Origin: a virus
Lineage: Duplodnaviria; Caudoviricetes
Direction: 5' to 3' (one strand)
Virus record (IMG/VR): IMGVR_UViG_3300022719_000123
Span: 1-43,313 of that record
Length of the DNA stretch: 43,313 nucleotides
Positions within the stretch are counted from its first letter, which is position 1. Each line of letters starts with the position of its first letter. The notes below the pieces were generated by a model. It did not search any database. It saw only the letters and a program-made list of their open reading frames with translations, and was not told the DNA's origin. Both the position numbers and the translations under genes were made by a program. Of this stretch, positions 1 through 43,313 are shown piece by piece.

Positions 1-12
1 GTATTTCCAATA
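1..12. repeat. Terminal overlap with 43302..43313 (circular assembly junction)
   Basis: gtatttccaata (1-12) versus gtatttcccata (43302-43313): 11/12 identical, and the join restores the portal reading frame. Confidence 0.8.
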
Positions 13-299
13 TTATCTGGATTGGAAGAAACTATTTCAAAAAAATCTTCGTTTTGAAAAATAATGCCAGAGAGTTTATCCGCAGCTCGGCGAACCATTT
101 TAGAGAGTATGTGAACAAAAGGAGTGGATTGCCAGTCTTCTTTCTCAGACCAGGATTGTTTTCCTTGGAAAAGATTCATGGCCAAAGACCAGCGGTCTCT
201 ATCAGGTTGAGTTTCTAACTCTGTTTTTTGCCACATTTCTGTGACAAATTTACAGATATAGTCTTCTCGCTCGGCCTTATTGCTAAACTCTTCTGGCAT
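1..299 (-). CDS. Portal protein, N-terminal part (continues across the circular junction into 43312..41414)
   Basis: Hand translation from ATG at 299 gives MPEEFSNKAEREDYICKFVTEMWQK...SSNPDNIGN, open to the window edge. It joins in frame with ...GNTELARIFEK at the other end. Confidence 0.85.
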   Translation of the reverse strand, partial: MPEEFSNKAEREDYICKFVTEMWQKTELETQPDRDRWSLAMNLFQGKQSWSEKEDWQSTPFVHILSKMVRRAADKLSGIIFQNEDFFEIVSSNPDNIGN

Positions 300-305
300 T
301 GTGAC

Positions 306-554
306 TTATTTAATTCGCTGATCAGTAGACATACGAGACTTCGGAATGTCTGACATATCTCTGGTGCTCATAGTGGTATCAGTATGATCCTGCGTCTTTC
401 CATCTGCTACGCGAGTAGTTCCTGGGGGTGAACTCATTTTAATACTTGAGCTGCCGCTTCCTTTCATTCTCGCATCCGAATCTTTAGGAGCATCGTTGAG
501 AAACCCCTTCTCTAACTTTCTTCCGTCAATTCGTCCTGATTGTTTAAATGGCAT
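306..554 (-). CDS. Small basic hypothetical protein between TerL and portal
   Basis: 82-aa ORF that tightly fills the gap, co-oriented, with GGAGG upstream. Confidence 0.7.
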   Translation of the reverse strand: MPFKQSGRIDGRKLEKGFLNDAPKDSDARMKGSGSSSIKMSSPPGTTRVADGKTQDHTDTTMSTRDMSDIPKSRMSTDQRIK

Positions 555-556
555 AA

Positions 557-2317
557 TTACCTCCCTTCAAGTTCTCGTTTCCGTTGATAACCGGTTAAAT
601 CTATATCAAATGATTCATTAGTAGACCATCCTCCCTTTTTGGGCCTATTATGCCGAACAGACCTTGATGAGCGAAACCCTATTTTTTTAGAGCGCTTTTT
701 GTTGGAACTCTGCTCAAAAGAAAAGCTCTGCATTTTATCGAACATGGCGAAAATCATTCGCACAATATAATCCGCCCTATTCGTCTGAAATCTCATACAA
801 TCCAGCACCCAGAATTGATCCTGAAAGCGAGTTATGGCTAAAATCGCGGTATGGTCTGAATAGGTCTCATCAGTGAAGGCGGGGTCTACGGCAATATGAA
901 CCATCGGAAATATGTCGTCTTTCTGGCCTTTGCAGAGTTCAATCCCATATGTCAATGCGTCGAGACAATCGTCTGAGCCTTTATCAAATGTGCGAAGCTC
1001 TTGGCCCAGATTATCATCCCGATCCATAAGATCGCGTCTCACACAAAGCTGATTCTGATACACAGCCGGTTGAACCACACTACGGATTCTATCATGCTTG
1101 TTTTTCTTTTGGGTGGTAAGCTTATCAATGGCTATCTTCCTTCCCTCCTGCCTCATCATCACATCAATGGTAGACATTAGCGCCGCTGATTGTGATTCAC
1201 ACTCAACACCAACTCTAGCGACCGGGCCTAACTCAAATGGTGGAGGAAGGGTGGGGAACGTTTGAATCTTTTGAATATCAAACTGGATGTCATCATCCAT
1301 AACTGGTTCGTTATAATACAGTGCTGAGAACCTATGTCCGTTCGCTTTCTTAAGAGCAACTAAACTTTCTTCTGTCTCCCCGTATCCATACTCATTACCA
1401 AGATCGTCATACCATTTTCGATGAGGCGCAACGAGAACCTGTTTCTTCTTAGCATGATCATACGTAGTGACTCCTACCTTAAAAATCCTAAGCCTTCCTT
1501 GCTTACTTTGAAGCTCACCACTTTCAATCTTTCCGCAGTAATCGTCATACGTCCATCTCGTGCAGCAACCACGAAGTGGCGCGCCTAAGTCAATAGTGTT
1601 GCACATCTCGCCAAAAAATTTCTCAACACGCCTACGGTGCGTTGCAGAATCCGCCGTCTCCTCATTAAGAAGATCATCAAAAATAAATCCACCATCAAAG
1701 TGTGCACCAGTAATATTTCCCCTAACACCGTATGCAGAAAGGGAAGGAATCTTTCGCTCCCTCGTTCCAAACGTATCGTCACCAGAGGCAACATCTAAAT
1801 AATAACCATCCTCACCCCATTTAGAACTAGGAACACAGTCAGGAAAACAACGCTTAAACGCACCATTCCCACTAACAATAGCAGCCGATGTGCGAATCAT
1901 TCTCGCCGCACCATCACCAGTAGCATTAGCTACACCAACTCGTTTATAAGGATTCTTAGCCAACCACCAGGCAGGCATTGGCTCGGTAATCATTCCGCTC
2001 TTGCCAGCTCCACGCCAGACTAAAGCAAGACCATCATCACCACTCTCTTCCAAATCTTCTAAAAACTTACAAAGCTCCTCCCCGTGAAACCAGGGATCCA
2101 TCCAACGATAATCAATTACTATCCTAAGATATGTCCAATAACTCGTCGAGGCTAGCATCCCCAGAGCCTTCCACAGACCCCCCGGATCCTCCGCCTCCAC
2201 CGTCTCCAGCAACTGAAGCTGCTCCATTAGCCTTCGCTCGCACGGTGCTACCCTTTGCTTTGCGTTTTCGCCCTCGACCCTTGCCCTTATTGGAGGGATT
2301 ATCTTTGGTTCCGGCAT
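557..2317 (-). CDS. terL: Terminase large subunit (ATPase plus RNase H-like nuclease with permuted motif order)
   Basis: Walker A WRGAGKS, Walker B FIFDD, CTRW coupling motif, nuclease motifs VGVE, DDCLDA and AVDPA; sits upstream of the portal. Confidence 0.93.
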   Translation of the reverse strand: MPEPKIIPPIRARVEGENAKQRVAPCERRLMEQLQLLETVEAEDPGGLWKALGMLASTSYWTYLRIVIDYRWMDPWFHGEELCKFLEDLEESGDDGLALVWRGAGKSGMITEPMPAWWLAKNPYKRVGVANATGDGAARMIRTSAAIVSGNGAFKRCFPDCVPSSKWGEDGYYLDVASGDDTFGTRERKIPSLSAYGVRGNITGAHFDGGFIFDDLLNEETADSATHRRRVEKFFGEMCNTIDLGAPLRGCCTRWTYDDYCGKIESGELQSKQGRLRIFKVGVTTYDHAKKKQVLVAPHRKWYDDLGNEYGYGETEESLVALKKANGHRFSALYYNEPVMDDDIQFDIQKIQTFPTLPPPFELGPVARVGVECESQSAALMSTIDVMMRQEGRKIAIDKLTTQKKNKHDRIRSVVQPAVYQNQLCVRRDLMDRDDNLGQELRTFDKGSDDCLDALTYGIELCKGQKDDIFPMVHIAVDPAFTDETYSDHTAILAITRFQDQFWVLDCMRFQTNRADYIVRMIFAMFDKMQSFSFEQSSNKKRSKKIGFRSSRSVRHNRPKKGGWSTNESFDIDLTGYQRKRELEGR

Positions 2318-2549
2318 TCGACACCTTCACTTCCTTCTTCAATTCAGGACCATCCAACTTAATCTCAGCACCCACCTTACCAACATACGTCATAAAACAA
2401 TGATACAAATCACCACCAACCTGATACTCCTCAACATAACCTTCAATCTCCTCCAACGAAGACGGCCTAGAAAACTGATTATTGAACTTTATCCGTAGAC
2501 TGAACAGATCCTCGGAGATACTTTTCGACAAGCTCTTTTCCTCTTCCAT
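2124..2549 (-). CDS. Hypothetical protein overlapping the TerS 3' end and the TerL 5' end
   Basis: ATG at 2549 (MEEEKSLSK) preceded by GGTGGAGAGTA; covers the otherwise empty 2318-2478 gap. Confidence 0.5.
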   Translation of the reverse strand: MEEEKSLSKSISEDLFSLRIKFNNQFSRPSSLEEIEGYVEEYQVGGDLYHCFMTYVGKVGAEIKLDGPELKKEVKVSNAGTKDNPSNKGKGRGRKRKAKGSTVRAKANGAASVAGDGGGGGSGGSVEGSGDASLDELLDIS

Positions 2550-2922
2550 TACTCTCCACCTTAACACTATCATTACTAACCTGAGTCTTACTACGAGGAA
2601 CCCAGCGATCAGTCCGACGCTCAAGTATCGTCTTAATCGTCACTATCTGACCAGACTCAGCCTTGCGCTCACCCAACGCAAATAAACTTAAAAGATGCTC
2701 CAATCGACAGAAAAAACTTTCCTCAGCAGTACGAAAATCCTCATAATACAAATTACGAAGATCAAACAAATCACCCAAACTTATGTCTAAACTCTCAGCA
2801 CAACCAACAGCATCGTAAAACTGCTCCGCTACCATAAAATATTCAACCGCCCGATCGCGAAGCTCTTCCCTTTCCTCCCTTGGTAACTCCTGTATACGAC
2901 TCCTCAATGCCCAAAACATCAT
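2479..2922 (-). CDS. Probable terminase small subunit
   Basis: 147-aa helical protein upstream of TerL, with an HTH-like N-terminal half and a TerS-like IKTILERRTDRW segment. Position plus loose motif only. Confidence 0.6.
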   Translation of the reverse strand: MMFWALRSRIQELPREEREELRDRAVEYFMVAEQFYDAVGCAESLDISLGDLFDLRNLYYEDFRTAEESFFCRLEHLLSLFALGERKAESGQIVTIKTILERRTDRWVPRSKTQVSNDSVKVESNGRGKELVEKYLRGSVQSTDKVQ

Positions 2923-3151
2923 TCAAACCCTCCCCAGTTAATCGCTTCAAAAAATCTCCAAATACTCCAAAATCCTCCTTATGAATAATTACCTCATCCA
3001 TACCAGGACTAGCACCACCAAAACTCGTTAACTGTATATGACCCGTCTCACCAACCTTCCTCACTCCCAAATACTTCCCAATACGAGTATGGCCAGCAGC
3101 AGAGTTCGTACCCAACATCTTTTCAATATAATCACTCATGCCTTCACTCAT
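2843..3151 (-). CDS. Hypothetical protein
   Basis: 102-aa ORF translationally coupled to its upstream neighbour. Confidence 0.7.
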   Translation of the reverse strand: MSEGMSDYIEKMLGTNSAAGHTRIGKYLGVRKVGETGHIQLTSFGGASPGMDEVIIHKEDFGVFGDFLKRLTGEGLNDVLGIEESYTGVTKGGKGRASRSGG

Positions 3152-3489
3152 AACTTTACTCCCCCTCGCTTAAGCTTACCCAACTTCTCAAACACAGGCG
3201 CCAGTATACTAAAACGCTTCTCACTCTCACGCTGATACGCCTTCTGACGATCAAATATCACCTGAACCATCGCCTCAAGCCTATGAACCGTAGCTCGCAA
3301 ATTATCAAAATCACTCCGCTTAGGACGACCATCACGGCCATACTCAACCGTCTCACCTCCACCTCCATCACTCGCATGATAATTCAACGGCAAACTCTCA
3401 ACACTGTTCTCAACAACATCATGAACAGGATCAAATTCTAACTCAGACTCAACCCTACGACGTAACACCTCAAAATCTTCCATAATCAA
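3148..3489 (-). CDS. Hypothetical protein, first gene of the late operon
   Basis: 113-aa ORF with an acidic N-terminus and a coiled-coil-like C-terminus; ATGA overlap with the next gene. Confidence 0.7.
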   Translation of the reverse strand: MIMEDFEVLRRRVESELEFDPVHDVVENSVESLPLNYHASDGGGGETVEYGRDGRPKRSDFDNLRATVHRLEAMVQVIFDRQKAYQRESEKRFSILAPVFEKLGKLKRGGVKL

Positions 3490-3527
3490 TACTAGACCAA
3501 ATAAAAAATATAACGTAAATTTAACTC

Positions 3528-3995
3528 ATGAAACCCGCCCAGAGAGAACACAGAATTCCTACCAGAAAAGTCTCCTCACCAAGAGCAAAAAATATCTCAT
3601 GCTCAATATTCACAAACTTCAATCCAAAAAAAATAAAATACCAATACTCCCTAATTACACCCCAAGTCGGTCGAAGAACAACAGAAAACTCCCCATGGTA
3701 CCCAAAAACAGCCCTAAACGCACGAGAAGCTATAGAACTATGGCTCACACTCACTCACGGAATAAAAGAACTACTACTCACCGACATAGATAAAGAACAA
3801 ACACTGCCTCCAAATTACCCCATATTCAAAAAATTCGGACTCCCCCTCATAAACTCCACCAATATTCAAAAACACGATACTTCCACATTCTCACCAAAAG
3901 AATCAAAAAAAATTAACTCAACCTTCGAAAAACAACACCCAAATCATAAAACTCAACCAGAAGACTCCATTATCACTATTCAACGATATAATTAG
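3528..3995 (+). CDS. Hypothetical protein in the G-depleted zone
   Basis: 155-aa ORF. Almost all of its few G residues are at codon positions 1-2, which is a coding periodicity signature. Confidence 0.65.
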   Translation: MKPAQREHRIPTRKVSSPRAKNISCSIFTNFNPKKIKYQYSLITPQVGRRTTENSPWYPKTALNAREAIELWLTLTHGIKELLLTDIDKEQTLPPNYPIFKKFGLPLINSTNIQKHDTSTFSPKESKKINSTFEKQHPNHKTQPEDSIITIQRYN

Positions 3996-4028
3996 TCGGG
4001 ATTAACACCGCTTTTTTTGCGCGAGTCC

Positions 4029-4120
4029 GGGGGGGGGAATAATATATACAGGCGGGGGGCGGGGCCATCGCTCGAAACCCACCCGTATGGGGAGCGAATC
4101 ATCCCCTATACCCCCCTATA
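4029..4120. other. G-run/C-run element at the compositional switch (candidate pac/terminus or origin region)
   Basis: G9 (4029-4037), G6 (4054-4059), G4 (4061-4064), then cccctata-cccccctata (4103-4120); lies between the divergent late and early modules. Confidence 0.4.
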
Positions 4121-4253
4121 CTAGTACTAAATGAAATGTCTGATAAGAAGACTTATCGGTCAATTTGGCGCGCTACGCAGAATATCGATATCTCTACTCC
4201 GCGCTGCTCTGATGTTGTGTGTATTATCTACGAAATGACTGTTGTTGTCCGAG

Positions 4254-4270
4254 TTGGCATGAGTTTTGCA
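4254..4270 (+). promoter_or_regulatory. Sigma54 (-24/-12) promoter-like site, rightward
   Basis: TTGGCATGAGTTTTGCA against consensus YTGGCACGRNNNTTGCW, with exact GG-N10-GC spacing; intergenic. Confidence 0.6.
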
Positions 4271-4577
4271 AAGAAGGGGGGACTCTCAACACATGAACGA
4301 CTCTTATCCGTAATACTGCATATCTCACTGTACTACACTATATATATCTATAAACGATCTGCGTTTGTGTATAACTAACGTTAACATGACTAGAAGAGTC
4401 AGAAAAGTACATAGATACTAGTATGTATGATCGCTCGCATTGTCTAGCTTAGCATACTCTACCAAGTTTTTTACAATAGCTGAAAAAGTTATTGAGTGAT
4501 TGTGGGTACTTACGCTGATTGCTTGTCGTGTATTGAGATAAATTGAGTACGTTTGCGATTATCTGTCATCATACCCA

Positions 4578-4607
4578 TTGACAGTAACCCCGCCATAGAG
4601 TTATAGT
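4578..4607 (+). promoter_or_regulatory. Sigma70 promoter for the early gene cluster
   Basis: TTGACA-N18-TATAGT, followed by an AAGGAG RBS and the ATG at 4647. Confidence 0.7.
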
Positions 4608-4646
4608 GAGAATGTGAACAACAATAACAAAAAGGAGTAATACGTT

Positions 4647-4862
4647 ATGAGATATCACTATTTCTTACATAAATCAGACAATTTTGGTGGTCATACTTGG
4701 ATTGATGCATATGCCGCGCGCGGTTGTCTCGCAGCGTATGCCGTGTGTTTGGATAATCACGATTGTAATCCTACTTTGCGGGTCGATTATTTGTTTAGCG
4801 TTGATGAGCTATTGAGTGATGAGCGCGTAGAGCAACTTGAGTCGATAATGCAACAAAAATGA
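4647..4862 (+). CDS. Early hypothetical protein
   Basis: 71-aa ORF with an AAGGAG RBS, first after the promoter. Confidence 0.75.
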   Translation: MRYHYFLHKSDNFGGHTWIDAYAARGCLAAYAVCLDNHDCNPTLRVDYLFSVDELLSDERVEQLESIMQQK

Positions 4863-4875
4863 GGAGAGAAGAAAC

Positions 4876-5667
4876 ATGACAAAAATACTAGAAACATACA
4901 GAGGACGAGGAGTCAGCGAGTATCTACGACGAGTTGGGAGCTACGCTGCGGAGCACAACAAAATATTGGTGAGCGATGGCGGTCTATTTACAGACTTTTT
5001 TCGTGAGCTATCCGGAGAAAGCGGTACAATCGCTTACTATCCCGGCTGGATCAACACATGCAGCCGCTATACATCCGGCACGATCGCAGATCGGGATAAA
5101 TATGACGAAATGTACGCATTTCTCAGACGATCGGACATACATAAAAAATATGGTGAAATTTGGCAAAGATGCGGGAGAGAGTTACACAGACTAATTCCTG
5201 ACCCGGAAACAGGGGATTTCATATACGCAGACGAGGACACATATAAAAATCAGAAAATACACGGCGTGAGAGGTTATTACGCAGTAGAACCATCTGTTTT
5301 TAGACATGGAATATCAGTGCGTAAATATTATCACGCTGCGGGTCGTAAATTATTAGTACAGATCGGCACTGAGCTGTATCACACGCATAGATCTCACGTA
5401 CAGTCTGCAATTGATTACGCGATATCGTGTCATCGGCAGCGCCTACGATCTCGTGCCGCATTTATTGACAAAATAGGTAACTTATCTGAGATCTGGGTAG
5501 ATAAAAACGCGAGTAGTGATGCGGGTAATTGCGCTGTTGGGACAGCCTCGTTTGTAGCACGCAATAAACTAGAAAAATGGGGTGCAATTCGGGCTGATTA
5601 TCTGCTGTCGTTACAAGACGATCGATTTACTCGCTCAGCAATCACGGCCGCAATTTTACGAAATTAA
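4876..5667 (+). CDS. Early hypothetical protein
   Basis: 263-aa ORF with a GAGGAG RBS and a C-terminal AGNCAVGT motif reminiscent of other phage early proteins. Confidence 0.8.
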   Translation: MTKILETYRGRGVSEYLRRVGSYAAEHNKILVSDGGLFTDFFRELSGESGTIAYYPGWINTCSRYTSGTIADRDKYDEMYAFLRRSDIHKKYGEIWQRCGRELHRLIPDPETGDFIYADEDTYKNQKIHGVRGYYAVEPSVFRHGISVRKYYHAAGRKLLVQIGTELYHTHRSHVQSAIDYAISCHRQRLRSRAAFIDKIGNLSEIWVDKNASSDAGNCAVGTASFVARNKLEKWGAIRADYLLSLQDDRFTRSAITAAILRN

Positions 5668-5681
5668 AAAGGAGAAACACG

Positions 5682-6083
5682 ATGAAAAAACACAGAAAAC
5701 CTATATTTTTAGTCGATCACCCCGGATATTCTTATAATACTAATGTTGTTTTTGATGATGATGTCGGTCCTAAGTTGAGCGACTATATCACAGAGGCGCA
5801 CGTGGAGGATTATTACGATTATCACATCGAAAAAATGTATGAATATGGCATACATAGACAATTATCTATTGCTGATGCACGTGACGAGCTGATGGACGAC
5901 TTTTTAGAGGAGGGCTGTAGCGAGGTTGATGAGAGCTGGGTTGAGCATCAAATATTACTCTGTAACGACACATATTATCACTACAGCGTAGACGGCGCGA
6001 TCTGCAATGCGTTGCCGGGCTGTACATCTATATCGGACGCGATTGCACGTATAAAGGAAAGCAAAAAGGAGGGAAGACGATGA
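5682..6083 (+). CDS. Early acidic hypothetical protein
   Basis: 133-aa ORF with an AAGGAG RBS; D/E/Y-rich. Confidence 0.8.
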   Translation: MKKHRKPIFLVDHPGYSYNTNVVFDDDVGPKLSDYITEAHVEDYYDYHIEKMYEYGIHRQLSIADARDELMDDFLEEGCSEVDESWVEHQILLCNDTYYHYSVDGAICNALPGCTSISDAIARIKESKKEGRR

Positions 6084-6505
6084 AAAAATACAATGAGATA
6101 AAAAGCTTGAAATTGTTTTGCGAGGGGTTGGATAGCGCGCCTAATTACCGTGAGGTGTTAGGTAGTATTAATAGCGGTGAGGTAGATTTTGAAGTTAGTG
6201 GTGTGCGTTTTATCCATAAGGATGTGATTGACGAGATACAGCAAGAAGAGTTGTTGAGTGATGAGTATGTTTTGGGTTGTTTTCGGCCTGAATTTCTCTG
6301 TGATTACATTTCGTTGGAAGCTGAAGACATTCGAGAGATGCAGCAGAAAGAGATGTGTGAAGCTTTAGGTAGGTTAGCGTCTAAGCACATCAAGGAGATT
6401 CAGGCTGGTTATGCTTCTGCGGATGGTTACGGCCACCACTTCAATCATTACGACTTTGGTGAAGAAGAGTTTGGTGGTTTTTACGTGTTTGATAATCGGA
6501 TTTAA
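6080..6505 (+). CDS. Early acidic hypothetical protein
   Basis: 141-aa ORF with a GGAGG RBS and a C-terminal DGYGHHFNHYD motif. Confidence 0.8.
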   Translation: MKKYNEIKSLKLFCEGLDSAPNYREVLGSINSGEVDFEVSGVRFIHKDVIDEIQQEELLSDEYVLGCFRPEFLCDYISLEAEDIREMQQKEMCEALGRLASKHIKEIQAGYASADGYGHHFNHYDFGEEEFGGFYVFDNRI

Positions 6506-6524
6506 TTTAGGAGGAGAGAAGACG

Positions 6525-6986
6525 ATGAAAAAAGTGTTTTTGGAAAATATGGATATAGATGGTTTTGGCAAACTATACATTGCGCCAGTCACTGGCTACG
6601 AGGTGCTTTATAACGGTAAATTTGTTGGTAATGAGTTTGCTACTAAAAGCAACGATGCGAGTGCTAGCATAATCGATCGGCGCATACTCTCAGCGTCGCA
6701 ATATGAGCGCGTAAAATTAGATGCATCTAAATTTACCGTAAACAAATTCCCGGCGTGGGTTGTGTGGCAGGAGGTTTATCCCGGCGGCGCGAGTCAAGCC
6801 CAATTTGTAATCGGGGGCGGCTGCAACAGGTTAAAAAACAAAAAAGAGATTCCTGGTAAGGGGCCGGGGAAATGTCACGATGAAGCTCTGGCGTATAATT
6901 TGGGCTCAAGTAACAAAAAACCGACAAATTTTGATCTCACTGCACTGATCGGACCACATGACGTTGTAACACGGGATTTATTATGA
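6525..6986 (+). CDS. Early hypothetical protein
   Basis: Start reassigned to ATG 6525 (MKKVFLENM), behind an AGGAGGAG RBS. Confidence 0.75.
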   Translation: MKKVFLENMDIDGFGKLYIAPVTGYEVLYNGKFVGNEFATKSNDASASIIDRRILSASQYERVKLDASKFTVNKFPAWVVWQEVYPGGASQAQFVIGGGCNRLKNKKEIPGKGPGKCHDEALAYNLGSSNKKPTNFDLTALIGPHDVVTRDLL

Positions 6987-7017
6987 GTGATGACAAGCAA
7001 GATAGGAGCTTTGGGTT

Positions 7018-7257
7018 ATGAATAATTCGACAATAGAAGTTATCACTGAAGAAGCGCCATCATATTGGGCACCATATCTAATCAACGGCGACCATAGTGG
7101 TATGGAGCAATCCGAGATTGAGCAGTGTGATAAATGGCTCAAGTGGACAGGTGGGCGCGTAACTGACTGCTCTGAAGAGTCATTTTTTGGAACATTTGAA
7201 GGTATGGGTCATGATTTATGTGAATACACGATAATATTAAATGAGGTATCGTCATGA
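7018..7257 (+). CDS. Small acidic protein, resembles DUF6926-type phage proteins
   Basis: PSYWAPYLINGDHSG motif and AGGAG RBS; family name is from recall only. Confidence 0.65.
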   Translation: MNNSTIEVITEEAPSYWAPYLINGDHSGMEQSEIEQCDKWLKWTGGRVTDCSEESFFGTFEGMGHDLCEYTIILNEVSS

Positions 7258-7415
7258 GAATCTACAGTAAGATAGGAATAAAAGAGGTGAGGGATATGGG
7301 AGTTGATGGCTTGGTGTTGAGTTATGAGGTTTACCATAATGGTCGGTTTGTTGTGAGTAAGCGTAGCCATGCCGAGGCGTATGCGGTTGCTCGTATGCTG
7401 GAAGTGTCGCACTAA
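7254..7415 (+). CDS. Small hypothetical protein (53 aa, not in the ORF track)
   Basis: MRIYSKIGIKEVRDMGVDG...RMLEVSH; ATGA overlap with the previous stop and GAGGT upstream. Confidence 0.6.
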   Translation: MRIYSKIGIKEVRDMGVDGLVLSYEVYHNGRFVVSKRSHAEAYAVARMLEVSH

Positions 7416-7456
7416 TATAATATAGTTATAGGAGAAAGGCATAGGAACTTTGGGTT

Positions 7457-7795
7457 ATGAGTGAGCGCGGATCATTAACAACGGGTTTTATCTATTGCAA
7501 CCAGTGTGTAACTGATTTTAGGCGTGTATTCGAGGAGCTTAATTATCCCTATCGGCAATTTAGTGAGGAGATGACGGCGTACTGTGTCCGATTATCTAGT
7601 TTACATGCTGGTGGCGAACTGGAAGACTTTGAGATGGAGTTATACCCAGCGCTCAAGAGAGTTTGGTGTGGAACACATTATATAGACCTAGTTGTGTTGT
7701 GCGACAATGGCGATCTCTTTAGGTGTGTTTTAGGTAAGGCGGCACCAAGGGAGATGTATCGAGGCTACGGCAATTCGCCGATTATAGAGCGATGA
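7457..7795 (+). CDS. Hypothetical protein
   Basis: 112-aa ORF; its leader is nearly identical to that of the 7018 gene. Confidence 0.7.
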   Translation: MSERGSLTTGFIYCNQCVTDFRRVFEELNYPYRQFSEEMTAYCVRLSSLHAGGELEDFEMELYPALKRVWCGTHYIDLVVLCDNGDLFRCVLGKAAPREMYRGYGNSPIIER

Positions 7796-7817
7796 ATACG
7801 GTTATTTGTTGGGGTAT

Positions 7818-8396
7818 TTATGAGTTGTCTATTTCGCTATTAATCTTATCAAGCATTGATTTAGTTTCTTTATGCCCTGGCACGACTCGACGTGCTGGGG
7901 TTTTGTCGTTTATGGGGTTAAGGTTTTTTGTTTCAGCGTCGATAACCCAGGATAGTATCGCACGATAGTCGGATTTGTAACGTTTACCAGTCGATCCTTT
8001 ATAATTGTCTAACCTGTCAACACATTTTTTTGCTAGTTGTTTACCCAGTTTTTGTGTCAGTTGTTGGGCTTGATTGCGTGAGAGTGAGACATTTTCCCTG
8101 ACCTTTATTTGCACATCATTTTCGTCAATGGGTTTAGCTGTTTTTTTCTTGTTTCTGCGTATTCTGCGATCGGCGGTGGCTCCATTTTTGTCTTTGTTGC
8201 TGTATTTGTTGAGCCAGTTGATGACCGCTGCTAGGTCGTACCTGATTGTTCGATGCCCTAGTTTAATTTGCGGCATACCTAGCTGCACTAATTCCCTAAC
8301 CTTTTTGTCTGACATACGTAGAGCTTTAGCTAGTTCTTTTGTGGTTAATATTGGCGAATCTGGTGTCATGTTGACGCTGCTCCATAGTTGTGTCAT
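7818..8396 (-). CDS. Xis/AlpA-type HTH fused to a replication-initiator-like C-terminal domain
   Basis: N-terminal LTTKELAKALRMS...MPQIKLGHRTIRYD is HTH_17-like. C-terminal VSLSRNQAQQL...RLDNYKGSTGKRYKSDYRAILSW resembles phage replisome-organiser C-termini. The start may be 8369. Confidence 0.65.
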   Translation of the reverse strand: MTQLWSSVNMTPDSPILTTKELAKALRMSDKKVRELVQLGMPQIKLGHRTIRYDLAAVINWLNKYSNKDKNGATADRRIRRNKKKTAKPIDENDVQIKVRENVSLSRNQAQQLTQKLGKQLAKKCVDRLDNYKGSTGKRYKSDYRAILSWVIDAETKNLNPINDKTPARRVVPGHKETKSMLDKINSEIDNS

Positions 8397-8405
8397 AGGT
8401 GCCCA

Positions 8406-8446
8406 ATGGCGGTCGATGGCGGTCTATGATGTGCTGATGACGGACT
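8406..8446. repeat. Helically phased short direct repeats upstream of the HTH/initiator gene
   Basis: ATGGCGGTC at 8406 and 8416, with degenerate ATGATGTGC at 8426 and ATGACGGAC at 8437. Confidence 0.5.
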
Positions 8447-8473
8447 ATAAGCGTAAGTTACGGAGATAGCAAT

Positions 8474-8656
8474 ATGAAATGGGCGACGTTAATTTGTGCT
8501 GTGATATTAGTGAGTTGGTATTTAGCGACTCAAACGGTCGAGTCTCGCTGTGACGCTAATCGAGGCGCTCAGTGTTTGATGGACGAGGATTGTGGTTTTG
8601 GGTGTGATTGTATGAATGTTGGTGGTGTGTGGGGCACTGATCGTGAGTGTAGGTGA
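8474..8656 (+). CDS. Secreted or membrane-anchored six-cysteine miniprotein
   Basis: GGAG RBS, hydrophobic N-terminus, then C-x7-C-x5-C-x3-C-x-C-x12-C. Confidence 0.7.
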   Translation: MKWATLICAVILVSWYLATQTVESRCDANRGAQCLMDEDCGFGCDCMNVGGVWGTDRECR

Positions 8657-8657
8657 T

Positions 8658-8858
8658 ATGGAAGCCCCTGGAATCTTTATCATTAAGCTGAAACGAATTG
8701 AACCATCACCTGTGTTTGTTGTGATAGCTGATGGTACTGGTGATGCGCTTAGTATGTGTCGGGTTGAGGATGAGCGTTTTTTGTATGAGTCGGTGGATGT
8801 TTATCAGATCGGCTGGGCCCCAATTGGCGATGATGTACGTGTAGTGCTGCGGTTGTGA
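8658..8858 (+). CDS. Hypothetical protein
   Basis: Start reassigned to ATG 8658 (MEAPGIFII) after AGGTGAT, directly after the previous stop. Confidence 0.6.
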   Translation: MEAPGIFIIKLKRIEPSPVFVVIADGTGDALSMCRVEDERFLYESVDVYQIGWAPIGDDVRVVLRL

Positions 8859-8887
8859 TGTAATATAACCCGGTGCCTAGATGGATC

Positions 8888-9060
8888 TGTCCCAAAACCC
8901 TATTGCAAGAATCGTGCCAACTTATGGTGAGCCTCTGCAAAGGGCGGGACATGAGCATCAGGGGCGGGTATGAACTACGATCCCGTTTGCCTGAGTGGAC
9001 CTGCCGCTAGTGCGCTAAACCTTGATGTTATCTCCCAAACGCTTACTAGCGAGGCTACTC
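8888..9060 (+). ncRNA. Candidate structured RNA (or ssDNA) element of three consecutive hairpins
   Basis: Stems TGTCCC/GGGACA + CCCT/AGGG + TTGCA/TGCAA; TCAGG/CCTGA + GGCGGG/CCCGTT; GAGTGG/CTACTC + CCT/AGG + CGCTAGT/ACTAGCG. G-U wobbles favour the plus strand. Confidence 0.5.
8904..8920 (-). promoter_or_regulatory. Sigma54 (-24/-12) promoter, leftward
   Basis: The minus strand reads TTGGCACGATTCTTGCA, a full match to YTGGCACGRNNNTTGCW. Confidence 0.7.
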
Positions 9061-9182
9061 AACCATATGACCTGTCATTTTTAACCATGAAATTTTTGCG
9101 TGGCTGAAATCATTGAAGATATTAGTTGCATCACGTCTAAACCGCACGTTTTGCAAGCCTATTTGTCTACGATAAACCCGCT

Positions 9183-9231
9183 GCGTATAATTATTATACA
9201 CACCAAACCACAGTGTATAACTATTATACAC
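9183..9231. promoter_or_regulatory. Two tandem palindromic operator-like sites, 30 bp apart
   Basis: GCGTATAA-TTA-TTATACAC (9183-9201) and GTGTATAA-CTA-TTATACAC (9213-9231). Confidence 0.65.
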
Positions 9232-9346
9232 AGTTATCTAGTTGTTATTTAAAAGTAATAGCGGAACAAAAAAAGCTCAAGCTCTCGAAACGATCTCCCG
9301 TATCACTCCATCGTAGTTATATCTATTAACTAACCAACTGGAGGTT

Positions 9347-9568
9347 ATGAAAATGGAATACGACATTATAAAAGTGGTTGTATGTGGTTTAGGCGCTGCG
9401 TTGTTTGCGATAGCCGTGTCTGGGTGTGGTGTGACGAATGGGAGTACGACCCTAGGAACCACTGGTTTCTTACAAGAAGTCAACGCCAGGGCAAAATACG
9501 GCGCTCCTATGGACCATCATACGGAGGCTGACAAGCGGAAGCTCGAAGAACAGCTACGGAGGTACTGA
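9347..9568 (+). CDS. Small lipoprotein
   Basis: GGAGG RBS; hydrophobic leader ending in the lipobox-like VSGC. Confidence 0.7.
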   Translation: MKMEYDIIKVVVCGLGAALFAIAVSGCGVTNGSTTLGTTGFLQEVNARAKYGAPMDHHTEADKRKLEEQLRRY

Positions 9569-9717
9569 TGAGCGAGGCGCTAGGAAAGACCATGTTTTGT
9601 GTGATGATATTTATGTCGGGAATGGCAGCAACGATACTACTAGAGAAGTTAATGCTGCTACCTGCGACATGTCAAGTCACAAGCGAAATATTAACTGAGT
9701 ATGGATATAGGAAATAA
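9568..9717 (+). CDS. Small membrane protein (49 aa, not in the ORF track)
   Basis: MSEALGKTMFCVMIFMSGMAATILLEKLMLLP...; TGATG overlap and GGAGG upstream. Confidence 0.6.
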   Translation: MSEALGKTMFCVMIFMSGMAATILLEKLMLLPATCQVTSEILTEYGYRK

Positions 9718-9721
9718 AACG

Positions 9722-9823
9722 ATGCAGCTAGTAATAATTGATAGATATGAGAGCGGTAGTTATATCATGACAACGTACGATCGGTATGGGAGAGTAAAAA
9801 CGGTACGGGGTGTGATACATTAG
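9722..9823 (+). CDS. Tiny hypothetical protein (33 aa)
   Basis: MQLVIIDRYESGSYIMTTYDRYGRVKTVRGVIH; fills the gap up to the terminator. Confidence 0.4.
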   Translation: MQLVIIDRYESGSYIMTTYDRYGRVKTVRGVIH

Positions 9824-9831
9824 AGTCATTA

Positions 9832-9865
9832 GCCGCTCGTCTATTCGTATTCGAGCGGCGTTTTT
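9832..9865 (+). terminator. Intrinsic terminator-like hairpin at a convergent gene junction
   Basis: GCCGCTCG-N12-CGAGCGGC followed by GTTTTT. Confidence 0.55.
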
Positions 9866-10110
9866 ACTCTCTTCCTCATTACACTCGGCTCCTCATCCAA
9901 CTGCTCACAGCACCAATTAAAAGAAAAAACCCCCCAACTATCACTATTAATCCAGCGCCACGAGCTGCGCCTGTACTCATCCTCTAGTGCGAGATCGAGC
10001 AGGGCTCGTTTGAGCATTGCGATTATTAACTGCTGCTCCGGTGTTTTGTCTGAGTAATATGCATGTTGTTTGGTGCGTATTTCGCGTTTCATACAAGCAC
10101 TCACACTCAC
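9841..10110 (-). CDS. Hypothetical protein downstream of the lysozyme
   Basis: 89 aa with PEQQLIIAML..RALLD and FSFNWCCEQLD motifs; abuts the lysozyme stop. Confidence 0.7.
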   Translation of the reverse strand: MSVSACMKREIRTKQHAYYSDKTPEQQLIIAMLKRALLDLALEDEYRRSSWRWINSDSWGVFSFNWCCEQLDEEPSVMRKRVKTPLEYE

Positions 10111-10581
10111 TTACCGATCATGCAGGTCACGCGATATTTTATCATCCCGCATCATCTGACTCAACGTTTGAGCCCTACGTCCCACCTGTTTTGCGTACTT
10201 AGAGTCCACAATCTCGCGAGCGGCTGTTTTGTAATCGTGCACCTCTATCGCGCTTATCATACGCGCAAAGTTTAACAGACGTTTGATGCCTATATTATAG
10301 CACATATCTATCAATACAGATTTACGCACAGTGGAGAGCCGAGTAAAAAATGGTAGACTGGCGATCAACTCACCGACGACCCGCTGTATGTCATGCTCTA
10401 GCAGCATATCTGACTCAGCTAGTGATATACCTAGGCCACTGAGGTTGCGACCGTAGCCGATAGTAGGGTGTCCCTCGAGCGTATCTCCCTTACGCAACGG
10501 TTTGCCCGTAGCATCGTCATACACCGTGAGTCTCAACGACTCGTGGTCTTTTATCATTAATCTAGCCAAATTAGTGTCCAT
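10111..10581 (-). CDS. Phage lysozyme / endolysin (T4-lysozyme-like, GH24)
   Basis: HESLRLTVYDD...PTIGYGRNL catalytic E/D/T pattern, DMCYNIG, SKYAKQVGRRA. Start reassigned to ATG 10581. Confidence 0.9.
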   Translation of the reverse strand: MDTNLARLMIKDHESLRLTVYDDATGKPLRKGDTLEGHPTIGYGRNLSGLGISLAESDMLLEHDIQRVVGELIASLPFFTRLSTVRKSVLIDMCYNIGIKRLLNFARMISAIEVHDYKTAAREIVDSKYAKQVGRRAQTLSQMMRDDKISRDLHDR

Positions 10582-10596
10582 CGGAAAAGTATAGCA
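10582..10596 (-). promoter_or_regulatory. Extended -10 promoter giving a probable leaderless lysozyme mRNA
   Basis: The minus strand reads TG-C-TATACT-TTTCCG-ATG, with no Shine-Dalgarno. Confidence 0.55.
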
Positions 10597-10612
10597 CATT
10601 ACAAAAAAGTCG

Positions 10613-10641
10613 TTGACAAATCGTAGACGAGGGGTTATACT
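10613..10641 (+). promoter_or_regulatory. Sigma70 promoter for the recombination operon
   Basis: TTGACA-N17-TATACT. Confidence 0.8.
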
Positions 10642-10691
10642 AACCACACACTCAGGAGGGGTATATATAGGCATTAAATTAATGAGGGCCA

Positions 10692-11360
10692 ATGACCACA
10701 CAAGATTATATAGACTCGCTGACGTTTGTACGCGGGGAAGGAGATTACGACAAACACCAAGCCTCTATCATGAGCGCCGCTGTTGCTAAGTGGCGATTAG
10801 ATCATGGAGAGCCGCTAGGAGATGCTACCGACAAGCTTGACTGCGTTTGTCCTGTTGTGAGGAGACTAGCCGTCTCAATAAACAACATGGTTTGGTGGAA
10901 AACAGACGGGGAACGAACAAACATACTCAAACCATTAATTGATAATTTGCTAAACACGAAAGGTAGCGACGAATTAATGTGCCGACGAGCATACCGCTGT
11001 GCCGACGTTGCTGTCAGAGAGTTTGCGGCGTCGGCGCTTAGGGCTCGCGGATTTGAGAGTGAGGCTGAGGAGCTAGAGAAACTCGATTCGATAGTAGATA
11101 AGCAGACCGCCATTGATGCTTGTGCTTCTGCTGCTGATGCTTCTTCTGCTTCTGATTTTGCTTCTTCTGCTTCTGATTTTGCTTCTTCTGCTGCTGCTTC
11201 TGCTGCTTCTGCTGCTTCTACTTCTGCTTTTGCGGCTTCTGAGTCTGCTTTTGCTGCTTCTGCTTCTGCTAATAGGCACAAGTCACGAGATCGCTGCATT
11301 GAACTACTACTAGAGCTTTGTGAAATGAAAGACGGAACTAACTCGGAGAAAGGAGACTAG
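10692..11360 (+). CDS. Hypothetical protein with an Ala/Ser low-complexity tract
   Basis: 222 aa; CVCPVVRRLAVSIN motif; A/S tract near the C-terminus. Confidence 0.8.
   Translation: MTTQDYIDSLTFVRGEGDYDKHQASIMSAAVAKWRLDHGEPLGDATDKLDCVCPVVRRLAVSINNMVWWKTDGERTNILKPLIDNLLNTKGSDELMCRRAYRCADVAVREFAASALRARGFESEAEELEKLDSIVDKQTAIDACASAADASSASDFASSASDFASSAAASAASAASTSAFAASESAFAASASANRHKSRDRCIELLLELCEMKDGTNSEKGD
11117..11270 (+). repeat. GCT/TCT triplet low-complexity tract with a 21-bp tandem unit
   Basis: gcttcttctgcttctgatttt occurs twice amid gct/tct triplets. Confidence 0.85.
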
Positions 11361-11460
11361 GGTTGTGGAGACCAATGCGGGTGATTGATCTAGGGTGTTC
11401 AAGGACGTGCCCTTGCGTGACCCCGCTGTTTTATGGAGGTTCTAATTCCGAGTTAGTTCC
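11334..11460 (+). ncRNA. Candidate structured RNA closed by a perfect 14-bp inverted repeat
   Basis: GGAACTAACTCGGA (11334-11347) pairs with TCCGAGTTAGTTCC (11447-11460); internal stems GCGGG/CCCGC and AGGGTG/TGCCCT. Confidence 0.5.
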
Positions 11461-11556
11461 ACCAATGATTTACATATACCCGGTGCACCGGCCCTACATT
11501 TCGCGGAGTGTAGGATGAAGCATCCCGGTGTGGTGGGCACTTTTATAGGAGGAAGA

Positions 11557-12360
11557 ATGAATAGACTAGATATGATACGGCGAGACTATGAGAACTTTAC
11601 GACTAATAGGACACACGCACCGCCACTAATTTATGCCATGAGATTTGCAAACGATATTCGGCTATTGCTCGAAGTCGCCGACGCTTTTACGCACTTCTTC
11701 CACAAGAATAAATGGTCTAGCACACTAAATGTGGAGTGCGAAGAATCCTGGGATAGAATTTGTAAAGCTATGTCCAAACTAGAAGAGGATGTCCAAACTA
11801 GAAGAGGACGAGCGATGGAATGGATTAGTGTTAAGGACAGGTTGCCGGAGAGTGGTAAGGCGGTGCTGACGTATAGCCCGGCATTCCACATACTAATAGC
11901 CTCTTGTGTAAATAATGATGCTCGTATTTGGAGATGGTGGTTTGAGCTCAGGGAAGTAAGGGAAAGCATTACACATTGGATGCCGCTACCGGAGCCACCT
12001 AAATTAGGAGGAAGAGAAATGAAGAAAACAACACCCGAAGAACTAGACGGCTGGATTAAGAGCGGAGTCGATGACGACGGGAGGCCCGTGGTTTGTGTGA
12101 CCGATGAGAAGTTAGGCGGCAAGATGACGAAACTTGAAGCGATAAAGAAACGGCTACTTAATGGTTATCGAGAGGATATATACGGACACCAAATCGGTGA
12201 GATAGCCAATAACGACATCGCCCTGCTGCTGAGGGTGGTCGAGGCTGCAAAAACATACAACGACGTCATAGGGCCACCCATTCGTTGGTGGAACGACGCT
12301 TCCAAAAATGCGTCAGCGGTACTCAATGAGGAGCTGGCAAAACTTGATGAGGACGAGTAA
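11557..12360 (+). CDS. Fused multi-module ORF including a DUF551-like domain
   Basis: Start ATG 11557 after AGGAGG. MEWISVKDRLPE...ITHWMPLPEPP (from 11815) is DUF551-like; further internal starts at 12019 and 12124. Confidence 0.75.
   Translation: MNRLDMIRRDYENFTTNRTHAPPLIYAMRFANDIRLLLEVADAFTHFFHKNKWSSTLNVECEESWDRICKAMSKLEEDVQTRRGRAMEWISVKDRLPESGKAVLTYSPAFHILIASCVNNDARIWRWWFELREVRESITHWMPLPEPPKLGGREMKKTTPEELDGWIKSGVDDDGRPVVCVTDEKLGGKMTKLEAIKKRLLNGYREDIYGHQIGEIANNDIALLLRVVEAAKTYNDVIGPPIRWWNDASKNASAVLNEELAKLDEDE
11770..11807 (+). repeat. Perfect 19-bp tandem duplication
   Basis: atgtccaaactagaagagg x2. Confidence 0.95.
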
Positions 12361-12578
12361 TGGACGCTGGGTTCGTAATCTGTAGTAAGTGCGGGAGGGG
12401 GAGCATTCCGTTACGTTTTACTGCGATCAATGCCACACAGGATGAAATAGAAATGGTTCCCGCTGTTGTGTTTAAGGCATGTCAGGCAAAAAAGTGTGGC
12501 CACGTTATGACCGAGAAAGAGGTCAAAGAGCGCATTAATGCATGGTTTAGTGTTGAAGTAAGGGAGGAAAAGAAATAA
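12360..12578 (+). CDS. Small zinc-ribbon-like protein
   Basis: CSKC ... CQAKKC cysteine pairs; TAATG coupling at both ends. Confidence 0.7.
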   Translation: MDAGFVICSKCGRGSIPLRFTAINATQDEIEMVPAVVFKACQAKKCGHVMTEKEVKERINAWFSVEVREEKK

Positions 12579-13558
12579 TGCAAGTATTAATTGAAAACTG
12601 TCAAGAGAATAAAGAGCAGTGGCTAAAGGCGCGGGAAGGGAAAATCACTGCGACGATGGCGTATGATGCTGCTGATATTGACGAGGGTAGCTCGCCGATG
12701 AATGCTTGGCTTGGTCTACGTGGTGAGCGGGAACCTTTCCACGGCAACGAGTCAACCGAGATAGGCTTGTTATTGGAGGATGATGTAGCCGAGTTATTTT
12801 GCAGGCGCTACATCGAAGACAATCCAGGGGCGGACGTTAAGCTAAATAAATTTGATGTGTTTGGAGTACACGACAAATACGATTTTCTCGGAAGCTCTTT
12901 TGACTGGGAGGTTATAATCAATGGGGAACGTAGTTTACTTGAAACAAAAACGACAAGAGCGAGATTCTTGCCTCAGTGGGAAGATGGAAATGTTCCGAAC
13001 CGATACCGAGCACAGTTGCTGCACGAACTCGCCGTTGACGGAGCAGCGAGACGAGCTTACATCGCCGCACTGGTTTTCGAGCCGACACTCAAATACTCAT
13101 ACATTGACCGGGAAGAAGAGCTTGTGGATGAACTGGTACAACGAGAACTGCGATTGTATGAGCTGTTCAAGCAAGGAACTCCACCGGACCTCAAGAACCC
13201 AACGCAAGAGCATCTTAAGGCGCTTTTTTGGGAGACTGATGAATCGGAAATAATATTGGAGCCGAGGCACCAGGAGATAATCGCATCATACAAATCAGCC
13301 TGTGACCAAGAGAAGCAAGCAAAAGAGCGAAAGGCTAAGTGCCAAGCTGACTTACTGCAATTATGCGGTAAAGCAAAACGTGCTCGGTGTGGCGATTACA
13401 AAGTGAGCATTGTACGAACCGAGTATCAAAACTTCGACACGGCGCGGTGGAAAAAAGAAGACCCAACGCAGTATGAATCGCTGAGAGGGCAGTACGGCAA
13501 GCCTGTGAGTTATATGTATGCGAGAATTAGCGAAAACAATAAGGAGAATAAACGATGA
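12578..13558 (+). CDS. YqaJ-like (lambda exonuclease family) recombination nuclease
   Basis: EQWLKAREGKITAT, G...LE, SSFD...LLETKT and Y.AQL motifs; RecT lies downstream. Confidence 0.9.
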   Translation: MQVLIENCQENKEQWLKAREGKITATMAYDAADIDEGSSPMNAWLGLRGEREPFHGNESTEIGLLLEDDVAELFCRRYIEDNPGADVKLNKFDVFGVHDKYDFLGSSFDWEVIINGERSLLETKTTRARFLPQWEDGNVPNRYRAQLLHELAVDGAARRAYIAALVFEPTLKYSYIDREEELVDELVQRELRLYELFKQGTPPDLKNPTQEHLKALFWETDESEIILEPRHQEIIASYKSACDQEKQAKERKAKCQADLLQLCGKAKRARCGDYKVSIVRTEYQNFDTARWKKEDPTQYESLRGQYGKPVSYMYARISENNKENKR

Positions 13559-13842
13559 ACAAGAAACCTGTTTTAATCACCACAGAGTATAGAGGTGTGT
13601 TTTTCGGGTATGTTGAGGATGATTCAAATTTACCCCAGCAAATCACATTAACAGACGCGCGTATATGTGTGTCATGGAGCCAAGCAACCAAAGGCGTATT
13701 GGGTTTGGCCGATAAAGGGCCGAATGACGATTGTCGCATTGGCGGTAGTGTTCCGAAACTTACGGTGTGGAAGATTACATCTGTTACAGACTGCACGCCA
13801 GAAGCAACAGAGAAGTGGGAGCAAGGGCCATGGAAATATTAG
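13555..13842 (+). CDS. DUF6948-like phage protein
   Basis: VLITTEYRGVFFG...LTDAR..W...GLA..GP pattern, followed by a Gly-rich gene as usual for this family (from recall). Confidence 0.7.
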   Translation: MNKKPVLITTEYRGVFFGYVEDDSNLPQQITLTDARICVSWSQATKGVLGLADKGPNDDCRIGGSVPKLTVWKITSVTDCTPEATEKWEQGPWKY

Positions 13843-14339
13843 CAACACAAGAGCTGATATGGCGAGCACAGATGTTTGGTGCATGTGTAGAGGGGCTGCC
13901 GGATGTTGGTAATAACCTCGATTTTAGACAGCTTCTGTGGCTGTCTGGCACAAAGTGGAATGAGCTAGAAAATCTTGTTGTGCCTGCGTGGGCGCAAGCT
14001 GGCCGTGGCCGTGGCTATGGCGGTGGCGATGGCAGTGGCTTTGGCGATGGCAGTGGCAGTGGCTATGGCAGTGGCTATGGCGATGGCAGTGGCTTTGGCG
14101 ATGGCAGTGGCCGTGGCCGTGGCCGTGGCTATATTGGCTTTGGCTTTGGCGATGGCAGTGGCAGTGGCTATGGCAGTGGCTATGGCGATGGCAGTGGCTT
14201 TGGCGATGGCAGTGGCAGTGGCTATGGCCGTGGCTATGGCAGTGGCTATGGCGATGGCAGTGGCAGTGGCGATGGCAGTGGCTTTGGGCTAGAACTAAAA
14301 AACTGGCCAGGAATTAGCGAGGAGAAAAACAATGAGTAA
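13830..14339 (+). CDS. Glycine-rich (GDGSGSGYG) repeat protein
   Basis: Likely start ATG 13830 (MEILATQEL); long G-x repeat tract. Confidence 0.7.
   Translation: MEILATQELIWRAQMFGACVEGLPDVGNNLDFRQLLWLSGTKWNELENLVVPAWAQAGRGRGYGGGDGSGFGDGSGSGYGSGYGDGSGFGDGSGRGRGRGYIGFGFGDGSGSGYGSGYGDGSGFGDGSGSGYGRGYGSGYGDGSGSGDGSGFGLELKNWPGISEEKNNE
14000..14288 (+). repeat. Hexamer minisatellite (ggcNNt)n
   Basis: ggcagt/ggctat/ggcgat/ggcttt/ggccgt units. Confidence 0.95.
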
Positions 14340-15255
14340 ATTTAAATCAAGCAAGAGCACGAAAGATATGATGCAGAGCAAGCAAGCGCCAACTAGTTCA
14401 GCGGGGCAGTTGTTGGCTTCGGTGAATAACGGACTGCTGGAAATGAAACCGAGACTAGAGGCGGTACTACCAGATGGCATCACGGCTGATAGGTTTATGA
14501 CCACCGCTTACTACCACGTTAGGGCTAACCCGCATCTGTGGAACGTGGAGAAGCAGAGTTTGTTTCTGTCTTTCTTGCAAGCTGCACAACAAGGGTTAGA
14601 TTTTGCAGTGCCAAACGAGGCGCATATCGTGCCGTTCAAGGGTAAGGCCACGCTGATTAGAGGCTACAAGGGAGACTTAAAGAACGCTAGAAGGAACCCT
14701 GATATCACCTACATTGATGCTAAAGCTATCTATGAAGCAGATGTGTATGACGTGGAACTAGGAGACACTCCACGGGTGACACACAAGCCACCAAAGTTTG
14801 GTAAGGATAGAGGACCGCAAATAGGTTTCTACGCTGTAGCAAAGGATAGAAACGGGAACGTGTATCACGAGGAAATGACAAACGAGCAAGTACACAACCA
14901 CGCCAAGCAGTACACCAAAGCAGCGGAGAAAGGGCCATTTTCAGAAATAATTAAAAAAGGACCAGAGGGTAAGAACTGGGAAGCATACGGATTAAAGACT
15001 GTGATTCATAGAATCTGTACCAGGAAACTAGACCTCAACACCTACTTCGGCCAATCGCTAATGCGCGAGTATGCACAAGACGACAAGCCAACGGCCCCGA
15101 TGCAGATAGACGATGCCGCGTTCAGACCATCCGACCCAGTGTTTGAGGCTGAGATTGATGAGGGCTTTGATCCGACCCAAGAACAGACACTACCGAAGGT
15201 AGAGATAACAGACGAGGACGAGCAGAAACTAACAAAACAACAGGGGATGCTATGA
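14332..15255 (+). CDS. recT: RecT-family single-strand annealing protein
   Basis: SLFLSFLQAAQQGL, EAHIVPFKG, GYKG, GFYAVA and LKTVI motifs. Confidence 0.92.
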   Translation: MSKFKSSKSTKDMMQSKQAPTSSAGQLLASVNNGLLEMKPRLEAVLPDGITADRFMTTAYYHVRANPHLWNVEKQSLFLSFLQAAQQGLDFAVPNEAHIVPFKGKATLIRGYKGDLKNARRNPDITYIDAKAIYEADVYDVELGDTPRVTHKPPKFGKDRGPQIGFYAVAKDRNGNVYHEEMTNEQVHNHAKQYTKAAEKGPFSEIIKKGPEGKNWEAYGLKTVIHRICTRKLDLNTYFGQSLMREYAQDDKPTAPMQIDDAAFRPSDPVFEAEIDEGFDPTQEQTLPKVEITDEDEQKLTKQQGML

Positions 15256-15509
15256 ATAATTACAGTAAATTGCCGGAGCATATGCAGCCGGCTGCAATGA
15301 GGTACATTGAGCATGGTGTTAAACCAGGTGATTTTATGTTTGCAGTGTTAACTAACAATCTCGTGGCTGCATTCAGTTATGCCGATGCGGCAAATAAACG
15401 CTATATATATAAATGGGTGGAGTGGTTGATGGCCGACTGCCCTGAGGATGCGTGGGGTAGTAAAGATAAAGTGTTTACGTACATGCGTAAAACACAAAAC
15501 AAAAACTAG
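15252..15509 (+). CDS. Hypothetical protein
   Basis: 85 aa; PEHM..RYIEHG..PGDF..AVL.N motif seen in phage hypotheticals; ATGA overlap. Confidence 0.75.
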   Translation: MNNYSKLPEHMQPAAMRYIEHGVKPGDFMFAVLTNNLVAAFSYADAANKRYIYKWVEWLMADCPEDAWGSKDKVFTYMRKTQNKN

Positions 15510-15518
15510 GAGACTGAA

Positions 15519-15710
15519 ATGCCAAAACTTAATTTGTCAGTGCTTAACTGGTACTGGGTATGGGTTGAGCGATACATGGACGATAACGATATCGGACTAG
15601 CCGAGTTGTTTAGGGAAGCTATAACACCGAAGCTATGTGCCGAGTATCCAGAGTTTCGGGAAATAATACGTGCAGAAAAGAAGAAACAATCTGCGTTAGA
15701 TCAAGCGTAA
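15519..15710 (+). CDS. Small hypothetical protein, possibly ribbon-helix-helix-like
   Basis: 63 aa with an AGGAG RBS; beta-like start followed by helices (LAELFREAI). Confidence 0.6.
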   Translation: MPKLNLSVLNWYWVWVERYMDDNDIGLAELFREAITPKLCAEYPEFREIIRAEKKKQSALDQA

Positions 15711-16063
15711 TGCGTAATCAAGTCATTGATATCGTGCCTGTGCCATACACACGGATGACACAACGCGATCAATGGAAGCCTCGACACAAGAGGTATAAAA
15801 AATACAAGGACGATTTACGTTGGCTGTGGGACGGTGCCTTCCCGTGCGAGATGACATTTCGATTCTGTCTGCCTATGCCGAACAGTTGGAGCGAGAAGAG
15901 AAAAAGAGAGAGCGAGGGTAAGCCACATCAGTCGAGACCGGATTTAGATAATTTAGTGAAGGGTGTGTTAGATGCGTTATTAGATGAAGATAGTTTGGTG
16001 TGGAGATTCTCCGCTGAAAAAATCTGGGGTTATGAAGGTCGAATTGAAATATACTATGAATAA
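15710..16063 (+). CDS. rusA: RusA-family Holliday junction resolvase
   Basis: PMPNSWS, HQSRPDLDNLVKGVLDAL and EDSLV motifs; start reassigned to ATG 15710. Confidence 0.88.
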   Translation: MRNQVIDIVPVPYTRMTQRDQWKPRHKRYKKYKDDLRWLWDGAFPCEMTFRFCLPMPNSWSEKRKRESEGKPHQSRPDLDNLVKGVLDALLDEDSLVWRFSAEKIWGYEGRIEIYYE

Positions 16064-16091
16064 ACTAAAACTAAGAGTTGGGGCTAAGATT

Positions 16092-16733
16092 ATGAGATAT
16101 TTGATTATATTGATGTTGTGGTTTCCTGGTGTTGTGATGGCTGAAGATTTGTTGGGTAATGCGTTGCCCAGTACTATCCCGCAGGGGGTTCATGATGTGG
16201 TGGTGGAAGCTGGCGGGTTGGAGGATGCTCCTGTGGATGGAAATCATCCGTATTACCATTGGTTATCTAGTGGTCATACGATAGAGGTGTTGGATGATTT
16301 TTATGTTGGGTATGTGAGTTATTTGGAAGGCTTGTTGTTAGCGGTTGATGAGCAGCGATTGTTGTGTGAGCAGGAATTGGCGAGCGGTGATGATGATATT
16401 CCTGGGTGTGTTGAGGTGAGTGATTTTGTTGATGGTGCTGGTGGTGCGTTGTGGAAGCCGGTTAGTGACAATACCGGGAACCCTGTGATTTTATATCCGA
16501 AGGAACTAACTGGACAATTGAATCGCAGCAGTTGTGAAATTTTTGCATCTAACGGCGATAGGCTACTGGGATGCCCTTATCGGACCACCGCTAATGGCGG
16601 GAGGGAGCACTACGATGTTGAGTTTCCTGCATCTGTGTTGGTTGCTGAAGCTCCTTTGGTGGTCCGTATATTGAGGACGGATGGTTTATTTGACTGTCGT
16701 CGGGTGGATATTCCTACCAGACGGTATGATTGA
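16092..16733 (+). CDS. Predicted secreted protein
   Basis: Signal-peptide-like MRYLIILMLWFPGVVMA; C-terminal LWKPVSD...NGGREHY domain with cysteines. The start could be 16056. Confidence 0.7.
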   Translation: MRYLIILMLWFPGVVMAEDLLGNALPSTIPQGVHDVVVEAGGLEDAPVDGNHPYYHWLSSGHTIEVLDDFYVGYVSYLEGLLLAVDEQRLLCEQELASGDDDIPGCVEVSDFVDGAGGALWKPVSDNTGNPVILYPKELTGQLNRSSCEIFASNGDRLLGCPYRTTANGGREHYDVEFPASVLVAEAPLVVRILRTDGLFDCRRVDIPTRRYD

Positions 16734-16963
16734 TGGCTAATCCTACTGGTGTGAAACTGCCGAGGAGTTCGAATGAGGCGAAGAACATTCTTCGTGAGAT
16801 GGTATTCACCCCATCAATTTCTAAAACATTAATTTTTGATATGATAGAAACTCTTGACAATATGGCTTACAACGAAGGCTATTCCGAGGGTTACGTCGAT
16901 GGCTATCATGCAAAGAAGGATGATTATAAGCGAAGGGTTATAAAAAGTAAGAGTTTAAAGTAA
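16730..16963 (+). CDS. Hypothetical protein
   Basis: 77 aa with a YNEGYSEGYVDGY repeat; last plus-strand gene. Confidence 0.65.
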   Translation: MMANPTGVKLPRSSNEAKNILREMVFTPSISKTLIFDMIETLDNMAYNEGYSEGYVDGYHAKKDDYKRRVIKSKSLK

Positions 16964-16965
16964 GG

Positions 16966-17289
16966 TTACACTTTTCCTTTTCGTTGTTGTTTTATTTCAA
17001 CAACCTTTCTCCAAGCGCCTGTCACAGACTTACCCCACTTGACCGCTTTGTGTACTAGACCCGCAATTAGCCCAGCCAATCCCGCCTGCACATACTCACT
17101 GGTTCCATATTTGTTAGTCAGGATATGCTCAAAAAGCTCGATTTTCTCCTGCAACGAATCCGCACCAAACCCCCCGGCCAACTCAGATGCCACTGCTGCT
17201 AACAATACTATAATCGAGATAAGTGATTTCTTACCGTCTAACATTTTCCATAGCGGGCCTAGTGCATATCTTAATATAATACTTCTCAT
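16966..17289 (-). CDS. Holin-like two-TM membrane protein
   Basis: ATG 17289 after AGGAG; LDGKKS followed by two hydrophobic segments and a basic tail; last gene of the late operon. Confidence 0.55.
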   Translation of the reverse strand: MRSIILRYALGPLWKMLDGKKSLISIIVLLAAVASELAGGFGADSLQEKIELFEHILTNKYGTSEYVQAGLAGLIAGLVHKAVKWGKSVTGAWRKVVEIKQQRKGKV

Positions 17290-17299
17290 TGTGTTTCTC

Positions 17300-17578
17300 C
17301 TATTTATCGTTACGAAAGTTCTGCCAAAACTCACTACCTACATGTTCTTTAAATGCATTAAGCAGATACTCGCTTTTTTGTCTCCAGACTTCTTTATCAA
17401 TATAATCAACTGTTCTAACAACTATCCCCTTTCTCCAGCCAGTGACATGAGCCAGGAATGGTTTACCGTTCTTTGCCCTAATAACTTTAACTCGTATAAG
17501 AGCGTCTCCCTCTTGATATGCTATCCATCCGATCTGTCTTCTATCAATCAAACTCTCAGTTGATATTTCCCGGATCAC
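17300..17578 (-). CDS. Hypothetical protein, possibly SpoVG-like nucleic-acid-binding fold
   Basis: RVKVIRAKNGKPFLA followed by a C-terminal helix EYLLNAFKE loosely matches the SpoVG pattern. Confidence 0.5.
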   Translation of the reverse strand: MIREISTESLIDRRQIGWIAYQEGDALIRVKVIRAKNGKPFLAHVTGWRKGIVVRTVDYIDKEVWRQKSEYLLNAFKEHVGSEFWQNFRNDK

Positions 17579-18167
17579 CTTTCACCTTCCAGCTATCATC
17601 ATTGCTCACATCAACGAGATTTTTTTGTATTCCTTTTGCTATTTCCATTAATTGATCTTCTTTTTCGATTTCTTCCTGCGTTGGGTCAGGGTCGAATTTG
17701 TCGCGGCAATGTGCCGACTGTCCACCTACCGTGTCCTCCCAGCAAAGCTCAACACACTCGGACGGCACACATAGTGACGGCACCTCTTCTTCCCACGGAT
17801 TGTAGCCCAACTCCCGCTCAGCCATTACGCGCACACGGATGTTCTCAAAAAACTCTAAGCAATAGAGCTGCACATAATCGTTTTTATGCTTCACGCTAAG
17901 GGGTTTCTGGTATACCCAGAATATCTTCTCCATAAATAGAGGGTTGTTCCACCAGTTTGCTGTGTGTGGGACATCGAGTTTTGAGGATGACTTTACAATC
18001 CGAACTTCAAATGTTTTGCCAGGGCCGCCTATTCGTTTACTAGCACACCACGTGTCAACGGTCTCACGATACGTCCGGTCTTTCTGGTACGCTACGTTTG
18101 GGGTATAGTTCCCGGACCATTTCGGATGCTTCTCAGGATATGCTAAGCTTCTCGGTAAAATTAACAT
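17556..18167 (-). CDS. Hypothetical protein
   Basis: 203-aa ORF coupled (TAATG) to the large ejection gene. Confidence 0.7.
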   Translation of the reverse strand: MLILPRSLAYPEKHPKWSGNYTPNVAYQKDRTYRETVDTWCASKRIGGPGKTFEVRIVKSSSKLDVPHTANWWNNPLFMEKIFWVYQKPLSVKHKNDYVQLYCLEFFENIRVRVMAERELGYNPWEEEVPSLCVPSECVELCWEDTVGGQSAHCRDKFDPDPTQEEIEKEDQLMEIAKGIQKNLVDVSNDDSWKVKGDPGNIN

Positions 18168-21100
18168 TACTTGCCCTTAACCTCTCTCTTCAATGCTTCT
18201 CTAATCTCTAAAACTTCGTTAACTTTTCTCTTGCTGCGTGGTAGTGCCTGGTCTCTAACAAACTCCCTTAATTGCTCTCGTCTAGCAAATACCTCGGACT
18301 TGCCGGGGTCTACTTCGAGCGGGCGAACACCAGTAATCGACCGGAGTATTCGCTCATCTAAGTCCAAACTTTTATTCGTTGCTGCCCTGGCAGTAGATAG
18401 TGCTCGTCCGTAACCTGGGACTAGTTGTGATAGCCATGCAAGGCGCTTCCAATCCGCTGTAAATGTTCCATCACCATTGTCTCTGGCATTTAACAACGTC
18501 TGGTTCGCTTTGTTTATAGTCTTAAAAACAGATTCGGGTATTGCATCAAAGGGGTGGGCAAGAAGTTTGTCATAATCCTCTTCGAACTTAGCAACCTTCC
18601 TCAAACTCTCGTCGCTTAACGGTCGCTCAAAAAAGAATGAGTGGTCGGTAACAAACTCTAATGGGGTTTTTAGTATTGGATTGAGGTTTGCCAGTGTGTT
18701 GGTCATAGCACGCCGGGTGTTGTGTGCCCCAGCATCAATAAGACTTTGCATCGTTAACTCACGAGGCGCACGCAAGTTGATGAACTTGCCTAGCTCTTCT
18801 ATCGGAACACCAAACCCCTGTATTAGTTTTGGAAAGCCGTCGTCGCTCCGTCCAATAAACCGGCTGATAGTTTCCTGCCCTCGTAATGTTTTTAATTGCT
18901 CATCCATTCCTTCGGGAAGTGGTATGGCGTTTGGGTCTCGTAGTATTTCCGCTACCCCTTCAACGGCATGAAGCTGAGATGTTAGCCCGCCTGGCCGTGT
19001 GACCATAGCTGTCATTGTGTTTGCCAACTCTCCCCGTGCAAACGAGTAGAAGAAGAAGAGGTTGTTTAATACGTCTCTCTCGAACTTAGTTTTCCCCCGT
19101 GCATAGTCAATCATCGTTGTTCTAACCTGATTGGCTGCTGTCGAGGCATCAAGCCCCTGTTTTCGTAGTTGGAAATAAAGATGCTCTCGGCCAAAGTTCT
19201 CGATAAAGTTTGCAAAATTTGTAGCACCAAGGTTTTCGGCAACGGCAAGCTGTAACCCTTTTCCATCCTCTCTCGCTGTTGACATCACACGAGACCAAAA
19301 GCCCTTACCATGCTTTGGATCATCCAAGGTTTTGTTGGCAATTGATGCAAGCTGGTCGGTTATATGGTTCTGGACATCTACCATCGCCGATGCAGACTCG
19401 TTTAAAAAGCCAAACTGCTTTGCTTCTAACTCAAGTTGCCTGCCCGAAATAAACTCGCCTCGGATGTTTTTTATCCCACCGGCTCCACCTCTTCGTAGCT
19501 TATACGTTTCGTAAAGTTTAAATGGGTTGAAAGCCTCTCCAAGTGTGGACGCCGCCTTGGTTCCCTGTAGCTGCGCCGATACGAAGTTACGTGCATGAAA
19601 CGCGGGCCACCACAATGTGGCTCCTAGCTTTAAGTTTTTGACCCACCCCAGATAGCTTTCTCCAGCTCGTACGTACGCTTCCGCCATATCAGTATCTCCT
19701 CTAGATCTCACAAAATCACTAAAGCGGGATAGGGTTCCTCTTCTGTCAAGGGACTCATCCAACGCTTGTGCAAAACTTCTTGGAATAACACCGTTAAAAT
19801 AGTTCTTCTCTTCCGGCGAAAGAGAATCGCTTCGTGCCACAAATTGCCGAAACTTTTCATTCGGCATCTCTGCTCCAGCACGACCAACGTTTGTTTCTCC
19901 TGCACGGCCCATAAGTCCGGTTCTATATTCATCGAGAAAACCATTTAGCCCGAGAACCGTCTCACGCTCTTTGTTGGAAAACGTAAGTCCTAAGTCGTTA
20001 GCTACTTTCTGTGCATCTTTTGTTGCATCCAGTCCCGGATTCCCTTGAGCAACTCTTTTAAGCTCATCATATCGACGCACAGAGAAAAACTCCCCATTAT
20101 ATTTCAGGGCAGAGAGCCCCTCTAGCGAGGTCTTTCCTTTATCCGCTAACAGTCCTAACCGAGCTGCCTCATCAACTCCCACGGATTGCATGGCCGTCTG
20201 AACAGCATCCTGTGGAGAGATGTCTCGTCGTCGTAAAAACTCTAAAGCGGCCCTACTTACCCGCTCGTTCTTGGATGCAACAGCGGCCTTAATGGCATCA
20301 TATGTTTTTCTGGGTAGAGCTATCTCATATCCAGCTCGCTCCAAAAAGTCTTTCTCTGACTTGGCAAGCCGTTGTTGAACAGTTCTATGAAACCAAACCT
20401 TTCGAAGGTTAAACTCTGGCAACAGACCAGAGGTTACAAAGGCGTCATCCAACGTTGTAAATGTTCTCTCAAAAGAAAAGTTGGGGTCTCTGCGCTGGAT
20501 GTTCTGCATGGCCTGTGCAACGATTTCTTTTTTCTTTTCAAATGGCATTTTCTCTGGAGCTTTATAAAGGTGGGCAAAGTATTCCTCACGCTCAGAGTTT
20601 AGGAATCCGTTAATCCTTCCTTCTTCGGCATAGCGGTTGAAGTCTTCCCGAACCAAACGAGCAAGCCTAGCTCCCTCATCTCCTAGCCCGGCTCTCTGTT
20701 GATTAAATATTCTTGCTGTTGCCTGCACTGCTCGTTCAAACGCAGCCCCGGTATCAATGTCATCAGCTAATTCATTTCCGGCATTAAGTAGGTTCGCCTT
20801 AAGCCCTGCCTCCATCTGCCTTCCAAACGCTTCAAGCCCCTCGTCATCACCCCCTAGCTTAAACCACTTTTCAAACATGTTTCTAGCTTCAGTATCTACC
20901 TGGTTTGCTAGGTGCGATCGTTGCATTTCATTTTCTCTTAACAGGTCCAATGCTACATCACTCCCTGCTTGGAACCTTCTTGATACAAGCGTAGGAAACT
21001 TCCTTGCCCCTTGCATAATTCCCGCTGCGAATATCAACGGCGTGATGTCTGATTTCTTTGCGGCGTCCACTGCTTTATCTAAAGTCTTACCAACACCCAC

Positions 21101-22114
21101 ACTCGCGTTGTAGAGAGGGCCGCTGAGTGCATCAAAGATAACCTCTGACGATGCAGTAACTACCGGAATATCAAAACCCGGACTAGAAAGAAAAGCTGGG
21201 AGACTCGAGTAGCCTTCCCCAACCGCCGGAATAATCCCCGCACCACGTATAGCGTTTTTCTTAAAGAGATCCTCAAGTGGCTGCGTGTCATCTAAGTCTA
21301 GTGCGTCTCGTATTCGTTTTTCTTGGGCAGCAAGATCGTCTACCGCCGCCTCCGCCGCTACAACAGCCTCGCCTCCTTCTTCGTGTAAGCGATCCAGCTC
21401 TGACTTACCGCGAAAGTCTTTCGCTTCGAGGTCTCTTCGTTTTTTAAGAAACGCCTGGGCTTCCTTGAACGGAGCCACTGCCTCTTGTTCTGCTTTGATT
21501 TTTGCGTTGAGATACTCCGCCTGATCCTCTGCAAGCTCCCCGGTCTTTAAACGCTTCTTCTCCTTAGCAACAAGGTCTTCGAAAATATCTCGGTTTCTAT
21601 TAAGAATAATCTCATCAGGGGTGGCTTTCTTTCCTAGCCTAGTTTTTAGAGCTTTCTTAGAGAGGGTCTTTCTCCCAATTTTTGCTCCTACTCCACCGCC
21701 TAATGTAACGTACGAAACTGGGTCTAAGGCTACATCCCCCACGAAACCAGCCACGCCTCGCAAAACCGGGCTGTCTTTAAATACTCCCTGCTTTCGAAAG
21801 ATATCTGCAACGGTAAGGTCGTCCTCTGTTCCCTTAATCGCCGCATCGAGTAAGTTCTTGTCTTTGAAGCCTGGGGTGTTGGTGAGTCCTGCAACTGCTC
21901 CACTAACAAACTGTCCTGGCGTGCTAATGAAATCAAGTAAAGACTCCAAAGCTCCTGGTCCTGGATCGGATGGAGGTTCAATATCTAATGTTTCTAAGTT
22001 TTCCTCTAGGGTTTGGATTTCTCGTTGCGCGGATTTAAACGCTGCATTGGCTGATCGCTGGCGAAAATCCTCGTTTAGTTCGCCGCTGGTAGGGTTCCCG
22101 AAAATATCTGGCAC
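18167..22114 (-). CDS. Large internal virion / DNA ejection protein
   Basis: 1315 aa, helical; GFVGDVALDPVSY hydrophobic segment, FHARNF and FFFYSF motifs; podovirus synteny. Confidence 0.75.
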   Translation of the reverse strand: MPDIFGNPTSGELNEDFRQRSANAAFKSAQREIQTLEENLETLDIEPPSDPGPGALESLLDFISTPGQFVSGAVAGLTNTPGFKDKNLLDAAIKGTEDDLTVADIFRKQGVFKDSPVLRGVAGFVGDVALDPVSYVTLGGGVGAKIGRKTLSKKALKTRLGKKATPDEIILNRNRDIFEDLVAKEKKRLKTGELAEDQAEYLNAKIKAEQEAVAPFKEAQAFLKKRRDLEAKDFRGKSELDRLHEEGGEAVVAAEAAVDDLAAQEKRIRDALDLDDTQPLEDLFKKNAIRGAGIIPAVGEGYSSLPAFLSSPGFDIPVVTASSEVIFDALSGPLYNASVGVGKTLDKAVDAAKKSDITPLIFAAGIMQGARKFPTLVSRRFQAGSDVALDLLRENEMQRSHLANQVDTEARNMFEKWFKLGGDDEGLEAFGRQMEAGLKANLLNAGNELADDIDTGAAFERAVQATARIFNQQRAGLGDEGARLARLVREDFNRYAEEGRINGFLNSEREEYFAHLYKAPEKMPFEKKKEIVAQAMQNIQRRDPNFSFERTFTTLDDAFVTSGLLPEFNLRKVWFHRTVQQRLAKSEKDFLERAGYEIALPRKTYDAIKAAVASKNERVSRAALEFLRRRDISPQDAVQTAMQSVGVDEAARLGLLADKGKTSLEGLSALKYNGEFFSVRRYDELKRVAQGNPGLDATKDAQKVANDLGLTFSNKERETVLGLNGFLDEYRTGLMGRAGETNVGRAGAEMPNEKFRQFVARSDSLSPEEKNYFNGVIPRSFAQALDESLDRRGTLSRFSDFVRSRGDTDMAEAYVRAGESYLGWVKNLKLGATLWWPAFHARNFVSAQLQGTKAASTLGEAFNPFKLYETYKLRRGGAGGIKNIRGEFISGRQLELEAKQFGFLNESASAMVDVQNHITDQLASIANKTLDDPKHGKGFWSRVMSTAREDGKGLQLAVAENLGATNFANFIENFGREHLYFQLRKQGLDASTAANQVRTTMIDYARGKTKFERDVLNNLFFFYSFARGELANTMTAMVTRPGGLTSQLHAVEGVAEILRDPNAIPLPEGMDEQLKTLRGQETISRFIGRSDDGFPKLIQGFGVPIEELGKFINLRAPRELTMQSLIDAGAHNTRRAMTNTLANLNPILKTPLEFVTDHSFFFERPLSDESLRKVAKFEEDYDKLLAHPFDAIPESVFKTINKANQTLLNARDNGDGTFTADWKRLAWLSQLVPGYGRALSTARAATNKSLDLDERILRSITGVRPLEVDPGKSEVFARREQLREFVRDQALPRSKRKVNEVLEIREALKREVKGK

Positions 22115-22120
22115 AACTCG

Positions 22121-23332
22121 TTATTCTCCAAGAGCTTTTTCTATAAGCGCCTTTTCATCAGCATTGTTGGTGAGACCGATCAGTTGCTCCTTAAGCTTCT
22201 TTTTGCGTGAAGCACTCTGCCTTCCTATCGCGGTTCGAATCTGTGCGATTCTATCCGCATCTGAAAGCCTCTCTTTATTAAGAACATTAATAGCCCTATT
22301 GAGCGGCTTACTGGCTCTAGCTGCGGCACTCGTCCTAACAGCGGCCCGCGCCCTACTCGCAAGAGACCCCTTTGGAACCGCTCTACTCGCAAGAGAGCGT
22401 AGCAACCCTCCAGCTCGTCCAGTTAGTTTAACGATACGCCCCTTTGGGGTAAACATAATTCCAGCACCCAAAAGCGTCATGACCGTACCAAGTCCAACCC
22501 CATCATCTTCTTGCTCCGCTTTGGCGCGGTCAAGCGTGGATTTAAGTGATGATGCATCAATTCCTTCAGCCCCCAAAGTATTTATAACTTCTTGGGCTTC
22601 CTCTATCTCACCATTATCTAATAATGTTTGTATCTCACCCGCTGCTTTATCAAAAGCAAGCTGTTCCGCTTTATCTACATCAACAACTCTACCCACGTCG
22701 GGTATCGTTTTTGCTATTTGTAAAAGATTTCCGTCTCTTTCTAAAGCTTCCCTCGTTGCGAGTTGACCAAACTCACGACCCGAAACATCATCTTCCCGCC
22801 GCTGGTCTCTAATCTCTCTAGGAAGAAACTCAGCGATTGGCTTATTAGATTTAGTAAACGTGCCACCCAATTGCGCCTGCTCTTTGGTAGGAACAACAGC
22901 AGGAACGTTCTGAATCACGTCTTCAAATCCCTCCTGCCCTCGTACTGTAAATGTTGGTGTTTCGGATTTCTGCTTTGCATCTATAAGAACCGCCCTAACT
23001 GCTTCAGCCGTAACTGGCTGGCCGGACTTAGCGAGTCGATTAATATTTTCTGCTGCTCGGCTTGCCTGCTCAATCTCTATCGGATCAGCTCGTTGAATTG
23101 GCACTCCTGTTTGGAACTGTCGCCCTTGTCGAAAGGCTTGTTCAAGAGTCTCCTTTTCTGGGAAGAAATCTAATATCTGCTGAGCGGATTCAACGGCTTC
23201 TTGTTCGAAAGCGGCTGCCACTCGACCAGAGCCGCGAGCAATGTTTTCTAGCGTCAGGGCATCTATGAAACTATCTGTAACATTTTTTGTTTCTTCGTCG
23301 ATGCTCTCATCTTCAAATAGTGGTTCCGGCAT
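22121..23332 (-). CDS. Putative internal virion protein
   Basis: 403 aa, helical, with one Gly-rich hydrophobic segment; synteny. Confidence 0.6.
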   Translation of the reverse strand: MPEPLFEDESIDEETKNVTDSFIDALTLENIARGSGRVAAAFEQEAVESAQQILDFFPEKETLEQAFRQGRQFQTGVPIQRADPIEIEQASRAAENINRLAKSGQPVTAEAVRAVLIDAKQKSETPTFTVRGQEGFEDVIQNVPAVVPTKEQAQLGGTFTKSNKPIAEFLPREIRDQRREDDVSGREFGQLATREALERDGNLLQIAKTIPDVGRVVDVDKAEQLAFDKAAGEIQTLLDNGEIEEAQEVINTLGAEGIDASSLKSTLDRAKAEQEDDGVGLGTVMTLLGAGIMFTPKGRIVKLTGRAGGLLRSLASRAVPKGSLASRARAAVRTSAAARASKPLNRAINVLNKERLSDADRIAQIRTAIGRQSASRKKKLKEQLIGLTNNADEKALIEKALGE

Positions 23333-24126
23333 TATACTAATCCTGATAGCGATCCGAGAATCTCAGTGGGTGAGATTTGTCGGGTTGATTTTAATGTTCG
23401 GGTTATTGGTAGTCCAGCTACGTTCACAATTTGTTGATTCGTAGAGGATAGATTCCCACCCCGCGTTGCTCCTCCAATAAGACTTCGAACAAACGATTCC
23501 CGTCTAGCTTGGTCTCTAGCGCGTAGATTGGCTTCCAGTTCAGTGGCTCTGCGTTGTAACTCTGCTTGCCGCTCTAAAGTTTCCATCGCTAGCTGTTGCT
23601 CAAACTCAGCCCTATCTCTAGCAAGAGCCTGTTGCATCTTCCTCTGAGCAAGCCCCTGACTTGAGCCTGCACTTCTAATACTCCCAGAGGCACCTCCTCC
23701 AGAAACTTGCCCTTTGGCGTTACGCTGTGCTTGAGCCTGTCTGCCAATAGCCGCTGCCTCTAGTGCTTGCTTAACTGTTTCGTTGAATTGGATCCGCTTC
23801 TGACTTGCGCCTACACGGCCCCCCGAGCCACCACTAAGGGCCGGATGTATAGTTTTCAACATCTCAACCACGGCGTCTGGGTTCGTTTGTGTTAGGTTTT
23901 CAAGGATAATGTCCTTGCCTGAGAAGGGACTACCGCCACCCTTCGCTGCCTCACCAAGGGCCGCAAGTCGTTCGCTTTTCTCGCGCGCTTCTCTCTCTTG
24001 CTTCGTTTCTCTTCCGCTTTCTTTTCCGCTAGGTGTTGACATTCGTCTTGCTCCTTGCTGTTTTTCTGCTAAACGGCGCAACTCACCTCGTAGTTGGAAC
24101 TTCTCCTGCTCGGTCATTTCGGACAT
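23332..24126 (-). CDS. Putative internal virion protein
   Basis: 264 aa, Q/A/R-rich coiled coil. Confidence 0.6.
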   Translation of the reverse strand: MSEMTEQEKFQLRGELRRLAEKQQGARRMSTPSGKESGRETKQEREAREKSERLAALGEAAKGGGSPFSGKDIILENLTQTNPDAVVEMLKTIHPALSGGSGGRVGASQKRIQFNETVKQALEAAAIGRQAQAQRNAKGQVSGGGASGSIRSAGSSQGLAQRKMQQALARDRAEFEQQLAMETLERQAELQRRATELEANLRARDQARRESFVRSLIGGATRGGNLSSTNQQIVNVAGLPITRTLKSTRQISPTEILGSLSGLV

Positions 24127-24138
24127 TGTAAATAGTCC

Positions 24139-24831
24139 TTATCTTCCCAACCCACTAATAAATCTGTCGAAGTTTTCACTAAATCCGGGAATATTAAACG
24201 GGCTAGGATTTTGCGGTGTGTCGCTTGCACCAGATAATAATCCTTCGATAGTCATTCTTCCAGTCGGAAGACCTTTTGCAAAACCGGGTACTCCACCAGA
24301 GGCAACACCACCGCCGCCTCCAGTAGGTGTGCTGGCCCCAGCGCCGGGACTGCTTATAGAAGAGTTGTTGTTACCACCGGTATTTCCACGGGATGAACCA
24401 AAACCACCGCCTATCCCACCAGAGGCAACACCACCGCCGCCACCTCCTGATGCCGGTGTTGGTGTGGGTGTTGTGGGTGTTGTGGGTGGAGGTGCTGCTC
24501 CCCCGCCTCCACCTCCTGTGACCGCTCCGACAAACTCATCGAGAGAGTTTTGTAACTCATCGTCGTTGAACGCATCTAAGATAGCATCGTCAGCCTTTAT
24601 GGTTATTTCCGAATCGTTCGATGTCCCTTGATTTGTGTTATCAGGAATAATTCCTCTCTCTCTCAACATCTTAGTTACTGCATTAGTGGCGAAGGTTTGA
24701 ATACTATCGTTCACTAGTCCACCACCAGTGATTGACTCAGCCGGGGATTCCCGCTGATTGCCAAAGGCTGCTGCTCTCAGTATGTCGCTGGGAGCAAATA
24801 AATCTGCTAATATATCAAATGATGTCGCCAT
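24139..24831 (-). CDS. Gly/Pro/Thr-rich putative virion protein
   Basis: 230 aa, low complexity, with an internal GGGGVASGG duplication. Confidence 0.6.
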   Translation of the reverse strand: MATSFDILADLFAPSDILRAAAFGNQRESPAESITGGGLVNDSIQTFATNAVTKMLRERGIIPDNTNQGTSNDSEITIKADDAILDAFNDDELQNSLDEFVGAVTGGGGGGAAPPPTTPTTPTPTPASGGGGGGVASGGIGGGFGSSRGNTGGNNNSSISSPGAGASTPTGGGGGVASGGVPGFAKGLPTGRMTIEGLLSGASDTPQNPSPFNIPGFSENFDRFISGLGR

Positions 24832-24847
24832 ATTAACTTACTGTTTC

Positions 24848-25663
24848 CTATCCCTCTGTCGATGCTGGTATCCCGCCAGGAAAATTAGTTCCTGTTTGCG
24901 CGAATAGTTGCTCTAATAGTGCGTTAAATTGACCCACAAATTCGGGTGGCAATTCTGGAGTTGCAGCAATAGCTCCGATTGTGCCCTGGGTGGCTAATGA
25001 ATCGAGAATATTTCTAAAATCATTCTGTGCCTGTGTTTCATCTAAAGCTGCTTGCTCTAATCCAAGGCGACCCTCGCCAAATGACTGCTCAAACGCCTGT
25101 CGTAGACGCTCTATTTCATTCTGCTCCTGCGCTATCTGTAGTTGGTTAGCAACTGACTGGGCTCCTGTGTCGGCCTCTTGTTGGCTAACTCCTAATTGCC
25201 CCCTGCCCAGCTCTAGTTGATTAGCAACCTGCTGCTGTAAGGTGTTTGCCTGTTGTTGTTCAACGCCTAATGTGCCGAGTCCTACTCTCCCTTGAGTTTG
25301 TGCCGTTCCTAGTCCCGTCAAGCCCTGCCCGATGTTTGATAAAATCCCGGCACCCTCCTGCCTTCTTCGATTGAAGTCCTCCTGAATATCCGCAAGCCCC
25401 GTCCCAAGGGCACCGAGAGTTTGGCCTCTAATATCACCCTGTCTTCTGGCCGCCTCTCCTGAACGAGAACGTCCGAGACCTGCCGCCTGGTTTTGAGCTT
25501 GGCGCTGTTGGGATGCTTGGGCTGAAGCTAATCGTGAAGTTAATCTATCTGAGGCAGTCGTAATATCCTGCTGGGAAGGAAGAGCCGATGCGGCTGCTTG
25601 TTGAAACTGCTGTCCTGCCTGCTGAAAAAAGCTCTCGTCAAGCTCGGGAAGTCCGTTTGGCAT
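24848..25663 (-). CDS. Putative DNA transfer / pilot protein
   Basis: 271 aa, Q/A/G-rich, with an AAGLGRSRSG segment; follows the nozzle genes. Confidence 0.6.
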   Translation of the reverse strand: MPNGLPELDESFFQQAGQQFQQAAASALPSQQDITTASDRLTSRLASAQASQQRQAQNQAAGLGRSRSGEAARRQGDIRGQTLGALGTGLADIQEDFNRRRQEGAGILSNIGQGLTGLGTAQTQGRVGLGTLGVEQQQANTLQQQVANQLELGRGQLGVSQQEADTGAQSVANQLQIAQEQNEIERLRQAFEQSFGEGRLGLEQAALDETQAQNDFRNILDSLATQGTIGAIAATPELPPEFVGQFNALLEQLFAQTGTNFPGGIPASTEG

Positions 25664-26451
25664 TAGTTGTCGTCTCCTTGTGTATCTGACAACGGGTAAA
25701 AATGTAGAATAAATCCGTCAAAGATTCCTATGCCGGAAATGTTGGTGTCATCAATCCCGCGTATATTTATCCATTTTGCAACACCAGAGGGTATTCCCGC
25801 AATAGAATTTGGTGAAGTCCAGTCGAGAGGCTTGAATATCGCAGGATTCTTATGCGGCTCTACGGCTTCACAAGATATTTCAACAGTAATTCCCTGCTCT
25901 AATGTGTTGATGTGTGGAAACTCTATTTTCACAAAACGCTTTGTGTCTGGCGGCTGGCCTTTTGCGAGAGTCGGGTCAATCATTTGGGTTAACCATTCGG
26001 CTCGATAGCTCTCACCCTCATCTTGACTCAATCCCTGCTTAAATGTTTGGTATAGTCGCCCGAGGTTTACTCCTCCCAAAAACATTGTCTCTTGCAGAAG
26101 GTTTATCTTACTGCTTTTTGAGCGTGGAATATACGCGCACGTAAATGCTTTACCCGCCGTGTTTCCATCTGGTGCGATATTCCAAGAGTATGTGGAGTTT
26201 AGACCGTAATCAGGGTCCATACCAAAGACCAACATACGAACAAGTTCATCAGTTGGGACATCGCTTACATCATCGTCACCTGGTTGTGTGACGCTAAGCG
26301 CCCAGTAGTTGGCACCCCAATAGTTAGCAGACCAAAACCTACCACCCCAGTATTCTTCCGCGGTTGTTGGAGTGGTGGTCGTGGTTGTAAGACTCCAATA
26401 CCTTGGGGCACTGTAGTTTGTTCCCCAATAAGTTGTGCTGTAATAGGCCAT
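25663..26451 (-). CDS. Probable C-terminal part of the tail nozzle / stabilisation protein, with a YW-repeat N-terminus
   Basis: RMLVFG..., GRLYQ, YRAEWLT..., KRFVKIEF and GVAKWINIR resemble the end of P22 gp10-like proteins. Confidence 0.5.
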   Translation of the reverse strand: MAYYSTTYWGTNYSAPRYWSLTTTTTTPTTAEEYWGGRFWSANYWGANYWALSVTQPGDDDVSDVPTDELVRMLVFGMDPDYGLNSTYSWNIAPDGNTAGKAFTCAYIPRSKSSKINLLQETMFLGGVNLGRLYQTFKQGLSQDEGESYRAEWLTQMIDPTLAKGQPPDTKRFVKIEFPHINTLEQGITVEISCEAVEPHKNPAIFKPLDWTSPNSIAGIPSGVAKWINIRGIDDTNISGIGIFDGFILHFYPLSDTQGDDN

Positions 26452-27860
26452 TAGCTAACGGGCTCCCATGGTATAGTCTGACCGGTAGAAATGTTTTTCC
26501 ACTGCACTGAGATGCTTGTTCCAACTTCTCGCCAGAGCGTATCTCCAGTTGACTGTAGGGCTAGGCCAAAAATAAACTGTGTGTTCGCTCTATCCCACTG
26601 GCAGAATAAAAACGATCCCTGATTATATTCCGCAATCATCGGATCTCGGATTATATTCCTAATCTTCTCGCTGTCCTTTGAGTTAATACCATTTGGAGTT
26701 ATGAAGGTAGGCCCATTCACTCCCCAGAACGCAACGGTGTCATCGTTTCTTCCTCCAACGGCAATACTTTTATGAAAGTGAGTGCCCTCAAACGGAAAGG
26801 CTTCTCTAACAAAAAACTCTGTGTCGGTCCTTCCTTGTATTTCGTTTATTCCAAATCCTGGCGGAGAAAAGACGTAAAGCCCTCCTAAGCGGTTTCGCGT
26901 AAGTCCTGTAACCTGGGTTGGGAATCGCTCAACACGGTCACTAGAAAAGTATTGTAGGGGATTTCCCGTTCCATCATCTGGGAGCGAGTACCAAACCTCG
27001 TTTCCCTTTGCTAACCACATCCGGCTTTGATGAAACGCGCCTACATAGCACGGCTCTGGTGGTGGGTCATGATCGCCTGAAAGTGGCGCTGTCTCTAATC
27101 CAAGATCGGCATCCGCTGTTGAGTCGGTATAACTTGTTGTCGCAAGGGGGATTTCAGTAACAAACCTATGAGGTAACTCTCCTGCGGTAATAGTTCTATA
27201 AATTCTCTTCTTATCAACTCCTTCTTTTGCAACGCTCGTCTCAAGTCCGGACACCACCACGTCTTCCCCATCTGGAGATATTGTCGCTGAGATAGTAGAG
27301 GGAGAGGACTCCCATCCGGTAGTTGAATCGTAAAAGGTATAGACATAGGTGTAGTTTGTTCCTGTAATGCTTCCGCTTCCCTGAGGAGCAACCGTCGGAG
27401 CTTCAGTTGGAGATGGACCGCCAAGCCTGAGTACAGAGCCCGTCGATATGTCTGTTATCATAGCAGGTCGTGAGGCAAGGATAATGAGACTATCGTTTGC
27501 CTGCATGATGTCTGCTATCGCTTCTATATTAAAAGAAACATGTGCGCCCTGGGCTATCGCCTCCCACTCGTTTGATGTCCAGTTTAGTTTCTCAATCACA
27601 CTTTCGCTTGAAACACGTCTATGTCGAACAATAGTTTCTAGAACAGGAACCTTGAGGCTTGGGTTCGGCTCCGCAAAACCACCAATCCCCCAGATATCGC
27701 CAAAGACGTTCCACGCATTAGACCCATCCCTCTTAATGAGCGTACCTAGCTCGCGGTTAACATGGTAGTTGATGAGACTAAGAAATGTTATTTGTGGCGC
27801 GGCAATGGGTGTTACTAACGTATCTAATCCCTGCAAGTCTTTATAGTGAGCGGTTTCCAT
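26451..27860 (-). CDS. Tail nozzle / stabilisation protein (beta-propeller), N-terminal part
   Basis: GTLIKRDG, YTYVYTF..GWES.PS, RIYRT and FHQSRMW..VWYS motifs; podovirus synteny. Confidence 0.65.
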   Translation of the reverse strand: METAHYKDLQGLDTLVTPIAAPQITFLSLINYHVNRELGTLIKRDGSNAWNVFGDIWGIGGFAEPNPSLKVPVLETIVRHRRVSSESVIEKLNWTSNEWEAIAQGAHVSFNIEAIADIMQANDSLIILASRPAMITDISTGSVLRLGGPSPTEAPTVAPQGSGSITGTNYTYVYTFYDSTTGWESSPSTISATISPDGEDVVVSGLETSVAKEGVDKKRIYRTITAGELPHRFVTEIPLATTSYTDSTADADLGLETAPLSGDHDPPPEPCYVGAFHQSRMWLAKGNEVWYSLPDDGTGNPLQYFSSDRVERFPTQVTGLTRNRLGGLYVFSPPGFGINEIQGRTDTEFFVREAFPFEGTHFHKSIAVGGRNDDTVAFWGVNGPTFITPNGINSKDSEKIRNIIRDPMIAEYNQGSFLFCQWDRANTQFIFGLALQSTGDTLWREVGTSISVQWKNISTGQTIPWEPVS

Positions 27861-28635
27861 TTATCTTCCTCGACGCATCTTCTAATATAATCCTCATTCG
27901 CCGTATCTCTTCATCGAGTTGGGTAAGGCCAAACGTGCGAAGGGTGGTAGAAAAAGTGTTGACTGCTGTAAGCACATCAGCAACGTCTTCTTCTAGCATG
28001 GTTAAATCTACACTCCCCCCCCCTCCCGATGTATTGTCTGCTATCTCTTTTACCACAGACCCAGCAACTGCCCCGGCATACGTATTAGAGGAATCAACAG
28101 AGAATAAGTCATCCACTGCGGATTGTGCCATAGCTGACACGGTTACATTATCGGCTGTTTCATCAAAATCCGAGCGGGAGCTAACTGTAGTATCTAAATT
28201 GTCTAAGTTGTTTGCTCTGGCAGTCGTGAGCTTTGTGTCATTAAGGGCGGTAGTGTCAACTAAAATATCATCGACATTAGAATCAACAACCGAGATAGGC
28301 GCGTCCAGTTCATCAGCCCATCCGCCAACAGTGATAGATTCTTCTCGTGGAAAGTTATCGACATCAGCATCCGCTGTAGTTGCAAGGATATACAGTACGG
28401 TATCAGCAGAAGGAGCGGCTGATAGGTTGTAGCTATAAAGTCCTGGGAGATTGGTAGCATCTACCTCTGTCATTGTGACAGTTGTGTATGTTGTCCAGAT
28501 GGTGCCGTTCCAGAAGGTATTATCGTCTTCCCGGCGGATAGATAGATCGATAGTCGCACCAGTTTCCCCTGCCCCAGCCGAATCAAGGGCAGTGACATAG
28601 ATATCAACCGTCTCTCCTTGCTGAACTCTGCTCAC
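27841..28635 (-). CDS. Putative tail/virion protein
   Basis: 264 aa; acidic Ig-like N-terminus and coiled-coil C-terminus. Confidence 0.6.
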   Translation of the reverse strand: MSRVQQGETVDIYVTALDSAGAGETGATIDLSIRREDDNTFWNGTIWTTYTTVTMTEVDATNLPGLYSYNLSAAPSADTVLYILATTADADVDNFPREESITVGGWADELDAPISVVDSNVDDILVDTTALNDTKLTTARANNLDNLDTTVSSRSDFDETADNVTVSAMAQSAVDDLFSVDSSNTYAGAVAGSVVKEIADNTSGGGGSVDLTMLEEDVADVLTAVNTFSTTLRTFGLTQLDEEIRRMRIILEDASRKINGNRSL

Positions 28636-29006
28636 TACGTGTCGTCTTCCTCTTCTCTAAACACTATCCTTCTATTGCCAGGCGTTGATGGGCTATCTAT
28701 TAAAAAGTCAACTACCTGGTCTACCGTATAGCTGCCAAACTGTTCGGGCAAAGCAGTCTTTAAAACACCAAAAGCCTGCCCCCAGCTTGTCCTTATAATC
28801 TCATTCTTGAGTCGGCCCGGCACACCGTCGCTTTCAACGTTAAAGGTAAGAGCCACTTGATTTGTGTCAGATGGGTCTGAGCCTTGAAAGGTTTGAACAT
28901 CTACAAGCGTCTTGCTTCCAAACAGCCCTGGTGCTGCTGATTTAAGTATATCGAAAATTTGCTGAGTTGTTCCTTCGATATAAACCTGCTTTTTCTTTTC
29001 TGCCAT
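28635..29006 (-). CDS. Hypothetical protein with an internal two-fold repeat
   Basis: QQIFDILKSAAPGLFGS versus GQAFGVLKTALPEQFGS. Confidence 0.7.
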   Translation of the reverse strand: MAEKKKQVYIEGTTQQIFDILKSAAPGLFGSKTLVDVQTFQGSDPSDTNQVALTFNVESDGVPGRLKNEIIRTSWGQAFGVLKTALPEQFGSYTVDQVVDFLIDSPSTPGNRRIVFREEEDDT

Positions 29007-29014
29007 TTTAAATC

Positions 29015-29758
29015 CTATTGATTTCGCCTATCACTCCAAAAAACAAGCCAGTTTCTTCCATCGAAGTCGGCTCCAACTATATATGCTGTTCCTGCTGGAG
29101 ATATTGAGTTGCTAACATTATACATCTGCTGTCCACCCGGTCGATAGAAGTACGCATCTATATTTGATCCGTCGAGCTTTGCTAGCATTATGTTTCGTCC
29201 ATCAAATGCAACCCCATCTATGTCTGAGACGATAGAAAAAGAGTTGTTTAAATCTAGAATCCTATCAGTCTTCACCGTCCAGAATTCTAGCGTTGGCGTA
29301 CCTGACGGGTCTTCCACAATAAGTATATTTCTTCCATCCCATGCTATGCCCTTTTTCTTAGAGCTGTTCATTGTCAATAAATATCGACTATGCGCCGTTC
29401 CACCATCCCACCCATAGCTTTCAATATAGTCTCTTTTGTCTACCAACGTTAGAAAATCTCTTCCGTTAAACGTCAAAGAAAACCGCGTCGTTGCACCTGC
29501 GGCTATAGGATCGCTACTTATCTCACTGTAATTTCCTAAGCCATCGTGCCTAATCTGCCTAAAGTTCGGTGCTCCAACTAAGGACGTGTTTCCCTCCTCT
29601 GTCCAGCAAAAGTATCCTCGTGGGGTTACACATGCTCCATGATGCCTAGCCCACGGTTTAGTTCCGCTAAATGAGAGCGTGTGAACCAGTTCGTTGTTTA
29701 TCAACGAGCCGTCTGGTCTGCACCGCATCACATACAAGTCTCCGATTGCACCTGCCAT
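29015..29758 (-). CDS. Beta-propeller-like protein, possible receptor-binding protein
   Basis: Repeated FNGRD / WDGRN / FDGRN / FDGRN blades. Confidence 0.6.
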   Translation of the reverse strand: MAGAIGDLYVMRCRPDGSLINNELVHTLSFSGTKPWARHHGACVTPRGYFCWTEEGNTSLVGAPNFRQIRHDGLGNYSEISSDPIAAGATTRFSLTFNGRDFLTLVDKRDYIESYGWDGGTAHSRYLLTMNSSKKKGIAWDGRNILIVEDPSGTPTLEFWTVKTDRILDLNNSFSIVSDIDGVAFDGRNIMLAKLDGSNIDAYFYRPGGQQMYNVSNSISPAGTAYIVGADFDGRNWLVFWSDRRNQ

Positions 29759-31023
29759 TATCTAATATTCTGTGCTTGCGCTTCAATTGATACGGTAAAT
29801 TCATTGGTTGCTGATGTTCCTGTCGCAACCACTCGAATTCTAAAATCGTCTCCATATGCTGGGAGCTGAAGAACTTTGTTTACTTGACTAGCGACCTCAG
29901 TATCTTCAAACATAATTGTTTGATAATGATATTCATCGTATTCCCACCAGGTGGTCCCGCCATCATCAGAAACTTGTGGAATGAACTGAATACGAGTCGG
30001 AGAGTTGGTTGAGTCAACATCTAAGTAAACGGAAACCCACGCATGCCGCTGTGTGTTGAGAGTAGAACTGTTTGCCGATGTTGTAACATTATCAAAAACC
30101 TGAGCATTCATGAGGTTAGAAGTGGATGTCCTCTTTACCAAAGGTGAGGTTAGGAGGAAGTTTAGGGCAGCATCCGTGTCCTGTTCAACATCAACGGCAG
30201 CAGTTCCGTCAAACGTGGTAAGGAAAGAGCCCAATCTACCTTTAGTATCAAAATGCGCGTTTACTCTGTCGCTCGAACCAACTGACGTAGGATTCTCACC
30301 CACTGCTTTTCCACCAATCTTTACCGGCTCTCCGGCGTCGGCTGTGTCATGGGCTACGTCGCCCGAAACACTGGCCCCATCACTGGCTGCATTGTCCCAA
30401 TCATCCATAATGGCAAGGGACGTAGAGGAGTTTGAAGTATTGGTGTCGATGTTATCGAGAACAGCGTTATCGGTAGCACCAAGGTCAGCAGTCACTGTGC
30501 CGTCGATGGTAATCGAGTTTCCACCATCCTGGATATTAACTGCCGATGCCCCGCTAGCATTGTCCACCGTGACAGCATGACCATCAGGAAGCTGGTTTGC
30601 GGCAGTAGCAACACCAGAAACGGTGACATCGTTATTAGAACCAAGGTTAACCGTGACACCATCTGCGCTAGTGCCTGGCATCCGGTCCCAGGTCGAGCCA
30701 TCAAACACTAGATTAAATGCTGCCTCTGAGTGGGCTATTGGGTTTGCTAGATTGTCGGCTAAGGTAACAGTTGACGCTGGATCGTCATAGTAGATAAGCA
30801 AGTCGTCGGTATCCGACATGGACGTTGTGTCATGGTCCAATGTCAAAACATTTGTAGAAACCGAGCCAACCTTTGTTGCATCAGCGAAGTTAAAAATGAT
30901 AATACCGTCAGTTACATTTGTGATTATTAGCATCCCATCAAGAGAAATGCTGGCGTAGTCGTCAAACGTTATCGTCTGAGCCGATGCGTCAAAGGTGTAG
31001 TTTGTTACTCTTACTTTTGCCAT
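29758..31023 (-). CDS. Tail fibre/spike-like protein
   Basis: 421 aa; YTFDASAQTITF N-terminal module, DGGNSITIDGTV repeats, jelly-roll-like C-terminus. Confidence 0.6.
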   Translation of the reverse strand: MAKVRVTNYTFDASAQTITFDDYASISLDGMLIITNVTDGIIIFNFADATKVGSVSTNVLTLDHDTTSMSDTDDLLIYYDDPASTVTLADNLANPIAHSEAAFNLVFDGSTWDRMPGTSADGVTVNLGSNNDVTVSGVATAANQLPDGHAVTVDNASGASAVNIQDGGNSITIDGTVTADLGATDNAVLDNIDTNTSNSSTSLAIMDDWDNAASDGASVSGDVAHDTADAGEPVKIGGKAVGENPTSVGSSDRVNAHFDTKGRLGSFLTTFDGTAAVDVEQDTDAALNFLLTSPLVKRTSTSNLMNAQVFDNVTTSANSSTLNTQRHAWVSVYLDVDSTNSPTRIQFIPQVSDDGGTTWWEYDEYHYQTIMFEDTEVASQVNKVLQLPAYGDDFRIRVVATGTSATNEFTVSIEAQAQNIR

Positions 31024-31262
31024 TATAGTGCTACCGCATATGCTATTGCTAAATCTTCACTTACTCCGCCACCGCCGGAGGGAAGATTGCCTATTTGAAC
31101 TTTCTTTCTATTATTAGAGTCCGCACTGTCCGCTATTACCAACAAGTCCGCACTAACTGGCGTTCCCTTCTCAGTAAGGTTCTCAATGTTGCCAACATTG
31201 TCGGCATCGACGATGTAATCAAAGACCGCGCCCTTGGTCATTTCTCCCACTACACTGGGCAT
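31023..31262 (-). CDS. Small virion-associated protein
   Basis: 79 aa ending in GGGGVSEDLAIAYAVAL; coupled to the next gene. Confidence 0.65.
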   Translation of the reverse strand: MPSVVGEMTKGAVFDYIVDADNVGNIENLTEKGTPVSADLLVIADSADSNNRKKVQIGNLPSGGGGVSEDLAIAYAVAL

Positions 31263-31343
31263 GTCGTCTCTCTCCTATGGCTGCTCAGGAATGTTCTCGT
31301 TTCGGTAAACTCGCTTCGTCCTGTTCTGTTGTTCTATCCGGAT

Positions 31344-31640
31344 TCATTTTACCAGCTCCTTAAGTGATTCATAATACGTTTCGAGTCTTGTAAGTCTTGT
31401 CTCTCGTCGTCTTGCGTGCCGTTCATTTTCGAGTGCTTTTTCCTCTGTGACCTTAAGTCGTGCAATTGCGTCGGAGATTCGGTTTGTGTTTTGTCTGTCG
31501 ATTCGTTCGAGGACTGCGAGTCTTGCCGAAAGGCCCGTATACAACGCCGAAGCGCTAAACCCTGCGATACTGACAAGTAAAGCAATGCCGATGAAGACGA
31601 CACGAGTATTAAAATCATTAGGTTTTCTCCCATTGCTCAC
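31344..31640 (-). CDS. Single-TM coiled-coil protein (possible lysis accessory)
   Basis: VVFIGIALLVSIAGFSASALY followed by a heptad-rich tail. Confidence 0.6.
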   Translation of the reverse strand: MSNGRKPNDFNTRVVFIGIALLVSIAGFSASALYTGLSARLAVLERIDRQNTNRISDAIARLKVTEEKALENERHARRRETRLTRLETYYESLKELVK

Positions 31641-31644
31641 CGTT

Positions 31645-33162
31645 TTATATGCTCACTGTCATTGTTGTTGGGTCTGTAAAGCCTGGGTTTTTGGAAACGT
31701 AGACATAATAGTCTTCCTCGAACCCAGCATCGTTTTGTACCGTCAACTCGTTTCCACTATTCGCATCTATCCAAAAATCTCCAATCGATTCGAAACCGCC
31801 GATTACAATTGAAGTAAGCGCACCAAGACGAGCCGGATACGCAATGTAGGTATATTCTGATCCTGTTGCATTGACCGTCATATCACGACTAGACATCGAA
31901 TTGCTCGATATTTGCCCCGGTTCACTCGCTGTATTGTCTTTGACATTGTCTTGGTCGTAAACATTTCCGCCATCCCCGCCTGCGTCCAGAGCTAGCTCCC
32001 CCCAATAGATATAGTTTTGTGGCGAGGTAGAGGTAAGCAATTGGAAGTCATCGCCGCCGTCAGCAAGCCCGGTGTCGGTAGAGGTTATACAAGCAAAAGT
32101 TTCTGAATATCCAGCAGAGTTATCAACGTTTGAAACACCTGTTTGTACTGATGGCGCTACTGTTGTCCTGGTTGAGTTAAATGAAGCAGTGGCCATACCA
32201 AAACCACTATTCCTTCTTACTTGCTGAACGTCGCTAAGTCTGTCCGCGTAGGCAAAGACCAAATAGTTTGCCGTGGTAGAAATGTTATTGATTGTTTGGT
32301 TTCGACTTTCGTTCGGTCCAGAAACTTCGGTAAGCGCTTCAAGGCTGGCCTCTGTTTGGTTGCCTTGTGTTAACGTCGAGTTCCCATATCGCATGGTGTT
32401 GTTGAATGAAACACTCTCAGTATCCGTCGTCCCATCCGCCGACTGAGATAACGTAAACGTTACTGTCCCACCCGCACTTGATGGGTACTCTACAATCTCA
32501 GTGTTTGTCTCTGGCCCTTCTACAGGAGTCATTGAGAGATTACCTGACCAAGCGTTGTTGGCCCCAGACATTGCGACCTCGGCGGTCATACCACCGGGTG
32601 CATTAGAATACGTTGCAGTAAACGTAATAGCGCCGACACCTCGCCATGTTCCAGAGCCGATTAGTTGATTAGTATCTGAAATGCCGTCAGAAAACGAATC
32701 GATAGAGAATGTAAACTCATCAGTATCTCCGGCAGTTCCCGGAACCCAGTTGCTGCCGTCCCATTTTAGAACCTGGTTTAAGCTCGGGGTTGAGGTAGTA
32801 GTGTCTGCATCTGATAAATCATCAACTCCCTTAGCCGCAAAGTCGGTATCAAAATCAGTGCTATCGTAATGGTCTAAATCAGAGATTTGTGACTCTGTAA
32901 TACTTAAAGCCGCTTCATGCTGGGTAATGTTTGATTCGGCAATTCTTGCATCAAGAAATGTCCCAGAAGTAACATCAGAAGCATCATGAACATGAGAAGC
33001 TTCGGCGAGCCCAGCCTCTGTTGGAGTTTGGTTAATCCACTCGCTCGAACCGTTATCATATGCGAGAATATCGTTATCACCTACAGACGTAATAGTAACG
33101 TCAGAAAGACCGGCAATGACCGAAGTTCCACCTCCTGATTTGATGCTTTTTAAAACAACCAT
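31645..33162 (-). CDS. Tail fibre-like protein
   Basis: 505 aa; LSDVTITS..DNDILAYD..WIN fibre repeats; two related YLVFAY / YTYIAYP C-terminal modules. Confidence 0.65.
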   Translation of the reverse strand: MVVLKSIKSGGGTSVIAGLSDVTITSVGDNDILAYDNGSSEWINQTPTEAGLAEASHVHDASDVTSGTFLDARIAESNITQHEAALSITESQISDLDHYDSTDFDTDFAAKGVDDLSDADTTTSTPSLNQVLKWDGSNWVPGTAGDTDEFTFSIDSFSDGISDTNQLIGSGTWRGVGAITFTATYSNAPGGMTAEVAMSGANNAWSGNLSMTPVEGPETNTEIVEYPSSAGGTVTFTLSQSADGTTDTESVSFNNTMRYGNSTLTQGNQTEASLEALTEVSGPNESRNQTINNISTTANYLVFAYADRLSDVQQVRRNSGFGMATASFNSTRTTVAPSVQTGVSNVDNSAGYSETFACITSTDTGLADGGDDFQLLTSTSPQNYIYWGELALDAGGDGGNVYDQDNVKDNTASEPGQISSNSMSSRDMTVNATGSEYTYIAYPARLGALTSIVIGGFESIGDFWIDANSGNELTVQNDAGFEEDYYVYVSKNPGFTDPTTMTVSI

Positions 33163-33524
33163 TAGTCATCTGCTTTTAATGTTACCTTTTTCGGCTCCAT
33201 AACTCGACGAATCATTTCAAAGAAAACACCATTAGCCACCTTAGCAATCACTGTGGTGCGCTCTTTAAGGCGTTTGTAGTCTTCTGAATCTAAAACTATG
33301 TCCTCCTTTGCACCTTTAATTCTTTCAGCAATTTTACCAAGCTCGTAGACATCAAACTTAGGGTCTTTAATATTGGCGTTTGTAATAAGTTTAGGTAATT
33401 GCCGTCTAGGATCTACGGGCACCGCCTTATCATCCAACAGTACCCTATTCTCCCCATCAACTACCTCAACAGTGTCAACATACTCATATGCGCTAAGGTC
33501 TATTCTATATCCTTCCATTGTCAT
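33162..33524 (-). CDS. Hypothetical protein, possible fibre assembly chaperone
   Basis: 120-aa helical protein between fibre genes. Confidence 0.55.
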   Translation of the reverse strand: MTMEGYRIDLSAYEYVDTVEVVDGENRVLLDDKAVPVDPRRQLPKLITNANIKDPKFDVYELGKIAERIKGAKEDIVLDSEDYKRLKERTTVIAKVANGVFFEMIRRVMEPKKVTLKADD

Positions 33525-33527
33525 GCT

Positions 33528-34397
33528 CTAGCTACTAGGCGTAATAGTTATTGCCGTTCTGTTGTTGTTAGTATCCGTCGATGCCGTGATTCGAACTAAG
33601 GTTCCGTCTGGCGTCGAGAAGGTGTTACCTTCATTGCTGGTTCTTCCCGCTACAGCGGAGAGTATAACACTCATCGCTTGTTGTAGAGTGACGCTACCCG
33701 CCGTTTCTATAACATCATTTGTCACGGCATCACGAACAACGTCTCTTGGAACAGCTCGGATATTCGCAACATCGGTAAGCGCGTTAATCAAGACGTACTT
33801 ACTAGTTGCATCTGGTTGGATGGTCCATGCTGGATAGACCGTTGCTACTTTAGTAGCTCCGACGTAGTCAGTAACCACCCTACTTTGTCCAGCACCTGTT
33901 CCTTCCTGAACTAGGATAGCCTGCCCATTATAAATATCGTCAGTTGCAGAGGCTGCGGCAGCAAGCGTTATTGTGGTTGAAGCCCCACCTTGTGCTGTGC
34001 CATCTGGTTCCCCTAAAGCACGCATACGCTTACCGAACGATTCAGAGGTAGTATATGTTGAGTCGAACACCGTATCTCCTAGCCGCTCAACAACAGCTAT
34101 TTCAACTCCTGTCTCAATAGTGTTGGCAGATTTATATCTGATAAGAGCTGTGCCTAGCGTATCCAGCTCTCCAGCCGTAAGTTCTACATAGTAGTATCCA
34201 TCAGAAATGTGGGTTAGTGTCGCCGAGGTACTAGTAAACGAGCCCCCGTTTTTACTAATTTCTGGCTGCCCGCCGCCTTCACCAGTCTCTGCCGTTATGC
34301 CGTCCGTAGCATCGACTAGTAGCATGTAAACTCTTCTATTTGCAGCGGTGGATTCACTTAAAATGTATTCCCGTGCCGCGCCGTGATATTGAGCCAT
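33528..34397 (-). CDS. Putative tail/virion protein
   Basis: 289 aa; ISKNGG..GYYYVEL Ig-like module and DDIYNG..GTGAGQSR..DY module. Confidence 0.6.
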   Translation of the reverse strand: MAQYHGAAREYILSESTAANRRVYMLLVDATDGITAETGEGGGQPEISKNGGSFTSTSATLTHISDGYYYVELTAGELDTLGTALIRYKSANTIETGVEIAVVERLGDTVFDSTYTTSESFGKRMRALGEPDGTAQGGASTTITLAAAASATDDIYNGQAILVQEGTGAGQSRVVTDYVGATKVATVYPAWTIQPDATSKYVLINALTDVANIRAVPRDVVRDAVTNDVIETAGSVTLQQAMSVILSAVAGRTSNEGNTFSTPDGTLVRITASTDTNNNRTAITITPSS

Positions 34398-34399
34398 TG

Positions 34400-37165
34400 T
34401 TATCTCCTCCTCGGTATTTGTCTTGCGCGAATATTTCTAAATCTTTCAACTGGGTCTGTCGTAGATTCTGATACAGAATCCCACCCAAAACCTTCACAAA
34501 CTGAAGCCGTTGCTATGTGAGAAGCATTGAGAACCGGGTCTTGATCAAAACTTAGTGTGTCATATCCAAGTGCTTGCCAGGTGGCTAGCGTGTGTGTATC
34601 GCCTAAAGTATTACCTCCATTATCAGAGGAGAATAGCTCAGCCTGAAATACTTGTGCATTAGTGTTATAATAACAGTTTGATTGAAACGTTAGCTTTCCG
34701 CCCTCAACGACATCAATATAAAGGGAATCGCTGCCATATACGGATGTAATAAGCATTCCACCCTCAAGTCCCGAGTAGGTCGCTGCGTCATCCACAATAA
34801 CATTGAAGCGGAAGGTGAACGGTCCGATTGCGGCATAGGTGTTTGATGGATTGTGTTCAAGCCCCCCTCTGCTGTTATAGAACGTATTATTCTCTACAGT
34901 GATATTTTGATGAAACGTTGGCCCACCAAGGTCTCTCGTGTACATAGCACGAGTCGAGTTAAGAACAACGTTTCTTCTAATGTTTCCATTTCTCTGCCCG
35001 GTCGCTATCGCGTAGAAAGAGCAGTTATAAAGAACGTTATCGTTAAATTCAAAATCCCCATCAGATGAGCCATGCTTATATTTAAAGCAGGAACCGCCGA
35101 GGGCGTTGGTAGTCGGAATAGAGTGATATATAACATTGTGATGAAAGTTATTACCGTCTCCAGTAAAGATAACAATGTTTGCGCTATTTTCAGTCTTCGC
35201 GCCCCCGGTGTCGGTGTTAACCCGATCGTAGTTATCATGGATATGGTTGTGATGAACTTCTGAATCAGTAACCCCGGTAAATTTAAGTCCAGCTATGTTG
35301 TTGTTATCAGCAGCATTCCAGTCATAGAGTTCCATGTTGCGGATTTCTATGTTATCGGCCTCTGCAACTGACATAGCAGAACCATCGCAATCATTGCAGC
35401 CACCAGTTATGGCCAGCCCCTCAAACAAAAGATACGATGTTTGTAAAGCAGAGAACGGTGTGCAGTTCATTCCGGTTGTGCAGCCGCTTCCGTCAAATTC
35501 TGGGGTTTCGCCAGGGTATGCTTTAAATTTAATTTGATTTGATGCGGTCCCAGCAGAGGTCCGAAGAGAAAACATCGACTTACTGTTCGTGTCTTTTTGA
35601 TAAATCGTTGTGTAGCTACTTCCAAGGAAGTAAACAACGTCTCCGGCTGTTAGTGAAATGTGCCCTGCGGGAGCAGGATCTCCGCCTGAGCCATAATAGG
35701 TAAAGTTAGCTGTTGATGCCCAGGGAGCCGCATAGGTGCCAGCGGCTCCATCATCTCCTGAATCAAAATCAACGTAGTAGCAGGAGCCGCCACCAGTTGC
35801 CTCACAGAGTGGGGTGGTGCCGTTTGCTGTGCAGGAAGAATACGCACCACCTACTTGGCAGAGCCTGTATCCATCTACACAGCCAGCAGCGTCATATATT
35901 CCTGGATAGATATATCTATCAGTGTCGTCGCAATCATCGTCCGTATCGTAACCATCTCTATCTTGGTCGTCTGTGGAACAAAGGGAATCCCCTCCCGACA
36001 TGTCGTTATCAACGCCGTCTCCACAAATTTCATCGGTTGCTTCCGCTGGTGGGGGTCCGCCGCCGCCGCCGCCAGTATTTTCCTCATCGGCTCCAATATC
36101 CCAGTCAGAGCGTGTCTCCTCGTCGATGTCGTCTGTAATGGCGAAATCCGAGTCTGCGCTTAGGTCAGTAGCTCCACCAAGTGCACCGGAGGCGTCTGCT
36201 GAGTCGAGGTGATAATCGTCGTTCGCTTCATCCACAAACGTAACGGTTGCACTCGTTATTCCAGATGTTCCGTGAACATCAGCATCCTCTGATAGGTTTG
36301 TTGTTGACGTGTCTGTGTCAGCGGTATTGGAAACCATGTAGCAGTCTGCCGTTCCTTGGCAGATATTATTCTTCATTCGGAAGATATCGGTTGTGCCGTC
36401 TAATGAATGGTCAAAACCCGCAGCACCAGCAGTCGCACCGTTTGCAGATACTGTATTGTTGTAGATAATAACTTCATCACTATCGGACGTTCCAACACCA
36501 ATTGCGCGATAGTTTTGTCCGTAAATAATAGAGTTTGCTAGGACGAATTCTTTTGATGTGGTGCCGTTGGTGGACCTAATTCCGAAGTTTGCGTTTGATG
36601 TGGTTGGTGTGCCGGAGGGCTCATAAGCACAGATGGTGTTTATGATATGAAGCTCTGTGCCTCCAGTCCATTCGATACAGGCACCTCGGGCATCATCATT
36701 TGCGGTGTTTTTGACTGCAAGCCCATCAATATGTACACACCCTGTGTTTACTTCAATGGTGCGGAAATAATCCGAGGTTACGAGTCGGTATGTGTCGGTT
36801 GGGAACTCTCCCTCATGAATCGAATTCGATACTCCACTATCGGTTGTAATGGTAATGCAGTTTGAGGAACCGGATGTCCAGTCAGTACCAACTTCAAAGC
36901 CAGAAGTGTCTGCGGCTGTACCTGAGATAATAACCTTATGAGTGTCTCCAGCGGAGACAAGGTCCGTTGCTTCTGTTGCATCCCACGTAGCGAGGTCACA
37001 GTAGGCTGAGTCTGTTGAGCCATCTGTTTCATTTGTTGTTCCGTCTTCATCACCGTCACACGTGTTGTCTGTGTTTACATACCGAACAACCTCAGCAGCA
37101 TGAGCTGGGAAAGCAGTAAGTAGATAGAAAAGTGTGATAAGTAGAAATAGTCGTTTCATGTCCAC
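34400..37165 (-). CDS. Large pectin-lyase-like beta-helix protein with a signal peptide
   Basis: MKRLFLLITLFYLLTAFPAHA leader; two blocks of NN/HHN beta-helix repeats; central EICGDGVDND / DCDD..IYPG acidic cysteine motifs. Confidence 0.75.
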   Translation of the reverse strand: MDMKRLFLLITLFYLLTAFPAHAAEVVRYVNTDNTCDGDEDGTTNETDGSTDSAYCDLATWDATEATDLVSAGDTHKVIISGTAADTSGFEVGTDWTSGSSNCITITTDSGVSNSIHEGEFPTDTYRLVTSDYFRTIEVNTGCVHIDGLAVKNTANDDARGACIEWTGGTELHIINTICAYEPSGTPTTSNANFGIRSTNGTTSKEFVLANSIIYGQNYRAIGVGTSDSDEVIIYNNTVSANGATAGAAGFDHSLDGTTDIFRMKNNICQGTADCYMVSNTADTDTSTTNLSEDADVHGTSGITSATVTFVDEANDDYHLDSADASGALGGATDLSADSDFAITDDIDEETRSDWDIGADEENTGGGGGGPPPAEATDEICGDGVDNDMSGGDSLCSTDDQDRDGYDTDDDCDDTDRYIYPGIYDAAGCVDGYRLCQVGGAYSSCTANGTTPLCEATGGGSCYYVDFDSGDDGAAGTYAAPWASTANFTYYGSGGDPAPAGHISLTAGDVVYFLGSSYTTIYQKDTNSKSMFSLRTSAGTASNQIKFKAYPGETPEFDGSGCTTGMNCTPFSALQTSYLLFEGLAITGGCNDCDGSAMSVAEADNIEIRNMELYDWNAADNNNIAGLKFTGVTDSEVHHNHIHDNYDRVNTDTGGAKTENSANIVIFTGDGNNFHHNVIYHSIPTTNALGGSCFKYKHGSSDGDFEFNDNVLYNCSFYAIATGQRNGNIRRNVVLNSTRAMYTRDLGGPTFHQNITVENNTFYNSRGGLEHNPSNTYAAIGPFTFRFNVIVDDAATYSGLEGGMLITSVYGSDSLYIDVVEGGKLTFQSNCYYNTNAQVFQAELFSSDNGGNTLGDTHTLATWQALGYDTLSFDQDPVLNASHIATASVCEGFGWDSVSESTTDPVERFRNIRARQIPRRR

Positions 37166-38305
37166 CTACGAATTATTATAAACCGCTAGCTTTTTAGCTA
37201 CACCATTAATTTGAATCGGAAGATACTCATCTAACGATCCGGCTGTTGTGAGCGTGTTTACAAAGTTCACTGTCGCAACATTTAAACCATTGAAATACTC
37301 GGTCGCTGTTCCTAAATTAAAACTACCCGCGGTGTTTGGCCGAATAGCATTGTCTCCGGGATCAAAGTCGATAATTAAAACATCCCCATCACCAGCATCG
37401 GTAAATCTAACCCCTTCAGTTGTTCCAGCAGTTATATTGAGCCATTCGTCAGCTACAATATTAACATCGAGTCCCGCAGTAAGAGTTAAATCAGAGCTTC
37501 CTCCAGAAGCTGTAATGGAAAGGTTTCCTGCGTTTGTAACAGAAGAACAGTCACCAAGACTGGTGATATCAGTGTTAGCCCCATCCTTTGCCGCATTTAA
37601 AGCCCCGCGGGCTCCCGATGCGCTTGTTGAGCCAGTTCCTCCCTGATTGACCGCTATGGCAGTTCCTTGCCAGGTTCCCGTAGTGATAGTGCCAAGGGTT
37701 GTGATGGAGGTTTGGCCAACGTAGGAACTATCAATGTTGATAGTTGGATTTCCTCCCGCACCCGATCCATTTGAAACAGAGATTCTATTTGATGTTCCCG
37801 TAATTGTTCGTGGGCTAAATGTGTTAGCTGCTGTCTGAGAAACTATACCAGCAGACGTTGACATAGCGGAGAGACCAGCTAGCCCAGCGTCGTATGCCTG
37901 TGCATCAACACCAAGTTCAAGACCAATACTTTGTCGGAGCGTGTTTCCTGACTCTTCAACCCAGGAACTTCCATCTCCAACTAAAAGACTACCGTCTGCT
38001 GGTGCCGTAATAGCTGCAATTGCCGCCAGGTCTGCTGAATATGCCTGAACATCTTGGTCAATTCTAAGACCAACTATTTCGGAGTTTATAATTTGTACGC
38101 CTTCAATAGTAACACCCGCTCCTGGTGTGTATTCATTGATTATGTCAAATAACAAACTACTATTAGACGTGTTAAAAGCTCCATAGCCGGTGCTATCAGC
38201 TTGGTCACGAATCTCGATTGGTCCGCCGAGCGTTTTTGGCGAAATGAAATCTATTGCTATATGATTGCTTCCCCCGGACGGTTCAATAGGGCTACTTGCT
38301 GCCAT
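37166..38305 (-). CDS. Tail fibre-like protein
   Basis: DVQAY..L repeats, ITTLGTITTGTWQGTAIAVNQGGTG and GANTDITSL fibre motifs. Confidence 0.7.
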   Translation of the reverse strand: MAASSPIEPSGGSNHIAIDFISPKTLGGPIEIRDQADSTGYGAFNTSNSSLLFDIINEYTPGAGVTIEGVQIINSEIVGLRIDQDVQAYSADLAAIAAITAPADGSLLVGDGSSWVEESGNTLRQSIGLELGVDAQAYDAGLAGLSAMSTSAGIVSQTAANTFSPRTITGTSNRISVSNGSGAGGNPTINIDSSYVGQTSITTLGTITTGTWQGTAIAVNQGGTGSTSASGARGALNAAKDGANTDITSLGDCSSVTNAGNLSITASGGSSDLTLTAGLDVNIVADEWLNITAGTTEGVRFTDAGDGDVLIIDFDPGDNAIRPNTAGSFNLGTATEYFNGLNVATVNFVNTLTTAGSLDEYLPIQINGVAKKLAVYNNS

Positions 38306-38308
38306 AGT

Positions 38309-39016
38309 TTACTCCCATCTAATTGCCCCGCGAATTCGTCTCATTCGGCGGCTTTTGATTCTTTTTGTTGCAATCTGACTTCGCTGTTCTGTTTGAAATC
38401 TATTTCGTCCAAGGTTGTATTCGCGCTGGAATTTTTGAAACAGCCCTTCCCTTGCTCCAGAGAACATCTGTGGATAATAGGTGGTGGCTCCAAGTGCGAT
38501 AGTCCGATGGTGTGGAGATGCAATCTCCGGTGTCTCATCATCACTAAACGCTGCAATTGTTTTATAGTAAAAAAGATATGCATCCCAGGTGTCTGAGACG
38601 GTTGGAAGAGTGGTAAATCGGAAGTTATCGTTGTTATCAAATGTCCACTGATATCCTCCTCGTGTGTCTCCTCGTAGGGCTGAGAGTTGTCTTTTGTATG
38701 TTAAGTATGACACCTCCTCCCAAAACTCCTCTTCAACCTCGCTATCAGCGGGATTTGGATCAACTGCTATTCCATAAATTTCTGCAAGGTCAGTAACTTC
38801 AAACCCACCCGCACCTAGCGGCACCGAGGTAGTTGCTGAGGTAAGACTAACGGGAGCGGTTTTTACCAGTAGTTCTCTTGGATTAAAGTCGGAAACCATC
38901 TCCTCAAGTGTTGCTTGCAGAGCAGTCTCCACGCCGGTCTTTATGTCGCCAGTCGTATTAACCGGAAGGTCAAGGTTTAGAAACACTTGTGTGCGAAGCT
39001 CTGCCCAGGTAGCCAT
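38309..39016 (-). CDS. Head-tail adaptor (tail tubular protein A-like)
   Basis: Start reassigned to ATG 39016 (MATWAELRTQV); PEI..HHRTIALGA motif; position after the capsid genes. Confidence 0.65.
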   Translation of the reverse strand: MATWAELRTQVFLNLDLPVNTTGDIKTGVETALQATLEEMVSDFNPRELLVKTAPVSLTSATTSVPLGAGGFEVTDLAEIYGIAVDPNPADSEVEEEFWEEVSYLTYKRQLSALRGDTRGGYQWTFDNNDNFRFTTLPTVSDTWDAYLFYYKTIAAFSDDETPEIASPHHRTIALGATTYYPQMFSGAREGLFQKFQREYNLGRNRFQTEQRSQIATKRIKSRRMRRIRGAIRWE

Positions 39017-39040
39017 AGAAAATAGGGGGCCGAAGCCCCC
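39017..39040 (-). terminator. Intrinsic terminator after the capsid genes
   Basis: The minus strand reads GGGGGC-TTCG-GCCCCC-TATTTTCT (cUUCGg tetraloop). Confidence 0.8.
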
Positions 39041-39047
39041 GTTTAAT

Positions 39048-39410
39048 TTAAATGTCTGTAGCGATAACTTGCACAGAGGCAACAACTGATGCGTCGCCAC
39101 CTTCTGATGCTCTTACCCACCATCCTGTTCCTGCTGTTATTTGACGGTTCGCCTCTGAAACTAAAGTTTCGTACGTCGTGTAGGCTGCGTCCGTATCAAC
39201 ATCAATGGTTGCAAGAACTGTCGGGCTTGCTTCCGCCGTTTCTAAGATAAACGTCTCCCCTGTCGTTGCCTGAGTAATTACCTCAACCCGCAATTTAGTT
39301 ACAAGGTAGTCTTTGTTCTTGTTTCCAGGAGCACCAAGAACTTTAGCGTCTGAGGCAGGAGTAGTCGTAACGACAGAATGAGAAACAAGGTCAGTATATG
39401 ACAAACTCAT
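39048..39410 (-). CDS. Putative capsid decoration protein
   Basis: 120 aa, beta-rich, AGGAG RBS; lies between the capsid gene and the terminator. Confidence 0.55.
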   Translation of the reverse strand: MSLSYTDLVSHSVVTTTPASDAKVLGAPGNKNKDYLVTKLRVEVITQATTGETFILETAEASPTVLATIDVDTDAAYTTYETLVSEANRQITAGTGWWVRASEGGDASVVASVQVIATDI

Positions 39411-39429
39411 AGTTTTTTCTCCTAATTAA

Positions 39430-40398
39430 TTATGCTGATGTATAATGAATGATGCGACCATCACCGTGTGACGTGTAGTTCCAAGGAACTACGTAGTCTA
39501 CAAATGACTGCCACGCGATTGCTTTGTTATTTCCAAAGTCATCGCCAACATTCATGTTCACACGAAAGTGCATCGGATATACCATCATTTCTTTAATAGC
39601 ATCCTCGCCGAAGAGAAAGCCTGACCCAAGATTATTGGACCCTACATCATCAGCAACAATGTCATTATCAATAGCAAACCGCATTCGCTGCACTCGCCCG
39701 ATTTCTCCTCGAAGTGCTCCCTCAGCTCCAGATGGTGCATACTTCGCAACATCTACCCAGCCTTGTGAAGTAACATCACTATTTAAGTCATCCTCAATTT
39801 GAGGAGATCCAATAAATAGCCAGTTAGAGCCATCAAAGGTTGGAATGTTGTTTCGAGTAGCCTCAAACTTAAGCTTCCGAGCTTGCAACAAGCTAAACGG
39901 CAGGTCAGCAGTTTCGGCTACCGTTCCATCGTTAGCAAATGTATACTTATCGGTAGCTGAGTCATCAGCAACAAAGGTAAACGAACGACCTGATACGGCT
40001 TGGTCGTAAATTACTTTGTTTTCTACTCGTGCAGCATGATCACGAAGAGCTCTTACGATTGGAGCTTCTGTGTCCAGTCGATCAAGGTCTTCTCTTGTTC
40101 CCGTCCACGGCACCGCAAACGCTCTACGGAAAACTGTTCCTGTTCCGTGAAACGTTGGCACTTCACCAAAAGGAACTTTTTCCGTTTCCTGTATCGCTGT
40201 ATCCGCCGAGCTAAGAGGTATTCGTCCATAGAGACGAAAACCGACTTTATCCCCGGAGTTTTTGCCGAGTAGGAATTCGCTTGCTGGTTCTACGGCATCC
40301 TTCATCACCATCATTAAATGGGGAATCATCCGAGCTTCTTTCGAAAGCTCCTCATTGTCATAGATGGTGCCGTCAAGACTAGCCCATGTAGTTGACAT
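39430..40398 (-). CDS. Major capsid protein (HK97 fold, N4-gp56-like)
   Basis: 322 aa; GKNSGDKV, GEIGRVQRMRF, FLFGEDA and DDFG..KAIAW motifs; strong GAGGAGG RBS; follows the scaffold. Confidence 0.85.
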   Translation of the reverse strand: MSTTWASLDGTIYDNEELSKEARMIPHLMMVMKDAVEPASEFLLGKNSGDKVGFRLYGRIPLSSADTAIQETEKVPFGEVPTFHGTGTVFRRAFAVPWTGTREDLDRLDTEAPIVRALRDHAARVENKVIYDQAVSGRSFTFVADDSATDKYTFANDGTVAETADLPFSLLQARKLKFEATRNNIPTFDGSNWLFIGSPQIEDDLNSDVTSQGWVDVAKYAPSGAEGALRGEIGRVQRMRFAIDNDIVADDVGSNNLGSGFLFGEDAIKEMMVYPMHFRVNMNVGDDFGNNKAIAWQSFVDYVVPWNYTSHGDGRIIHYTSA

Positions 40399-40417
40399 TT
40401 TTTATCCTCCTCTTATC

Positions 40418-41152
40418 TTAAGTAAAGAGAGCCCGTTGAGCCTTGCGCCGCGATAATCGCTGCTGCATTTCCTCGTTCAGGATCTCTGAAGTCGTTTTCT
40501 TTTTGTCTTTCGGCGTTCCTGATGAGGACGCACTTGCGCTAGAAATCGTTGTGGCTTTGGAAATTCTATCTTTGACAGTTCCCTCACCTCGTTTCTCCAT
40601 ATGGAGATCGTATTTATTAAGAGCCTCTTTAAGTCGTGACCGAGTATCTTTTGAGTTCTCAGTTTGACTATAAAACAGCGAGAAGAGTTCTTGGTTCGCC
40701 TTATCGTTAATAACGTCAGGTCTATCGGAAAGGACTTCTCTTCCCGCTGTTTTAGCTTCTTGTTGCTGTCCTATTACAGAGTTAACATATTCCTGCATCT
40801 CTTGTCTGCCCATATCTTGCAGGACGCCGAAGACCTTATTTGGATTTTTGATAAACTCCTCTAAGACCGGATCAACCTGGCTTTCGCTCGTTTTGCCTGT
40901 AATAGCATTTGCTATCTGTTGCTTTTGTTGTTCTAGGGCAGATTGAATATCCTCTTTAGTAATACTCTCCGCAGAGCCAGACGTTGATTGTTCGTCTAAT
41001 ATCTTTTTAACAGCAGCGGCAGCGGCTTGCTCAGCAATACTAGAAACGTCCGGGGATTGGGTTGTTTGTTTCGGCTCTTCCTTCCCAGGAGCGGCGGCTG
41101 CTTGTTCCTGATTCTCGTTCTCTTCGCCCTGTGTTTGTTGTTCTTCGCTCAT
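40418..41152 (-). CDS. Scaffolding protein
   Basis: 244 aa, E/Q-rich and helical, with a basic C-terminus; directly before the capsid gene. Confidence 0.7.
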   Translation of the reverse strand: MSEEQQTQGEENENQEQAAAAPGKEEPKQTTQSPDVSSIAEQAAAAAVKKILDEQSTSGSAESITKEDIQSALEQQKQQIANAITGKTSESQVDPVLEEFIKNPNKVFGVLQDMGRQEMQEYVNSVIGQQQEAKTAGREVLSDRPDVINDKANQELFSLFYSQTENSKDTRSRLKEALNKYDLHMEKRGEGTVKDRISKATTISSASASSSGTPKDKKKTTSEILNEEMQQRLSRRKAQRALFT

Positions 41153-41417
41153 TATGTTTCTCCTTTTTTATTTGTTCTATTTCCTGAAGTCGTCGTGCCG
41201 GTCCATCGACTAGTCCATCCAGAATAAAGTCAATAATACTTATTGCTCCTTGTGCGTATCGTATCGAAGCCTCTTCTGAATCTCGTGACTTAAGCGTGAC
41301 CAAATATCCGTCCCGCTGCGCTTTTAAGGGCTCGATAAAAAATTCTCTAAACCTTTCTTCTCCTTTAAGTGCTGTGAAGTAATTCGCGCGTGCTAAGAAA
41401 TCTTGTTCAACGTTCAC
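41040..41417 (-). CDS. Small helical protein between portal and scaffold
   Basis: IRYAQG motif; the 3' part overlaps the scaffold start. Confidence 0.65.
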   Translation of the reverse strand: MNVEQDFLARANYFTALKGEERFREFFIEPLKAQRDGYLVTLKSRDSEEASIRYAQGAISIIDFILDGLVDGPARRLQEIEQIKKEKHNERRTTNTGRRERESGTSSRRSWEGRAETNNPIPGRF

Positions 41418-43312
41418 CTACCTGCTCCTTGTCCTGCTCCATTTACTATTGGGGGCGTTTGTCCTGCTCCATTTTGCCCAATGGGCTCTGGTGGAAATCC
41501 TAAGATAGCTCTAATATCATCTGGGATTTCTGGCGGGCCTATTCCTAACTCCTGCATAGCCTGAAGAGTTAAAAGAATATGCTGCACGGCGGCGTCGGTA
41601 GGAGTTTGTCTGAGAACTTCGTAGTGAACAGGAAGATGTAACTCGTGTCTTTCGTCTGGAAGAATAGAAACCATCTTTCCGGTTCGAAGAAGTGCGTTTT
41701 CTTCTCGTGCAGTGTCTTGTGGATTATTTTGTATCAACCACCTGTTTGGCTCGAAGCCGTGTTGTTCTACCATATCGGCTACAGCTTTGTTCCAGTCAAT
41801 TTTAGATTGTGCGCTTTCGGGCATACGGCTGAGTTTATCTAATAGTTCATTAGAGTTTGCTAGACTTTGGTGCCGCTCAATTCGTTCTCGAAAACCCTTA
41901 ACCCGAATTTTGAAGTTTCGTTTAATCTCGTTGTATCGCTCAATTTTTGGAATGTTGCTCACAAGTTGGAATTCGGAGCTTGTAATAATACCCTGAGTAT
42001 GTAGGTCTTCAAGAGAGCCTGTTTCGAATCCAAACTGCAAGGTTATGTTCATCACCTTCTGAATAATCGGAACGATAAAGTTTTCATCTAGTTCTCTTCC
42101 GAGGGCAAGAAGACTCTCATCAGAGCGATCCACGTTTGCATTAACTTCCGATGCGGTAATCCTAGCTCTACTCGCCTGATTTGCTGACGTGACATCTACG
42201 CCAGCGGCTGAGAAAGCTTGTTGCTCTAAGCGATTAAGTGTTTGAAAGAGAATGGTTCCTACGTTCGTATCGAACTGTAGTTGGGAGAAAACTTCTTTTG
42301 CAGACTTTCCAAATGTTTCGATTCGTTGGTTTGGAAATAGCCCTTCTTCAATGTCCTCTTTATTATGAATAGCATTCATATCAACCACAAACGGCGGGTA
42401 GCTTGCTAACTTCATCATATCAATAAAGTTACTCCACAAGTCATTCGTAAGTAGTTGTTGGTCGATTGCGTTATCGGCAATTCCTTCTCCCGCTGCTTTA
42501 AAAGGAGAGCGGGAAAAACGAGCGGTTACATGAGGAGGAAGTTGATCCCAAAAACCGATGCGGCGGTCTTTAAGAAGAGTTTTGCCGGTCGCAACAATAA
42601 AGTGGCGGTTCTCCTCTATAACTCGCCCGTCTTTCCCTAAGAGTGGTCCATAATATTCTAGTAATTCAATATCAGGGGTGTGTGCGCTTTGCTGTGGAAG
42701 CTGATCGCGCGTAACTATTTTCTGAGACTCGTATGTAGATATAAGACTTTGAGAAGTAAGGCTGACATGATGGCCTTTCTTAAGAAGGTCTTCTCGTTTT
42801 GATTTATCAAGTGCGTGTGACTCAAACAGTGGTTCTAGCTCATAGAATTTCTTTGTAATTCGTTCAATTCTATACCCAGAGTTTTCAACTCTTGTAGCAT
42901 TCGGCTCCCAGGCATAATTGCGCGGGTCAACTACTTCACCCTCAATGCCCACCTCTAATCTACGCTTCGGTCCAAGCTGTCTTTCTAGTCTAATTCGCTG
43001 TGGCTCTCCCTCTCCGGTGAAAGCTTTAATATCGTCCAGAATAAGATTCATTATCTCATCCGGGTCAGTGGGAATGTTTTGTTGAACGTCTTTAGGAAGT
43101 TTCTTTTTGTCCTTCTCCTCGTCTCGTTGAATCTCCTTTGTAATAACTTCCCCGGTCCAGACAATTCGAGGAATGACGTTTAGTTTCATAATTCCTAGTC
43201 CGGTAATGCCTCCTGAAATAAAGAAGTCATAAGCAAGGCTAGGGAGTTTCATCATCCCAAGATGATACCGAACCACCTTTTCAAAGATTCGTGCTAACTC
43301 AGTATTTCCCAT
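41414..43312 (-). CDS. Portal protein (P22-like), main part
   Basis: 632 aa open to the window edge; GLGIMK, VDPRN, IELLEYYG, GEGI and ITASEV motifs; synteny TerL-portal-scaffold-capsid. Confidence 0.88.
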   Translation of the reverse strand: MGNTELARIFEKVVRYHLGMMKLPSLAYDFFISGGITGLGIMKLNVIPRIVWTGEVITKEIQRDEEKDKKKLPKDVQQNIPTDPDEIMNLILDDIKAFTGEGEPQRIRLERQLGPKRRLEVGIEGEVVDPRNYAWEPNATRVENSGYRIERITKKFYELEPLFESHALDKSKREDLLKKGHHVSLTSQSLISTYESQKIVTRDQLPQQSAHTPDIELLEYYGPLLGKDGRVIEENRHFIVATGKTLLKDRRIGFWDQLPPHVTARFSRSPFKAAGEGIADNAIDQQLLTNDLWSNFIDMMKLASYPPFVVDMNAIHNKEDIEEGLFPNQRIETFGKSAKEVFSQLQFDTNVGTILFQTLNRLEQQAFSAAGVDVTSANQASRARITASEVNANVDRSDESLLALGRELDENFIVPIIQKVMNITLQFGFETGSLEDLHTQGIITSSEFQLVSNIPKIERYNEIKRNFKIRVKGFRERIERHQSLANSNELLDKLSRMPESAQSKIDWNKAVADMVEQHGFEPNRWLIQNNPQDTAREENALLRTGKMVSILPDERHELHLPVHYEVLRQTPTDAAVQHILLTLQAMQELGIGPPEIPDDIRAILGFPPEPIGQNGAGQTPPIVNGAGQGAGR

Positions 43313-43313
43313 A

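Follow-up and report, generated by a model that had tools for sequence, protein, structure and literature searches.

No protein of tailed phages and herpesviruses is better conserved than the large terminase (TerL). How its nuclease stays inactive while DNA is translocated and becomes active at the ends has been described as a long-standing question. In the available part of PMC13595956, the linker between ATPase and nuclease and the C-terminal tail are proposed as couplers, the linker signaling from the ATPase to the nuclease and the C-terminus binding the portal. For the G20c terminase, cleavage has been reported to require residues D294, D347, and D429 (main text of PMC5389553, as far as available).

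The closest described systems are the PHROG 38 terminases, which are PsiM2-like or T7-like (PhiV-1 gp19 [8DGC]; NF033889; Salinivibrio phage CW02). They have the same ATPase as the protein described here and the same set of nuclease motifs (DPA, DxTA, hhE, K..RI, and DDxxDA), but they keep the N-terminal half of the nuclease (N-half) before its C-terminal half (C-half).

A large terminase with swapped nuclease halves

The window, which is the whole stretch of 43,313 bp analyzed here, encodes one large terminase, P0001 (557..2317, on the minus strand like all terminase features given below); a second terL was not found elsewhere in the genome. The ORF of 586 aa is unbroken and devoid of internal stop codons. 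In profile scans, P0001 matches phrog_38 (E 1.9e-46). The match to the T7-type terminase equivalog NF033889 (56.8 bits, E 1.7e-15) stays under the curated cut-off of 150 bits, so that P0001 is not assigned to this equivalog, and a Pfam scan revealed no match to the HK97-type terminase families PF03354 and PF20441. P0001 has both parts which characterize a TerL protein: an N-terminal ASCE ATPase with Walker A, Walker B, and coupling motif, and a C-terminal RNase H/RuvC-like nuclease with an acidic triad (D478/E372/D453) that is conserved in 51 of 51 sequences. The ATPase domain (aa ~55-339, 1301..2155) shows structure matches with Z about 17 to the ATPase domains of T4 gp17 and P74-26. We take RGAGKS (1997-2014) to be its Walker A motif, FIFDD (1673-1687) to be Walker B, and TRW (1553-1561) to be the coupling motif.

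In the canonical RNase H-like fold, the elements are arranged along the chain as beta1-beta2-beta3-alphaA-beta4-alpha-beta5...last helix. P0001 deviates from this order, with beta4 through the last helix preceding beta1-beta3 and alphaA. The motif YYNEP is found at 1304-1318, and the linker (aa 340-365, 1223..1300) is homologous to the canonical linker according to hhalign, but it enters beta4. The canonical C-half is placed first (aa 366-462, 932..1222) and comprises beta4 with E372 (VGVE, 1202-1213), the K407-x-x-R-I helix (KHDRI, 1085-1099), and the D450-x-x-D453 helix (DDCLDA, 956-973). A new loop of ~10 aa (902..931) connects the formerly C-terminal helix with what was the first strand. 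The canonical N-half is placed second (aa 473-530, 728..901), with beta1 carrying D478 (HIAVDPA, 878-898), D488-x-T-A (DHTA, 845-856), beta2, beta3, and alphaA; FWVLD is at 800-814. The protein ends with a basic tail (aa 531-586, 560..727) which is largely disordered. The motifs on which a first-pass annotation of the window had based its proposal of swapped halves are thus all present at the positions it gave, within one intact ORF.

That proposal had predicted that separate searches with the two halves would match the C-half of the model and then its N-half, which is what half-by-half HMM scans returned. While the ATPase part (aa 36-359) maps to positions 266-541 of phrog_38, the first nuclease half (aa ~366-466) maps to 607-706 (E 2.7e-9) and the second (aa ~474-527) to 550-603 (E 3.1e-5). 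Pfam agrees, though weakly and below cut-off, with Terminase_6C positions 1-51 aligned to aa 475-527 and PF22530 positions 52-108 to aa 366-424. When 51 permuted were compared with 48 canonical sequences by hhalign, two non-collinear blocks were obtained which jointly span the canonical nuclease core: aa 330-461 align to template positions 1-189 with ~60 columns skipped (P 99.7, E 1.2e-25), and aa 466-535 align to positions 30-99 (P 98.1, E 9.5e-14). As judged from these alignments, a block of ~60 residues (beta1-beta2-beta3-alphaA) is shifted from before beta4 to behind the DDxxD helix, and nothing is lost.

Two homologous blocks in reversed order which cover the whole domain, with neither loss nor duplication, are the hallmark of a circular permutant. 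The first-pass annotation had called the protein a natural circular permutation, and this is borne out by the HMM order, the profile-profile alignment, 70 homologues, and a single-domain model of high confidence which does not align collinearly with solved nucleases. The loop between the halves is short and varies little, the spacing from D453 to D478 being 24-29 aa in 50 homologues. The permutation is confined to the RNase H core; the ATPase linker and the basic C-terminal tail are located as in canonical proteins.

Homologues, origin, and integrity of the assembly

A protein search with P0001 retrieved 30 matches, one of them from the record of the window itself. All 27 sequences in an alignment of these proteins (A1), which leaves out P0002, the intein-bearing P0016, the fragment P0030, and the distant P0031, have the swapped order. 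P0031 in turn led to 15 more proteins which form a second subclade (subclade B) with the same breakpoints, and contig scans added further loci in both subclades as well as many canonical relatives. Classification of 160 rows by half-domain HMMs resulted in 72 permuted rows (70 distinct sequences), 64 canonical rows, and 24 unclassified ones, which are mostly distant or truncated; the family size of 70 is a lower bound. Homologues with the same order, for which the first-pass annotation had suggested a search, are thus at hand, and the swapped layout is kept down to about 23% identity. Several member contigs have a length of 40-46 kb.

Trees were computed from the ATPase only. An IQ-TREE analysis of 29 permuted and 27 canonical rows, subsampled from 101, shows a single change of state with branch support of 100/99. 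A FastTree analysis of 52 permuted and 49 canonical rows, from which three intein-bearing canonical rows had been dropped and in which L019, L109, L123, and L141 were labeled canonical by hand from their match positions, has the same split (0.998). The outgroups were gathered with a query from the permuted clade and are not exhaustive, so that both trees may lack canonical or intermediate relatives that are closer. We consider one origin of the permutation likely, with the root on the canonical side because solved terminases are canonical.

The swap would go back to a single event in the ancestor from which a clade of podovirus-like phages of ~40-46 kb descended. Most simply, the nuclease-coding segment may have been duplicated in tandem, after which the N-half of the first copy and the C-half of the second were lost. 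The order of C-half, N-half, and tail, together with the retained linker and tail, fits such a duplication followed by deletions. Proteins with two copies of a half, as expected for duplication intermediates, were found in neither of the two sets of proteins matched by half-domain profiles (0/142 and 0/136).

Additional searches delimited the family. Among 50,697 annotated phage genomes, P0001 and P0031 obtained only ATPase matches, none covered to 80%, and thus no cultured member was found. A GTDB genome scan with the subclade-B alignment returned one locus, which is ATPase-only and unclassified, so that neither a prophage nor a host was found there. P0031 alone retrieved no viral loci, and a second profile search with A1 added just one protein, which is canonical. 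Two scans of IMG/VR DNA with a narrow pattern (DDxxDA followed by DPA[FY]) gave 41 loci, including three terminases, all on already-known contigs, and did not reveal an independent second permutation. A full-length match for the permuted layout was found neither in BFVD, where the best TM was 0.53, nor in the PDB.

The first-pass annotation knew of no described example, and our literature search, with most subscription papers and all supplements outside its scope, likewise found no paper on a permuted terminase nuclease. In the available text, the term 'permut' refers to DNA methylases in PMC7824862 and to a reference title on P22 DNA in PMC7617512, while it is absent from the available parts of the RNase H superfamily survey PMC3985635 and of PMC13595956. 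P0001 is a real and conserved topological variant of a known enzyme which, as far as searched, is previously undescribed.

A mis-assembly of the contig, which the first-pass annotation had named as a concern to be addressed by mapping reads across 900-950, is ruled out by the 70 distinct homologues from ENA, Logan, JGI, NCBI, and IMG/VR which share the breakpoints. Logan contigs of run X1 cover positions 19-1041 and 1038-2009 with zero differences at a depth of about 5 (2010-2138 is uncovered), and each of the junctions (~902-931 and ~1223-1300) is intact within one of these contigs. Run X1 is possibly the source sample and thus not independent, and contigs rather than raw reads were compared; the Logan runs X2 and X3 have no match to the window. 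The low depth in the sole run which carries the sequence is what could speak for a local mis-assembly, but with the intact frame, the lack of a repeat pair flanking the swapped block, and above all the shared breakpoints, we regard its probability as practically nil.

Predicted fold and catalytic residues

The full-length AF2 model (pLDDT 85, pTM 0.71) has a largely disordered tail. When modeled in isolation, aa 348-535 form a single compact domain (pLDDT 91, pTM 0.89) with the element order beta4, alpha, beta5, alpha, ..., DD helix, beta1, beta2, beta3, alphaA. Foldseek with this domain had no terminase nuclease among the matches listed. In an order-dependent comparison with solved terminase nucleases (VIA-align), 10 of 11 terminase rows cover one half only, from model residue 1 to 116-122, the best being 8DGC (Z 6.3, rmsd 3.4, 120 aligned); the exception is P22 (4DKW), which spans 1-187 with Z 4.3. 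Matches over nearly the full length are to Ham1/Maf/CinA, anticodon-binding domains of aaRS, TolB-N, and others (Z 4-7.3; all fold matches are below Z 8). For most of them we assume the SCOP sheet order 2-1-3-4-5 with strand 4 antiparallel, which would be the RNase H order 3-2-1-4-5 renumbered after the permutation. Given the modest Z values, the matches to Ham1/Maf/CinA-type folds would indicate a common arrangement and not kinship. This arrangement suggests that the strands of the shifted block return to their sheet, and D478, E372, and D453 are predicted to form one active site.

We consider it quite probable that this TerL with swapped halves folds into the usual sheet and has likely retained its function as a two-metal packaging nuclease, that the swap has a single origin, and that the rewiring was probably near-neutral. 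The beta1-beta3 block would pack back beside beta4, and D478/E372/D453, which correspond by motif to D294/D347/D429 of G20c, would make up the equivalent site.

Among 51 permuted sequences, E372, K407, D450, D453, and D478 are invariant, and D488 is conserved in 48; their canonical counterparts are conserved in 43-48 of 48 sequences. Pairs for dN/dS analysis came from subclade B, except for one from subclade A, whose sequences are nearly identical and differ by too few changes. Pair L074/L075 is informative; two others are nearly identical and two are saturated. For L074/L075, dN/dS is 0.025 in the C-half (36.8 synonymous, 5.2 nonsynonymous), 0 in the N-half (6 synonymous, 0 nonsynonymous), and 0.13 in the ATPase, which points to purifying selection on both nuclease halves in this subclade-B pair. 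P0016 and P0055 carry an intein of ~284 aa within the DDxxD motif (between DD-C and LD), as expected of a needed site. From these data, the permuted nuclease is probably active. The alternative is that it is dead or purely structural and that another enzyme of the phage or the host cuts the DNA. A RusA-like resolvase and a RecE-like exonuclease are indeed encoded in the genome, but the catalytic acidic residues are as conserved as in the canonical relatives, and with the signs of selection and the position of the intein, a dead nuclease is highly improbable. In the canonical relatives L110, L138, and L145, long inserts are found in the ATPase instead.

The closest solved structure is that of the PhiV-1 terminase bound to Avs3 (8DGC), which raises the question of whether the rearrangement is an escape from terminase-sensing defenses (Avs1-3, Upx). 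According to the available text of PMC13601566, Avs3 recognizes residues of the active site, and some nuclease domains can elicit a KpAvs2 response, but for EcAvs2 and Upx the ATPase domain, which is conventional in P0001, is a sufficient trigger. Immune escape is an unlikely cause of the permutation because EcAvs2 and Upx respond in this way, and the permutation is predicted to leave the active site as it was; we thus allow it only a very slight chance.

Genome context and tethering of the nuclease

The terL gene is embedded in a packaging module with portal, scaffold, capsid, and a putative small terminase (TerS) nearby. In subclade-A loci the order is probable TerS, a small overlapping gene, terL, a basic ORF of ~80 aa, and portal, followed by scaffold and capsid in loci reaching that far. 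In the window, the probable TerS (147 aa, 2479..2922, minus strand) has an HTH-like start and is syntenic in 6/6 subclade-A loci examined. It has no family match; its LExR..W motif, together with its position, we take as pointing to TerS. In most subclade-B loci (L073-L079), there is no TerS-like gene directly upstream of terL, and tail-like or metalloprotease-like genes are found there.

A small gene with a low-complexity basic tail (2124..2573, minus strand) overlaps the 5' end of terL in the -1 frame. The overlap extends over 45-64 codons in all six subclade-A loci compared (window, L002, L003, L025, L027, and L028), and open runs of this length start at just 0.2-9% of positions in that frame. 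Either the overlap of the two genes is conserved as such, or it hints at a product linked to frameshifting. Between terL and the portal gene, the window has a basic low-complexity ORF of 82 aa (306..554, minus strand). Corresponding ORFs of 50-89 aa, which are basic and rich in Gly/Ser/Lys, are present in 11/11 permuted loci, with sequence conservation within subclade B.

The portal gene is divided between the ends of the window: its N-terminal piece (3..299, minus strand; the window opened inside the gene) aligns with four related portals over their residues ~4-100, whereas for the piece 43312-41417 the alignment starts at ~95-99. The latter belongs to the remaining 632 aa (41414..43312, minus strand; PF23899 SU10_portal, E 9.6e-18). 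A short near-repeat is found at the two ends of the window. Since the window ends inside the portal gene, the 43,313-bp record, classed as 'linear, 42% complete', probably represents a complete genome whose circle was opened there. A PHROG scan of the window revealed internal-virion and head-closure matches, typical of podoviruses and suggestive of that morphology, and no integrase. A RecE-like exonuclease, a RecT-like annealing protein, and a RusA-like resolvase are encoded at 12578-16063 on the plus strand. The stretches 3760-4870 and 8470-10100 have no ORF of at least 100 aa except for the plus-strand ORF 3528-3995; they include the strand switch between late and early modules.

The first-pass annotation had further argued that the permutation changes how the nuclease is tethered to the motor ATPase. 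This holds for the connectivity, as the linker now feeds directly into the strand which bears the second metal ligand, but the change is probably small in space: the linker Asn and the first acidic residue are 36 aa apart in P0001 and 35 aa apart in canonical L088. In the RNase H topology, beta1 and beta4 are adjacent, parallel strands. With this adjacency and the nearly equal spacing, the tether would shift by about one strand, which is probably near-neutral. In terminases, the C-terminal helix runs antiparallel to beta1 (available part of PMC3985635); the end of this last helix should thus be near the start of beta1, so that a 10-residue loop can join them. Two features of the fold would make the swap tolerable: the last helix ends close to where beta1 begins, and beta1 and beta4 have neighboring starts.

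The basic tail is likely the portal-docking segment, by analogy with other terminases. Its likeness between canonical and subclade-B proteins is compositional and does not by itself imply homology: the K+R fraction is 0.24 in short canonical tails and 0.26 in subclade B, both basic, and an aromatic residue ends the tail in 38/39 canonical and 21/21 subclade-B proteins, compared to 4/31 in subclade A. Subclade-A tails, including that of P0001, are longer than those of subclade B and the short canonical ones.

The main rival to near-neutral rewiring is altered regulation that was selected for. The linker would pull on the strand with E372, the mobile metal-B ligand, and the tail would leave from alphaA, resulting in a different switch, possibly with participation of the small basic gene. 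A role of the linker in relaying the ATPase state to the nuclease is described in PMC13595956, and G20c D347, the equivalent of E372, is reported to move during catalysis (PMC5389553; both as far as available). The layout is fixed across sequences which are just ~23% identical, and the 11/11 permuted loci with a small ORF ahead of the portal gene compare with about 46/52 canonical loci in which terL is followed straight by a long ORF. However, the linker spacing is almost the same, fixation in one lineage requires no advantage, and the presence of the small ORF cannot be told apart from common descent, as there was one event. We thus consider selected regulation rather unlikely. A broader version, according to which terminase nucleases have been permuted more than once and the coupling of the linker to the metal-B strand together with the moved tail is a new switch here, perhaps with the small gene, is possible but doubtful.

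Near-neutral rewiring with retained catalysis remains our preferred reading. A whole lineage has changed the entry strand of the linker and the exit helix of the tail and has kept the catalytic residues, which shows that this permutation can be accommodated by the RNase H-fold core of an essential enzyme. Permuted terL genes have a weak Pfam nuclease call or none (none for most matches), and they are missed by order-dependent fold searches.

Among known terminases, PhiV-1 gp19 (8DGC) is the best structural match to full-length P0001 (Z 22), and the best cultured matches are restricted to the ATPase, with 24-28% identity. For the canonical sister terminases from IMG/VR (e.g., L082, L088, L095, and L125), the profiles align to the permuted ones block by block, the linker motif likewise precedes the nuclease, and the portals are related, but they have the canonical order, and the portal gene usually follows directly after terL. 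The permuted clade and its canonical sister clade thus represent a natural matched pair for separating coupling by covalent connectivity from coupling by surface contacts. With G20c (5M1F), P74-26 (5TGE), SPP1 G2P (2WC9), T4/RB49 gp17, D6E, E217, and HCMV UL89, P0001 is predicted to share the same RNase H/RuvC-type two-metal site.
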